From: Microcoleus sp.
GTDB lineage: Bacteria > Cyanobacteriota > Cyanobacteriia > Cyanobacteriales > Microcoleaceae
Length of the DNA stretch: 64,000 nt
Direction: 5' to 3'
Assembly (NCBI GenBank): GCA_042408215.1
Contig: JAYFMW010000005.1
Location: forward strand, 256,001 to 320,000
Shown here: positions 1-64,000 of the stretch, one piece after another
How positions within the stretch are numbered: the first letter of the stretch is position 1
Layout: each line of letters begins with the position of its first letter
Notes under the pieces: generated by a model
What the model was told of the DNA's origin: nothing
Databases searched by the model: none
The model's input: the letters and a program-made list of their open reading frames with translations, nothing else
Translations under genes and position numbers: made by a program

Positions 1-2
1 AT

Positions 3-110
3 ATAGATAAAAATCAAATAGTATTTTTTATAAACCTGCGAATACCGACTTCACCAGATTCAGAACTCTCAATAGAAAATCTAGACATCAACGATAACAA
101 CGCTAACTAA
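3..110 (+). CDS. possible 3' end of a gene entering from outside the window
   Basis: Open frame IDKNQIVFFINLRIPTSPDSELSIENLDINDNNAN-stop from the window edge; no family recognised. Confidence 0.35.
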   Translation: MDKNQIVFFINLRIPTSPDSELSIENLDINDNNAN

Positions 111-195
111 AATTTTGCCACAATTCAACTGATTGGTAGGGTGCAGCGACTAAAATCAGGAAGCGCGATCGCACTTTTACCTTGTCTCGCGGGGC

Positions 196-369
196 GATCG
201 CGGACGCAGAAACTTAACTTCATTATATTTGCCATTGTGCGATCGCTGGATGGTGTATAATAATTCTAGCCCAGATCTCCTCTTAGTAGCTCGAAAAAAC
301 GCTCAGGGTGAACCAATCATTTATGAAAGAGAAACTTGGTATCAAATTATCGAGGAATCAAATGACTGA
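196..369 (+). pseudogene. C-terminal fragment of a zeta-toxin/AAA-family protein
   Basis: Frame DRGRRNLTSLYLPLCDRWMVYNNS...WYQIIEESND-stop has no start codon at its 5' edge and begins at a HIP1 site (194-201); resembles the C-terminus of cyanobacterial zeta-toxin-like ATPases; overlaps the next ATG. Confidence 0.6.
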
Positions 370-544
370 AGAAGAACTCCTTAAGTTATATGAAAAAATT
401 GACGCAGGTGTGAAAGCAGCCATCGCCGAAGCAATTGAGAAACACCGCAGACTAGGACAATCAATTACTATCTGGCGTGATGGTAAAATCGTGACTTTAA
501 CTGCTGCTGAGATTCCACCGCGATCGGATAGCGATACTGTATAA
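362..544 (+). CDS. small protein (60 aa), usual partner of zeta-toxin-like genes
   Basis: MTEEELL...IDAGVKAAIAEAIEKHRRLGQSITIWRDGKIV; the ATG at 362 is coupled to the upstream stop (track start at 308 is probably too early). Confidence 0.7.
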   Translation: MTEEELLKLYEKIDAGVKAAIAEAIEKHRRLGQSITIWRDGKIVTLTAAEIPPRSDSDTV

Positions 545-552
545 TTCTAATT
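487..552 (+). repeat. 66-bp direct repeat, copy 1 (copy 2 at 1266-1331)
   Basis: aatcgtgactttaactgctgctgagattcca[c/g]cgcgatcggatagcgatactgtataattctaatt, one mismatch between copies. Confidence 0.95.
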
Positions 553-603
553 ACCATCATCTATTGTGCTACGATTAAATCGGAGCGTCAGTAACTAAAA
601 AAA

Positions 604-702
604 ATGGCAACAATTACCCTTCAAATTCCCGACGAATTGGCTCAACGTCTAGAACTAACTAAAAAGCCCACAACTATTTTAGATTTTAGCGATCGATTAT
701 GA
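604..702 (+). pseudogene. truncated antitoxin-like ORF
   Basis: MATITLQIPDELAQRLE is a ribbon-helix-helix-like N-terminus that ends after 32 codons, overlapping the DUF433 start. Confidence 0.5.
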
Positions 703-1010
703 CCATCAAAGAACAACTTCTCCAAACCATTGAAACACTGCCTGATGACTTGCTTGCACAAACCCTGAAATTCGTCCAAACCCTTCAGCATCCCATTCAC
801 AAAACTCCCGGAATTTGTGGCGGTGCAGCCCGAATTCGCGATACCCGCATTCCCGTCTGGACGATTGTTGCTTATCAACAACAGGGTGCAACTGAAGCCG
901 AACTTCTCTATAATTATCCAGGACTCACCCTTCAAGATTTGCAAGCGGTTGCGAACTATTACGAACACAACCGAGAAGAAATCGAGCTGTGGCTTGCTGA
1001 AAATGAATAA
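699..1010 (+). CDS. DUF433 family antitoxin
   Basis: IHKTPGICGGAARIRDTRIPVWTIV...LLYNYPGLT motif. Confidence 0.9.
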   Translation: MTIKEQLLQTIETLPDDLLAQTLKFVQTLQHPIHKTPGICGGAARIRDTRIPVWTIVAYQQQGATEAELLYNYPGLTLQDLQAVANYYEHNREEIELWLAENE

Positions 1011-1016
1011 CTGCCG

Positions 1017-1267
1017 ATGCTAAAGTTTTACTCAAATGAAAATTTCCCGATCGCCATGGTTGATTTATATTAAATCCGTTAGCATCGGAATGATATAAAC
1101 GGAGGACACGGCACTGCCGTGTCCCTACAATTAATGGGGTAGGGACACGGCACTGCCGTGTCCTCGGTATCATTCCGATGCTGCGATTTCGGGTGATGAA
1201 ACAGAATCTTAAAGGCAGTCAACAGACATTTATACTTCAGGAATACCCAAAGTCTTCTTCAGAATAA
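1017..1267 (+). pseudogene. DUF5615 PIN-like toxin remnant disrupted by a REP-containing element
   Basis: MLKFYSNENFPIAMVDLY-stop (1017-1073) is a typical DUF5615 N-terminus downstream of DUF433; a possible C-terminal remnant lies at about 1196-1267. Confidence 0.65.
1082..1180. repeat. REP doublet (REPIN-like) with flanking inverted repeats
   Basis: Two inverted GGACACGGCACTGCCGTGTCC hairpins flanked by gcatcggaatgata / tatcattccgatgc. Confidence 0.85.
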
Positions 1268-1331
1268 TCGTGACTTTAACTGCTGCTGAGATTCCAGCGC
1301 GATCGGATAGCGATACTGTATAATTCTAATT
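1266..1331 (+). repeat. 66-bp direct repeat, copy 2
   Basis: Matches 487-552 at 65/66 positions. Confidence 0.95.
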
Positions 1332-1483
1332 CCCGTCGTCGCAGTTGGTTCATCGCGACTAAGGCCAAAGAAACCGGGTTTCTCTGAAAAATATTTGCTT
1401 TCTCAACTAGATATACAAAGAAACCCGGTCGATCGCCTCGACGCGCGTCAGCCCTGTTGATGTAAACTGGATTAACATTAAAC

Positions 1484-1789
1484 CTACTCTCCTTCATCAC
1501 CAGAAAAAATTGCTTCTAAATCTTGATAGCCACTCACCACCCGCACAATTTCAACTCCCTCACCAGCAGCCCGATAAAATATCAAGTAATTCTCTACCGG
1601 AAAACTCTGCAATCCCGGCTCAAAATCATCCTGATTTCGCCCCATATTTGGAAAATTAGCCAACAATTTGCACTGCTGCTTAATGGCTTGAGTGAGTCTC
1701 CTAGCAGAATCGGGGTTAAACTGACCAATATAGCGCACAATCTCCTTTATATCGCGCTTTGCTGAAGGTGATAAAATATACCGAACCAT
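1484..1789 (-). CDS. parE: ParE/RelE family toxin
   Basis: YILSPSAKRDIKEI...LANFPNMGR...YLIFYR...VEIVRVV. Confidence 0.9.
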   Translation of the reverse strand: MVRYILSPSAKRDIKEIVRYIGQFNPDSARRLTQAIKQQCKLLANFPNMGRNQDDFEPGLQSFPVENYLIFYRAAGEGVEIVRVVSGYQDLEAIFSGDEGE

Positions 1790-2073
1790 TATCTAACCTC
1801 CTCCGTTGGTTGCATTTGAGCTTCTATGCGACAGATATCTGCCTCAATTTCATCAAATACCTCTTCGCCATCAATCCCTTCACCGCGATTCAACTCTTCT
1901 ATCCCGATTCTGATTTTTTGTCTCAACTCAGCAACACGCTTCTCTCGAATGCGATCGCGTTCCCATAACAACCGCAAAGATTCCCCTATCATCTCACTCA
2001 CTGAGGAATATCTACCTTTTTTTACCTGTTCTTGGATTAACTTTTCGAGCTCTGGAGTCAAAGATATGTTCAT
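1789..2073 (-). CDS. parD: ParD family (RHH) antitoxin
   Basis: MNISLTPELEKLIQEQVKKGRYSSVSEMI; stop/start overlap with the toxin gene. Confidence 0.9.
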   Translation of the reverse strand: MNISLTPELEKLIQEQVKKGRYSSVSEMIGESLRLLWERDRIREKRVAELRQKIRIGIEELNRGEGIDGEEVFDEIEADICRIEAQMQPTEEVR

Positions 2074-2172
2074 AATAATTTGCTCAGCTATCGACGTAAT
2101 CTCTATGATATCGCTTTTAAGATAAATCGCCCCTCATTTTCTCAAAAAAGTAGTAGGGACACTCCAGGAGCC

Positions 2173-2370
2173 TATTGGTGTCAACTTAACGTCAAACCCT
2201 GTCACAGACTACTGTTTGACGATTAAGGCCAGATCCCCCCTAACCCCCCTTAAGAAGGGGGGGACAAGATTCCGATCAAAGTCCCCCTTCTTAAGGGGGA
2301 TTTAGGGGGATCTAGACTCAGGTAAAAACCAGATTTCTCAGGGCTTTTAGGCTGGTTGTTGACACCAATG
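2173..2370. mobile_element. MITE with GGTGTCAAC...GTTGACACC termini inside a REP-like hairpin
   Basis: Terminal inverted repeats, internal CCCCCTAACCCCCCTTAAG hairpin, flanks gtagggacac.../...gtgtccctac; related copies at 5295 and 51313. Confidence 0.85.
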
Positions 2371-2697
2371 GGCACGCTTGAGTGTCCCTACGGGGATAGA
2401 TCGCATCACCAATCACAAATAACAAACAACCAATAACTATTAACTCAAAACGGAATTATTGTCAAGAGTATTTTTGCGGAAATATCAAATATTAAATAAA
2501 AAATTCCAGCTTGTACGATCGATCGCCCTCAGTTCAATGTATCTGAAAATGCCAACAGCATCAAACATTTCATTAATATTAACAATAAGTGTTTACATTG
2601 GCGATCGCAATTTTGTTATCCTATTAGCAAGTTTCACTCGATCGACTAAATTTTTGTACCACAGTCCTACCACCTAAACAGAACGGCAGTTTCCACC

Positions 2698-3636
2698 ATG
2701 AGAATTTTAGTCACAGGCGGTGCGGGTTTCATCGGTTCCCACCTAATCGATCGCCTAATGGCCCAAGGACACGAGGTAGTCTGCTTAGATAATTTCTACA
2801 CCGGGACTAAACGCAATATCCTCAAATGGCTGGACAACCCGTACTTTGAGCTGATTCGCCACGACATCACCGAACCGATTCGCTTAGAAGTAGATCAGAT
2901 TTACCATCTGGCCTGTCCCGCTTCCCCTGTACACTATCAGTACAACCCTGTCAAGACAATTAAAACAAACGTCATCGGCACGATGAATATGTTGGGATTG
3001 GCCAAACGGGTGAAGGCAAGATTCTTTCTCGCTTCCACTTCCGAAGTGTACGGAGATCCTGACGTCCATCCCCAAACAGAAGAATATCGCGGCAACGTTA
3101 ATTGTATCGGGATCAGATCGTGTTACGACGAAGGCAAGCGAGTAGCTGAAACCCTATCTTTTGACTACCACCGACAAAATGGGGTAGACATTCGAGTTGT
3201 CCGAATCTTCAATACCTATGGCCCGCGAATGTTAGAAAATGACGGCCGAGTTGTGAGCAATTTTATTGTTCAAGCTTTGCGAAACGAACCGCTGACAATA
3301 TACGGCGACGGTTCCCAAACCCGGAGTTTCTGCTACGTTTCCGATTTGGTGGAAGGATTTATTCGCTTGATGAATAGCGACAAAATCGGGCCGATGAATT
3401 TGGGGAATCCCGGCGAATATACTATCTTGGAATTGGCACAGAAAATTCAAAACATGATTAACCCAGGGGCGGAAATTATCTTTAAACCCCTGCCAGAAGA
3501 TGACCCAAAACAGCGACAACCGGATATTAATCGTGCTAAAACTTGGTTGGGGTGGGAGCCGACTATTCCCCTGGATAAAGGTTTGGAGTTGACTGTGAAA
3601 GATTTTCGCGATCGCATCGAGGGAAAAAAACAATAA
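2698..3636 (+). CDS. UDP-glucuronate decarboxylase (UDP-xylose synthase family SDR)
   Basis: [25 protein letters not shown] and YDEGKR motifs. Confidence 0.95.
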
Positions 3637-3688
3637 ATAAGGGGAGAGGAGGAGAGTGAGAAGGGAAGAGGGAGAGGAAAAGGGGCGT

Positions 3689-3828
3689 TCCCCAATTCCC
3701 AATTCCCCCCTTGGGGGGGGCGAGGGGGGGGTTCCCCAATTCCCAATTCCCAATTCCCAATTCCCAATTCCCAATTCCCAATTCCCAATTCCCAATTCCC
3801 AATTCCCAATTCCCAATTCCCAATTCCC
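3689..3828. repeat. heptamer tandem repeat (CCCAATT)n with a G/C hairpin
   Basis: Direct reading. Confidence 0.95.
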
Positions 3829-3858
3829 ATCTAATTTATTTACTTTGAGGACATTTCT

Positions 3859-5247
3859 ATGCGTGTTTGCGTCATCGGTACTGGATATGTTGGCTTAGTC
3901 ACCGGCACTTGTTTAGCTCACATTGGACATCATGTAATTTGCGTAGACAACAACGAAGAAAAAGTCAAGTTAATGAAGTCTGGACAATCGCCAATTTTTG
4001 AACCCGGACTTTCTGAATTAATGTCTTCTGCATCTGCGTCGGGCCATCTAGAATTTACTGCGGATTTGGCCACAGGAGTTGCTCACGGAGAGATTTTATT
4101 TATTGCCGTTGGTACCCCTCCTTTGCCTACAGGAGAAAGCGATACTCGCTACGTGGAAGCGGTTGCGCGCGGAATTGGTGCTCACCTCGACGGCGACTAC
4201 AAAGTGTTAGTAAATAAATCGACGGTGCCCATCGGTTCGGGGGATTGGGTGCGAAGGATTGTACTCGACGGTTTGGCGGAACGTCAAAATTCTCAAAGTA
4301 GCGAAGGGGCTACAGGCGAAGAAGTAGCAGCAAAAACTGTTGCTCAATTTGATGTGGTTAGCAACCCGGAGTTTTTGCGAGAGGGTTGTGCTATTTTCGA
4401 TACGTTTAATCCCGATCGCATTGTTCTGGGGAGCAATTCTCAACGGGCGATGGACATGATGATCCAATTGTACAAGCCGATTGTCGATCGCAATTTTGCA
4501 GAAAATCCATCTTTACCACCGGTGCCTGTGGTGATCACTGATATCAGTTCAGCGGAGATGATTAAGTACGCTGCTAATGCTTTTTTGGCGACGAAGATTA
4601 GCTTTATCAATGAAGTGGCTAATATTTGCGATCGTGTCGGTGCAGATGTTACCCAAGTCGCCCGAGGTATCGGTTTAGATTCGCGGATTGGCGACAAGTT
4701 TCTGCAAGCAGGAATTGGTTGGGGCGGTTCTTGTTTCCCCAAAGATGTCTCGGCCTTAGTTCACACTGCTGACGATTACGGCTACGAGGCACATTTGCTG
4801 AAAGCCGCAGTGGCAGTTAACGAACATCAGCGATTGATTGCTATTGAAAAGTTGCAGCAAGTTTTGAAGATTCTCAAAGGCAAAACTGTAGGACTTTTGG
4901 GTTTGACTTTCAAGCCAGATACTGATGATTTGCGCGATGCTCCTTCTCTGAATTTAATCGAGAATTTGAACCGATTGGGAGCTAAAGTTAAAGCTTACGA
5001 TCCGATTGTTTCTCAAACTGGGATGCGTCACGGTTTGTCGGGAGTTTTGGTAGAAACTGACCCGGAAAGGCTGGCTGATAGTTGCGATGCTTTGGTGTTG
5101 GTGACTGATTGGGAGCAGTTTCGCAATTTAGACTATGAGAAAATGGCGAAGTTGATGAATCATCCGGTGATGATTGACGGCCGCAATTTCTTAGACAAGA
5201 AGGTTTTAGAAGCGGCTGGTTTCCAATATGTGGGAATTGGAAGGTAA
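3859..5247 (+). CDS. ugd: UDP-glucose 6-dehydrogenase
   Basis: [37 protein letters not shown]. Confidence 0.95.
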
Positions 5248-5278
5248 AGGGAAAGAATTAATATTACCCACCAAAGTC

Positions 5279-5697
5279 AGGACACGGCAATGCCCATAGG
5301 TGTCAACTTAACTTCAAGCCCAGTCAGAGACTGCTGTTTGACTATTAAGGCCAGATCCCCCCTAACCCCCCTTAACAAGGGGAGTAGGGGGTGGGACAAG
5401 AGTCGGATCAAAGTCAACCCCTACTGACACCCTACTCCCTGCTTAAGGGGGGGTAGGGGGCAAGCTAAGGGCGTGTTTTCAAACCCGGAGATCCCCCTAA
5501 ATCCCCCTTAAGAAGGGGGACTTTGAGAAGATTCCGGTCCCCCCCTGCTTAAGGGGGAGTAGGGGGCAAGCTAAGGGGGGATCGGATTCTATGCAGCTTC
5601 ATAAAAAATTGGTATTACGCACCTGACTAAAGAAACCGGGTTTTTTACCGAATCTGTCGGCTACAACAAGTCTTTCGTAAAAAACCCGGTTTCTCGG
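5279..5697. mobile_element. composite of nested MITE and hairpin repeats
   Basis: REP half-site, then CATAGGTGTCAACTTAA end (5295), several CCCCCTTAAG..GGGGG hairpins, a TA-MITE end (aaattggtatta near 5617), and aaaccggg...cccggttt. Confidence 0.8.
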
Positions 5698-5735
5698 CCT
5701 TTATGGGTAAGTCCTGTATAATTCAAATGACACAC

Positions 5736-6330
5736 TTACCTATCATTTTCATTCTGCATCGGAAACACCCCCGACAAATCCAGAAACAAATCAGGGAAAC
5801 CAGGAATAACAACCGACTCATTAAGCAAAACAATTCGCTTCAACCGATAACCAAACTTATCTCGACTCTCCCGATAAGGCTCACTATAAACTTCCAGCCA
5901 ATTGCTGACTAAATTAAAAATCCAGTAATTAGAAATACCATCCTCAGCATAGATAGATAATTTCCTTACTTGGTCATAACTCAAAGTCGAATCAGAAATC
6001 TCAACCACCAACAAAATATCAGCAGGTTCTGGGTGAGAAGACAAATAATCATCAGCGCGATTTCGAGCAATAACTACATCCGGCTGAGGCTCACTATCAG
6101 CCGATAAAAATAATCGGTTCTTGTCCCCGCACGATCGCGCGATCGCCCAGTAGCCTAATTAAAATACGAACTAAACGGGTATTGCAAACTGAGTGAGGTG
6201 TTTTTTTAGTCGGCCTTTGAAGAATCTCTCCACGAATCAACTCAACCCGCTCATCCGGCCGAAAAAACCCCAATTCTGCGAGACGGTGATATTCACTTAG
6301 AGTAAAGGGTTTTGCAGTAACAGTAGTCAT
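5736..6330 (-). pseudogene. Uma2 family endonuclease, frameshifted
   Basis: N-half FTLSEYHRLAELGFF..ERVELIRGEI and C-half SEPQPDVVI..LLVVEISDSTLSYD..YWIFNL join if one base is removed from the A5 run at 6106-6110. Confidence 0.85.
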
Positions 6331-6426
6331 CTTTTTTCCTGTATGCGGTACTGACGTCAACTTTGAAACACTCACCGACAGTCAGTTTTGTAGGTGCTGG
6401 TGGCGCACCTTACGCTTAAAAACTCT

Positions 6427-6918
6427 TTAAAAATTCTCCATCAAATCTTTTTCTTGGGCGTAAACATCCCGTAGCTGTTGTAGCGCTGAAAGTGCAATTA
6501 CCGATTTAATAGTACCTACCAATTTTCCCCACTCAAGTAAGCTGTCAACTGAAACAGCATTTTTGAAATTGTAGGTATAGAATTGCGTCCAAAACTTAGG
6601 TGCTTGCTGGGTATTCCAGCGTTTGTACCATCCGGTAAAATCTTGAGATGTGGGGGGATTTACTTCTACAATTGGGGGGAAATCGGCGTAGCTGACAAAT
6701 CGGCTGATTCCTTGGGCGTGAACATACACCATGTAGTGACAACATTCGATCCGGTAAATCTGTTCGGGTGAGATGTTGAATAAGAGTGCAACTGTTTCTT
6801 CGGTGACAAATCTCGATCGCGGATTCACAACCGAGGTGGATTTGTGAAGAATTTTTGATGCGCCGATCGCCGAGGAGTTTGACTGATTTTCTGATATCAT
6901 GGTAGTGCATTGATCCAT
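6427..6918 (-). CDS. hypothetical protein
   Basis: 163-aa ORF downstream of a consensus promoter; start could be at 6900. Confidence 0.75.
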   Translation of the reverse strand: MDQCTTMISENQSNSSAIGASKILHKSTSVVNPRSRFVTEETVALLFNISPEQIYRIECCHYMVYVHAQGISRFVSYADFPPIVEVNPPTSQDFTGWYKRWNTQQAPKFWTQFYTYNFKNAVSVDSLLEWGKLVGTIKSVIALSALQQLRDVYAQEKDLMENF

Positions 6919-7021
6919 TGTAAGTGTACAAGACAGAGACCATCTGTCCAGGTTAAGCTTAATAGGTCGTCAGGAATGAGTTTTCGAGACTTAAAGGCGA
7001 TCGGCTGTTTTAGATGCTATC

Positions 7022-7050
7022 ATTATAAACGCAAGTACATAGTTTGTCAA
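7022..7050 (-). promoter_or_regulatory. perfect sigma70 consensus promoter
   Basis: Minus strand reads TTGACA-aactatgtacttgcgtt (17 bp)-TATAAT. Confidence 0.85.
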
Positions 7051-7052
7051 GT

Positions 7053-7265
7053 ATGGGTTTAGTAAGAATCAAAGTTCGAGAACTAGCCGCCGAGAGGGGC
7101 TGGACATTTAAAGAGGTTGCCGATCGTTCTGGTGTAGTATACAGCACGATCACTACCTATGCGAGGCGATCGTCCATATCAATGGTAGATTTTACCGCCC
7201 TTCACAAATTAGCGCGAGCTTTTGATGTGATGATTGAAGATTTAGTGGAGATTATTGAGGAATAG
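7053..7265 (+). CDS. XRE/Cro-CI family helix-turn-helix regulator
   Basis: VRIKVRELAAERGWTFKEVADRSGV...LHKLARAFDVMIEDLV. Confidence 0.9.
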   Translation: MGLVRIKVRELAAERGWTFKEVADRSGVVYSTITTYARRSSISMVDFTALHKLARAFDVMIEDLVEIIEE

Positions 7266-7669
7266 GTCGATAGTCAGGAATCAGGAGTAAGATTCTTGTA
7301 GTTCAAAGGTTTTAGGAATCTGAGAGTCCTAACTGCCCTCTGCTATTGCTAGTATAGAAGATTTTCTATTCAGTTTTGGCCGCCTGGTAATTTTCTATGG
7401 AATCGGAGAAATTTGGGAGAGAAAAAAGCTCTAGCAGAAGGAAGAAGGAAGAAGGAAGAAGGAAGAAGTAAAATGCAATAAAATCAATCTTCTCTTAGAT
7501 ACCCGACAACTTCTGCGAAGTCGGGTATCAGGATATTCTGTTTTTTTAGGTGGGCTTACTTAGATCAAATCCTCTCTTCATCGGAATAGTAAATTCGAGT
7601 TAACTGTTAACAGTCAACCGTCAACCGTCAACCGTCAACAATCACCTGACGATGCAACCGGAATTGATA

Positions 7670-8188
7670 TTACCTGCTACCCATATCCTTCAAAACCTGC
7701 TCAAGCGTATTAGCTTCCTGAGTTTTTCCTTGCTTTCTAAATAAATCCCTCGCTCTTTTCACCGACTCTACAGCATCTGCCATCTTATTTTGTGCATAGA
7801 GCACTTGGCCTTTCATATAATAAAATTCTGGGACATCAGGCTTAATCCGAATTGCATTGTCAAAATTGGGAATTGCTTCTGCTAACTTGTTTTGATTAGC
7901 TAAAATGCTGCCCAAGTTAGCGTAAGCTTCGGCAAAATTGGGGTTAATTTGAATTGCTCTGCGAAAAGCTCCTTCTGCTGCTGCCATATTTTGTTGCGCC
8001 GAAAAAGTTAAGCCTTGCTGAAAAACTTCTTCGGCACCAGTATTTTGAACCAAAATATTTTTTACAGGTAACTCTGCTAGCCGCGCTGGTAAAGAGAAAC
8101 TTGCAGCAGATACTGGAGTAATTGTAAATATACTCGCGACAGTCGCAGCTAAAAACTCAATTATTTTGAACTCTTTCAACATTTCCAA
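7670..8188 (-). CDS. TPR protein with N-terminal signal peptide
   Basis: AFRRAIQINPNFAEAYANLG TPR motifs; hydrophobic N-terminus. Confidence 0.9.
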   Translation of the reverse strand: MEMLKEFKIIEFLAATVASIFTITPVSAASFSLPARLAELPVKNILVQNTGAEEVFQQGLTFSAQQNMAAAEGAFRRAIQINPNFAEAYANLGSILANQNKLAEAIPNFDNAIRIKPDVPEFYYMKGQVLYAQNKMADAVESVKRARDLFRKQGKTQEANTLEQVLKDMGSR

Positions 8189-8228
8189 GCAACCTAGATT
8201 TCAAATTAGGACTATATTTTTTGAGGGT

Positions 8229-9866
8229 TCAATTCGTGCCTTCCAAAAACGTCTGTACGCGACCATTTGGTCTCAAAACAACTCTAATTCTGGGGTTATT
8301 GCCATTAGAAACAGCAGAAACAAAAGGCTCGCCGACTAAAGGCATATTAGTGCGATCGATATAATCTCCTGCTGCTTTTCCCATCGGCATAATACTTTGA
8401 ATTGACCCTTTTTCATCGATCTGCACGCTGTACTCCAAAGTTTCTTGCATACCTTCGGTGGGCTTCCAGCGTTCCTCAAAATAAGCTCTAGCTTCCGAAA
8501 CCTGGGGGATAGTATCAAATAAAGTACGATTTTTTTGGTTCGCAGCCGCTTGCTGACTGTCTTCAGACTCAGCTTTTGGTTGAGCGTCCTCAAGGGTTGG
8601 CAGTTCGGTACTCCCAGGGGGAACGATCGCCCCGATGGGAGGAATAGCAGATTGTGGTTGGGGATTCTCCAGCCGGGAAGCAGACAGTGGTGGCACTAAA
8701 GGTGGCAGTAGCGGTGGCATTGGTGGGGCTACAGCGGGTGCGAGTCTCGGCGGCACGGGGGGGAGTCGATAGGGGACTGGAGGAGGCTGGGTGGCCGAAA
8801 TTGGGGCTTCTACGGGAGCAGGAATTGCGATCGCTTGCTCTTGAGAGGGCGGTGGGGCGATCGCTGGGCTGCCGTGACGCGGAAATAGCAAGGGCGGCTG
8901 CTGAATGGGGCTGGGCTTGTTAGTCCCAGGAGTTGAGGAGAGGGCGATCGGCGGCAAGCTGGGGCTGACGGATGCGATCGCGTCGATCGGCGGGGGTGGT
9001 AGGGGCGGCAAGGTGGGTGTGGCTGTGGGTGTGGCTGTGGGTGTGGCTGTGGCTGTGGCTGTGGGTGTGGGTGTGGCTGTGGCTGTGGGTGTGGCTGTGG
9101 GTGTGGCTGTGGGTGTGGCTGTGGGTGTGGCTGGGACAAGGGGGCTACCCGATGGGCCGATGGCTTGCTGTGCGGGGGCTGAGGCTGTTTGTGGCTCCCT
9201 GGGGGGTCCATCGAGCAATCTTGACTTAACCATTGTCAAGCCCACAATTGCCACAACCATCGCAGCCGCCGCCCCCAGCCAAGGTGCAGAAAATTGCTTT
9301 CCGGGCGATCGCATGAGCTTGGGTAGTGCCATCACCTCCGCAGCATATTCATCTAAAGCAGTCGCCAAGTCAAACAGTTGCAGGGTGCTTAAGGGCACTA
9401 CTGGCCCGGATTCTGCAACACTCAAAGAGCCTAAAAATAAGTTGTGGGCGAGTAAGCCGCGGGGTTCCAAGTGGGGATGAACCGGAAGGTAAGAAGTGTT
9501 CGGGGCCGAAGTTGCGATTTCATGGGGGTTGACGGCTTCGCCCAACATGACTGCGCTGCGGGTGGCCTGGGGCGAGTCGGCTTCGGAAACGGTATGGCTG
9601 ACTTCAGAAGTGAGGCTGCTTTCCCAAACGCGGGATTCCGTGAGAAAGTTTTGTACGTAGGTGCTGACAGCTTCGTGAAGGGCTTCTAGTTGAGTGCGAT
9701 CGCCCCTGAGAGTGACGTGTTCGGTTTCTGGTAGCCGCGGATCATCTAGTCGCAGCTCAAAACTTAAAGATTTCAACAGGGGTTGGCCCGCCCAGCGAGA
9801 TAGAGGCGAACTTTTAGCTGTAATTTCCAGCGTGCAAGTGGGGGGCGTGTACCGTTTCAGAACCAT
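8229..9866 (-). CDS. DUF4335 domain membrane protein with Pro/Thr-rich linker
   Basis: [27 protein letters not shown], one TM segment, hexamer-encoded PT/AT repeat at about 9013-9131. Confidence 0.85.
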
Positions 9867-9877
9867 AGCAAAGAAGT

Positions 9878-10286
9878 CTGTTGACTGTTGACTGTTGACT
9901 GTTGGCTGTTGGCTGTTGGCTGTTGACTGTTGGCTGTTGGCTGTTGGCTGTTGGCTGTTGGCTGTTGGCTGTTGGCTGTTGGCTGTTGGCTGTTAACTGT
10001 TAACTAATGACTAATGACTAATGACTAATGACTAATGACTAATGACTAATGACTAATGACTAATGACTGATGACTAATGACTAATGACCAATGACTAACA
10101 ACCAATGACTAATAACCAATGACTAATAACCAATGACTAATAACCAATGACTAATAACCAATGACTAACAACCAATGACTAATAACCAATGACTAATGAC
10201 TAATGACTAATGACCAATGACTAATGACTGATGACTAATGACTAATGACTAATGACCAATGACTAATGACTAATGACTGATGACTA
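9878..10286. repeat. compound heptamer arrays (TGTTGRC)n then (TAATGAC)n variants
   Basis: Direct reading; fills the whole intergenic space. Confidence 0.95.
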
Positions 10287-10889
10287 ATTTTTAGCGCGGT
10301 CTAGGAGAGCCAGCCAGAGGCGGCGGTGGCCGTTGGGGCTGCTGTAAAATAGCAAATCGATCAGGAGTTTGAGAGCCAAATTAGTTAGTTCTTTGCCGGA
10401 TAAATCTTCTGCATCTTCCATGCGCGAGGCATAAAAATTGCTGAATTTGTCAATATAATCTCCCAACAAAGCGATTGTGTGAGGTTCGCGATTTTGCTCT
10501 GCCATTTGTTCCAGCAGAGCCACAGCACGGCGGATTAAAGCTTGGTGCCCCATTGCTAAATGGCAGCTAATTAACACGAGCGATCGAGCTTCTTCCACAT
10601 CCAGCTTTTTCCGTCCCCCTTGGCCTTTGCGGAGCGGGTTCGACTGGCGCAGTCGCCACAGAGCCACCCGATCGGCCACTATTGATTCTAAGTTAAGTTC
10701 GGCTGCTACCCGCAGCATAGCCTCTGAGCCAATTCCTGTCAGAGCTTCTAGAGCTAACAGCACTAAATCCAGTTGGGCTTTAATGTTGTCCAACTGGGTA
10801 GCTTCTGGTGCTTTTTGGGTCAATTCTTCCCAGTTGGGAGACGGGCCCGTTTCGTTTGTGGGAGCGGAGGGCTTTAAAGTCGAGCGCAT
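10284..10889 (-). CDS. DUF3038 domain protein
   Basis: LDLVLLALEAL, DRVALWRLRQSNPLR, LLIDLLFYS...RRLW; adjacent to DUF4335 as is usual. Confidence 0.85.
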   Translation of the reverse strand: MRSTLKPSAPTNETGPSPNWEELTQKAPEATQLDNIKAQLDLVLLALEALTGIGSEAMLRVAAELNLESIVADRVALWRLRQSNPLRKGQGGRKKLDVEEARSLVLISCHLAMGHQALIRRAVALLEQMAEQNREPHTIALLGDYIDKFSNFYASRMEDAEDLSGKELTNLALKLLIDLLFYSSPNGHRRLWLALLDRAKN

Positions 10890-11164
10890 GGCTTCAGCAT
10901 AGGAAATTAATACAGGTTCAGGCTGGATATCTAACAGTATCCGGTGCTTTTGCTTGTGGCCAGCATAGCAAAAGCAACTCTGTTAATCTTGCTCCACAAC
11001 CATGAGCTTTGATTTCGGCAACTCTACTGCTGGACGGAATTGCGAGTTGAAAGTTGCGTTTTCAAGTTCGATCGGCCAAAGCAAAACCCATAACCAAAAT
11101 TTCCCCCCAACTATGGTACGCCACAACGTGACCGAAATCAAAAAAGATCCTCGCTGTCTCGAAT

Positions 11165-11209
11165 GCTACTCATAGTCTGTCGCTACTTATAGTCTGTCAG
11201 ATTATAGTT
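11165..11209 (+). promoter_or_regulatory. C-box operator array for the R-M controller protein
   Basis: gctACTCATAGTC-tgtc-gctACTTATAGTC-tgtc-agATTATAGTT resembles the GACT-N3-AGTC C-box of the PvuII/AhdI class. Confidence 0.8.
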
Positions 11210-11234
11210 GTCTTTGCTTAATCTGGCGCAATCT

Positions 11235-11447
11235 ATGGATATTACGGAGCAATTTGGTAAAAAAGTTAGACATTTCAGAAAGCTCAGAAATCTTTCCCAA
11301 GATCAGCTTGCAGAACTATCTGAATTACATCGTACTTATATTGGCTCAGTTGAACGAGGAGAAAGAAATATAACGCTGCTTAATGCAAACAAAATAGCCA
11401 AAGCATTATCCGTTAGTTTAGCTGAACTGGTAACTGATGATGACTGA
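11235..11447 (+). CDS. restriction-modification controller (C) protein, XRE HTH
   Basis: FGKKVRHFRK..LSQDQLA..LHRTYIGSVERGERNITL; C-boxes upstream; overlaps the REase start. Confidence 0.88.
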   Translation: MDITEQFGKKVRHFRKLRNLSQDQLAELSELHRTYIGSVERGERNITLLNANKIAKALSVSLAELVTDDD

Positions 11448-12155
11448 AAGAAAACTAGATCAAATTTTAGCAAAATACCAAAATTCATTTACCGATAAAG
11501 TTTACGCAGAAGAGAATGAAGAACACGATATTTTAATGAATGTGTTTGGTATCTCTCCCATAATAAAAAGAGAAAATAGGCAATATTGGGGGCGCGAGTT
11601 AGGTATGTGTTGGCAATTATTAGTTATTGAAACGTGCAAAGCATATTGCAGTAGTTTTCAGCCAGCATTTAATACCAGTTTTTTATGAGGCTGCATAGAA
11701 TCTGATCCCCCCTAACCCCCCTTAATAAGGGGGGAACAAGATTCTGCTCTTTCGTCAACCCCTACTCACACCCTACTCCCTTATTAAGGGGGATTTAGGG
11801 GGATCGAGATATATGCAACGACCCATTAAATTGGTATAAAGTCGGAAGCGATGAGCCGTGCGATCTGATTGTTGATGGGTACGCGATAGATACAAAATAC
11901 CGTATTGGCTCAGGAGATTCTGGAACACTGAAAAAATTCAAATCCTATGGTCCACTACTTCGTACTTATAATTACGAGCCAGTTATTTTAATACTTAGAC
12001 AAGATAATTTGCCCGCAGCTATTACAGCGTGCCAAGTAGGGACTTGGAGAGTTTATACTGGGGATGCTTCCTTTGAGTTCATACAAACAATAAGCGGATT
12101 TGATTTAAAGTCATTTCTTACTGAAAGAGTGGGAGAATTCCCTGTATACCGCTGA
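11437..12155 (+). pseudogene. type II restriction endonuclease (PD-(D/E)xK-like) interrupted by a MITE
   Basis: Removing 11672-11838 restores ...QPAF-KVGSDEPCDLIVDGYAIDTKYRIGSGDSG... as a 183-aa ORF; lies between a C gene and an MTase. Confidence 0.85.
11672..11836. mobile_element. 165-bp MITE with TA target duplication
   Basis: TA|ATACCAGTTT...AAATTGGTA|TA; related copies at 32874 and 39714. Confidence 0.92.
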
Positions 12156-13059
12156 CATTATCAAGGCGCTTGTTGATAATCTCTATGTATTCAGGTACTA
12201 TTTCAATACCAACATACCTAATCCCAAATTCTTGCGCCGCCAGTAATGTAGTTCCAGATCCTGCGAAAGGATCGATGAGAATAGAATTTTCCAAACGCGG
12301 TACAAATATTTCGACCAGCTTTCTCATTAGAGCGATCGGTTTAACTGTGCAATGAACGTTAAACTCCTCGGTTTTTTCACGCTGTATACCTTCTAAAATA
12401 TTGGACTGAAAACCACCGAACTGATCTTTAGTATAAAATAGACCAGTACCATACTCCTGTAGAGTTTCCAAGTAATTATTGACCAGTGGTTTTTGAAGTA
12501 CGCAGATTGCTTCCCATTCATTCCTCAAACAACTGTGCCAACCATCCCATTTTTCGGGATTTTCATATCCTTTCTTCTCGAACTGTTGTTTGATATTGAC
12601 ACCTTTAGGGATACCACTCGATCTTTTATAAACAAGCATATCTCTCGCATAGAATCCAGCATTTTCAAGTGCTACTTGTACGTGAGCAACAGTTCGTGTG
12701 CTGTTGAAAACTAAAACTGTCGCACCCGGTTTGCAGATCCGAAAATGCTGCTCACCCCAATCAAGGCACCACTTCTCATAATCCAGAATGTTGTTACGAT
12801 TCCTTTGATACCATTTTTCGTTTCTGACTCCACCAGCTAAACCACTGCCATAAGGAATGTTTTTAACAAGGGTTTTATTTCCCTTGTCATTGACTCTTTC
12901 AATACGTCTTTGAATTTCTGAATCATCCCATTTATGACCAATAAATTCATAATTATAAGGTGGGTCAGTGATACACGCAGAAACATAATTTTCTGGCAAT
13001 GTCTTCATCACTTCACGACAGTCGCCAACCAAAACTTCATTTGAGGGAGTTTTTTTCAT
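12118..13059 (-). CDS. site-specific DNA methyltransferase (N4-C/N6-A, beta class)
   Basis: ITDPPY near the N-terminus; HCTVKP and DPFAGSGTT near the C-terminus. Confidence 0.93.
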   Translation of the reverse strand: MKKTPSNEVLVGDCREVMKTLPENYVSACITDPPYNYEFIGHKWDDSEIQRRIERVNDKGNKTLVKNIPYGSGLAGGVRNEKWYQRNRNNILDYEKWCLDWGEQHFRICKPGATVLVFNSTRTVAHVQVALENAGFYARDMLVYKRSSGIPKGVNIKQQFEKKGYENPEKWDGWHSCLRNEWEAICVLQKPLVNNYLETLQEYGTGLFYTKDQFGGFQSNILEGIQREKTEEFNVHCTVKPIALMRKLVEIFVPRLENSILIDPFAGSGTTLLAAQEFGIRYVGIEIVPEYIEIINKRLDNVSGIQGILPLFQ

Positions 13060-13317
13060 TAGTCAGGCAGTTACTCAAGTGGGAAATCAACTTTCAATCA
13101 TGCCACATTTGCAGTAGATAGTGAATCTAAATGAGTCGTGAAACTCTCTTCTCTTTCCGAACTTCGCGTTCTTTGCGTCTTCGCGGTTCGTTGAAAACTT
13201 TTTTTCCACAACTCATTTATATTCGCTATAGACAGTCTAAATCATATGTTCCTTGCGACTTGTTTTGCTGCATACAACTATACAATTACGAATCTACCGG
13301 AAATGTGTAAATCCTGA

Positions 13318-16005
13318 CTACTTCAAAAATGCGATCGTCACACCTCCACCTCCTTCCTTTTGACTAGCCAACTCATAGCGAGCAACCTGCGGATGAGTGT
13401 CCAGAAATTCGTGAATACCCCGCCGCAACTGTCCCGTGCCTTTCCCGTGAATTATCCACAGCACGCCATATTCAACAGCTTTGCTCAGAGCTCTGTCTAC
13501 TTCAATCTCAGCATCTGAGACTCTCGCACCCCGCAAGTCGATCGTATTGTTGGCAGTGCGAATTGCAATTTCGGGAGCAGATTTTGGCGATTCAGAGGGA
13601 GCTTGTTTAGCTTTCGCCGTCGCGATCGCTTGTGCCGCCGCCTTGGCTAATTGGGCTTTAGTTTCCGGTTTTTGACCGTCAAGAGATTCTATTTCTGCCA
13701 GTTTGACTGTCATTTTCATCATACCAAACCGCACGGTCAAATCTTCGTTGGCGTCTGGCCCACTCAGGACTTCAGCCGTTTGGCCCAAGCTGGGAATGCG
13801 GATGCGATCGCCCACTTTTGGCAGAAAACCCGGTTTGGGTTTGACCGGTGCTGTCCGCGAGGGCAAGTTTTTCTCGGCAATTTGATTCAAAGTTGCCGTT
13901 GCTTGTTGGGCATTTTGAGCTGTCTGGTTGCCCGACTGCAAGCGACGAATGATTTGAGCAATTTCGGATTTTGCCCCTGTTATCGCCTCATTTACTGCCA
14001 CTTCCTGAGCTATTTTTAGGTCTCGCTCCCGTTCTTGCAAAGCCGTCGCTTTTTGAGAAACTTCTCGGTGAAGCTGTTCTGTTTGTTGCAGCAGTTGAGC
14101 AGCTTCCCTGGCCTTAGTTTCCTGTTTCCGCCGCTGAGCTTCGAGTCCAGCAATCACTTGATTAACATCGGCAGAAGCACCCCCGACATAGGTTTGAGCT
14201 GATTCGACTATTTCTGCTAGCAAACCGAGTCTTTTAGCAATCGTGAGAGCATTGGAACGTCCGGGAATTCCCCACAGCAATCGGTAGGTGGGCTGCATAG
14301 AACTATCATCAAATTCCACTGAAGCATTTTCAAAGCGATCGTCTTGATATTTGAGAGCTTTGAGTTCGCCAAAGTGGGTAGTTGCGACTGTTAGCAGGGA
14401 ATGTTCGGCGAGGTATTGCAAAAGGGCGATCGCTAGTGCACTTCCCTCCGAGGGGTCTGTCCCCGCTCCCACTTCATCTAACAAAACTAAAGAATTGGGA
14501 ATTGGGCATCGGGAATTGGGAATTGGGAATGGGGAATTGGGAATTGGGAATGGGGAATTGGGAATTGGGAATTGGGCATCGGGAATTGAGTCTCCTGAGC
14601 GAAGTCGAAGGGTAGTGGAAGTATGGGGAATTGGGAGGTTTGAATCCTCTTCTCCTCCTTTTTTCAAGACTGCTAAAATACGACTGATGCGGCGTATGTG
14701 GCCGGAGAAAGTAGACAAACTTTGCTGCAAAGATTGTTCGTCACCAATATCAGCCAGAATATTGTCAAACCAAGGCAATTCTACAGGTTCGCGGGCGGGT
14801 ACAAACATTCCCGCTTTCGCCATCAGGGCGACCAATCCCAAGGTTTTGAGAGTAACTGTTTTGCCACCTGTGTTGGGGCCTGTGATGGCGACGACACGGA
14901 TGTGCGGCTGTATCGTTAGATCGATCGGCACTACTGGGAAACCTTGTTCGTATTGCTGCTGCCAGACTAATAGGGGATGTCGCAACTGACGCAAGGTGAT
15001 TTGCGATCGCAATTTGGGAATTTCTAATTGGCTGGTTTCCGACTTTTCCCCATCTAATTCTTCTCCATTTTTGGGTGTTAATTCTCTATTTTCTACTTCA
15101 ATAAATTTCGGCGGATTTGCTTCCAGCCATAAGCTGTAACGCGCTTTAGCACAAGCTAAATCTAAAATTGTCACCACAGCCAACAATCGGTCTAAATCAG
15201 GTTTGACAGCAGCAACTTCCCCGGTCAGGGTGCGTAGGACGGCTTCTACTTCTGCTTGTTCTTGCCTCAGCAATTGCCGCATTTGATTGTTGAGATTTAC
15301 TGTACTGTGGGGTTCTACATACAGTGTCGCGCCGCTGGCTGAGGAGTCGTGAACGATGCCCGGTATGGCATCTTTTTGGGGAGCTTTGACGGGAATAACA
15401 AAGCGCGAGTTCCTTTGGGTAATTACCTGTTCTTGAACGGCGTTGGATTGTCTCTGCAAAATCCCCTGTAATATTTGATAAATGCGATCGCGCAACTGTC
15501 GGATTTGAGTTCTAATTGTCCCTAATTTGGGAGTGGCTCGATCGGCTACTTGGGCGCGATCGTCTATGCAGCGGTGTATTTCTTGTTCTAATTCAGGATA
15601 AGTCCGCAATTGAGCTGCAAGTTCCTTGAGCGTCGGCACATCTGGCTGAGCATCAACGATCCGGCGCAATTGCCTTGCTCCCGCCAGGGTGGTAGCAATT
15701 GCCAGCAATTCTTCGCCACTAAGCAACCCTTGCAGTTCCGCTCGTTTCACAGAAGTGCCGATGTCTTGAATTCCTTCAAAAGTCAAGCCGCCGCTCAGCC
15801 TGCTCTCTAACTGATAAGCTTCCTGAGTTTGGGCCAGCAGTTCGGCCGTTTGAGCTGGAGTTGCCGGAATTTCGAGTTGGAGGGCGGCGGCGATGCCAAG
15901 TTTGGTGGCCGCGAAGGTAGCCAAGTGCTGACACAGGCGCGGCCATTCTAATAGTTCTAGGGTTTCGGCTTGAATCAAAGTTGAACGGTTGTTGGTAATT
16001 GGCAT
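13318..16005 (-). CDS. mutS2: endonuclease MutS2
   Basis: [38 protein letters not shown]-terminal Smr domain IIHGKGTG. Confidence 0.96.
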
Positions 16006-16182
16006 TCTCAGGCGTTGACCGAGAAGGTTAATTCACGATACTATGAATTAATTTTAAAGTTTTTTGGGTTTTTTGGGGGCGGTTATTGGTAATTTTTGGT
16101 AACATTTAATTATTTGAATTGTAAATATACAGGGATAATTCTGGCTGTTGTATCCTGAAAAGTAATTTGTGGAGCGGGTGTT

Positions 16183-17427
16183 ATGGGAAAGATTTTGGCG
16201 ATCGCCGATGCTATGACTTTCGAAGTCGTGCAACAGTTACTCTCAGGGGAGGGACATCAAGTGAGAGTCGCCCCCGACGCTAGGGAGGGTATGGATTTGG
16301 CTCGGCCAATGTCCCCGGATTTGATAATTTGTGATGGGACTTCCCCTCAAATCGAGTGGTTGGAGCTGTGCCGGTTGGTGAAGGCCGATCGAGCATTGGC
16401 CAAAGTGTATTTTATGCTACTGGCGACACCAGAGCAATTTAACAGGCAAACAGAATTGGATGAGTTGATTGACGATGTTGTGCTTAAACCAATAGTTAGG
16501 CAAGAATTATTAGGGAGAGTACGTGCAGGCTTGCGATCGCAGAGCTTGAAAATCGAGTTAGAGCGATCGCAACAAGAACTACAACTTGCTCGCGAGCGGA
16601 TGCTGTCACGGGAAAAAATGTCGAATTTAGGAGAGTTGGCATCGGGGATCGCTCACGAAATCAACAATCCTATTACATTTATTTACAGCAACTTGACTCA
16701 CGTACAAACCTATGCTAACGACTTAATAGAACTGCTGCGATTATATCAAAAACAGTTACTTAATCCCAGTCCTGAGATTCTGCAAAAACAGCAAGATATG
16801 GATGTAGAATTCGTCCTCGACGATTTATTAAAAATTGTGAGTTCGATGCGGACAGGGAGCGATCGCATTCGCCAAATTATCTTGTCAGTACAGGATTTTG
16901 CCCGGAGCGATCGTTCCGGGTGGCAATTATTTGATATTTCCGACGGTTTAGAAAACACTCTTTTGTTATTGCAGCACCGCTTACCGGCCCGCGAGGGAAG
17001 GCGGGATATCAAAGTAATTAAAGACTACGGAAATTTGCCACAAGTTGAGTGTTATGCCGGCCTGCTAAATCAGGCTTTTTTGAATACGATCAATTATGCG
17101 ATCGATACTTTAGAAGTATCCAGTCAAGAGTTGGCTCAGTCTGAATCCGTCAACTTTAGACCAGTGATTCAGATTCGCACTCAAGTAGTCGATTCCCAGC
17201 GAATATCTATAGAAATTTCCGATAATGGCATCCCCATAAATGAAGATATCAAAGCGCAAATATTCGACCCAGTTTTCATGTCAAAAACCACGGGGGAAGG
17301 AAGCGGGTTGGGACTAGCCATGAGCTACCTGATAGTTGTGGAGCAGCACAAAGGCGAATTGAAGTTTTTTTCCGAACCAGAGCAAGGCAATAAATTTCGG
17401 ATCGAAATTCCGCGGCGGCACACTTAA
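16183..17427 (+). CDS. hybrid receiver-histidine kinase
   Basis: N-terminal REC domain, GIAHEINNP H-box, HATPase_c with divergent N and G1 boxes. Confidence 0.9.
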   Translation: MGKILAIADAMTFEVVQQLLSGEGHQVRVAPDAREGMDLARPMSPDLIICDGTSPQIEWLELCRLVKADRALAKVYFMLLATPEQFNRQTELDELIDDVVLKPIVRQELLGRVRAGLRSQSLKIELERSQQELQLARERMLSREKMSNLGELASGIAHEINNPITFIYSNLTHVQTYANDLIELLRLYQKQLLNPSPEILQKQQDMDVEFVLDDLLKIVSSMRTGSDRIRQIILSVQDFARSDRSGWQLFDISDGLENTLLLLQHRLPAREGRRDIKVIKDYGNLPQVECYAGLLNQAFLNTINYAIDTLEVSSQELAQSESVNFRPVIQIRTQVVDSQRISIEISDNGIPINEDIKAQIFDPVFMSKTTGEGSGLGLAMSYLIVVEQHKGELKFFSEPEQGNKFRIEIPRRHT

Positions 17428-17558
17428 TATCAACTGCGGTTAATTACCGATCGATTTCTCATTTTCCTCTCTTTCTCTGCGCCCTCTGCGCCCTCTGCGG
17501 TTCATTAAAAAAAATCTCATTCATACACAAAATAAAACTGCTACACCAACAGACTAAA

Positions 17559-17903
17559 ATGGAAGCGATAGCCAAAGTAACTGCAACTGAAACAGCCTTA
17601 AAATTAATAGACTACCTCAAAACCCAGCACGGACAATTAATGTTTCACCAAACCGGCGGCGGCTGCGAAGGTAGTTCCCCCATGTGCTTTCCAGATGGCG
17701 AATTCATAGTCGGCGATGCGGATGTATTGCTAGGCGAAATAGGTGGTTTTCCTTTCTATATCGGAACCCAGCAATACGAATACTGGCAGCACACGCAGTT
17801 AATTATAGACGTAGCATCAGGACCAGGAGGCAGCGATTTTTCCCTGGAAGGGCCGGAGGGAGAACGTTTTATTACTCGTTCTCGCTTGGCCAGTCAATGC
17901 TGA
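17559..17903 (+). CDS. DUF779 family protein
   Basis: LMFHQTGGGCEGSSPMCFP...QYEYWQHTQLIIDV...FSLEGPEG. Confidence 0.88.
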   Translation: MEAIAKVTATETALKLIDYLKTQHGQLMFHQTGGGCEGSSPMCFPDGEFIVGDADVLLGEIGGFPFYIGTQQYEYWQHTQLIIDVASGPGGSDFSLEGPEGERFITRSRLASQC

Positions 17904-17985
17904 TTAACTCTAATTTTTGTAACTAAGATATATTGTTATCTTGGATGCAATCTAGAGCCTTCTATCTCAGAAGTTGAAAAAACGG

Positions 17986-18822
17986 ATGAACGCTATAATT
18001 ATTGGTTGTGGCTATGTTGGAAGTGTCGTTGCTCAGCATTGGCAAAACCTGGGTCACGCAATCACTGCAACGACGACAACGCCAGACCGGATTGGGGAGT
18101 TACAGAAATTTGCCAACCAGGCGATCGTCCTGAAGTGCTGCGATGAAGAGACATTACAGACGATCTTGCAAAATCAAGATGTGGTCTTCCTGAGTGTCGC
18201 TCCTACAGCAAACCAACAAGTAGATGCCCTGATGTACGAGGAGACATACCTGCATACGGCCAACAACCTTGTTCTTGCCTTGAAGCATTTTCCCAACGTG
18301 AAACAACTCATATATACCAGTAGTTGTGCTGTCTATGGCAATAGTAATGGAGCCTGGGTGAGTGAAGTGTCACCTGTGGCACCAGCTAACAGACATGGAG
18401 AGATTTTACATGATACAGAGCAAGTTTTGCTGTCAGCATCCAGCCAAGATTTGAAAGTATGTATCTTTCGCCTTGGAGCAATTTATGGACCTGATCGCGA
18501 GCTCAAGAAACGGTTTACTAAGCTTGCAGGCACAACTCGCCCAGGCTCAGGCAATCATTTCACCAATTGGATTCATTTGGACGACATTGTATCAGCAAGT
18601 GAGTTTGCGCTCGATCGTCAATTACAAGGAATTTATAACCTGGTGAATGATGTTCCGATCGCTGCTCGTGAATTGTTTAAACAACTGTGCGATCGCTACG
18701 AATTACCTGAAGTAGAATGGGATTCATCGGATACCAAAACTCCCTCGAACGATCGGCGCATATCGAATCAGAAGCTCAAAGCAGAAGGATACCAGTTCAT
18801 TCATCCGAAAGTCGAAGTTTGA
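17986..18822 (+). CDS. NAD-dependent epimerase/SDR oxidoreductase
   Basis: IIGCGYVG, YTSSCAVYG, RLGAIYGP, NWIHLDDIV. Confidence 0.9.
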   Translation: MNAIIIGCGYVGSVVAQHWQNLGHAITATTTTPDRIGELQKFANQAIVLKCCDEETLQTILQNQDVVFLSVAPTANQQVDALMYEETYLHTANNLVLALKHFPNVKQLIYTSSCAVYGNSNGAWVSEVSPVAPANRHGEILHDTEQVLLSASSQDLKVCIFRLGAIYGPDRELKKRFTKLAGTTRPGSGNHFTNWIHLDDIVSASEFALDRQLQGIYNLVNDVPIAARELFKQLCDRYELPEVEWDSSDTKTPSNDRRISNQKLKAEGYQFIHPKVEV

Positions 18823-18827
18823 GGCTG

Positions 18828-19640
18828 TTAAATGGCGAATACCTCAGCCTTTTGATCCGGTTTTTCGTAGATTAAAGTACAGCTTCGGGGGGTGTTTTGA
18901 GTATCTGGTGTCCAACGCATTGAGGCATAATAGGGAGTATTGAATCGATCGCTCGAAATCACAAACTCAATGGCATCTGGCAACTGGATTTGTAGAAAAT
19001 CGCCTTGTATTTCAATCGGTTGAGGAGGAACTGGCAATTGAGCCATTTCATCCAATGAAACATAGGTTCCGCCTGTCGCTTGAGCAGGAAGTTTGAGGCT
19101 GTTGACTCGATCGATCCTACAGTGATTTTGTTCAGACCACCAAGGTTTGGCTGTCTCTTCCTTGCTCTCTCTGAATAATGAAAATAGGTTGGGTTGAAGG
19201 CTATTATCGGGGGATTTGTAGTACATCACCACCACACTCGTTCTTTTGCCTGATGCCAGGAGGTAAGGTTCAAAATAGAATCTTGAACCTGTTCGATCGT
19301 GTCCAACCATTATGTCAGAAGAATGGGGATTAAAAAGCAGATAAGCCTCTGGATCAACCGGATGGATAATCAGCGGATTACCCAAGGTCAAAACCCATTG
19401 TTTCTGCGTTACTGTTTCTGTCATCCGACTCCTGAAGTCGAGGGAATGGGTGACAGTTTGCCGATCGTCAGAAGGAATGAAGCTGCGTACAGAATCAAGA
19501 ATATCGAGAACCTGCCCTGCGCCATCATATCTAACCAATATCCCTTGCCAACGTCCGCAGTGATGAGCCATCAAAGTTTCCCACTGCTTTTGAGCAGTCA
19601 AAGGTACTTTGGCGGTGATGGACAGTCTGTTCTCTGACAT
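18828..19640 (-). CDS. hypothetical protein, possibly DUF3598-like
   Basis: QWETL...GRWQG N-terminus; the track's extension to 19682 runs into repeats. Confidence 0.6.
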   Translation of the reverse strand: MSENRLSITAKVPLTAQKQWETLMAHHCGRWQGILVRYDGAGQVLDILDSVRSFIPSDDRQTVTHSLDFRSRMTETVTQKQWVLTLGNPLIIHPVDPEAYLLFNPHSSDIMVGHDRTGSRFYFEPYLLASGKRTSVVVMYYKSPDNSLQPNLFSLFRESKEETAKPWWSEQNHCRIDRVNSLKLPAQATGGTYVSLDEMAQLPVPPQPIEIQGDFLQIQLPDAIEFVISSDRFNTPYYASMRWTPDTQNTPRSCTLIYEKPDQKAEVFAI

Positions 19641-19676
19641 TGGCGTATCCCTATTTTCCCTATACATTAATGAAGA

Positions 19677-19807
19677 AGTCATTAGTCATTAGTTATTAGT
19701 CATTAGTCATTGGTTCTTTGTTATTGGTTATTGGTTATTTGTTGGTTGCAATGCCCAATGCTCAATGCCCAATGCCCAATGCCCAATGCCCAATGCCCAA
19801 TGCCCAA
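19677..19807. repeat. heptamer arrays (AGTCATT/GGTTATT/CAATGCC)
   Basis: Direct reading. Confidence 0.9.
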
Positions 19808-19825
19808 CTATTCTCCTTAACTACT

Positions 19826-20377
19826 TTAAGCTTTAGCAACTGTAATTAAAGCCAATTCAATTTTGTTGTCAGCGACTTGACTGACTTGTGCACGCAAACC
19901 AGGTCCAAAAAAAGTAGCTATTTTTTGCTGTTTTTCTTCCCAGATTTCGATTGGGATCAAGGGCGAGTTAAACTCTAAAATTAACCCATAAGCACCATCC
20001 ACAGCAACTTCCCGTAACCCTCGCAGCATGGGTCTTTCCTCATCTGTTGGGGCCAAGCCCAAGCGCTCCAGAGCATCATCTAAATGAGCAGTTTGACCGT
20101 AGCGAAATCGGGTTACATCTTTGCGGACTTGATTTTGAGTATCGGTGCCCTGCTGTTCCCGCAGAGCGAGAACTTCATCAGAAGTAGGTTCGGTGAAAAC
20201 TACCGGTTCGAGTTCGGCCGCTTTCAGGGCCAAACCTCCGAGCAACAGCGGAATTCCATAAAAAAAACCGGCCAGATTCAGAGTTGGTTGGTCTGTGAAG
20301 TAGGCACCGAACCCGACTGCTGCTATAATACCGCCCACAACTAAGGCTAGGTTTGCTAAAGAAATTTGACGCAACAT
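19826..20377 (-). CDS. DUF2854 family membrane protein
   Basis: LNLAGFFYGIPLLLGGLALKAAEL, QVRKDVTRFRYGQ, FFGPG. Confidence 0.88.
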   Translation of the reverse strand: MLRQISLANLALVVGGIIAAVGFGAYFTDQPTLNLAGFFYGIPLLLGGLALKAAELEPVVFTEPTSDEVLALREQQGTDTQNQVRKDVTRFRYGQTAHLDDALERLGLAPTDEERPMLRGLREVAVDGAYGLILEFNSPLIPIEIWEEKQQKIATFFGPGLRAQVSQVADNKIELALITVAKA

Positions 20378-20771
20378 ATTAGTGAGGTAGTTAGCTAGAA
20401 TCAACAATATACTTTAATTATTATCTGTCAAGAAGTCTTGAATATAAAAAATATTCGATCGCACTCCCAGTAAAAAGTTTACAACCTACTCCCCGCACCC
20501 GAACTCTGCCGGATCACCTAAACAAATTGAGATTTTTTGACAAAAGACCTGCAAAAACTGCTAGCATCAATAAGCGCGGGAGAGGGGTGCATCCGTAATC
20601 TTGTCTCTAGCTTCAGAAAATTGTCCCGCCGACAGGAGTGTCCAACACCTATAAATATCGGTGTTCATGATGTGCCGTTAGTTCTAGAAGGCGATCGAGA
20701 TCGCCAGTATCATCAAAGTAGAGAGAGTGGCTCGCCATCGGCCCTCTTACCCTTTCAACCAATTTTCGGAC

Positions 20772-21032
20772 ATGATTAAAGACGAAGACAAACAAACTAC
20801 TGGAGCAAACAAATCGGTTCTAGAGCAGATTAACTCGCTCAAGCGCGAGGATGAAAGGCTTTATAACATCTTAGCCATAGATGTCTGGGCCCTAGCCAAG
20901 ACAATGGATGAATATCAACCGGGGTTTTGGGCGGCGTTTATGAAAAATCGCGAGAAAGCTCTGAAGCGATTTCTCGCGGAAATGATGAAAAACAAACCCG
21001 CAGCCACCAAACGTCCCCCTTTCCTGCGCTGA
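20772..21032 (+). CDS. hypothetical protein (plus strand; the ORF track labels it minus)
   Basis: Plus-strand codons from 20727 (GTG GCT CGC CAT) give the listed protein and TGA is at 21030-21032; likely ATG at 20772. Confidence 0.75.
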   Translation: MIKDEDKQTTGANKSVLEQINSLKREDERLYNILAIDVWALAKTMDEYQPGFWAAFMKNREKALKRFLAEMMKNKPAATKRPPFLR

Positions 21033-21160
21033 AGTTTTGGTCAAGTTTTTGAGAGGTATGTGTTCGGCGTTGAAATGAATTTGACCAAAACTGCTAAAAA
21101 TTGTTGCAGTTGGTCACAAAAGTTATATATTTTTGTTAAGAGTAGCAAAGGAGAGAGAAA

Positions 21161-21331
21161 ATGGATGCACAGACAATCAGAGAGCGCGTAGCAGAGATCG
21201 AGAGCAAGCGCGAATCCCTAGTGCGACTGTTAGACAGAACGGATTTGGGCACTCTCAGAATAGACGTAAATCAGGCGATCGAAGAAATTGACGACCTTTT
21301 AGAAGAATTCAAGCGCACTTTTTCTAATTAA
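21161..21331 (+). CDS. small helical protein (56 aa), below the ORF-track cutoff
   Basis: AAGGAG RBS, then MDAQTIRERVAEIESKRESLVRLLDRTDLGTLRIDVNQAIEEIDDLLEEFKRTFSN. Confidence 0.8.
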   Translation: MDAQTIRERVAEIESKRESLVRLLDRTDLGTLRIDVNQAIEEIDDLLEEFKRTFSN

Positions 21332-21443
21332 TGGGAATTGGGAATTGGGCATGGGGCATGGGGAATTGGTAATTGGGAATTGGTCATTGGTCATTGGTCA
21401 TTTGACTAATGACTAATGACTAATGACTAATGACTAATGACTA
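21332..21443. repeat. heptamer arrays between convergent genes
   Basis: GGGAATT / GGTCATT / TAATGAC units. Confidence 0.9.
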
Positions 21444-23621
21444 ATTCATAGCCATATCCATTAAAATTTGCTGAGAACTCACTTCCGGGAAATTAACAGG
21501 CGGCCGCCGTTGAGAATAGTGACCCCCAGACTGCAAGTCCCAAGCTTGGCGGTTATCCGCCAGCATCACACCCAAAATTTCTTGCAGTTCCTTAGCAATT
21601 GTTGGGTCTTCCACCCGCACAATCGCCTCAACTCGCCTGGTGAGGTTGCGCTGCATCCAGTCGGCAGAACCAATATAAACCTCCTCATCCCCACTGTTGA
21701 AAAAATAAAACATCCGAGAGTGCTCCAAAAAGCGGCCGATAATACTGATCACTTTGATATTTTCGCTAACGCCCTCAACGCCGGGACGCAAACAGCAAAT
21801 CCCCCGGATAATCAAATCAATTTTCACCCCCGCTTGGGAAGCTTCGTATAAAGCAACGATGATTTGAGGGTCAACTAAAGCATTCATTTTAGCGACAATG
21901 CGGCCACAGCTACCGCTGCCACTGTCAGTCTGCAAGCGGCAGAATTCAGCTTCGCGACGGATCAGGGCCAAAAATCGATCGCGCATATTGACCGGCGCCA
22001 CCAATAAGTTTCGATAAGACACCTGTCGCGAATAACCAGTCAAATAATTAAACAAATCCGTCAAATCTGAACCCAAATCTTCCCGGCAACTTAATAAACC
22101 TAAATCCGTATAAAGTCCGGCTGTTTTCGGATTGTAATTGCCAGTACCAATGTGGACGTAGCGACGGATGCACCCATCCTCCCGGCGCACAACCATGACT
22201 ACTTTAGTGTGTGTCTTCAGCCCCACCAAACCGTAAACTACATGAACGCCGGCTTGTTCCAACTTCCGAGCCCAGCCAATATTATTTTCCTCGTCGAACC
22301 TCGCCTTGAGTTCTACTAAAACGGCTACCTGTTTGCCATTTTGCGCCGCTTCAATTAAAGCGTTGACGATCGGCGAATCACCAGAAGTGCGGTATAAAGT
22401 CATCTTAATCGCTAACACGGAGCGATCGTGCGCCGCCTCAGTAATAAACCGCTGCACCGTCGCCCTAAACGAGTGATAAGGGTGATGTAGCATCAAATCC
22501 CCCCGGCGGATGACCGTAAAAATATCCTCACCATCGTCAGAATGGGACATCGATTCATCTAAATCCTTTCGGTCTGAGTTCCGCAAGCGCGGCGGCACTA
22601 CGGGCGTCCACAGGGGGTCTTTCAATTCCGGCACCGACAGTCCGACAAAAGACATTAAATCCTTGAGACCGAGTAACCCTTCCACCACATAAACATCTTG
22701 GTCGCAAAGCGCCAACTCCTCCACCAGCATTTCTCGCAGGCCACGGGGCATAATAGCTTGGACTTCCATCCGCACCGCAGAACCACCAAAGCGACGTTTG
22801 CGGAGTTCCTGTTCTATAGCCAGCAGCAAATCGTCTGCCTCATCCTCCTCCACCGTCAAATCTGCATTGCGAGTAATACGGAACGGATGATATTCCTGAA
22901 TGTCCATCCCGGGAAACAGCGCCTCCAAATTGTGAGCAATCACCTGTTCTAGAGGAACCCCAGTCCAAACAGCAGACTTACCTTTCTGTGGCCACTGCAA
23001 ATCCCCCGGTAGCGACAAAAACCTCGGCAGCACTTCCGGTACTTTGACGCGAGCAAACAATTCTTCCTGGCTGTCCGGGTCTCTGACTACTACTGCTAAA
23101 TTGAGACTGAGATTGGAAAGGTAGGGGAAAGGGTGGCTGGGGTCAACGGCTAGGGGAGTGAGTACCGGAAATACTTGTTCTTGAAAATAGCGGTGCAAGT
23201 AATTGCGCTGTTCTTGATTCAGGTCAATGTAGTCGAGAATGTAGATGCCACTTGTCGCTAATTTCGGTCGCAGGGTTTGCTCAAAATAGGAGTGCTGCTG
23301 AGAAACCATCGGCAACAGGCGCTTGCTAATGGCATCTAGCTGTTGTTGAGGTGTACTGCCGTCTGATGTCAATTTGCTGACTTGTGCTTCTACCTGCTGT
23401 TTGAGGGCCGCCACCCGCACCATGAAATATTCGTCTAGGTTGGAGCTGAAAATAGCCAGAAACTTCAGCCTTTCTAGCAGCGGAGTCCGGGGGTCGAGAG
23501 CTTCGTGTAGCACGCGGTTGTTGAATTCCAGCCAACTCAGTTCTCGGTTGAAGTAGTATTGGGGGTCGCTGAGGTTGATTTCAGTGTAATTTTTAGTGGT
23601 AGTCTTTTTTGGCTTGGACAT
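21441..23621 (-). CDS. ppk1: polyphosphate kinase 1
   Basis: YFNRELSWLEFN, IKMTLYR, ELKARFDEENN, LKTHTK, GRFLEHSR. Confidence 0.97.
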   Translation of the reverse strand: MSKPKKTTTKNYTEINLSDPQYYFNRELSWLEFNNRVLHEALDPRTPLLERLKFLAIFSSNLDEYFMVRVAALKQQVEAQVSKLTSDGSTPQQQLDAISKRLLPMVSQQHSYFEQTLRPKLATSGIYILDYIDLNQEQRNYLHRYFQEQVFPVLTPLAVDPSHPFPYLSNLSLNLAVVVRDPDSQEELFARVKVPEVLPRFLSLPGDLQWPQKGKSAVWTGVPLEQVIAHNLEALFPGMDIQEYHPFRITRNADLTVEEDEADDLLLAIEQELRKRRFGGSAVRMEVQAIMPRGLREMLVEELALCDQDVYVVEGLLGLKDLMSFVGLSVPELKDPLWTPVVPPRLRNSDRKDLDESMSHSDDGEDIFTVIRRGDLMLHHPYHSFRATVQRFITEAAHDRSVLAIKMTLYRTSGDSPIVNALIEAAQNGKQVAVLVELKARFDEENNIGWARKLEQAGVHVVYGLVGLKTHTKVVMVVRREDGCIRRYVHIGTGNYNPKTAGLYTDLGLLSCREDLGSDLTDLFNYLTGYSRQVSYRNLLVAPVNMRDRFLALIRREAEFCRLQTDSGSGSCGRIVAKMNALVDPQIIVALYEASQAGVKIDLIIRGICCLRPGVEGVSENIKVISIIGRFLEHSRMFYFFNSGDEEVYIGSADWMQRNLTRRVEAIVRVEDPTIAKELQEILGVMLADNRQAWDLQSGGHYSQRRPPVNFPEVSSQQILMDMAMN

Positions 23622-23839
23622 GGTTTGATATCGATTCCGGTTTCACCGGAATGATTGTTGACAGTTGACAGTTGACCGTGAATCTAATATCTTATCAAAG
23701 AATGAAAATTTCGATTGTATTTGGTGGTCACTTAACTCGATTTTACCAGGACGATGAAGCGCGGAATAGACTTTATTTTATGAAGATGTTTATTTAAGAT
23801 TCAACTCATACTTTGAGATTTGTCTATTGTCAGATTTTA

Positions 23840-24800
23840 GTGACCTACTCCCACACTGAGTGAGTACACAGAGCCTGTGGGCTTCTTTGTAGTCCTCCAC
23901 CAGAGTGTGCAAAATTTCCTTCTGGTAGGCTCATCCATAGTTCCTACTACATAAAGATTCCCAATGGGCGCATTTTATACTGGGGAAAATGTCCAACCCC
24001 AGTCTTTTTAAGTCGATCGCTGGGTTAAGCTCGCGGTCAACCATCAAAGAGTTGTGTTCATCCCAATCATCTCGAATACTATAGCCTTTCTCAGTAACAG
24101 TGCGGTACTCTCGGATCTAGGGCATAATCTATTACGAATTAATCAATTACGAATTCCGAATTTAGGAATTCAAAAAATCAACTCGTAACTCGTAATTCGG
24201 AATTCGTAATTATTTACCCTAGGGCATAATCTATTACGAATTAATCAATTACGAATTCCGAATTTAGGAATTCAAAAAGTCAACACCAAGATTGAGAACT
24301 GCTATAGAATCGGTGAAAATTATTTTATTTCGATAACTGAGGATCGTTGAGGTGTCAGCAGGTTTTTGTGAAATGACGACTGCGACCGCTTGTTCGGCTA
24401 TGTATTCCAGCGTCTTGAAAAATTGACCAAATGCAGCATCCAACGAAGACTTATTTAGTCCTGATTTGGCTGATGCGACCATTTTAAAGGTAATTACCAT
24501 CATGTTTGAGTTTATTACGATTGGTCAAACCTTGGAGATGAAGGTCTTCGTCAAGAAAGAATTTAGCTCCTGCTTTGAGCAATTTATAAGCGGTTTTATC
24601 GTGAAAATTTTGACGAATAAGAGCAATCCGTTGATGTTGTTTTGCCTCTTGATTCGCCAATTTCCGTCTGGATTTAGAGCCTCGCTTGCGTTTGTTTCCC
24701 TTCGTTGCAATACCGTCAAGCTTAGCTTTATTTTTGCGTAACGGCTTGAGTTAAGGTAGTTTTTCGCCTTCAGACGTGGCCAGATATACATCTTCATGAA
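23840..24800 (-). pseudogene. tnpB: degraded IS200/IS605-family tnpB element
   Basis: Fragments AKSGLNKSSLDAAFGQFFKTLEYIA and DRELNPAI; right-end hairpin GAAGCCCACA...TGTGGGAGTAGGTCAC; interrupted by duplicated AATTACG-type repeats at 24116-24280; left boundary approximate. Confidence 0.75.
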
Positions 24801-24980
24801 GCACTGCATCTTTTCAGCCGTTTGAGGGCCTGCTTCACCACCTTGACAAGGCTGGGACACCATACCTCATTTACCACTATTTGAGCCTTAACTGAACCGT
24901 ATTGTGATATAAGTGGATTTACTTACTCATAACTCGATCGCCTATCTACTTTCAGTATTGTTTGTGAATAATTTAGAACT

Positions 24981-26525
24981 ATGGCTTTAGTCATTGCTGG
25001 TGAACGGAGTGGGGCGGGAAAGACTACTGTAACGATCGCCCTTTTAGCTTATTTAATCCGTCGTGGCTTGAATGTCCAATCTTTTAAGGTAGGCCCGGAT
25101 TACATCGATCCGATGTTTCATGCTTTTGTCACGGGCCGCCCCTGTCGGAATTTAGACGCGATATTAACGTCTGAATCTTACGTGCAGAAGTGTTTTTATC
25201 GTCATATTCAAGATGTGAATTATGCCCTTGTTGAAGGGGTGATGGGACTATTTGATGGCGTGAGTCGAAGGAAGAGGGGTTCGGCAGCGGATTTTGTAAC
25301 GGATGTAACGGATGTCAAGGATACAAGGAAGGCAGAAGGAAAAGAAGAATTCAATTATGATTTTTCTTTTGCTTCTACGGCTCATGTTGCGTCTTTGCTA
25401 AATTTGCCGATATTGTTAGTAATAGATTGCAGTCGGCTGTCTGGTTCTGTGGCTGCGATCGCACATGGTTTTCGCTCTTTTGACAAAAACCTTAATTTCG
25501 CTGGTTTGGTGTTGAATCGGGTGGCGAGCGATCGACATTTGGAATTGCTTCAAGATGCCCTAAAACCGCTCAATTTACCTGTTTTGGGGGTGCTGCGACG
25601 GGATGAGGCTGTGACTATTCCCGATCGCCATTTAGGCCTGATTCCTGCTGAGGAGTTGCCGCATCTTGATGCTGCGATCGATAAGTTGGCTGATTTGGCT
25701 GCTGTTGCTTTTGACTGGGAGCAACTTTTGCCAATGCTGACGACAACTTCTCATGGGGGGGGTGAGGGGTCTGAGCAACTTTTGGGTAGCCACAGTCTCC
25801 CTACGGTTATCTTAACACAAAAAAACGAGGCTGTCAACAGTTTGGTCGGAAAATTTTCGGGGCGAATTGCAGTGGCGCGCGATCGGGCTTTTAATTTTTA
25901 CTATCAGGATAATCTGGATTTATTGGAAGAGTTGGGTGCGGAGTTGGTATTTTGGAGTCCTCTTGATGATGCTGTGTTTCCCGACAATGTGCAAGGGTTA
26001 TATTTTGGTGGCGGTTTTCCCGAAGTTTTTGCTAAGGAATTGAGCGGTAATGTTTTAATTCGGGATGCTGTTAAAACTGCTATTTTGGCGGGAATGCCGA
26101 CTTATGCTGAGTGCGGGGGTTTGATGTATTTGTGTGATTCCATTGTAGACTTTGATGGCAATTCTTGGGAAATGGTGGGAGTGTTGCAGGCTACTGCTGA
26201 GATGGGAAAGCGTTTGACGCTGGGATATCGAGAAGCTGTTGCGGTGAGAGATAGTTCGGTGTTAGCTGCTCTTGATGAGGTTTGTGGCCATGAGTTTCAT
26301 CGATCGCACTTAACTGTGGAACCGATTAATCCAGTTTACCATAGTTGGAGGTACGGTAAGCGGGGGGAAGTTGAGGGAGTTGCTGGCGGTTGGGGGGTTT
26401 GTCAAGTTTATGCTTCTTATTTGCATTTGCATTGGGGTGCTCGCCCTGATATTCCGGCTCGGTTTTTGCAGTGGTGTGCTGAGTTTGATTGTAAGGGTGT
26501 TTTGGGCGATCGATTTACTAATTAG
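24981..26525 (+). CDS. cobB: cobyrinate a,c-diamide synthase
   Basis: SGAGKTT, FKVGPDYIDP, VEGVMGLFDG, AFNFYY, YAECGG, YASYLHLH. Confidence 0.95.
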   Translation: MALVIAGERSGAGKTTVTIALLAYLIRRGLNVQSFKVGPDYIDPMFHAFVTGRPCRNLDAILTSESYVQKCFYRHIQDVNYALVEGVMGLFDGVSRRKRGSAADFVTDVTDVKDTRKAEGKEEFNYDFSFASTAHVASLLNLPILLVIDCSRLSGSVAAIAHGFRSFDKNLNFAGLVLNRVASDRHLELLQDALKPLNLPVLGVLRRDEAVTIPDRHLGLIPAEELPHLDAAIDKLADLAAVAFDWEQLLPMLTTTSHGGGEGSEQLLGSHSLPTVILTQKNEAVNSLVGKFSGRIAVARDRAFNFYYQDNLDLLEELGAELVFWSPLDDAVFPDNVQGLYFGGGFPEVFAKELSGNVLIRDAVKTAILAGMPTYAECGGLMYLCDSIVDFDGNSWEMVGVLQATAEMGKRLTLGYREAVAVRDSSVLAALDEVCGHEFHRSHLTVEPINPVYHSWRYGKRGEVEGVAGGWGVCQVYASYLHLHWGARPDIPARFLQWCAEFDCKGVLGDRFTN

Positions 26526-26634
26526 ATTTTTTTTTTAACCGCAGAGGGCGCAGAGGGCGCAGAGGGGAGAGGGGAGAAAAGAGTGTCTGTGTTAGAATGT
26601 TTTTGATGCAATGAGTGAGGGGATTTTGGGATTT

Positions 26635-27135
26635 ATGAGTATATCTGTTTCTGTTAGGCAATTGTCGGCACAGTGGATAACACCGGAGATTTTTCGGGGT
26701 TACGGTCAAGTTATTTTTGCGAGTGTTGATGGCAAGTCTTTTGATGCTGAGGATGCTCAGTTAAATTTGCAAAATGGTATTCCTAGATTCTACATCATGC
26801 GGCTGCAAAATACAGGTCGCAAGTTTCGCAAAATTACGCGACACGTTCAATGTACTCAGTGTTTGGGTTCTCTGGAAGGGCAGGATTGGTTGATTGCTGT
26901 TGCTCCTCCTTCTGATGGCTACAAACCGAGTTTGGAGGATATTGTTGCTTTTCGGATTCCGGGTAATTGTTTTATTAAGTTGGAAGCGGGTACTTGGCAC
27001 GCTGGACCTTATTTTGATGCGGATTTTGTTGATTTTTACAATCTAGAATTGAGTGATACTAATGTTGTTGACCACTTCAGCTATGATTTTGTGAAACATC
27101 ACAAGCTGGAATTTGAAATAGTCAGCAGTCATTAG
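26635..27135 (+). CDS. ureidoglycolate lyase-like cupin protein
   Basis: ITPEIFRGYGQVI, ITRHVQCTQCLG, GTWHAGP. Confidence 0.8.
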   Translation: MSISVSVRQLSAQWITPEIFRGYGQVIFASVDGKSFDAEDAQLNLQNGIPRFYIMRLQNTGRKFRKITRHVQCTQCLGSLEGQDWLIAVAPPSDGYKPSLEDIVAFRIPGNCFIKLEAGTWHAGPYFDADFVDFYNLELSDTNVVDHFSYDFVKHHKLEFEIVSSH

Positions 27136-27163
27136 CTATTGGCATAATCTGTACAGGTTTCAC

Positions 27164-27460
27164 CGTGCAAGATGCCTGGTACTGTTTGGGTACGGAAAAT
27201 ATGTTGGATGTCGCTCACATGGCTGTTTGTTTTTGTCAGATGATGGGAATGGCTGAGATTTTCCCTGTTTTTAATATGGTGATTGTCAAGGATGCGAAAA
27301 CTCTCTAGTTGGGAGATGATAATTATGGGATAGATGCGGGAAAACCTGCAAATTTGATTGTGTTGAATACCGATGATTGTGATGATACAATTAGGATGTA
27401 CACTCTGGTTCAGGATTTGATTTCGCGGGGAAAGTTGCTGGCGGAAACTGAACCTTCTCA
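27164..27460 (+). pseudogene. codA: cytosine deaminase C-terminal remnant
   Basis: VQDAWYCLGTENMLDVAHMAV..QMMG..KTL*LGDDNYGIDAGKPANLIVL..ISRGKLLAET, with an internal stop and no N-terminus. Confidence 0.75.
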
Positions 27461-27508
27461 AATTATTTTTTATTCTATTTGACAAACACTATTTGAAGCT
27501 GTTAAACT

Positions 27509-27817
27509 ATGAATCAAGGTGCTATTCCTGATGAGAGTCCGAGAAATTTGCCGGAGCAATTGCTCCTACAAGATGCTAAGGCTGGTAATTGCATAGTAAT
27601 TCATTGCGGTACAGATAGACTGTTGGGGGATGCACCGAGACTTGTTGCTCTTTATGGCGGGAATTCTCAATATTGGGATAAAATGACCAGTATTGAGGCT
27701 TTTGAAGTTAATGGATATTCTGTACAAGTCCATTGGTTTCGGAACAGTCAGACTCTTCAAGAGGTGGAGTTCAAGTTCAAACGACAATATCCTAAAACAG
27801 CCCCTAAAAATCTATAG
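27509..27817 (+). CDS. hypothetical protein resembling a polymorphic-toxin C-terminal domain
   Basis: PRNLPEQLLL...WDKM...QVHWFRN...EFKFK pattern; 11 bp from the next gene. Confidence 0.6.
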   Translation: MNQGAIPDESPRNLPEQLLLQDAKAGNCIVIHCGTDRLLGDAPRLVALYGGNSQYWDKMTSIEAFEVNGYSVQVHWFRNSQTLQEVEFKFKRQYPKTAPKNL

Positions 27818-27828
27818 GTAATCAAGTT

Positions 27829-28281
27829 ATGAAAATTCGTTGTATTGCAAAGACTGGTGCATCTCTTCCTGAAAATTATATAGATCCCCCACGGGGTTAC
27901 ACTAGAACAGTTGAGTTATCACTAACTATAGGCAAGGAATATGTTGTTTACGCTATCCGAGAATGGAAAGGAACTATTTGGTACTATATCTGCGACGATA
28001 ATTACAGCTATTATCCCATCCATAATCCGGCACCGATGTTTGAAGTGGTTGACAGCCGAGTTTCTAAGTATTGGCGGTTTGAACTTTCGCCCAATGGATT
28101 GTTAATGATAGCTTTTGAGCAGTGGTTTACTGACCCTTATTTTTATGATAAGCTGACGGATCAGGAAGAGGCGGAGGTGGAAATTTTTGATAAGGTTAAG
28201 GAATTGATGGATGATGAGGATTTTGCTTTGCCTCCGCTGGATTTTGCAGTTGAAAAGTTGCGGGAAACTGTCAGTGTTTGA
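27829..28281 (+). CDS. putative immunity protein
   Basis: MKIRCI...LTIGKEYVVYAI...WYYICDD...P..PAPMFEVVDSRVSKYW; acidic and aromatic-rich. Confidence 0.65.
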   Translation: MKIRCIAKTGASLPENYIDPPRGYTRTVELSLTIGKEYVVYAIREWKGTIWYYICDDNYSYYPIHNPAPMFEVVDSRVSKYWRFELSPNGLLMIAFEQWFTDPYFYDKLTDQEEAEVEIFDKVKELMDDEDFALPPLDFAVEKLRETVSV

Positions 28282-28449
28282 GTGGGAAACAAACATCGAA
28301 CCGGGCTGAATTTATGAAATATACTAATTAATCTGGCCTAAAAAATGTCAAAATAGTTGTATTCGTAGGGTGGCAATGCCCACCGGAACATTTGTAACTC
28401 ATGCTTTTACACCCCTGATATTTAACGGTACACGACCGCATCAAATTTT

Positions 28450-28938
28450 ATGAATGATAAATTTAAACCACTAGACCGCGATGATGATGTTTTGTTGTTC
28501 GATAACAATAATACATTTACAGTAGCGAAACTTAAGGATTTAGTGAGTCAAGAATTTAAAGAAAGGTTTTTAACAAGCTATCACAGCCAACCAATGTATC
28601 GCGGTGGTTCTACGGAACGTGTGGATATCAAATCAGATTTAAGCACGATTTCGTTCGAGTCAAAAGGTTTTATGTGCAGTGAAATTCAATGGAAATGTAG
28701 AAACTCAGTAAATTGTAAACTTCTAAAAGTAGGTTTTGGAGGATGGCAGGAAGGAAAATTGAGAGTGCAGGCAAGAGTCGTAAATTCATATTACGAAAAT
28801 AATGATTATAAAAAGTATAAGGAAGCTGTTATTGATATATGTATAGAATTCTGTCCCGATCGCCCAACTGAACCTATATCGCCTTTAGATGATATCAGAC
28901 AATCCGAGGCATACAAAAAACTGCTCGAAAATGACTGA
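28450..28938 (+). CDS. KGK domain protein
   Basis: CKLLKVGFGGWQEGKLR...IEFCPD...SPLDDIRQ. Confidence 0.85.
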   Translation: MNDKFKPLDRDDDVLLFDNNNTFTVAKLKDLVSQEFKERFLTSYHSQPMYRGGSTERVDIKSDLSTISFESKGFMCSEIQWKCRNSVNCKLLKVGFGGWQEGKLRVQARVVNSYYENNDYKKYKEAVIDICIEFCPDRPTEPISPLDDIRQSEAYKKLLEND

Positions 28939-29058
28939 CAGCCACCCGATCGCCCTTACAATACAATAATCGATCGCACTTATATCTGAACCTTAGATTT
29001 TCAACCGCAGATGAGGGCAGATGTACGCGGCTGAACGCTGATGTTTTTAGGATGGACT

Positions 29059-29235
29059 ATGATAAATATAGAAGAATATGTCGATCGCACCGCCGAACTG
29101 ATAAACTTACCCTTAGACCCAGAACATCGGCCCGGTGTTGTGGTAAACTTCGAGAGGATAGTGCGAATCGCCCAACTTGTTACCGAATTCCCTTTACCTC
29201 CAGAAATAGAAGCCGCGCCAGTGTTTGAACCTTAG
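29059..29235 (+). CDS. DUF4089 / AtzG-like small protein
   Basis: YVDRTAELINLPL...VVVNFERI...EAAPVFEP, directly upstream of an AtzE amidase. Confidence 0.85.
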   Translation: MINIEEYVDRTAELINLPLDPEHRPGVVVNFERIVRIAQLVTEFPLPPEIEAAPVFEP

Positions 29236-29259
29236 ATTTTAAACCGCAGATGAGGGCAG

Positions 29260-30732
29260 ATGAACACAGATGAACGCAGATGTTTTTTAGATAAGGCTGA
29301 TGCGGTTGCTACGGCAGCGGCGGTTAAATGTGGTAAGGTGACTGCTACAGCGTCGGTAAGTGCTGCTTTGGAACGGATTGCTGTTGCCGATCGAGCTTTT
29401 AACTGTTTTACTGTTGTTACTGCTGAAAGTGCACTTGCGGATGCAGCTCGAATCGATCGGGCGATCGCAAATAATGAAAACCCAGGCCCTTTAGCGGGTG
29501 TTCCCTTCGCCGTTAAAAACCTCTTCGACATCGGCGGAATTGTCACTCTAGCAGGCTCTAAAATCAACGCCGAACACCCTCCGGCTACGCGGGATGCGGG
29601 GGCGGTTGCCAGACTCAAACAAGCGGGTGCTGTGCTCCTAGGCACTCTCAACATGGATGAGTACGCCTACGGTTTTGTCACCGAAAATAGTCACTACGGG
29701 CCCACGCGCAATCCCCGCGATACTACCCGCATCGCCGGCGGTTCGAGTGGCGGTTCGGCTGCGGCGGTTGCTGCGGGTTTAGTACCTATAACTTTGGGCT
29801 CGGATACTAATGGTTCCATCCGCGTACCGGCTGCTTTGTGTGGGGTTTTTGGCTTTAAGCCTACTTATGGTCGTTTGTCAAGGGCTGGAACTTGTTTGTT
29901 TTCGGGCAGTTTGGATTGTGTGGGGCCGTTTGGGCGATCGATCCGAGATATTGCGACTCTGTATGATATCTTGCAAGGGCCCGATGCTGATGACCCGGTT
30001 TGCACCAAACGCCCGCCAGAACTTTGTTCGCCGCAGTTAGATCGAGGAATTGCGGGATTGCGAATTGCTGTTGCTGATGGGTATTTCGCTACGGGGGCCC
30101 AACCGGAAGCTATGGAGGCTGTAGAAATAGTTGCAAAAGCCTTGACAAATGTCCTCAAATGTGGTATGCAGACAGTAAAAACAACAACAAACCCCCCTAA
30201 AATTGGGGGGCTTGCAACTGTCAGCATCCCGGAATCCGATCGCGCGCGGGCTGCTGCATTTATCATTACCGCCTGTGAGGGGGCAAATTTGCATCTCGAC
30301 AATTTGCGATCGCGCCCTCAAGATTTCGATCCGGCGACGCGCGATCGTTTTTTAGCCGGAGCCCTGATCCCGGCGGCTTGGTACTTGCAAGCCCAGAGAT
30401 TCAGGCGGTGGTATCGCGATCGCCTACGCGAAATCTTCCAACAAACAGACATCATTCTCGCGCCCGCAACCCCGATGGCGGCCCCTCTAATTGGTGTCGA
30501 GAAAATGGTAATAGCCGGACAAGAAATCTTAGTGCGTCCCAATCTGGGACTGTTCACCCAACCCCTATCATTTATAGGCTTGCCCGTTCTTTGCGTACCC
30601 GTAAAGCGTCCAGGGGCTTTGCCCTTGGGGGTGCAAATTATTGGTGCTCCCTACAGCGAAGCGGTGATTCTCCGAGTCGCTGCGGTATTAGAATCCCAAG
30701 GAATTATATCTGCCGAATCAATTAGCCACTAA
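29260..30732 (+). CDS. AtzE family amidohydrolase
   Basis: GVPFAVKNLFD, LNMDEYAYGFVTENSHYG, GGSSGGS, GSDTNGSIRVP, FTQPLSFIGLP. Confidence 0.92.
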   Translation: MNTDERRCFLDKADAVATAAAVKCGKVTATASVSAALERIAVADRAFNCFTVVTAESALADAARIDRAIANNENPGPLAGVPFAVKNLFDIGGIVTLAGSKINAEHPPATRDAGAVARLKQAGAVLLGTLNMDEYAYGFVTENSHYGPTRNPRDTTRIAGGSSGGSAAAVAAGLVPITLGSDTNGSIRVPAALCGVFGFKPTYGRLSRAGTCLFSGSLDCVGPFGRSIRDIATLYDILQGPDADDPVCTKRPPELCSPQLDRGIAGLRIAVADGYFATGAQPEAMEAVEIVAKALTNVLKCGMQTVKTTTNPPKIGGLATVSIPESDRARAAAFIITACEGANLHLDNLRSRPQDFDPATRDRFLAGALIPAAWYLQAQRFRRWYRDRLREIFQQTDIILAPATPMAAPLIGVEKMVIAGQEILVRPNLGLFTQPLSFIGLPVLCVPVKRPGALPLGVQIIGAPYSEAVILRVAAVLESQGIISAESISH

Positions 30733-30734
30733 TT

Positions 30735-30929
30735 CTAGGGTTTGTTGTTGCGGTGGAAGCGTCTCTTAGTTCTTCTGGCGATCGCTTTGCGCTTTTGCTT
30801 TTCCAACGGGGTTTCAAAGTGGCGGTGCTTTCTCATGTCGGGGAAAATTCCCGCTTTGGAAACTTGCCGCTTGAAGCGTCGCAGGGCTGACTCAATCCCT
30901 TCGTTTTCGCCGATTACAACTTGGGTCAT
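30735..30929 (-). CDS. rpsU: 30S ribosomal protein S21
   Basis: [28 protein letters not shown]...HFETP. Confidence 0.95.
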
Positions 30930-31157
30930 TCTTTCTCCTTAGTGTTTGTTAGATCAAGTTTTATGATATCAAGGTTTCTGGCAGCGCGATCGCCCAAAAC
31001 CCTAAAATTATACCAAATCCGCTGCGATCGCAACTGTTCCTCTTCAGTCCGCGCACCATCGGGACTTGGGTTTTGGAGCATCGGAATTGATGCGGCTGGT
31101 TAATTCTGGACTTTGGTTGTGGAGCATCGGAATTTATTCGGTGGCTTAATTTTAGGC

Positions 31158-32271
31158 TTAATTTTCGACCAACTGATTTTCCTGGCGGAGGTAAGCTTGA
31201 ATAAACGGGTCTAATTCGCCATTCATCACATCGGCGATCGCCGTTGTTTCCACTCCAGTCCGCACATCCTTAACCATTTGATAGGGGTGAAAAACATAAT
31301 TACGAATTTGCTGGCCCCAAGCCGCCTCTACCATGTCGCCCCGAATTTCGGCAATTTCCGAAGCCCGCTGTTCTTTTGCAATCACCAATAGCCTAGATTT
31401 GAGTAATGCCAGAGCTTTTTCCTTATTTTGCAACTGACTGCGTTCCTCAGTACAGCGCACGGCCAAACCAGTAGGAAGGTGAACGATGCGGACTGCGGTT
31501 TCTACCTTGTTAACATTTTGCCCGCCCTTGCCGCCTGCGCGGGAAGTAGTGACTTCTAAATCCTTTTCTGGGATGTCCAACTGTACGGAGCGATCGAGAA
31601 TTGGCATCACTTCGACACCGGCAAAACTGGTTTGACGCTTGTCGTTAGCATTGAAAGGCGAAATTCTGACCAAGCGGTGAGTGCCTTTTTCCGATCGCAA
31701 ATAACCGTAAGCATAGCGACCGGCAATTTCCAAAGTCACAGATTTAATACCCGCTTCCTCTCCCTCAGAGATTTCGGTTAAATGTACTTTATAACCTTGA
31801 CTTTCTCCCCAGCGCGTGTACATCCGCAGTAGCATTTCTGCCCAATCTTGAGCATCAGTACCACCCGCACCGGCGTTAATAGTCAAAACGGCTCCGCCTT
31901 CGTCGTAGGGTCCCGATAGTAATTGTTGCAGTTCCCACTGGTCGAGGTCGCGAGTTAACTGAGAAAGGCTGGATGTGGCTTCTTGAAACAAGGATTCGTC
32001 TGCGTCTAGCTCTAGCAATTCTAAGATAGCTCTAGCGTCTTCCAAGCTTGCTTGCCAATGGTGGTATTGGTCTAAGTGAGATTTGAGGTCATTAAGTTCT
32101 TGGAGGGTTTCTTGGGCTTGGTTTTGGTCGTCCCAAAAAGCTGGTTGAGCGGCAATTTGCTCTAAGTCTTGGATTTTTGCGGATAGTGCGGGGATGTCAA
32201 AGATAGTCCTGAGTTTTACCCAGGCGATCGCACAATGTTTCGATATCGCGTTTGATGTCTAGAATTTCCAC
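31158..32271 (-). CDS. prfB: peptide chain release factor 2 with programmed +1 frameshift
   Basis: GTG at 32271, 24 codons to CTT-TGA-C (32196-32202), continuing in +1 to the SPF and GGQ motifs. Confidence 0.95.
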
Positions 32272-32637
32272 TGTTAGTCCTCGTGGTTTTGGAGTGTTTT
32301 GTTTATTATAGCTTAAATTTGGATATTTCAACAAAATGTTATTGCTTCTTCCTGATTAGATATACTGCCAACCCGTTGAATGACAAATTTTACTACCTAT
32401 AAAATTAAACATGAAGCGAGCTGAACATCTGAGTATTTGCGATCGCAAGGAATCGATCCCGATCGCCAGCCTGAATCGTGACATTCGATCGGCTTCACCG
32501 CATTCTTCCTTGTAACTAATGACCAATGACTAATGAGTGGGGAATGGTTCATGGGGAATCGGGAATGGGGAATGAGGCATTGGAATTAACACAAAGAACC
32601 AATGACTAATGACCAATGACTACTGACTAATGACTTC

Positions 32638-33360
32638 TTAAATATACTGCGAACCAGTGGCATTGAAAGTTTTACCACATTCGTGAGCGCAAACATCCAA
32701 TCTTTTAGAACAGGAAAAACTTGCTGTGAGGTCTTCGCGAAACCAATCACTTGTTAGCGCATCTTTCACAGATTTAGTTTTGAGAGAATTAAATTCCTTT
32801 CCGTACTTTGCAATTAAAGCCAGCATTTGCGGTCTGTAAGTGTCCTTAGAAACAGCGTATTTAGTATGACTTATACCAATTTAATGGGTCGTTGCATATA
32901 TCTCGATCCCCCTCGCATCCCCCTGAATAAGGGAGTAGGGTGTGAGTAGGGGTTGACGAAAGAGCAGAATCTTGTTCCCCCCTTATTAAGGGGGGTTATA
33001 CCAATTTAATGGGTCGTTGCATATATCTCGATCCCCCTCGCATCCCCCTGAATAAGGGAGTAGGGTGTGAGTAGGGGTTGACGAAAGAGCAGAATCTTGT
33101 TCCCCCCTTATTAAGGGGGGTTAGGGGGGATCAGATTCTACGGGGCCTCATAAAAAACTGGTATTACCCAACAACAGGGCCAAAGTTCCGCTTCAAAGCT
33201 AATGAAAATATCTTTGCTGGCTTGAGTTTGACAGCTAATTTCTACATTGCGGTAGTAATTGTTTAGGCCACCGTAGGTTTCTACAACTTTGAGAAATTCG
33301 CCTCCCTGTGGATTTTGATATTGTTCCAACGATGGGGGTTGGAGTTCTTTGCTGGCTGGC
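32638..33360 (-). pseudogene. radical SAM/SPASM-like C-terminal fragment interrupted by a MITE, preceded by a TPR-like fragment
   Basis: Removing the MITE joins ...ISCQ..IFISFEAELWPCCWV-SHTKY...DWF...RLDVCAHECG in frame; RNLAQVLTQLGQPEKANYAWYQAIAI lies upstream at about 33400-33490. Confidence 0.65.
32874..33164. mobile_element. TA-MITE with an internal tandem duplication of about 126 bp
   Basis: TA|TACCAATTT...AAACTGGTAT|TA; the left part repeats from about 32997. Confidence 0.9.
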
Positions 33361-33510
33361 TTTGATGGGACAGACTGAGTTGGTTCTGGGTGCTTGAGAG
33401 GTTTCGATAGCTATAGCTTGATACCAAGCGTAATTTGCTTTTTCTGGTTGTCCCAACTGCGTCAACACTTGAGCTAAATTGCGATCGGCACGAATGATAA
33501 CATGACGATT

Positions 33511-34120
33511 GTCGGGGCGGGTTTGACCAACAATCATCGCCATAAACCAACAATCTCATCAACCCGCCCCCACCCAACCAAAAATCCGTACATTTTTTCC
33601 ATCTAATAAAATGTAAGGTTGAGGTAGGTAATCCGCTTATAACATGATTGTAGGGGCGGGTTTTACTAACAATCATCGCCAGAAACCAACAATTTAATCA
33701 ACCCGCCCCCACCCAACCAAAAATCCGTACATTTTTTGCAGCTAATACAGCAGATTGCAGGTTTATGAAGTACACCCGCCTATCGATTAATCCCCCTAGG
33801 GACACGGCATTGCGTGTCCCTACAGCACTTCATAAACCTGGGATACGCTGTAAAATGTAAGGTTGATGTAGGTGAGCCGCTTATAACATGATTGTAGGGC
33901 GGGTTTGACCAACAATCATCGCCAGAAACCAACAATCTCATCAACCCGCCCCCACCCAACCAAAAATCCGTACATTTTTTGCAGCTAATACAGCAGATTG
34001 CAGGTTTATGAAGTACACCCGCCTATCGTTCAATCCCCCTAGGGACACGGCAATGCCGTGTCCCTACAGCACTTCATAAACCTGGGATACGCTGTAAAAT
34101 TTAAGGTTGATGTAGGTGAG
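33511..34120. repeat. three tandem units of about 140 bp; units 2 and 3 carry a nested MITE of about 100 bp
   Basis: Each unit has the GGGCGGGTTT...AACCCGCCC hairpin and ccaaccaaaaatccgtacatttttt; the insert CAGCAG..gtttatgaagt...cttcataaac..CGCTG lies between TA dinucleotides. Confidence 0.9.
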
Positions 34121-34290
34121 TCCAAGCGTACCTCATTGAACAGAGAAGGGCTATATATGAAAGAAAATAATTATGAAATACGATGTAGGTACTCCGCTGT
34201 GTGGGGGCGGGTTTTCGAGATAGTGAGTTGCCGACATAAATGGTTGGTAAAACCCGCCCATAGGAGAAATATATATGAAAGCAAATAATT

Positions 34291-34812
34291 ATGAAATACG
34301 ATGTTAGCCCCCGCAGGTGTTACTGGAAGAGTTGCACTTTTACAAAAAGTTTATTTCTGTGCCTAATTGCTGTTTCTGCTTGGCTTCTTGCCTTATCCCC
34401 ACAGCAATCTGTGGCTGCATTCCCCCAGCAGCTTCTGTGCCCCACGGGCGACGTTGCCAACTTCCCAGCACCTCCGCTTTCGCAAACTCAAAAGAGTGTT
34501 CCGAGTCTGTGGCGGGCTCAAAAAGAATTTGGTGGAAAATTACTCGATCGCTGGTTTGTCGATCCGAGCGATACTTGGGTAGTTCTGATAGTCAACCGCC
34601 AACTTTGGAGTTTACTCGACTATATGGAACGGTATCAGTTTGTCAACCGCTTCGGTAATGTTGCCAACGAATATGGATACAATATGCGAGTGTGTAACCG
34701 TCAAGGCAATGCTTTGGCTGTTTACTCTTGCAATTCCTCTAGACTAAGCTGTCGCATCGATTTAGAATCAGTATCAAATCCGGGTATTCAAAGAAGGCAA
34801 AAGCTATTTTAG
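34291..34812 (+). CDS. secreted hypothetical protein
   Basis: Signal-like N-terminus; PSLW..KEFGGKLL..VNRQLWSLLDYMERYQFVNRFG. Confidence 0.8.
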   Translation: MKYDVSPRRCYWKSCTFTKSLFLCLIAVSAWLLALSPQQSVAAFPQQLLCPTGDVANFPAPPLSQTQKSVPSLWRAQKEFGGKLLDRWFVDPSDTWVVLIVNRQLWSLLDYMERYQFVNRFGNVANEYGYNMRVCNRQGNALAVYSCNSSRLSCRIDLESVSNPGIQRRQKLF

Positions 34813-34829
34813 AATCATCCTAATATTAC

Positions 34830-34951
34830 TCGTTCCCCAGCTCTGACTGGGAATGCCTTTCACTCTTGCTCTGTCTCCATTAAAATGAGCCAGTAATTGG
34901 GAGGAAGCAGAGCCGAAGGATATTCATTACCAGGCGGAGCCTGGTAACGAG
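34830..34951. repeat. inverted REP-like doublet between convergent genes
   Basis: ctcgttccccagctctgactgggaatg ... cattaccaggcggagcctggtaacgag. Confidence 0.75.
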
Positions 34952-34975
34952 AAACAAGGGGATTTTACCCCTACT

Positions 34976-36085
34976 TTAACTCTTAACTACTTGCCGCATT
35001 TCTTGCCAGTGCGATCGATATTGTGCAATTCCAGCATCCCCAAAAGGCAGCATAAACTCGCTCCGATCAAGAATCTTGGCATCCGGCAACAATAAAGGAT
35101 TAGTGCGAACATCTGCCGGCAAATCCTCCTGTTTCATGCCGACAATTATCGGCGAACTAGCCTTACTCAGCAAAGACAATTGAGGAGCAATCGCAGGTTG
35201 TAAACAAAAATCAATCCATTTTTCTACTAAAGGCACTTGATTTCCCGACGCTGGTTCTACCCACAAATCTGTCCAAAGTGCCGTTCCAGAAACGGGAATT
35301 ACCACGGCAATATCCTTCTGAGTTTGCAACAATGGCAGCACATCACCAGAGGAACCGACAGCCAACCAAGTATCGCCTAAAATCAAAGGTTGTAGATAAG
35401 AGTCGGAACTATAAAGTTTAACTTGCTGATGTAATTTGGTGAGTTCTTCTTTGAGATTGGGAACTTTATCTAACTGCTGGGTATTGTAAGATTTACCTAA
35501 TTTTTTCAAAGTTAAACCAATAACTTCTCTAGCATTGTCTGGTAGAGAAATACGATCGCGCAATTCCTCACGCCACAGGTCGCTCCAATCTTTGGGAGTC
35601 CACCCCAAAGCCTTAAATTTGTCAGTTCGATAAGCAATTACTGTATTTCCCCAGCGGTAAGGTACACCCCAAACTTTACCTTTGGCATCTAACAAACCCC
35701 GATCGTTTCTCGTTACCAATTTTCGCCATCTTTCGGGCAATTTTGACCAATTAGAAAACTTCGCTGCTTCGATTGGCTTAATCAATTTTTGTCGAATTGC
35801 CAAAGTTAGCCAGTAATCTCCTAGCATCACCAAGTCAGCTTGATTTTTTGTTTCGGGAAGCCGTTTCCAATCCTGCAAAAGGGCGAACAATTCTTGTAAT
35901 TGCCATGACTGCGTTACCTGCAAAACCGGAGACGGCTTTAACTCCCGGCTAAACTTACTTACCAGTTGGGCTGGAACAGCATTTTTGAGCGATCGAATTT
36001 TTAGAGTTGGCTTCGAGTCGCACCCAGCCGCCAATTGACTTAAAGTTAGGGTAGCTGCCCCCAGTAGCAAAGACCTTCGTTTCAC
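34976..36085 (-). CDS. ABC transporter solute-binding protein (PotD/PotF-like)
   Basis: RRSLL signal with lipobox-like AAGC, VPYRWG, DWSDLW, GTALWTDLW. Confidence 0.88.
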   Translation of the reverse strand: MKRRSLLLGAATLTLSQLAAGCDSKPTLKIRSLKNAVPAQLVSKFSRELKPSPVLQVTQSWQLQELFALLQDWKRLPETKNQADLVMLGDYWLTLAIRQKLIKPIEAAKFSNWSKLPERWRKLVTRNDRGLLDAKGKVWGVPYRWGNTVIAYRTDKFKALGWTPKDWSDLWREELRDRISLPDNAREVIGLTLKKLGKSYNTQQLDKVPNLKEELTKLHQQVKLYSSDSYLQPLILGDTWLAVGSSGDVLPLLQTQKDIAVVIPVSGTALWTDLWVEPASGNQVPLVEKWIDFCLQPAIAPQLSLLSKASSPIIVGMKQEDLPADVRTNPLLLPDAKILDRSEFMLPFGDAGIAQYRSHWQEMRQVVKS

Positions 36086-36852
36086 TTGATCTGATGTGCT
36101 TTTCTCAATATTGACCGATCGTACTCAACTTACCATTGATCCACCCACTTCTGCCTTTTTGCCATCCCCTTCCCTTCCATTTGACCTAGTTTTGCCTCCT
36201 GTCGAGCGATCGACCAAATCTGTGTTATATTTCTTAAGATGTATCCCCAATAACAGAGTGCAGTCATCCCCCGCTCCTTCGACTCGCCCATCAAATCGAT
36301 CAGGTCGATCTAAAATGTAGCGAAAAAAGTAAATAAACTACTAGGCATATAGCAACCTTCGGGCGCGGTTAGGAGGTTTTGAATTGCTGAAACCATTGAT
36401 TTTATTGCTTCTGACTTCTGCGTTCTTCCTTCTGACTTGAACATCTGCTATAAATGCGATCGAACACAGACCAAGGGAGAACGGGAGCAGCGGAAACGCT
36501 CTGATGATTATTCCACATTTCGACTACGCTCAATGCACCGCAAAATCGGTTAAATACTAAGAGAGAAATGCACGACAACTTAATAGGTAAAAACGGATAA
36601 ATGTATCGATTTGAGATTTGAGATTTGAGATTTGAGATTTGACCCCAGGGATAAATCTGTTCGCAGGTCGATCGGATACCACTTTTTTTATTTGTGGACA
36701 GATGAATCCGGGAGCTTGTAACCCAATTGCTTTCGGTCAGGATTGAGGACACAACATAAGCCTCAAAAATTAAATAATTTAGTGATAAATCCCAGTTGTG
36801 CAAACCGTTGCCTAAAATAAAAGATCTAAATTAGGACACAAAGGATGATTGT

Positions 36853-37248
36853 ATGGAAGCACTCCGACAACAAGTTACAGCATTGACTCAACAAGTCGAG
36901 GCCCTCTACAAACTCATAGAAAACCTGAATGCAAAGCTACTGGAGTCAGCCAACGAGACTAAGCTAGCCCAGCAGCATAAAGACTGCTCCCGAAAGGAAG
37001 GAACTGACAAAACCTCCCCCTATCCAAGCTACAGAAGTCTCGACGCGATGCTGGAACACAAAGACATACTCTTAGATGACGGCTACTTCGACAAGAATTA
37101 TCAAAGCCTGGAAAAAGAGCTGACAGCAGATATTCAAATCCAGCGTCTCACAGCTCAGTTAACAGCAGCTTACAATCGAATTGCCGCCTTGGAAGAACAG
37201 TTGCTGGCCAAAAGAATGCACTCGCAACAGGTAGGTGGCTCTAATTAA
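36853..37248 (+). CDS. conserved cyanobacterial coiled-coil hypothetical protein
   Basis: LEHKDIL...QIQRLTAQLTAAYNRIAALEEQLL; AAGGA RBS. Confidence 0.85.
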   Translation: MEALRQQVTALTQQVEALYKLIENLNAKLLESANETKLAQQHKDCSRKEGTDKTSPYPSYRSLDAMLEHKDILLDDGYFDKNYQSLEKELTADIQIQRLTAQLTAAYNRIAALEEQLLAKRMHSQQVGGSN

Positions 37249-37341
37249 ACATGACTACCGGGGAGGGGGCATTAATTCTGGAAGAAATATAAGTTACGTT
37301 TATTTCTGCAACAGCGCGTCTGAAATTTTAATTTTTAATTT

Positions 37342-38448
37342 CTAATATTTAATTTCACACCGATCGGCTAATGCTTCAACTGCTTGGAGGAGTTGAGTAG
37401 GACTCCAATTTGCAGCGAGCCCGCTGGCGATCGCACAACTTCCGGCGCCCACCCCTTCCTTTACAAATCCGCGATCGTAAGCTTGCAATTGGGGGTAGCG
37501 AGACCCAGCAAAACTTAGCTGTGCCGCCAACAGAGGCACCGCGCCGACCTCACGAGCGAGTCCTACCGTGTCCCCTGTCGGGTCTTGGGCCACCCAGCAG
37601 GTAGTCCCCACCACGACTTGTTCGGGACACCATACAAGAGCATATTCGCGGGCGATCGCCTCCATCAAAGCGTACACTGCCAGCATCTGGGTGCCGCCAG
37701 CTAGCATCACGCCGCAAGTTCGACTCGCGGCGATCGCCATTCCCGCCGTTACTACCTGCATCGGATCGCCCACCAGCGCTATAAGTTCCAGAGGAGACAT
37801 TTTTTCTCCTCCAATTTCCCAGCCAGCCATCTGCAATCCCGCTGTCACCGCGGCCAATTTTTGAGCATGATTGCACTGAGGATGAGAACTATTAACCTTC
37901 CCCGCCGCCGCGATCCCCAAACCCATTAATACCGCCAAAGCAGTAGTCGTTCCCCCAACTACGCACTCCCCTAAAATTAAATAGCTACCATTAGTTAAAG
38001 CCGCCAATTTATCTCCCCAAATTAACCCTTGTTCCAGCAAATGTTTGACTGTTTCGAGTTCTAAAGCATTCCCAGAAGTGAGACACTTGGCGGGGGTGCC
38101 ACCCAAATCGATCGCAGGTACGGGAGGTGGGAGGGGCAAACCAGCATTAAATAGGTAACAAGGAATATCCAAAGCCTCGACTACAGCGCGAGATATGAGT
38201 ACCGGGGAAGCACCAGCTTGTAGAGGCGGTAAAGGATATTGGGGATGATTTTGGGGGCCATTATACAAAAATTCTGCATCGGCCAAACAAGTAAATTGGC
38301 GATCGTGCGGCGTTGCTCCTGCTGCTGAAATACCCGGAATCAAGCCAGTATCTGTAAATCCTAAAATGCAAGCAAATATCGGTTTTCTTCCCCGATAGCG
38401 TTCCAGCCACCGCTGGCCCTGTTCGATTTGCGTATAAATACCAATCAT
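37342..38448 (-). CDS. cobT: nicotinate mononucleotide-dependent phosphoribosyltransferase
   Basis: IPGISAAG, GECVVGGTTTAL, LAGGTQM, GFVKEGVGAG. Confidence 0.92.
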   Translation of the reverse strand: MIGIYTQIEQGQRWLERYRGRKPIFACILGFTDTGLIPGISAAGATPHDRQFTCLADAEFLYNGPQNHPQYPLPPLQAGASPVLISRAVVEALDIPCYLFNAGLPLPPPVPAIDLGGTPAKCLTSGNALELETVKHLLEQGLIWGDKLAALTNGSYLILGECVVGGTTTALAVLMGLGIAAAGKVNSSHPQCNHAQKLAAVTAGLQMAGWEIGGEKMSPLELIALVGDPMQVVTAGMAIAASRTCGVMLAGGTQMLAVYALMEAIAREYALVWCPEQVVVGTTCWVAQDPTGDTVGLAREVGAVPLLAAQLSFAGSRYPQLQAYDRGFVKEGVGAGSCAIASGLAANWSPTQLLQAVEALADRCEIKY

Positions 38449-38450
38449 AA

Positions 38451-38887
38451 TTAGTCAGTAGTCATTAGTCAGTAGTCAGTAGTCAGTAGTCAGTAGTCAG
38501 TAGTCATTAGTCAGTAGTCAGTAGTCAGTAGTCAGTAGTCATTAGTCAGTAGTCAGTAGTCATTAGTCATTAGTCAGTAGTCAGTAGTCAGTAGTCAGTA
38601 GTCAGTAGTCAGTAGTCAGTAGTCAGTAGTCAGTAGTCAGTAGTCAGTAGTCAGTAGTCAGTAGTCAGTAGTCAGTAGTCAGTAGTCAGTAGTCAGTAGT
38701 CAGTAGTCAGTAGTCATTAGTCATTAGTCATTAGTCATTGGTTGTTGGTTGTTGGTTATTGGTTATTGGTTATTGGTTATTGGTTATTGGTTGTTGGTTG
38801 TTGGTTATTGGTTATTGGTTATTGGTTATTTGTTAAAGGCCCCAATTCCCAATTCCCAATTCCCAATTCCCAATTCCCAATTCCCAA
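38451..38887. repeat. long compound heptamer array (TAGTCAG)n/(TTGGTTA)n/(CCCAATT)n
   Basis: Direct reading. Confidence 0.97.
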
Positions 38888-38904
38888 TCACAAATAACTT
38901 ATAA

Positions 38905-39660
38905 CTATTCTTCGTAATCAATCAAAACTTGCACCCAGTTTGGCGGGCGCGGAATTGGATTTCCCAAACGATCTAACAGCAGCAAAGCCACTAAATGCAC
39001 CACAAATAAATAGATAATATTGTTGACCAAAATCATCGCGGCGGCGATCGCCCCAATGGCGCTCAAACTCGGCACACTCAGCCAGCCCAGCTTCACAAAC
39101 ACCCATTCCACCATCTCTGTAACTTGCGCGGTTACGTAAACCCAGAGATCTTGACCCACCAAAGCTGACAGCAGCCAAAACCGAAAAAAGAAGCCAATGG
39201 TGCCAATCAGCGCACCCACACTAATAGAAACAGACCAACTCGCTTTGCGCCGCCAAAGTCCTCCCAGCGCAACTCCCATAATTCCAAAAGGCATTACATA
39301 TAAAATGCTGCGCGTCGGGCCCATGAGTACCGACAGCAGCAAACCGGAAACTAAAGCTGACATCCAAGCAGCGCGGTTCCCCCAGCGCAGGTAGACAAGG
39401 GCGATCGGCACCGGGAAAAAAACCCGCAGCAAAGGGCCTAGTGGAAAGTAATAATTTACTAGCCAAATCAAGCTAGCGGTACTTGCCAAAAATGCCGTTT
39501 CCACGAGCCTCAAAGAGTCTGACTCCGTAGCGTTTGTGGGGGAATTTGGATTTGTGCGATCGGCTGAGCAAGCTGAAATAGCGGCGGCTTCCCCCCGATC
39601 GTTGGTACTGGGTGAACTGCTCGAATTAGACGGGGAATCTGCTGACAAGAAATTACTCAT
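38905..39660 (-). CDS. DUF2232 family membrane protein
   Basis: LVETAFLAST, LLSVLMGPTRS; multiple TM helices. Confidence 0.88.
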   Translation of the reverse strand: MSNFLSADSPSNSSSSPSTNDRGEAAAISACSADRTNPNSPTNATESDSLRLVETAFLASTASLIWLVNYYFPLGPLLRVFFPVPIALVYLRWGNRAAWMSALVSGLLLSVLMGPTRSILYVMPFGIMGVALGGLWRRKASWSVSISVGALIGTIGFFFRFWLLSALVGQDLWVYVTAQVTEMVEWVFVKLGWLSVPSLSAIGAIAAAMILVNNIIYLFVVHLVALLLLDRLGNPIPRPPNWVQVLIDYEE

Positions 39661-39713
39661 CCGATTTTAGATTTTAGATCTGAGATTTGAGATTGGCAAA
39701 CTGCTGGCTGTTA

Positions 39714-39878
39714 TACCAATTTAATGGGTCGTTGCATATATCTCGATCCCCCTCGCATCCCCCTTAATCAGGGAGTAGGGTGTGAGTAGGGGTTGACGAA
39801 AGAGCAGAATCTTGTTCCCCCCTTATTAAGGGGGGTTAGGGGGGATCAGATTCTACGGGGCCTCATAAAAAACTGGTA
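39714..39878. mobile_element. 165-bp TA-MITE
   Basis: TA|TACCAATTT...AAACTGGTAT|TA, near-identical to the 32.9-33.2 kb copy. Confidence 0.92.
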
Positions 39879-39946
39879 TTAGCGGTAATTTCTCTGTTTT
39901 TTTGACATGAACCGCTAACAGTCGCAGCAGCCCGATCGATGAAACA

Positions 39947-40447
39947 CTATTCTTTTTCCTCCTTAACTTCCTGAATCACAAAAACCGAGCAAGATGCGTG
40001 GTGAACTACGTAATTGCTAACGCTGCCGAGAAAAGCTTCTGCCAGCCCCGTGCGGCCGCGCCTCCCCAATACTATTAAATCAGCGCCCCAATTTTGGGAA
40101 TATTCACAGATACAATGCCCCGGATCGCCGTCGATTTTAGAATCAAATTCTACCTGTAATCCCTGCTTTGCTGCTGCGTCGCAGTAATTTTGCAGCAAAC
40201 CCTCAGCCTGTTTTATATCCCTTTCCATCCGCAAACTTTGAGCTTGATAAGCTTGATCCATTAACTGCACATTCATGCCCAAATCTACCGGAATTGGCAC
40301 TGCTGACTCGCCCAGGGAGTGGATAGTAACGCAGTGAAATAGCATCACAGAAGCTTGATTAGCCAGAGCTAACTCTAAAGTTTGGCTGAAGACGCGGTGG
40401 CCCAGTTCCGAATCATCTACAGCAGCGAAAATTTTCTTAAAACTCAC
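39947..40447 (-). CDS. universal stress protein
   Basis: GGAGGT RBS and GTG at 40447; FKKIFAAVD...ADLIVLGRRG...LGSVSNYVVHHA. Confidence 0.92.
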   Translation of the reverse strand: MSFKKIFAAVDDSELGHRVFSQTLELALANQASVMLFHCVTIHSLGESAVPIPVDLGMNVQLMDQAYQAQSLRMERDIKQAEGLLQNYCDAAAKQGLQVEFDSKIDGDPGHCICEYSQNWGADLIVLGRRGRTGLAEAFLGSVSNYVVHHASCSVFVIQEVKEEKE

Positions 40448-40590
40448 AGTTTTACCTCCGTAAAAAATATTAAAAACAGTTAACAGAGAGTGCTTTTGGA
40501 ACTTTGACCGTCGTTCATCTATCTTCCCCCTTGGAGACTCCCACTGTACCTGTACCCTGGTCAGTGGCGAGAGGAAAAGGGGGGCAAGGT

Positions 40591-41862
40591 TTATGCTGCA
40601 TACGAATAACCATCCTTTCGGTGAACAACTGAACAATATTTGTGACTAATTCCCGATACCAATTCGGATGCGGAAATATTGAATGAACCACTCGTTCTAA
40701 CGGCAACACGCCCAACGTATTTACCAATTTTTTTGCCGGAGGTTACAATCGCTTTAACGATATCTCCCGTTTGAAAGCCTTTGACAAATTTAAACCTGGG
40801 GACATAGCAAGATGGAAATCCAAACTTGTCAGTGCGGCACATTTGACCTGTCCCATGCCCAGTCGCTTTAATTAACAATGGCTTGTTTGTCACAACTTTC
40901 AGCGACTCAACTTTTCCAACACAGGCTGCATCTAACCAGTGAGTTTTAGCTAAATTCAATCGAGTGCGGTTGAACTTTGTTAGGCCACCACTGCCAGTAT
41001 AAACTGGTAATCCAGTCATGCGGAGTCGATTAAATAATGCCCAACGAGTCGAATTGACTGCTGCTGCATCTTTTAACGGACGATGAGCTTGAGATAGAAT
41101 CCGCTTCAAAATCTCTGGCTTTTTAGAGAGGAATTGCTCAATACTTTGAGTCCCTTTCCGAGTATTACAATTTTCGCAAGCAAGGCAAAGGTTAGAAATG
41201 CGATCGCTGCCACCTTTAGCTTTGGGATGAATATGTTCAATTTGCAAAGGTACATTTTCAACACCGCAATAAGCGCATTTCCTGTCCCATTTGTTCAATA
41301 GATATTCCCGAACTTCGTAGCCAGCTAATTCTCCTTGCTGATATTCAACGCCTGAGATTTCGGGATTTTCTAGTTGTTGTAAGTCAAATCTTACTAATTC
41401 TTGAACAATTGAACCAATGGGTGCGAGTCGGATAAATTTGTTAACCCAACTTAGGGTTGTTTCTACTCGATGTTGTAAGGATGGTGCTAACCAACCCTTT
41501 TGTCGGGTGCGATTGAAAAACCTCGCTTGACGATAACGAGTGTGACGATTTCTCCTACCTCTACGCAATGAACGGCGAGACTCCAAACTGGCTTTAATTG
41601 TTTGACCTCGGTGAGTTAATTCTGCACCAAAAATTACGTCCTCTCCTTGCACTAATGCGATTCCCGTAGTCTTAGAGCCTGGGTCTATTTTAAGAGTGAT
41701 TGATTTTTGGGTTGCTGTCACCTCTACTTTGAGAATTAGCGTGAACGGATACCTTTTGAAAACAGCAGCTTTGCCATTGTTTAGCAATTTACGAGCCAAT
41801 CCCGGTCGGATTGGATTGAGCGGTTGTTTTCTGGTATCAAGTACAAAAACAAAATTAGACAT
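40591..41862 (-). CDS. iscB: RNA-guided endonuclease IscB
   Basis: PLNP (PLMP domain), RuvC-I IDPGSKTTG, Arg-rich bridge helix, RuvC-II ELVRFD, HNH CAYC..EHIHPK..N..C..CN, RuvC-III HWLDA. Confidence 0.95.
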   Translation of the reverse strand: MSNFVFVLDTRKQPLNPIRPGLARKLLNNGKAAVFKRYPFTLILKVEVTATQKSITLKIDPGSKTTGIALVQGEDVIFGAELTHRGQTIKASLESRRSLRRGRRNRHTRYRQARFFNRTRQKGWLAPSLQHRVETTLSWVNKFIRLAPIGSIVQELVRFDLQQLENPEISGVEYQQGELAGYEVREYLLNKWDRKCAYCGVENVPLQIEHIHPKAKGGSDRISNLCLACENCNTRKGTQSIEQFLSKKPEILKRILSQAHRPLKDAAAVNSTRWALFNRLRMTGLPVYTGSGGLTKFNRTRLNLAKTHWLDAACVGKVESLKVVTNKPLLIKATGHGTGQMCRTDKFGFPSCYVPRFKFVKGFQTGDIVKAIVTSGKKIGKYVGRVAVRTSGSFNISASELVSGISHKYCSVVHRKDGYSYAA

Positions 41863-41865
41863 TTC

Positions 41866-42108
41866 AGTCCTCCCTTGCGGGGTAATGTTTGCTTCGTCAA
41901 TGTTTAAGGTCGGTAACTATATTAAAAGCACTGGCTTAACCCTTACACCTGTTTAACTTTTAATTTCTAGAGCAGAAAACTAGCACGCATTTTCTGGTAG
42001 GTACTTTAACGCTTACCTTAAACGTAGTGGCGAACCACTGAGACTGGTCAACTTTGCTTTTTCAAGCCCCCACTAGATCGGTACTCCGATTAGTGGTGGG
42101 TGGTTGAC
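41866..42108 (-). ncRNA. IscB omegaRNA (HEARO-like) scaffold
   Basis: GTCAAC-CACCC..hairpin..GGGGCTTG..GTTGACCAG..CTACGTT..ATGCGTGCTAG..CTCT..TTAAACAG..CAGTG..AACATTGACGAAG..ATTACCC, directly upstream of iscB. Confidence 0.88.
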
Positions 42109-42118
42109 TCCTGAAAGA

Positions 42119-42230
42119 GTGACATCTCCTACACCAACCACAAGCTGTCACCATTGGTGTAGGCTTCGCAACCAATCCGGCTATCGCTTAGGAGGCGTTG
42201 CGCTTTAAGAACGGGATGACCCACCGCTCT
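42119..42230 (-). ncRNA. TnpB right end / omegaRNA (reRNA) scaffold
   Basis: GCGGTGGGTCATCCCG...GAAGCCTACACC..GGTGTAGGAGATGTCAC terminus, same architecture as the end at 23840. Confidence 0.7.
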
Positions 42231-43362
42231 ATTTTTTATATTTATTGCTCCATTGTGGTCACGGTCAAGACTACACCCACAATCAGGGTAATCGTGCCAT
42301 CTTTCCGGCAGTTGTTTAGGTACTTTCTCGCCACAATTAGAGCAATCTTGTGAAGTATTATAGGCCCTTACTGCGACTACCAACTTTCCCAGCATTTGCG
42401 GCTTTATTTGTTAGGATCGAGAGCAAGCTTGACCACCCAGCATCCAACACAGATTTAGCCAATCTGGTACGAGCAAGTCCTTTGACGTTTAACTCTTCAT
42501 GAGCAACTACGTCATATTTTGACAGCAGGTAATTAGCTGTCTTGAAATGGAAATCTTTCCTTTTATCGGCAACTTTCTTGTGTTTCCTACCAAGTTGTTT
42601 AACCGTTTTTTGCCTGCGGTTGCTTCCTTTTTTACGTCGTGAAACACGCTTTTGGATTACCCCTAGGCGTTTTTGTGCTTTACGGTAATATTGAGGAATA
42701 GCAACGGTTTCACCTTCAGAAGTTGTCAATAATTCCTTCAGCCCAACATCAATTCCAGTAATTTTATTTGGGTGAAAATCTGGCTGAATTTCAGGAACAG
42801 TTGAATCTTCCAAACTGAGAGTTGCATAGTACCCATCAGCTTTTTTGGTGATAGAAACGGTTTTGACTTTAAATCCATCAGGTATGGAGCGGTGTAAAAC
42901 AACCTTAACTTTCCCGAACATCTGTAAGTTAATCAGATTGCCTTGTAAGCACCCGTCCTCGATCTGAGGATAGGTAAAGGTGCGGTAACGACTGCGTGCT
43001 TTAAATCGAGGTCTACCGCTACGCTTTCCATTGCTATCACCTTTCAGGAAACGGTCAAAAGTTACCTTGACTCGTTTAACTACATCTTGGAGAACTTGAG
43101 AGTAAATCTCGGCATACCAAGGATGAGTTTTTTTGAGCTGAGGTAGCGTCTTTTTTTGGCTATAGTAATCTGGATTGTCTCGCAGTTCAGGCAAGTAACA
43201 AAGCAGAGGACAAGCATTAATAGGAGAACGGTTTTGTTCGTACCAGTTAAATCTATCCGCCAACACATAGTGATACTGAGCGCATAGCATCGACAGCCAT
43301 CTGTCAAGCTCAATCGCTTGTAACTTTGTTGGACGTAATCGATACTGATAAGAGGTTCTCAT
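42129..43362 (-). pseudogene. tnpB: TnpB nuclease with one frameshift near 42390
   Basis: [36 protein letters not shown]...LDRDHNGAINI continues in a second frame. Confidence 0.9.
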
Positions 43363-43390
43363 TGACCAGACCCTATGGTTCGTGCTATAA

Positions 43391-43852
43391 TTGACACTCC
43401 CCGGCATGAATGCGCGGGGATTCTTGGTTCACCGATACACCTTTAAATTGCCTATCCTTTCGGCATTACTTAAACCAAAAACCCGTTCAATAGAACTAAG
43501 TTTCGAGCCTAAGTTAGACAATCCCAGAGGGCTGATCTCCCCAAGCGATAGAGAGTTTCCTCTCTTGTTTCCCTGTGCCCCACGGTACGTTTAATATTCA
43601 AGATTTTAGTTTTCTGGTCTGGGTTACGTTAGTTACCCTAGCTATGTTTTTCGTGGTGTTCGCCACCCACTAACCATTATTATTTCCCGACCAGTCGTTT
43701 GAGCTTGGTGCGCACTGTGTATCGGCGGTTATTCTACCTGTAGTATTACTCTATTGTACCATACTGTTCAATTAATTTTCGGAAACCTTGAACCGGAAAT
43801 TTAGATCGTTAAAGCCGTCCTAAAAGGACGGGGCTTTAGACCTAATTTACTG
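43391..43852 (-). mobile_element. non-coding IS200/IS605 derivative (PATE-like) retaining both ends and an omegaRNA-like scaffold
   Basis: TTAC|CAGTAAATTAGGTCTAAAGCCCCGTCCTTTTAGGACGGCTT left end; GAATCCCCGCGCATTCATGCCGGGGAGTGTCAA right end; no long ORF. Confidence 0.82.
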
Positions 43853-44348
43853 GTAAGTTAACTCACTGTCAACCCACTGTCAACCCACTGTCAATGCCAT
43901 TTCAAAAAAACCATAAACTCGACCCAAAGAAACGGTTAAAACGCCATTGAGACAAGGAAATAATCGGATTCAAAGGCCTTGTCGGGCAAAAATAGAAAAT
44001 TAAAACTGTTCCTGACTGGCAAGAACGTCTCAGGGAATTTGTCGATAAATTACGCTCAATGTACCGCATTTCGACTAGGCTCAATGCACCACATTTCGAC
44101 TAGGCTCAATGCACCGCCTCATCATCGTGAACAACTATGAGTCATTTTAGAAAAGTATTTGCCTATTTAGTCAAGCTCCACCCTTAAGGGTTTGACAGTA
44201 GCCACTCTATTTCTAATATTATATCCTAGAATCTTGCGAGCGCTGGTTTTTTTTTCGCTAACCCACCCAAATTAATGATTCTGGGTGGGGAATGGGGCCC
44301 GCGATGTAGTTCTCAATTTCCCATAATCCCTCAGACTTTTACACTTTT

Positions 44349-45059
44349 TTACACTAGGAGGCGCTCCAGGGCGTGCAGGTCAGGAATGCACAGAACGTCA
44401 CGATCGCGCTGAATACTTCCTTTTTTTTCCAGCTTGCTGAGCACCCGCGTGACGGTTTCCCGAGCTAGCCCGCTGAGGCTGCTCAATTCTCGGTGTGGCA
44501 AGTTGGGAATTTCTGTACCTCCTGTTGACATAATTTTGCCTTGCCCCTCGGCCAAAAACAAGAGAATATCTGCTACTCGCGAGGTGCTATCCGACTCTCG
44601 CAAGCGCAGGCGACGGTTGACTTGCCGCAGCCGACGGGCCATCAGTTGAGCCAGCCGAATGCCTGCGAGGGGCTCGGTGTGAATTAGCTGTACAAAATCT
44701 TGAGATGGCATATTGCCGATCAGCGTCGGAGCTAGGGTGATGACATCTGTCGATCGCGGTGCTTCTTCGATCGCAGCCATTTCGCCAAACAGTTCTCCTT
44801 TGCCCAAAATATTGAGCGTTACTTCTTTTCCATCTAGGTTGTAGGTGCGAATTTTCACCCAACCGTCCAATATGAAATACACTGATGTTCCCCAGTCATT
44901 TTCCAGCAAAATCACTTGATTTGGCGGATGGCTGCGGGTAACGATGTGGACAGTCGCTCTCTCGATTACAGGAGCGGGCAAGCCCGCAAAAAAAGGAGTA
45001 GATACTATCAATTGATTTATATTGGAATTCGGATCTCGGGTGTTAAAGCGGTCTTCCAT
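44349..45059 (-). CDS. Crp/Fnr family transcriptional regulator
   Basis: LFGEMA..PRSTDV cNMP domain; LARETVTRVL HTH. Confidence 0.93.
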   Translation of the reverse strand: MEDRFNTRDPNSNINQLIVSTPFFAGLPAPVIERATVHIVTRSHPPNQVILLENDWGTSVYFILDGWVKIRTYNLDGKEVTLNILGKGELFGEMAAIEEAPRSTDVITLAPTLIGNMPSQDFVQLIHTEPLAGIRLAQLMARRLRQVNRRLRLRESDSTSRVADILLFLAEGQGKIMSTGGTEIPNLPHRELSSLSGLARETVTRVLSKLEKKGSIQRDRDVLCIPDLHALERLLV

Positions 45060-45989
45060 GAGGCCATCATTTTAATTTATGCGCTGGTGCTGCGCTGGGC
45101 AGTTAGAAATAGCTTGCAGCCGAGTCATTGAATTTGAGATTTGAGAAACAAGGAGCTCAAATCGGCAATTTTACCTCTCAAGTTTTGCGGTCAAAGGTCG
45201 AGTCAGGGAATTAATAGCCTAAAGCTGTGATTGCGAGCTATAAACCAAAGATTATACCATAAAATTTGCTCTCCACACCAGCGATCGAAGTCAGAGTGAG
45301 AAACTGCGATCGGCGTGGTCAGGGATGAGCTACAGCTACTGGAGGCGAAGTTTTCCAGAAACCGCTCCTAGCGACCCCACATCATTGTACCATTAATGTC
45401 TACCCATAAATAAAGCTCACAAGCCATGATTAAGGCTGAGTAGAGGTCAAAAACCCACCGCGAACCCCTTCGGGTCGAGTTGGGGCTTGAACAAAAGTCG
45501 TGGTATAGTTGAGCGGATTTCGCTCCCGCGTCCTTGACCAGATTGCTTGGGGTAGGAGAGGAGTCGGCAGAGATGGACTAAATGGCCCAAAAAATTACTA
45601 AACTTAGTCATACTTAACTTGACTGATTAACATTGTGGGCAGTATGATTACACCAATGCCTAAAAAAGGCTTAATTATCTGGTTTGTAAACCACAGTTTT
45701 GTCAAAACTGACCAGCCTGTAAAAAGGTCGAACGGGAGTCCGCGTTTCGTTAAATTGGTTGAAAATAGTGGATGACTCATGGCTAAAAGCTTCAACTAAG
45801 ATTAATTAAATTAGGGCGATGCTCCACCCGAATTAACGCCTGTGGACAAGAATGAGCCGACTCCCTTGGATGAAACAGGAAGCAGACCCTTCAGAAGTAA
45901 TTCTGATTGAATGGTGAGACTTAAATAAGTTTAGCCAAGTTTTGTATAGCAGACAGTTATGGATAGGTTCTAGACAGCAGGTTCCGCCC

Positions 45990-48900
45990 TTGAATTCTCA
46001 GAATAAGTACAAAATTCAAGCACTGATTGCTGAGATTGACGAGGTACTCAGCAAGCCCGTACCCCGGTTTCCTTGGACGGGTTCGATGGATACTGTCCAT
46101 CAGCGTCAGCTTTTAGAGCGTGTTCGCACCTATCTGGTTTCGCCAGACTCAAAGCTAGTGGCCGACAAAGAACTTTCAAGCAGCCCAAGATTCCGCCCGG
46201 AAGTAGTGGGAGGAACGGAATCGACAGTGGCTACTAACCAGCAAGCGGTAGACCAAATCTTGCTGGCCGTAACCGGAGAAATCAGCCACCTGCGATCGGA
46301 GCTGATGCAGCCTCTCCAGGAAGATATACAAGCTCTAATGCAGGAGCAAGAAGCTCTAGTTCAAGAAATTCAACAGTTGGAAGCAAAACGGCAGCAGCAA
46401 CAATCCTTAGCTCAGCAACAAGCAAACCAACAGCAAATCATTGCGGAATTTTTGCAGGCGTTGACGCTCAGCTTGCAAGAAACTCTCGCTCGCGGTGTAT
46501 TCCGCCCAAGTGTGGAAAATCAGTGGTTACGGGGCGCTCAGGCGACCGATCGGGATCGGGGATCGGACTCGTCCCGACTTGAGCCGAGCCAACAAACCAA
46601 GGGAGAACCGGGGGAGATGACGGGGACCGAGGAGATTGACAGGAAGTTGCAACTGTTCGAAGCTAATGTCGATCGCCTGATGACGAGGCTGGATTCGACA
46701 ATGAGTATTGTGTTCGAGACCTTGGAAGCAAATCTGCAAAGTTATCAAGAATCCTTGAGCCAGGGAATCGAAAAAATGCACGGCTTGGACCAGCAGAGCG
46801 AGGTGATGTTCACGGCTTTGGTCAACCACTTGGCTGCACAGTTGGGGCGAGAAGCTTCTTCCTATTTGCAGCAGCCTTTCGACTTGTCCACTGCAAAGAG
46901 TGAAACCTCAACCGCAGTCGAACGCACCCCAGCCAGTCCGCTGCTCCCAAATCCGGCAGAATCTGAGTCAACACTTCGACTACGCTCTGTTACCGCCGCA
47001 GAGACTCCAATTCCAAATGCGCTCGTGGAAAGTGAAAATCTCCCCAGGAGTCAATTTGGAGAACAAGAAAGACTCCCCTACGCCGGTACAGAAATGTCTC
47101 CGCAATTCGGACAGTTGAGGCGCGAGCGCGACCGGAATCAATTGCCGATCTCGCTGCCAGATTTGGAAGAAAATTTGTTCGGTGATGAGTCTTTGGACTC
47201 ACGAGCCACAACTGGGTTCCCAGGGGCTGAGTCGGAAGTTCAGTTGGCCCAAACCGGTGAAGATGTTGAGGATTTATACGCGAGTTTGTTCACGGGAGAG
47301 GAAGTCGCTGAACTAGAACTCGAAGACTTCACCATCGAAAATACCGAAAATGCAGTCTCCAGAGAATTGGTGCAATCTCAAATTCCTCCAGAATATGACA
47401 ATTCTGAACCCTTAATTGCTGCGGTCGATTTGTTGGCAAATCTGCTGGATGAAGACGAGTCCGTAGAAGAGTTTCTAGGGCGTGAAAATTCAGACTTCGT
47501 AGCAGCTCATTACGTAGAGGATATAACTTTAGATACAGAAGATTTATTTGCTCCAGAAGTTGCGGGATTACCTCAGTTGTCAGCACCATTAGCCTCAACA
47601 TCGGAGCCACAACTAGACCTCGAAGAGCCAAAAAATCAAGAAATAGCGCCCAACCAGGCTGAACTAGACAGTGCTGCTGCCCATAAAACCAGACCTTTGC
47701 CCCCACCGCCGCCGCCGCCCGCTTTCAGAACGACGCCAGAAACTACCTCGAAGCTCCCCGCTGCTGCGCCCGGAGTGGCCAGTGTTGGGGATGTTCAAGC
47801 AGGCGAGTTAGGGGCGGTGGCCGAGCGACTAGATGATGCTTACATCCAAGCTTCGCCGGACGAAGATTTACTGCCTTCTGCTCGCTCAGAGGATAGCCTC
47901 GATCGAACTCTAAATTTGGACAACAATACTCTGCAACAGTTGGAGGCAGACCTCTACAGTATGGAGGGAGCGGAAAATCAGATCGAGAGGCGATCGCCAC
48001 CCTCAGCGGCCCTAAACTCCCAACAGTTGGTCGATTACCCAGACGGGAATGCAGAAACACCGCCCGACGATCGCCATAACGGGCAGGCTGCGGAAGAACT
48101 CGCCACCCTGGATGATTTGTTTGCTCATGTGTTAGAAGTCTCATCAGACGAAGATGAAACTTTGAGTTGGGAAGAGGAACTCGATGCTGAGTTGTTTTCA
48201 TCCAGCGAAGGATCAAGCCTCAGCCTAGACGAGATTTTGGTGAGTTTGACTCAGACAGAGCTCCCTCCCATGAATTCTCCAAATCAAGAGTCAGAAACCG
48301 CAGAGGAAACAAACGCACCGCAGTCAAATTCTGGGGAAATTCAAAAAAAAAACCTAATTTCGATAGAGACTAAAGCAGAAGTTATTCAGGGGAAAAACGA
48401 GTTAGCAGTTCCTCCGCAACCAGATGCCGATGGTGTCGCAGCGGTTTTATTGATGGGGAAAACTCTGACGAATGACGAAGGCCGATCGCCCTCTTTATTC
48501 TCTACAGCTCACCCCCAGGAACTAAGGAGATCTAACTGGTATTTGGGCATAGATTTGGGTTCAACAGGGCTTTCAGCAGCATTGCTCGATCGCACAACCC
48601 GCCAGGTGTATCCGATTTATTGGGAGGCAAGACGGGCTTTTGGCGCACCGCAGGATGGAGATTCTGAGGCCTGTCGCAGTTGTCGGATTCCGTCGGTAGC
48701 GGTTCTGGAAGACTCAGCTAATTCCAGTGACTCCCGACAAGCAGCAACAACTGCTGGGCAGTTTTTACTGCAAAATTTTAAGTTGCTGTTAAAGGTTGGG
48801 ATTCCCGATCGCGATGAGGTGACTGGGATCTACGAGCCGGTGTTTCAATTGTCCCAGGATCGGGCTGTGTCGATCGCCTTGCCGCTGCAAGGTTTGCGGG

Positions 48901-50483
48901 CGCTGCTGGCTACATTGGCTGGTTCTGTCAAGAGCAGTATTCAGCCGCCAACGGACGCGGATTCTGCAACCACAGGGCATCAGGAAGGGTTGCTAGTTCC
49001 TAATTTAGTCTGTAGAGCTTGCGGTTTCGCGGATCAGTCTTCTCTTGATGCGGCGCTGGAAGACTTACAGGGCGTAATTTTGGGCAGTCCCGCCCATTGG
49101 TCCGATGCTTATCGGTTTAATCTGCGCGAGGCGGTTTTGGGTGCGGGTTTGGTGGGGGATAGTTCGCAAATTTTTGTGGTGGAAGATGCGATCGCCACTT
49201 TGCTTTCGGCTGTGACTTCTGTGACGAATCTTAATTTAACACCGGGGCGATCGCGCGCTTCGACGGAGTTTACCCTGAGTCCTGAGCTATGCGTTGGATC
49301 TGAAGGGCTCAGGGACCAGCATCAGGCGCTTGACGAACAATCTTTGAGCGGGGGCACTCTAATTCTGAATGCGGGTGCGGCGACAGTGGAATTAGCATTA
49401 GTTGACTTGCCGGAAAATATGCAAGATTTAACCTATGCTGATTTTACTTGCCAAAGTTTTGCTTATGCAGGCAATGCCTTCGATCAGGATATCATCTGTC
49501 AGTTGCTGGCGAGTATGTTATCAAAGAGTGAAACTTTTGGAATGTCGATCGAATTGCCGCGTCCGGGACATCCAGATTTACCAAGTCGCTATCAATTACA
49601 GCAACGGTTGCAGAGTTCGGATTTGGGTCTGCAATTGTTGGAAGCAGCGAGACATTTGAAAGTGATTTTGCAACATCAAGAAAGCTTTGTTTTGGAACTT
49701 GGTCAGCAGCGCCTGGAAGTGAAGCGACGGGATTTGGAAAATCAGGTTTTGGTACCTTTTGTGCAGCAGTTGAACCGCGAATTGAATGCATTGCTAAGCC
49801 GTGTGAGAATGTCGCCGGTGGCGATAAATCAGGTTATTTGTACGGGGGGAATGGGCTCTTGGCCCTCCTTGGCCGGCTGGTTGCGACAGAAACTTCCCAA
49901 TGCGCGAGTGATTCAAGACCAAGAATTGGATGCAGCGGGAGAGGTTTCTCCTGTGCCGAATGCTGGATTGAAAAGCACAGATTTTAATTTAAAATTCTGT
50001 CGAGTGGCTTGTGGTTTGGCGAGTTTGGCTCTCTATCCTCAAATTTTAGATGTGCCGCGGCAGCAGTACAGCGACTTTTTCCTGCTGTGGGAATTAATGC
50101 AGGTTCTCGGAGAGGAAACTTTGAGCTTTGAGGAAATTGTGCAGTTATTGGAGCGCCAGGGTGTTAATACCCGCACCTGCGAACCCCGGCTGCTGGGGAT
50201 TTTGGAGGGGAGATTGCCGGCTGGACTTTTACCGACTGAGGAAGATTTAATGCTGCTGACGGAGGAGTCGAGGCAAAATCCCTATTGGGAGGCAATTTCC
50301 GCTGCGCCGCTTTTCTTTAGTATGTTTTCAAAGAGTGTCGATCGAGGTTTTCGATTGAATGTCGAACACGCTTCTATTGTCCGCGAATATTTAAGCAAAC
50401 TCGCCTCTAGCAGCCAGCAGTATGTTGTCAAAGAGTTGTTGGAACCGCTGACGATTGCTTGGGATGTTCGCAGCGATATTTAA
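45990..50483 (+). CDS. large protein: coiled-coil, acidic disordered region and C-terminal actin/Hsp70-like ATPase fold
   Basis: WYLGIDLGSTGLSA, P..WSDAYRFNLREA, VEDAIA, ILNAGA, YAGNAFDQDI, VICTGG; start uncertain (45942 or 45990). Confidence 0.8.
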   Translation: MNSQNKYKIQALIAEIDEVLSKPVPRFPWTGSMDTVHQRQLLERVRTYLVSPDSKLVADKELSSSPRFRPEVVGGTESTVATNQQAVDQILLAVTGEISHLRSELMQPLQEDIQALMQEQEALVQEIQQLEAKRQQQQSLAQQQANQQQIIAEFLQALTLSLQETLARGVFRPSVENQWLRGAQATDRDRGSDSSRLEPSQQTKGEPGEMTGTEEIDRKLQLFEANVDRLMTRLDSTMSIVFETLEANLQSYQESLSQGIEKMHGLDQQSEVMFTALVNHLAAQLGREASSYLQQPFDLSTAKSETSTAVERTPASPLLPNPAESESTLRLRSVTAAETPIPNALVESENLPRSQFGEQERLPYAGTEMSPQFGQLRRERDRNQLPISLPDLEENLFGDESLDSRATTGFPGAESEVQLAQTGEDVEDLYASLFTGEEVAELELEDFTIENTENAVSRELVQSQIPPEYDNSEPLIAAVDLLANLLDEDESVEEFLGRENSDFVAAHYVEDITLDTEDLFAPEVAGLPQLSAPLASTSEPQLDLEEPKNQEIAPNQAELDSAAAHKTRPLPPPPPPPAFRTTPETTSKLPAAAPGVASVGDVQAGELGAVAERLDDAYIQASPDEDLLPSARSEDSLDRTLNLDNNTLQQLEADLYSMEGAENQIERRSPPSAALNSQQLVDYPDGNAETPPDDRHNGQAAEELATLDDLFAHVLEVSSDEDETLSWEEELDAELFSSSEGSSLSLDEILVSLTQTELPPMNSPNQESETAEETNAPQSNSGEIQKKNLISIETKAEVIQGKNELAVPPQPDADGVAAVLLMGKTLTNDEGRSPSLFSTAHPQELRRSNWYLGIDLGSTGLSAALLDRTTRQVYPIYWEARRAFGAPQDGDSEACRSCRIPSVAVLEDSANSSDSRQAATTAGQFLLQNFKLLLKVGIPDRDEVTGIYEPVFQLSQDRAVSIALPLQGLRALLATLAGSVKSSIQPPTDADSATTGHQEGLLVPNLVCRACGFADQSSLDAALEDLQGVILGSPAHWSDAYRFNLREAVLGAGLVGDSSQIFVVEDAIATLLSAVTSVTNLNLTPGRSRASTEFTLSPELCVGSEGLRDQHQALDEQSLSGGTLILNAGAATVELALVDLPENMQDLTYADFTCQSFAYAGNAFDQDIICQLLASMLSKSETFGMSIELPRPGHPDLPSRYQLQQRLQSSDLGLQLLEAARHLKVILQHQESFVLELGQQRLEVKRRDLENQVLVPFVQQLNRELNALLSRVRMSPVAINQVICTGGMGSWPSLAGWLRQKLPNARVIQDQELDAAGEVSPVPNAGLKSTDFNLKFCRVACGLASLALYPQILDVPRQQYSDFFLLWELMQVLGEETLSFEEIVQLLERQGVNTRTCEPRLLGILEGRLPAGLLPTEEDLMLLTEESRQNPYWEAISAAPLFFSMFSKSVDRGFRLNVEHASIVREYLSKLASSSQQYVVKELLEPLTIAWDVRSDI

Positions 50484-50488
50484 AGGCT

Positions 50489-50615
50489 CTTCTTCCTTCT
50501 TCCTTCTTCCTTCTTCCTTCTTCCTTCTTCCTTCTTCCTTCTTCCTTCTTCCTTCCCAGCGTTACATCCGTTACATCCGTTACATCCGTTACAGAATCCG
50601 TTGCCGAACTTCCTT
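50489..50615. repeat. (TTCCTTC)n plus (GTTACATCC)n dispersed repeat
   Basis: Direct reading; relatives at 25265-25345 and 53440-53515. Confidence 0.9.
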
Positions 50616-50622
50616 CTAATTT

Positions 50623-51141
50623 ATGAATTTGCCGAATTTGATTACTTTTTCTCGCTTGCTGGGAGTGCCTTTTCTGCTCTACGGTTTGTACGATCCAAGC
50701 GTGCAAAGTCGCTGGATTTGTGTGGCTATTTTTGTGGTGGCTGCGGCTACTGATTGGCTGGATGGCTATTTGGCTAGGAAGCTCAATCAAATTACGGATT
50801 TGGGGAAGTTTCTCGATCCTTTGGTGGATAAATTGTTAGTTTTAGCCCCGCTTTTAGTGTTGATTGAGTTGGGTAAAGTTCCTGCTTGGGGGGTGTTTTT
50901 GATTTTGGGTAGGGAGTTGACAATTGCGGGGTGGCGTGTTAATAAAACTAAAATTTCTGGTGCTAATATTTGGGGGAAGTTGAAGACGGTAAGTCAGATT
51001 GTGGCGATCGCACTTTTAATCGCTCCTCTCTCTGAAGCTTGGGATATTCCTGCACTAATTGCTTTTTGGATTTCTGTGGCTTTAACTTTGATTTCTGGAC
51101 TGATTTATCTCTGGCCGTCCAAGGTAGCCGATGAAAAGTAA
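50623..51141 (+). CDS. pgsA: CDP-diacylglycerol--glycerol-3-phosphate 3-phosphatidyltransferase
   Basis: MNLPNLIT..R, TDWLDGYLAR...GKFLDPLVDK, GKLKT. Confidence 0.95.
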   Translation: MNLPNLITFSRLLGVPFLLYGLYDPSVQSRWICVAIFVVAAATDWLDGYLARKLNQITDLGKFLDPLVDKLLVLAPLLVLIELGKVPAWGVFLILGRELTIAGWRVNKTKISGANIWGKLKTVSQIVAIALLIAPLSEAWDIPALIAFWISVALTLISGLIYLWPSKVADEK

Positions 51142-51312
51142 GCTACCTCCTTGATTACTGGTTCCAGGAATAGTTAATCTGTAGGGTGCGTCGCTACGAG
51201 ATATTGGATATAAATTGCAGATTGACCGATGGCGACGCACCGACGCTTGCCAGAAGATTATGTGTGCCACATATACATGGAATATGCTGTATTTGTAGGG
51301 ACTCCAAGATCC

Positions 51313-51520
51313 CATAGGTGTCAACTTAACGTTAAACCCAGTCACAGATTGCTGTTTGACCATTAAGCCTAGATCCCCCCTAACCCCCCTTAAGAAGGGG
51401 AGTAGGGGGTGGGACAGGAAGCCTCTTTAAGTCCCCCTTCTTAAGGGGGATTTAGGGGGATCTAGACTCAGCTAAAAACGAGATTTCTCAGGGCTTTCAG
51501 GCTTAAGTTGACACTCCTTG
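51313..51520. mobile_element. MITE of the GGTGTCAACTTAA family
   Basis: CATAGGTGTCAACTTAA...TTAAGTTGACAC termini, homologous to 2173-2370. Confidence 0.85.
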
Positions 51521-51545
51521 GGCACTGCCCTGTCCTAGCCGTAGC

Positions 51546-53300
51546 TTAATAATGACTCCCCGACTTCCGGTGGTGTACTGCTGTCACCCCGTCATTTTTC
51601 AACAAATGACCGTTTTCAACTGCCGCATAAACTACCCAATGATCGCCGCATTCCATCCGACTCACCACCTCGCATTCCAGATAAGCCAAAGCATCACTTA
51701 ACACCGGACAACCATTGCTAGCTTCCATCGTTTCGACTCCAGCAAATCTGTCTTCTCCCGGAGCAAAGTTTTTCATGAAATACTTGCGTAACTGTCTCCC
51801 TTCTGCTAGAATATTCAGCACAAATTTATCGCCGGCATACATCAAAGCTTCGATCGCCCGATCCTTAGCAACCGCAATTGTCAAACCTGGAGGACTAAAC
51901 GTTGCTTGTGATACCCATGATGCGAGCATGGCACTGCTGACATCCCCCCGCTTGGCCGAGAGTACGCACAGGGAACCCACCAGTCTTCCTACTGCTTGTT
52001 CTGTGCGATCGCTCCCCCCAGTCAATGTCGCTTTTGGGGCCCGCAATTTTTGCGATCGAATCAAAGCTTGAGCAAAATCCGTCCCCGCTTCTTTGCACTC
52101 GTGAATCGTCGCAGCAGTCGGCTTAAATTTCGCTCGAATCGGTTCAAATCCGATGCGATAGCCAGCATCTTTTAACTTACCTTCTACTAAGTCGATCGCC
52201 TCTCCACTCCAGCCAAAAGAACCGAAAACCCCAGCCAGCTTACTCTTGGTTGCTGTAGATAAAACAACTCCCAAAGCCGTTTGAATTTGCGTCGGTGCGT
52301 GTCCTGCGAGGGTGGGAGTTCCGATGATAAATCCCGCGCATTTCTCGATCGCCTCTTGAATTTCTCCGGGTTCTGCAAATTCGCAGTTGATAGTTTCTAC
52401 CGCCACCCCAGCCTTAGTAATTCCTTTGGCGATCGCCTGCGCTAAAGTTGCCGTATTTCCGTAAGCAGAAGCATAAATCAACGCAACTGTCAAGTCTTTT
52501 GAATTTTGTTGTTGGCTCCATTCCCGATACAAATTGGTGAGTTCGTGGAGGCCGTAACGGACGATCGGGCCGTGACCCGGAGCATAAAATGCTGTTGACA
52601 AATCGGCTAACTTATCCATTGCCGCCAGCACTTGTTTCGCCTGCGATGCGTGCAGAGAATCATAATAATAGCGTCTGTCTTCGCTGTAAACGCTCCAACC
52701 TTCATCGAATACTTGATCGCCGCAAACGTGAGCTCCAAATAGTTTATCCGTAAACACAATTCGAGTCTGCGGGTCATAAGTGCAAAGTTCGTCCGGCCAG
52801 CGGGGAGTAGGAGTGGCGATGAATTTTAATTCGTGACCTTTTCCTAAGTTTAGTCTTTCTTCTCCTCGGACGATCATAATGTTTAATTCTTGCTCTGGAA
52901 AAGCACCTCGCAAGCTAATCGCGGCGGGATTTGTGCAAACAAATGCTATTTGAGGATACAATTCTAACAGAGCTTTAATTGTGACCGATCTGTTAGCATT
53001 AAAATGCCCCAAAATTACATAATCTAGCTTTTTCAAATCCACCCGCTTCTGCAAACATTCCAGATAGTTTTGAGTGAAAGATTCCCCCGGCGGGTCTAGC
53101 AAAGCTGTTTTGTCGGCTTGAATGATATAGCTATTGGCTGTTGTCCCTTTTTGCAGTGAATATTCTACTTCAAATTTGAGTCTGTCCCAAGTTCGCGATC
53201 GCACTGCTGCGGTATCTACTGCAATTTGAACAAACTGTACGTCGCGGGGTTTGGTATTAGATGGGGGTTTGGGAGTCAAAGTGTTAGTCATTGATTGCAC
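51546..53300 (-). CDS. flv1: flavodiiron (diflavin) protein, Flv1-type
   Basis: Lactamase-flavodoxin-flavin reductase architecture with non-canonical iron ligands (GHFNANR, PRWPD). Confidence 0.85.
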   Translation of the reverse strand: MQSMTNTLTPKPPSNTKPRDVQFVQIAVDTAAVRSRTWDRLKFEVEYSLQKGTTANSYIIQADKTALLDPPGESFTQNYLECLQKRVDLKKLDYVILGHFNANRSVTIKALLELYPQIAFVCTNPAAISLRGAFPEQELNIMIVRGEERLNLGKGHELKFIATPTPRWPDELCTYDPQTRIVFTDKLFGAHVCGDQVFDEGWSVYSEDRRYYYDSLHASQAKQVLAAMDKLADLSTAFYAPGHGPIVRYGLHELTNLYREWSQQQNSKDLTVALIYASAYGNTATLAQAIAKGITKAGVAVETINCEFAEPGEIQEAIEKCAGFIIGTPTLAGHAPTQIQTALGVVLSTATKSKLAGVFGSFGWSGEAIDLVEGKLKDAGYRIGFEPIRAKFKPTAATIHECKEAGTDFAQALIRSQKLRAPKATLTGGSDRTEQAVGRLVGSLCVLSAKRGDVSSAMLASWVSQATFSPPGLTIAVAKDRAIEALMYAGDKFVLNILAEGRQLRKYFMKNFAPGEDRFAGVETMEASNGCPVLSDALAYLECEVVSRMECGDHWVVYAAVENGHLLKNDGVTAVHHRKSGSHY

Positions 53301-53515
53301 CTATTTCTATTAATTTTGCTACAGCAATGCTATTGATTTTGTGAATGAGATTTTTTTTTATTAACCGCAGAGGGCGCAGAGAACGCAGAGGAAGAAAGAA
53401 GAGAGGAAAAAAAACAAAAGATGGTTAGCCAGCTAATTTTTTCTTCCTTCTATCCCCTTGCGAATCCGTTGCTGAACATCCGTTACATCCCGTACATTGC
53501 CCGTTTCCGAACTTC

Positions 53516-55243
53516 TTAATAGTGATTTCCGACTTTCCGGTGGTGCACTGCGGGGAGTGCATCGGGATTGGATACGCGGCCGTTATCTACGATCGCATAT
53601 ACGATATGATGATCTGAAAGTTCCATCCGGCTGACTACTTCGCATTCCATGTAGGCTAAGGAATCTGTCAGAATGGGAGAACCGTTGGTTGCTGGTTGGG
53701 TTTTTACTCCGGAAAATCGATCGGCACCTGGTTGAAAACGTTTTAAAAAGTGCTTCATTAAGGTTTGATAATTGCCTTCTTCTAGCACGTTTAACACAAA
53801 TTTGTCTCCCGCGTGCATCATGGATTCGATCGCCCGATCTTTCGCCACTGCTATTGTTAAACCCAGTGGTTTAAAGCTGGCTTGCGTTACCCAAGAAGCT
53901 AGCATCGCACCGCTAACCTCGCCTTTTTGAGTGGTGATGATATACAGTCCGCCACTGATTCTTCCCAAGGCTTTATCGACATCACTATCCAAAGCTTTCA
54001 TCTGTTTGACGGCTTTGTCTCGTGTCAGCCATTGTCCTAAGTCTGTGCCGGCTTCGTCGCACAGTTGATAAATCGCTTCTGTTGGTGTTTCTTTAATCAA
54101 AATGTTGGGAAATATCTCTTTCAAACCCAACTCTTTGAATTTGTTTCGCAGCGGATAAATTGATGAGTCATCGCCTCCGCCGGATTCGCACAAACCGAAG
54201 GATTGTTTGTTGTTAGCTGCTACTAAAATTGTGTTGATGGCGGCTTCAGCATTCACCCCAGCAGGGCCGGTACTTGGTGGGGAACAAATTACAATCCCGG
54301 CGGCTGTACCCACGAGTTCGCGCACTTCTTGTAAGTCGGCGATTTTTAAATCCATCATTTCTACGGCTACACCGGTTTTGGTGATTCCGTGGGCGATCGC
54401 CTGACTGAGGCGATCGCTAAATCCGTAGTCGGATGTGTAAAATACTGCTACTGTGGTTTCTGCTTTGGTTTGTTCTTGGCTCCACTTTTTGTAGCGCCCG
54501 GTGAGTTCGACTACGTTGTACCTCAGCAAGGGACCGTGACCGGTCGCAACAGTACCTATTTCTCCTAAGTCGGCCATCCGCTTCATCGCACTTAAGACCG
54601 ATCGCGCGTTAGGAGCCATCAAACACTCATAATAAAAGTGGTAATCTTCCTCAACCGCTGCTAAATCGTCATCGTAGGTGCTGTCTGTACAGTAGTGCAT
54701 CCCAAAAGCATCGCAGGTGAACAGCACTTGACTTTTGCTGTCGTAGCTGAAAATAGTATCAGGCCAGTGCAAGTTCGGGGCCGATACGAATTCGATAATG
54801 TGACCGTTTCCTAAATCTAGTTTGTCACCATTTTTGACTACCAGTCGCTCAAAGGGCTGGTGTATCAGGTTTTCTAAAAATTGAATTGCTACTTTTGCGC
54901 CTACGACAATTGCTTGGGGTGCGATCGCCAGCACGTCTTTAACCAAACCGCTGTGGTCTGGTTCGGTATGGCTGATAATTATATAGTCAATCTGTTTCGG
55001 GTCGATTTCCCCCGTCAGAGTGTCCATGTATTGTTGGCGAAATTTCTCGTGAGAGGTATCGACGAGGGCTGTCTTTTCACCGCGAATGATAAATGAGTTA
55101 TAAGTTGTACCGTTTTTGAGTCCGAACTCAATGTCAAAGCGGTCTCGATCCCAGTCTAAGCATCGAATTGTTGTTGTATCAGTGGCAATTTCGACCTTTT
55201 CCACCGTCAATCTGCGTTGGACTCGTTCAGTCAGCGCTACCAT
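53516..55243 (-). CDS. flv3: flavodiiron (diflavin) protein, Flv3-type
   Basis: Canonical SHTEPDHSG, LHWPD, CDAFG motifs; AVHHRKVGNHY C-terminus. Confidence 0.88.
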   Translation of the reverse strand: MVALTERVQRRLTVEKVEIATDTTTIRCLDWDRDRFDIEFGLKNGTTYNSFIIRGEKTALVDTSHEKFRQQYMDTLTGEIDPKQIDYIIISHTEPDHSGLVKDVLAIAPQAIVVGAKVAIQFLENLIHQPFERLVVKNGDKLDLGNGHIIEFVSAPNLHWPDTIFSYDSKSQVLFTCDAFGMHYCTDSTYDDDLAAVEEDYHFYYECLMAPNARSVLSAMKRMADLGEIGTVATGHGPLLRYNVVELTGRYKKWSQEQTKAETTVAVFYTSDYGFSDRLSQAIAHGITKTGVAVEMMDLKIADLQEVRELVGTAAGIVICSPPSTGPAGVNAEAAINTILVAANNKQSFGLCESGGGDDSSIYPLRNKFKELGLKEIFPNILIKETPTEAIYQLCDEAGTDLGQWLTRDKAVKQMKALDSDVDKALGRISGGLYIITTQKGEVSGAMLASWVTQASFKPLGLTIAVAKDRAIESMMHAGDKFVLNVLEEGNYQTLMKHFLKRFQPGADRFSGVKTQPATNGSPILTDSLAYMECEVVSRMELSDHHIVYAIVDNGRVSNPDALPAVHHRKVGNHY

Positions 55244-55720
55244 AACGTGCCTCCTTGTCAGTGACTCATACCTTATTACTTACATTCTTGCACGTTTTTT
55301 TTGTAAATCTTTATCAAATTTCCTATCAATCAGTTAAGTATCCCTAAAGTTATGGCAGAAGGAAGAAGGCTTTAGTTATCTAGGAGATCGGGCAGAAGAG
55401 CGATGTCAAAATTCCATAAAATTAATTTTCTGTCGATCGACTGTTGACAAAAAGCTAATATGTGTGGTAGGGAAACCGAGTTAGATCGGTTGGGCGATCG
55501 CCCCTTGAAGAAACTACCAGTCTAAATGCACCCGGTCTATAATAACATGAACTTATACCCAGTTGTGGATTACTCCATACTTTTGATACATGGCGGACAG
55601 GCATGACATCTGAAAACAATCTTTTGGCAGTAACAGCTTGTACTCAATAATTATTTATTTATTGAAACAATATTAAAATTAATTAAGCCTTTTAGTCACA
55701 ATAGACTAGATCCTATCCCA

Positions 55721-58243
55721 ATGCCAAACAACCTAAATCCTGAAGTTACACAATTGCTCCTGTCAGCAGCCGAAAATCCAGCAGACGAGACAGTCAATCT
55801 GTCGCAGTCTCAAAGAGAACAGCAAAAGGCACTAGCTGGTGTAATTGCCAGGATTCGACAATCGTTAGATTTAGAAACAATATTTAAAACCACTGCGATC
55901 GAAGTCCGCAGCTTGCTGAAAGCCGATCGAGTAGGAGTATTTCGCTTCTCTCCCGCATTGGACTGGGAAGGGGAATTTGTTTCCGAAGATGTCGCTCCAC
56001 AATGGGATTCAGCGATCGCCACAAAAGTCTACGACTACTGCTTTGGCCAACAGTTTGCCGTCCACTACCAACAAGGTAAAGTACAAGCAGTTGCAGATAT
56101 CCATAACGCAGATTTAAGCAATTGTCAGATCGATATTCTGGCAAAATTTCAAGTCAGAGCCAATTTAATAGTACCGCTGTTGAAACAAAAAGAACTGTGG
56201 GGACTGCTCTGCATTCATCAATGCAGCAATCCCCGGGATTGGTTGGAGTCTGAGATTAATTTTACCAAACAAATTGCCGAATATTTGACAGTGGCAATCC
56301 AGCAAGCTGAATACCTGAAGAAAGTTCAAGATCAAGCAGAGCAACAACAAGCCTTGACAGCTCAACTGGCAAAAGCAACAGCCCAAGAAGCAGAGGCGAA
56401 ACGGCAAAAAGTCCTCGCTATTACTATTGATAAAATTCGCCAATCCCTCGACATTCAAACTATTTTTAATACCGCTTCTCAAGAAGTTAGGCAACTGTTG
56501 CAAGCTGACAGAGTAGCCATTTATCAATTTCATCCAGATTGGAGCGGGACATTTGTTGCAGAATCCCTCGCAAGTGGTTGGAATCCGCTAGTTAACATTC
56601 AGCCCATCATTGCAGATACTCACCTGCAAGAAACTCAAGGTGGACGGTATAAAGAGCATCAAACTTTTGCTGTCGATGACATCTATGAAATAGGACACGC
56701 AGATTGTCATCTTGCTTTATTAGAACAATTCGAGGCTAGAGCTTATGCGATCGCGCCGATTTTTCAGGGAGAAAAACTCTGGGGGTTGCTAGCAGCTTAT
56801 CAAAACTCAGAACCACGTCATTGGCAACAGTACGAGGTAGATTTACTTGCTCAAATTGGCACGCAGCTTGGTGTAGGTTTGCAGCAAGCTGAGTATGTCA
56901 AAAAAGTTCAGACACAAGCAGCCGATCGGCAGAGAGCACTTGCTACGACTGTAGAGAAAATTCGTCAGTCTCTCGATATTGATGTCATTTTTCAAACCGC
57001 AACTCAAGAAGTCCAGCAATTATTGGAAGTAGAGCGCGTAGCAATTTATCGATTTCACTCTGATTGGAGTGGCGAGTTTGTTGCTGATTCCATCGTCACT
57101 GGTGGGACTCCAATATTCACAAATCAGCCCGAAATTGCCGATGGTTTTTTGCAAGCAAATCAGGCAGGAAAGTATCCTCGACATGAAACTTTTGTGCCGA
57201 TTTTACAAGGCGAAAAACTCTGGGGATTGCTCGTAGCTTACCAAAACTCTCAGCCCCGCTATTGGCAAGACGAGGATATTAACTTGCTCGCTCAGGTGGG
57301 CTTGCAACTGGGAGTCGCACTTCAACAAGCGGAATTACTAACACAAACTCGCCAGCAAGCAGCAGAACTAAGCCAAACCTTGCAGGAGTTAAAACAGTCT
57401 CAAACCAGACTAATTCAAGGAGAAAAAATGGCTGGTTTGGGACAGTTAGTTGCTGGAGTTGCCCATGAAATTAATAACCCTGTGAATTTTATTTTAGGCA
57501 ACTTGACTCATGTGAACGAGTACACTCAAGCACTGCTAAATTTGATTAGTCTTTATCACAAAAACTATCCAGATCCTGTTTTAGAAATTCAAATAGAAGA
57601 AGATGATATAGATTTGGATTTCCTTAAGGAAGACTTACCGAAAACTCTGGCTTCAATGAACATCGGGGTCGATCGCATCCGGGGGATTGTTTCGTCGCTG
57701 CGTACCTTTTCTCGCATTGACGAAGCTCAAATGAAGCCAGTTGACATCCACGAAGGTATTGACAGCACGCTGTTAATTTTGCAGCACCGCTTTAAAGAAA
57801 GGAGCGATCGTCCCAGTATTCAGGTGATTAAGGAATATAATTGCTTACCATTGGTTGAGTGCTATCCAGCTCAACTAAATCAAGTGTTTATGAATATTTT
57901 GAGCAATGGGATTGACGCTCTGCAAGAAATATGCTTGCACAACTCTCCTGGAAAAACTCCGACTATTCACATTCGCACAAATCTGATTCTAGATCGCGTT
58001 GCAATTTGCATTGGCGACAACGGGCCAGGCATTCCAGAAGACGTGCGATCGCGCATTTTTGACCCTTTCTTTACTACAAAAGCAATCGGTAAGGGAACTG
58101 GTTTGGGGCTATCTATCAGCTACCAGATTGTTGTTGAAAAACACAAGGGTCAATTGCAGTGTATTTCCGATCGCGATCGAGGTACTGAGTTTTGGATTGA
58201 AATTCCGATTAAGCAATCATCCGATTTGAGATTTGAGATTTGA
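55721..58243 (+). CDS. multi-GAF (cyanobacteriochrome) sensor histidine kinase
   Basis: GAF1 DYCF...SNCQ; GAF2 [12 protein letters not shown]...DCHL; short GAF3; AHEINNP H-box; intact HATPase. Confidence 0.92.
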
Positions 58244-58253
58244 GATTTGAGAT

Positions 58254-58522
58254 TAAGAGGATGTTTCACTCATTCTATAATGGTATATAGCGGTTCTCAA
58301 AAAAGTGAGGTATGCCCACGGAACCCTATGCCCTATGCCCCATGCCCCATGCCCTATGCCCAGTCGTACCTCATCTTTCTGAGAAAGGCTATAAATTTGT
58401 CATTCTGAATCGAGCGAAGCTTAACGAATAATCAGCGGGTTTCGGGAAAATACTTAGATGTTTCACTCCGATCGAGCAGCCTTCAACATCACAGATCAAG
58501 ACCCTTTTAAAACATCCTCTAA
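58254..58522. mobile_element. nested MITEs between convergent kinase genes
   Basis: Outer AGAGGATGTTT...AAACATCCTCT; inner TATAGCGGTTCTCA..TGAGGTA / TACCTCA..TGAGAAAGGCTATA enclosing CCCTATG heptamers. Confidence 0.75.
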
Positions 58523-58527
58523 GGAAT

Positions 58528-60624
58528 TCAGCCCCTCTGATTAGTCAGCGGCAACTCGATAATCAACTCAGTTCCTTCACCAATCTGGCTGACACAGTTA
58601 ATCCGGCCACCGTGAGCTTGAACAATCACTTGATAGCACACTGAAAGCCCCAAACCAGTGCCTTTACCCACAGGTTTTGTCGTAAAAAATGGGTCAAAAA
58701 TCTTGTCTTGAATTTCCGCAGGAATGCCAGTACCTGTGTCGCGGACAGAAATTTTTACCCACCCTGGTTCGCTGGCTGTGCGAATTGTTAATTCCCCTGG
58801 TTTTTTACTTGAGTCGATCGCATCTAAAGCATTGTCAATCAATGCATAAAATACTTGATTTATTTGACCTGCATGACAGTTCACGAACGGCAGATTTCCG
58901 TATTCTTTGTTGATTTTGATATTTGGTTTGAGCTTATTTTGCAACATCAATAAACTACTTTCTAAACCTTCATTCAAATCTACAGCTTTAAATTCAGAGT
59001 GGTCTAAGCGAGAAAAACTCCGCAGCGTCGTCACAATCGAGCGAATCCGACCGCTGCCTTCTCGCATTGAATTGAGCAATTTGTCAAAGTCTTCTCGAAT
59101 GTAATCTAGTTCTAGTTCTTCGTTGATTTTGGCGATCGCCTCCACTGCTTCCGGGCCGGCTTGAGCGCACAAGTCAAGGGCTTCTGTTAATGTTTTTACG
59201 TATTCTTGAGCGTGAAACAAATTAGCGTGGATGAAATTGTTAGCGTTGTTAATTTCGTGAGCAATTCCCGCCACCATTTGCCCCAAACCGGACATTTTTT
59301 CGCTTTGAATCAATTGCTGTTGAGTCGATCGCAATTCTTCTAACGTAGCCTGCAACTGCTGGGTTTGAGCTTGAGATTTGACCGCAGCTTCTTGGACTTG
59401 GCTGTAGAGTTCTGCTTGCTGAATTGCGATCGCCATTTGGTCTGCTATCTGGGACAGCAACTCCATTTCTTGCTGCTCCCAATTGCGGGTATCGCCGCAC
59501 TCGTGAGCAATCAGCAAACCCCACAGCCTACCGGGGAATTTAGGATTATAGCTGACGGCTGTGTCGGGGGAATTTTCTTCGGTTCTCGATGTAACAATCG
59601 GTACAATCAGATTAGCTTTTACCTGCAAACTATCTAAAAAATCAACGTGACAAGGCTCTAAACCAGCATGAAAAACATCATTGATTGCTCTGACTCGTCC
59701 TTGCTGATAAAAATCGGCATAATCCCCCTTAAAACACTTGTCTGCACCCATATCTCCTAAAATTGAAGGCCAAGGGATGACCATATCTTCAACAACAACT
59801 TTTCCTTGCCAGTTATCTTGAAACTGATAGATAATTACCCGATCGCAATTCAACAGTTGGCGAACTTCCCTCACTGCTGTTTGCAGGATGGTATCGAGGT
59901 CTAGGGTACTGCGAATTTGGTTGCTAATCAGCCGCAGCAGCGATTCCTGTTCGGCGAGGCGACGAGTTTTGCTGTACAATTTAGCTTGATTGATCGCGAT
60001 CGCCAACTGCGAAGCCACCCCTTCTAACAACTGCCGTTCCCAATCAGTCCATTCCCGTTCGCGATCGCACTGGTGCAAGCCAATTATGCCATTCACTTCA
60101 CCTTGATAGCGAGTAGCTACTGCTAGCATTGACTTAATCTCCAAAGCCTCGACAATTTTTTTGCTTTGTTCGTTCAATCCCGGAAAATCTATAAACTTCG
60201 TCACTGCTAGTGAATCTTGCTGAGACACGATCGCTTCCAAGTGCGGATTGCCAGTAATCGGTACTTTCATGCCAAGCTGCATGGGATAGTCTCCGGCGTT
60301 GTATTCTCCCCGCGTGCTCAATGTTTTGTCTGTATTTGATTCTTTCACCAAAATACTCGATCGGCTGCACTTTAGCACTTGACCTAGCAACCTGCAAGCC
60401 GATGTCAAAATTTCTTCTATGTCGAGGGTACTGCGAATTTCATTGTTAATTTGGTTCAGCAACTTTGATAGCTGAACCTGCTGTTTCATCTGCATAATGA
60501 GGTTTTTGTGTTCGTCTACTTCTGGTAAGGTAAGTCCCTGTTCTGGCATCCACTTTTCTGATTCTAGCAACCAGGAATTTAATCTCGGTGATAGATGGTC
60601 TGATTCCTGTATATTGTAAGACAT
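58528..60624 (-). CDS. two-GAF sensor histidine kinase with a DXCF-type cyanobacteriochrome GAF
   Basis: GAF2 DKCF...EPCH; AHEINN H-box; DPFFTTK, GTGLGL. Confidence 0.92.
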   Translation of the reverse strand: MSYNIQESDHLSPRLNSWLLESEKWMPEQGLTLPEVDEHKNLIMQMKQQVQLSKLLNQINNEIRSTLDIEEILTSACRLLGQVLKCSRSSILVKESNTDKTLSTRGEYNAGDYPMQLGMKVPITGNPHLEAIVSQQDSLAVTKFIDFPGLNEQSKKIVEALEIKSMLAVATRYQGEVNGIIGLHQCDREREWTDWERQLLEGVASQLAIAINQAKLYSKTRRLAEQESLLRLISNQIRSTLDLDTILQTAVREVRQLLNCDRVIIYQFQDNWQGKVVVEDMVIPWPSILGDMGADKCFKGDYADFYQQGRVRAINDVFHAGLEPCHVDFLDSLQVKANLIVPIVTSRTEENSPDTAVSYNPKFPGRLWGLLIAHECGDTRNWEQQEMELLSQIADQMAIAIQQAELYSQVQEAAVKSQAQTQQLQATLEELRSTQQQLIQSEKMSGLGQMVAGIAHEINNANNFIHANLFHAQEYVKTLTEALDLCAQAGPEAVEAIAKINEELELDYIREDFDKLLNSMREGSGRIRSIVTTLRSFSRLDHSEFKAVDLNEGLESSLLMLQNKLKPNIKINKEYGNLPFVNCHAGQINQVFYALIDNALDAIDSSKKPGELTIRTASEPGWVKISVRDTGTGIPAEIQDKIFDPFFTTKPVGKGTGLGLSVCYQVIVQAHGGRINCVSQIGEGTELIIELPLTNQRG

Positions 60625-60947
60625 ATTTACTCAGTATTTTTGCTGTAAGATTTGAAACCTCTGCTCACCAGGCCAAGAGCCTGAGCCTAGCCACCCCGAA
60701 TATTGGAAATTATTAAAACATTATAAATGATACGGCCTTAGCTTAGCAACTTAACCATTTATCTATTATTTTTAATCAAAGAGAAAACTTCCGGTCTCTA
60801 GTAAGCAATACTAATGAGGTGGACGCAATTGAAGGTAAGATGTCAATTAGAGTTGACCGCCCGGTTGAGTCCAAAAAACTAACTTAAAATCTATCTTTAG
60901 TTCAATGTTTGTTGTCCTGCACTTCTTCAAGAGAAATGGAAAGTCCT

Positions 60948-61856
60948 ATGGCCGAAAGTTTTCAACCCAGCGCTCACACCAACAATCTTAACTGTCTGTT
61001 AACCAATACAGACCACATTAAAATAGCTTTGGCGATCGGCAATTCGCGGCTGCACTGGGGACTATTTGCTGGGGAAAATCTTCTGGAAACATGGGATACA
61101 CAGCATTTGAGTGCTGGTGCTGTGGAGCGGGTATCCGAGTCGGAAAAGGCAGAATATTTGGTGCAGACAGTAATTAGGTCGATCGAGGACATATCTGCTA
61201 AAAATCTCCTTTGTCTTCCTACTACTCCCGATTTTGCCAGCGATCGCAAACTTCCTTTGGTTCCATTACCTCTAATTTTAGCTTCTGTTGTGCCCGAGCA
61301 AACAGCACTTTGGCAGAGTTATCCTGATGTCGTAATTATTACTTTAGACCAGTTACCGCTCCAGGGACTCTATCCTACCCTGGGAATCGATCGAGCTTTG
61401 GCTTTACTCGGTGCTGGAACTGAATTAGGTTGGCCAGTTTTAGTTATAGATGCTGGTACTGCCTTAACATTTACTGGTGCTGATGTCAATAGGCGTTTAG
61501 TAGGAGGCGCTATTTTACCGGGTTTGGGTTTGCAGTTGTCGTCCCTAGGAGAAAAAACTGCTGCTTTACCTTTGTTAAGCTTACCAGAAAATATGCCACA
61601 GCGGTGGGCTACCGATACGGCGATCGCCATTGAAAGCGGAGTTGTGCGGGGGGTTGTAGCAGCCGTAAATGATTTTATTGAAGATTGGCTGCGTTTGTTT
61701 CCTGAGAGCAAAATTGGATTGACTGGGGGCGATCGAACTTTGTTATTAAAATATCTCGCCTCAGCCTTTCCCGATACAGCCGCAGCGGTAATTGAAAGCC
61801 CAGAAGCCATTTTTTGGGGTTTCAGAAATGTTTTCAAAGAGGGTTTAAAACAGTAG
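60948..61856 (+). CDS. coaX: type III pantothenate kinase
   Basis: IGNSRLHW, ASVVP, LGIDR, VIDAGTALT, GGAILPG, TGGD; start uncertain. Confidence 0.92.
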   Translation: MAESFQPSAHTNNLNCLLTNTDHIKIALAIGNSRLHWGLFAGENLLETWDTQHLSAGAVERVSESEKAEYLVQTVIRSIEDISAKNLLCLPTTPDFASDRKLPLVPLPLILASVVPEQTALWQSYPDVVIITLDQLPLQGLYPTLGIDRALALLGAGTELGWPVLVIDAGTALTFTGADVNRRLVGGAILPGLGLQLSSLGEKTAALPLLSLPENMPQRWATDTAIAIESGVVRGVVAAVNDFIEDWLRLFPESKIGLTGGDRTLLLKYLASAFPDTAAAVIESPEAIFWGFRNVFKEGLKQ

Positions 61857-62255
61857 CCTAAAAATCTAGAATTATCTAGATTTTTTCAGTTATTGACGAC
61901 TTGCACAACAATCGCGATCGACTTGAGAAACGCGCTACTTTGTGCGGGTTGTTAAAGCTTACTTGGTGTGAAAACCACAGAAACACTCTTGCTCAAACTA
62001 ATCATCAAAAAACCAAATATTTTAAGTCCTCTGCTAAATCAAGGCAGTCTCTAACTGGGAAGATCGGGCCAACCTGAGCAATCGGGAAACTTAGAGCATC
62101 CGATAAGGGCTAAACATAAACCGCTAAGTTTGACCTACAGATTTCTGTAGATTTTTAGAAGCGGTATTGAGTTTTGAGTTAGGAAAAAGGAAGATTAATT
62201 CTCAATGCTCAATGCCCAATGCCCGATGCCCAATGCCCGATGCCCAATGCCCAAT

Positions 62256-63065
62256 TCAATTAGCAAATTCCCGAATATACTTAGCAACAAGATCCGGCGA
62301 TTCCAAAGGCAAATTGCTGCCTCCCGAATTGATAAATTGAATCTCGGCATTAGCAGCCAGAGCAGCATAAGACTGACACAGAGACGAGGAAGCATCAGCC
62401 TGAGCTTGAGAGTTCTGCAACAGCAATAAAGGAGCTTTCAGCCCAGACAACTTCTCGTCAACCAACTCCGCCTTAATTGCGGCTCGCCGCCGCCCAAACA
62501 GCAATTTCATGGCAACTTTGGAATCTATCAACTGCTTTCTGAACTTTAGCAGTTCGTCAATCTTGGTTTGGCCGCCGAACCACTTAGCAATGGGATAAAT
62601 CGATCGCAGCAGCCAGTAAGCCACAGGAGGTTGAGCCGTCAGCCACCGAGCCTCCTGCCAGCGTCCCCGCCGCAGGCCCGTATTCACCCCTTCTGGCGCT
62701 AACAACACCAAGCCCTGGACTCGATCGGGATATTTGAGCGCGTAGCTAGTGGCCACCCAGCCGCCCAAAGAGTGACCAATTAAATAAACCTGTCGCAGAT
62801 TCAACGTATCGAGGTATTGGGCGAGACATTCTACTTCGAGGTCGATCGAATAATTCGTCTTAGGGCGTTCCGAATCGCCAAATCCCAGCAAATCCGGTGC
62901 GAAACAGTGGTAGTGGGGACATAAATATTCGATCGTCCTCAGCCACTGATTGCTATCGTCCCAAGAACCATGCAAAAACACCAAATTTGGGCCCTGGCCG
63001 ACTTCGTGCCAGAATATTTGGCCTAAAGAAAGTTTGACGCGAGAATTTCGTAGCTGTGAGTACAT
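62256..63065 (-). CDS. alpha/beta fold hydrolase
   Basis: FLHGSW, PDLLGFGDS, GHSLGG. Confidence 0.92.
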   Translation of the reverse strand: MYSQLRNSRVKLSLGQIFWHEVGQGPNLVFLHGSWDDSNQWLRTIEYLCPHYHCFAPDLLGFGDSERPKTNYSIDLEVECLAQYLDTLNLRQVYLIGHSLGGWVATSYALKYPDRVQGLVLLAPEGVNTGLRRGRWQEARWLTAQPPVAYWLLRSIYPIAKWFGGQTKIDELLKFRKQLIDSKVAMKLLFGRRRAAIKAELVDEKLSGLKAPLLLLQNSQAQADASSSLCQSYAALAANAEIQFINSGGSNLPLESPDLVAKYIREFAN

Positions 63066-63294
63066 CCGGTTAAATATTTTTATATACAAAAACCATAATT
63101 ATATCTTCTGGGATGTCAATTTAAACAAGGAAAAAAGTTAAAATTCATTCAAAACTCATAATTTATCTCAATTCCGGTTGCACTCTTGGAGATGATTGTT
63201 GACAGTGACAGTTGACGGTTGACAGTGAGTCAAAAAACTGAAAATTGCGCTTATGCTTTGGTGACTACTTGACCAATAATTTCAAAGGTGGTAC

Positions 63295-63405
63295 AAGCCC
63301 CCGGATTTATCCGTGGAATCAATCCAAAATCCCAAATCTAAAATCCTCAAGCCCCCGCATTTATACGTGGGGTAAATCTAAAATCTAAAATCTAAAATCT
63401 AAAAT
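63295..63405. repeat. REP-like hairpin pair plus (AAAATCT)n
   Basis: aagcccccggatttatccgtgg / aagcccccgcatttatacgtgggg. Confidence 0.75.
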
Positions 63406-63540
63406 CGATTGACTCGACTTTACCAGGACGATGTTAGCGGATTTGATCTGATTGCGGATAATTTGTAAATCACCTTGGTGTGGCAATTCCCGACTTTCAT
63501 AAAATCTGGTGACCACCTTGTTTCAATCTAATCAATCTAA

Positions 63541-63996
63541 TCAATCTAAAATTGTTAGACCTTGAAAATAGTCCTGCAAATGCTTGTCGCTATTATGGCT
63601 GAACTCGCCCTCCGGCAGCGATGTCGGCAAAAAAGCCTCAACCTCGCTGACTTCGAGTGTATCCTGAACCCCCATTTTTCCCTGCACCTCTGCGGCCACA
63701 ACGATACAAATCGAGTGCAGTCGAGGATCGCGATCGGGCTCTGAATATACTCCCACCAAACGGCGGATTTTTACCAGTTCTAGTCCTGTTTCTTCAGCCA
63801 ATTCACGCCGCACTGTTGTGGTAATATTTTCGCCCCAATCCACCATACCTCCCGGCAGTGCCCAGCAACCATTGTCCCGGCGGCGAATTAACACAATTCG
63901 TCCGTCAGGCAATATGGGGATGATGCCAGTACCAGCGATCGGATGTCGAAATATTAGTCCTAGGACAGTTTGGAAAATTTGCCACAATCGACGCAT
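63541..63996 (-). CDS. NUDIX hydrolase
   Basis: LPGGMVDWGE...RRELAEETG Nudix box. Confidence 0.93.
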   Translation of the reverse strand: MRRLWQIFQTVLGLIFRHPIAGTGIIPILPDGRIVLIRRRDNGCWALPGGMVDWGENITTTVRRELAEETGLELVKIRRLVGVYSEPDRDPRLHSICIVVAAEVQGKMGVQDTLEVSEVEAFLPTSLPEGEFSHNSDKHLQDYFQGLTILD

Positions 63997-64000
63997 ATAT

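What the first reader, a model, noticed from the sequence alone, without database searches (positions are those of the whole stretch)
40514..43900. Stack of three different OMEGA (IS200/IS605) elements whose predicted guides are built from each other
Seen: three co-oriented elements on the minus strand. They are a protein-less mini-element (43391-43852), a tnpB element ending in TCAC at 42119, and an intact iscB element starting GTCAAC at 42108. Only 10 bp (42109-42118) separate the last two. Established: TnpB guides derive from DNA 3' of the right end, and IscB guides from DNA 5' of the omegaRNA scaffold. Inference: the same 10 nt (UCUUUCAGGA) lie in both guides. The TnpB guide would run on into the IscB scaffold (UCUUUCAGGA-GUCAAC), and the IscB guide would include the TnpB right end (GAUGUCAC-UCUUUCAGGA). 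One transcript could therefore be a fused TnpB-scaffold/guide/IscB-scaffold RNA, suggesting interplay or competition between RNA-guided transposons.
Basis: partly seen in the sequence, partly recalled or inferred. Interest (0 to 1): 0.8.

Follow-up and report, generated by a model that had tools for sequence, protein, structure and literature searches.

The report
Four guide-RNA transposons piled up
Four known kinds of small jumping genes landed one after another in the same gap between two genes; two of them ended up 10 bases apart, so their predicted guide RNAs overlap, but one is dead and this looks like a crowded landing spot rather than a new joint system.

Summary
The junction is real. 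Empty alleles in two close relatives read TTAG|TCTTTCAGGA|ATGAA. The 10 bp are host DNA between a TnpB-type and an IscB-type target motif, so the predicted guides do overlap. A public contig holds the tnpB end without iscB, so tnpB most likely came first.

The anatomy needs correcting. The mini-element sits inside the tnpB element and splits its promoter. That element has lost its left end and is frameshifted. A fourth, truncated element lies at 44175. Only iscB is intact.

A TnpB-type right end lies within 40 nt upstream of 4 of 69 HEARO starts in this genome, against about 0.15 expected. Across 78 relatives I verified one case, and none GTDB-wide.

Best reading: serial insertion at shared gene-leader hot spots, plus the published need of IscB guide RNAs for outside transcription. 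IscB would then guard only the tnpB-bearing allele. No RNA evidence for a fused guide was obtained. The scan noted the same geometry before at another site of this genome (e1-7816774).

The parts
44349..45059 (-). Host Crp/Fnr-family regulator gene (left flank)
   Evidence: Pfam cNMP_binding and HTH_Crp_2; syntenic with the usp gene in many genus relatives
44119..44175 (-). Truncated left end of a fourth mobile element, inserted after GGAG (44179-44176); 'IS607-like' is my recalled label
   Evidence: 84-87% identical over 50-61 bp to the start of five ~400-bp repeats in G000, all preceded by GGAG or AGAG. Absent from the empty alleles. In L055 the same end precedes a tnpB; NCBIfam does not settle the family
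44053..44116 (-). About three tandem copies of a ~25-bp repeat at the deletion junction
   Evidence: Sequence; a 25-nt shorter form occurs in contigs of runs X14 and X15
43894..44052 (+). Pseudogene (two stops) of a ~59-aa ORF carried divergently inside the tnpB element
   Evidence: Intact in relatives L045-L051 between the TTAG left end and tnpB; divergent tnpB within 400 bp in 33 of 63 metagenome loci with enough flank; no NCBIfam family
43853..43872 (-). -35 box (TTGACA) and spacer of the tnpB promoter, ending in the mini-element's target motif TTAC
   Evidence: Aligns with the uninterrupted promoter in L049 and L050; now pairs with a TAAATT box inside the mini-element. Promoter function is inferred
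43391..43852 (-). Protein-less IS605-type mini-element (PATE-like; TTAC|...TCAA), nested inside the tnpB element
   Evidence: Copies at C6 (98.7%), C17 (97.7%) and C22 (91.9%), each after TTAC and ending TCAA
42129..43362 (-). tnpB pseudogene: N-terminal frame 43362-42358, C-terminal frame 42395-42129
   Evidence: Pfam OrfB_IS605, HTH_OrfB_IS605 and Cas12f1-like_TNB in two frames; one extra base compared with intact relatives
42119..42167 (-). tnpB right-end hairpin ending TCAC (3' end of the predicted TnpB omegaRNA scaffold)
   Evidence: Identical end in the C6 copy; folds as a hairpin, -18.2 kcal/mol
42109..42118 (-). 10 bp of ancestral host DNA (TCTTTCAGGA): the TAM-proximal part of both predicted guides
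   Evidence: Lies between TTAG and ATGAA in the empty alleles of G005 and G008
41882..42108 (-). HEARO / IscB omegaRNA scaffold; 5' end of the iscB element
   Evidence: Rfam RF02033, 139.5 bits; 12 family copies diverge just before GTCAA/GTAAA
40591..41862 (-). Intact iscB (423 aa, RuvC plus HNH)
   Evidence: NF040563 469 bits; Pfam RRXRR and HNH; 96.7% identical open copy at C17
40514..40518 (-). IscB target-adjacent motif ATGAA (host DNA); the element ends at 40519
   Evidence: 10 of 12 copies listed end ...AG|ATGA(A/C); host homology resumes at 40518
39947..40447 (-). Host universal stress protein gene (right flank)
   Evidence: Pfam Usp

Best explanation
Independent, serial insertions of known IS200/IS605-superfamily elements into one intergenic spacer of a genome overloaded with them. 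Steps: (1) a TnpB-only element entered 3' of TTAG (shown); (2) an ISC/iscB element later entered 5' of the ATGA 10 bp away (site shown; order inferred); (3) a PATE-like mini-element entered TTAC inside the tnpB promoter (shown); (4) a fourth element entered after GGAG, and a deletion removed most of it, the host DNA and the tnpB left end (shown by comparison). TnpA in trans moves them (inferred). Read-through from the tnpB side probably supplies the outside transcription that the IscB omegaRNA needs (inferred). The guide would be GAUGUCAC-UCUUUCAGGA, aimed at the iscB-less, tnpB-bearing allele: ordinary homing. The dead tnpB element only lends sequence and perhaps a promoter. Such tail-to-head pairs are over-represented in this genome because both element types reuse the same gene-leader hot spots, and IscB elements favour co-oriented transcribed sites.
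For: Empty allele with both target motifs. Singly occupied allele: one X15 contig joins 40518 to 42109, skipping exactly 1590 bp, with 40 letters on the tnpB side. tnpB is decayed while iscB has 95-96% identical copies. The genome holds 70 HEARO matches, about 246 right ends and 20 Y1-transposase matches; its right-end load is 140 against a genus median of 15.5. 31 of 52 HEARO 3' ends sit at in-frame host start codons, against 5% of all ATGA (crude gene calls). Two other adjacent pairs (G000 C1; G046 C87) have a HEARO of a different subtype and no TnpB-type element at the same site in G006, so those sites draw HEARO anyway. Co-orientation bias upstream of iscB is published (Meers preprint, section 5). 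The IscB guide matches the fully empty allele at only 10 contiguous nt, below the 11-nt threshold reported for an engineered IscB (PMC13095665).
Against: The enrichment in G000 (4 of 69; 3 of 68 without this locus, P about 5e-4, or 3e-3 if the null is doubled) exceeds my start-codon-matched null. It is specific to this configuration: 0 of 69, 0 of 52, 0 of 52 and 0 of 246 for the other four tested that involve HEARO ends or two right ends. A shared-hot-spot excess is inferred from only two sites. The X15 contig could also come from excision of iscB. Read-through transcription is not shown.
Confidence: 0.72

Rival explanations
1. Promoter trap: iscB/HEARO elements are actively favoured (at insertion, or by homing-driven retention) just downstream of TnpB-type right ends, because the omegaRNA transcript running out of those ends gives them a ready 5' guide. 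One OMEGA family parasitises the other's transcription.
For: Configuration-specific excess in G000. Here tnpB appears to precede iscB. IscB needs outside transcription. One verified case in the genus against 0.14 expected under the null and 2.5 under the G000 rate scaled by load.
Against: At two other pairs a HEARO occurs without the TnpB-type element. Most pairs involve protein-less minis. Only 1 true case among at least 1079 HEARO matches in 78 relatives, and 0 of 10 hits in the GTDB-wide scan. It is also partly a special case of the published bias.
Confidence: 0.17
2. One reading: one fused TnpB-scaffold/guide/IscB-scaffold RNA is functional and couples or sets off competition between the two nucleases at this locus.
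For: Geometry and boundaries hold. One X1 contig spans the junction, 41807-42319, with 23 differences. The predicted TnpB guide still matches the fully empty site at 14 of its first 16 nt, because GTCAAC resembles ATGAAC. Standalone omegaRNAs can work in trans (PMC10691335).
Against: TnpB is frameshifted, the left end and TTAG are gone, and all four close family copies in G000 share the frameshift. The best open-frame TnpB is 57% identical to an intact relative. No TTAG+guide or guide+ATGA target of 10 nt or more exists in G000. The gap differs at every pair (10, 20, 22, 27, 35 nt), as expected for chance spacing. A 16-nt guide for each nuclease cannot be cut from one molecule without damaging the other scaffold (inference).
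Confidence: 0.06
3. Pure chance in an overloaded genome, with no site preference at all; the apparent excess is a small-number or post-hoc effect.
For: The counts are small, the locus was chosen for this feature, and the replication in relatives is compatible with the null (P of at least one case 0.13).
Against: 3 of 68 remain without this locus against about 0.15 expected, plus one more by eye. Sites are visibly reused across genomes.
Confidence: 0.05

Closest known systems
ISC transposons with N|ATGA target (ISC2-1_HM, ISC1-1_MA; Kapitonov, Makarova and Koonin, PMC4810608; passages read)
   Same: 5'-GT(CA) terminus, insertion upstream of ATGA without target duplication, non-autonomous, about 1.6 kb, IscB with HNH inside RuvC (their ISC2 type).
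   Different: Nothing structural. The neighbour is a TnpB right end 10 bp upstream; the passages read mention insertions into other repeats but not this geometry.
ISGst1-5 TnpB/IscB/PATE network of Geobacillus stearothermophilus (Meers et al., bioRxiv 10.1101/2023.03.14.532601; passages and section 5 read)
   Same: Many non-autonomous tnpB, iscB and protein-less elements in one genome; guides taken from flanking DNA; nucleases aimed at the donor joint; IscB omegaRNA depends on outside, co-oriented transcription.
   Different: Here the upstream co-oriented unit is itself a (dead) TnpB element, so the guides overlap. The tnpB element carries a small divergent ORF in place of tnpA.
IS1341-type / IS605B TnpB-only elements and PATEs (names)
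   Same: TnpB alone or no gene, hairpin ends, 4-nt target motif, omegaRNA at the right end.
   Different: The window copy is frameshifted, has lost its left end, and is interrupted by a PATE in its promoter.

Membership tests
ISC/IscB OMEGA element | IscB protein with RuvC and inserted HNH, frame open | tested here: met
   NF040563 469 bits against cut-off 175; RRXRR and HNH; 423 aa without stops
ISC/IscB OMEGA element | omegaRNA (HEARO) at the element end upstream of iscB | tested here: met
   RF02033 139.5 bits; its start equals the element boundary
ISC/IscB OMEGA element | Insertion next to a fixed motif without target duplication | tested here: met
   N|ATGA in the empty allele and in 52 of 69 HEARO elements whose 3' end could be placed (the end pattern required ATGA)
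ISC/IscB OMEGA element | RNA-guided cleavage of the donor joint | not testable with these tools
   Needs an interference or cleavage assay
IS605-type TnpB-only element | tnpB gene and right-end hairpin with terminal TCAC; target motif 5' of the left end | tested here: met
   TTAG precedes the left end in family copies and the site in the empty allele
IS605-type TnpB-only element | Intact left end and open tnpB (mobile, active copy) | tested here: not met
   Left end deleted and frameshift near 42395: a relic of the family, not a working member
PATE-like mini-element | Both ends, no protein, multiple near-identical copies, fixed target motif | tested here: met
   TTAC|...TCAA copies at 92-99%
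IS607 family (fragment 44175-44119) | Serine-recombinase tnpA and IS607-type TnpB | tested here: inconclusive
   The linked TnpB in L055 scores 280 on IS200_TnpB and 215 on IS607_TnpB, both under their cut-offs; no tnpA was looked for. The label is recalled
Composite TnpB+IscB unit (proposed) | The pair moves or is conserved together | tested here: not met
   The other 11 iscB copies listed have unrelated 5' flanks; the other tnpB copies have unrelated 3' flanks; empty and singly occupied alleles exist

The most novel reading that the evidence does not exclude
TnpB-type right ends act as launch pads for IscB elements. Transcripts leaving a TnpB omegaRNA supply the outside promoter and 5' guide that IscB needs, so iscB/HEARO elements are preferentially inserted or retained just behind them. 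The resulting single transcript can load both a Cas12-ancestor and a Cas9-ancestor on overlapping guides: the TnpB guide keeps 14 of 16 matches to the fully empty site, while IscB guards only the TnpB-occupied allele. That would be a one-way dependence of one RNA-guided transposon on another.
Probability: 0.15. Interest if true: 0.62.

Novelty: new member of a known kind. Interest (0 to 1): 0.3.

Why it matters
As it stands this is a well-resolved case study, not a new system. It has empty, singly occupied and fully occupied alleles for one site. That makes one open point directly testable: whether neighbouring OMEGA elements feed or disarm each other's guides. It also gives a natural allele-specific IscB guide that should cut only the tnpB-bearing allele. 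If the launch-pad reading held in closed genomes, it would add a rule for where Cas9-ancestor elements can become active and show a dependence between the two OMEGA families.

Tried and rejected
Composite element: rejected; the flanks of other copies are unrelated. A second HEARO-like RNA at 44195-43990, suspected by eye: no Rfam match at E up to 5; the stretch is the small-ORF pseudogene. Programmed frameshift in tnpB: considered because the same extra base occurs in 4 of 4 G000 copies, 2 other genomes and 3 metagenome loci; not accepted, since most relatives are open and the shift needed is +1. Phylum pattern scan, 400 other genomes: 5 hits outside G000; none was HEARO. First genus pattern: 9 hits outside G000, none HEARO; it missed a real case because the start motif was too narrow, so it was widened (16 hits, 1 HEARO). 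Control gap 31-61: 10 hits outside G000, none HEARO. GTDB-wide scan: 10 hits, none HEARO; the pattern was narrow and built on this genome's motifs. Flanks of 156 HEARO matches from other genomes (best-scoring ones and the better-assembled genomes; 10 sub-cut-off loci and one G000 locus left out): 0 by regex, 1 by eye. By-eye candidates at C14:66098 and C6:362224 were dropped after reading their context; C9:15165 (gap 6, different end type) and C17:185218 (gap about 73) were not counted. Self-targets of the guides in G000: none of 10 nt or more. RNA runs X14 and X15: contigs only; none of the listed pieces bridges 42119-42108 into HEARO, which shows nothing either way (312 pieces not shown). 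Exact junction motif in 5 relatives: one exact hit, unrelated context. Fold of the small ORF: pLDDT 77, two helices, no PDB match; ESM Atlas gave only unnamed clusters, with an RHH family at 0.88 as a lead.
Full report
1. Observation. The window is G000:C5:256001-320000. On the minus strand, between a Crp-family gene and a universal stress protein gene, lie a HEARO RNA at 42108-41882 (Rfam 139.5 bits) and an open 423-aa iscB (NF040563, 469 bits). A tnpB in two frames has a right-end hairpin finishing TCAC at 42119, and a protein-less element lies at 43852-43391. Twelve iscB-family copies in the genome diverge just before GTCAA/GTAAA, and 10 of the 12 end ...AG|ATGA. Copies of the tnpB family begin after TTAG and diverge after TCAC. 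The mini-element's copies follow TTAC and end TCAA.

2. Empty and singly occupied alleles. Two close relatives (G005, G008; 96-98% flank identity) read ...GGGTGGAG, about 90 bp, CTTGC TTAG TCTTTCAGGA ATGAA CGACGG.... In public runs (contigs only), X14 holds the fully empty allele. One X15 contig joins 40518 to 42109, skipping exactly the 1590-bp iscB element, with 40 letters on the far side (the 10 bp and 30 bp of the tnpB end). One X1 contig spans the double junction with 23 differences. With the decay of tnpB and the 95-96% identity among iscB copies, the simplest order is tnpB first, iscB later. Excision of iscB would give the same contig.

3. Corrected anatomy. In relatives the tnpB element runs TTAG | left-end hairpin, a divergent 59-aa ORF, a shared promoter, tnpB, right end (L045-L050). 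In the window, 44052-43853 is that interior, with the small ORF broken by two stops. The mini-element sits at TTAC between the -35 and -10 boxes, so it is nested, not stacked. The left end, TTAG and the host DNA up to 44176 are gone. In their place is a 57-bp end of a fourth element family that inserts after GGAG or AGAG, followed by a short tandem repeat. 'IS607-like' for it is my recalled label; NCBIfam did not support it over IS200/IS605. tnpB has one extra base near 42395, shared by all four close copies in G000. The best open-frame TnpB in the genome is 57% identical to an intact relative. Twenty Y1-transposase matches, most without stops, could act in trans.

4. What the guides would do. 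TnpB guides follow the right end (PMC10278001, passages). IscB guides precede the scaffold and need transcription from outside the element, and genes upstream of iscB are biased to the same orientation (Meers preprint, section 5 read whole). The predicted IscB guide ends GATGTCAC-TCTTTCAGGA and matches perfectly the allele seen in X15. Against the fully empty allele it has only 10 contiguous matches; for an engineered IscB, 10 nt or fewer gave little to no interference (PMC13095665, passages). The predicted TnpB guide matches the fully empty site at 14 of its first 16 nt, with mismatches at 11 and 13; for ISDra2 the first 12 or so positions decide specificity (PMC13639567, review passages). 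But this element cannot excise and has no close live nuclease in the genome. Neither guide has a target of 10 nt or more in G000. Each guide thus points at the allele lacking its own element, which is the ordinary homing rule. No RNA evidence was obtained.

5. Is the adjacency more than chance? G000 has 70 HEARO matches, of which I used 69. It has 246 right ends by regex (216 TCAA with 11 decoys; 30 strict TCAC with 0 decoys). A co-oriented right end lies within 40 nt upstream of 4 of 69 HEARO starts (10, 20, 22, 35 nt), and a fifth was seen by eye (27 nt). The other configurations gave 0 of 69 (left end facing a HEARO start), 0 of 52 and 0 of 52 (ends facing HEARO 3' ends), 0 of 246 (right end to right end) and 1 of 246 (right end to left end). 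For unoccupied ATGA sites the rate is 0.27% at start codons and 0.13% in non-coding DNA (crude gene calls), giving about 0.15 expected. Without this locus it is 3 of 68, P about 5e-4, or 3e-3 with the null doubled.

6. Replication was weak. The 78 genus relatives hold at least 1079 HEARO matches but far fewer right ends (median 15.5 against 140). A widened pattern gave 16 hits outside G000, of which 1 is HEARO (G046, gap 27). The 31-61 control gave 10 hits and no HEARO. Load-scaled expectations are 2.5 at the G000 rate and 0.14 under the null, so neither is excluded. 156 fetched flanks gave that same single case. The phylum draw of 400 genomes and the GTDB-wide scan gave no verified case; both patterns were narrow, and short-read assemblies tend to break between adjacent repeats. 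At two adjacent pairs, G006 carries a HEARO of another subtype at the same site with no TnpB-type element, so these are reused sites. Also, 31 of 52 placed HEARO ends abut host start codons. Both points favour shared gene-leader hot spots.

7. Mechanism. Shown: four independent insertions, their target motifs, the nesting, the deletion and the dead tnpB. Inferred: the order, mobilisation by TnpA in trans, read-through from the tnpB side into HEARO, and IscB homing on the tnpB-bearing allele only. I put this at 0.72, the launch-pad reading at 0.17, a working fused RNA at 0.06 and pure chance at 0.05.

8. Comparison with what is known. The iscB element fits the ISC transposons with N|ATGA targets (PMC4810608, passages). 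The whole picture matches the ISGst network. Standalone omegaRNAs acting in trans are described (PMC10691335, passages). Five literature searches listed no paper whose title or abstract start describes overlapping TnpB and IscB guides. The library lacks most subscription papers, I read no supplements, and those of the Meers preprint could bear on this. The scan had already noted the same geometry at another site of this genome (e1-7816774, which by its 20-nt gap is my C26 case) and the start-codon preference; these are AI notes, and I had made both counts before reading them.

9. Verdict. The elements are new members of known kinds. The modest remaining interest is the configuration-specific excess in this genome and a ready set of natural alleles for testing it. 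Interest 0.3.

Noticed in passing
window 43894-44052 (+); intact in L045-L051, L277-L349: A conserved ~59-aa ORF of no known family lies divergently from tnpB, where tnpA would be, in 33 of 63 metagenome loci with enough flank. Two predicted helices after a possible strand suggest a ribbon-helix-helix repressor of the shared promoter, but the fold search found no match.
   Followed up: partly
window about 42395; G000 C6:271794, C20:215756, C20:690167; L009, L046, L277, L280, L283: The same one-base frameshift (GGGAAAG in place of GGTTTG or GGAAAG) occurs in otherwise diverged tnpB copies (80-93% DNA identity) from several genomes; unexplained (conversion or a mutation hot spot).
   Followed up: partly
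G000, 52 HEARO elements with a placed 3' end: 31 of 52 sit directly before an in-frame host start codon (ATGA), so their guides come from gene leaders. Earlier scan notes say the same.
   Followed up: partly
G000 C26:114568, C1:90990, C8:83951, C5:595844; G046 C87 (L245): Further TnpB-type right ends 20, 22, 35, 27 and 27 nt upstream of HEARO starts; C26 and C1 share one upstream mini-element family.
   Followed up: yes
G000 C9:15165: A HEARO starts 6 nt after what looks by eye like the right end of a different (IS607-like, recalled label) TnpB relic.
   Followed up: no
window 43362-43391 (+): A strong sigma-70-like match (11 of 12, extended -10) that once faced the small ORF now points into the mini-element, antisense to its omegaRNA end.
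   Followed up: no
G000, several HEARO mini-elements (e.g. C6:921565, C17:782387, C10:102291): Their far ends are the reverse complement of the left-end hairpin used by the TTAC/TTAT TnpB-type minis, so one TnpA probably moves both.
   Followed up: no
L034 (G004:C56), L035 (G019:C29): The crp-usp spacer is also enlarged in two other genomes (about 590 and 1670 bp against about 30 bp in most); L034 carries a left-end-like hairpin.
   Followed up: no
G000 C17:576663 and C17:577287: Two iscB elements lie back to back, 623 bp apart.
   Followed up: no
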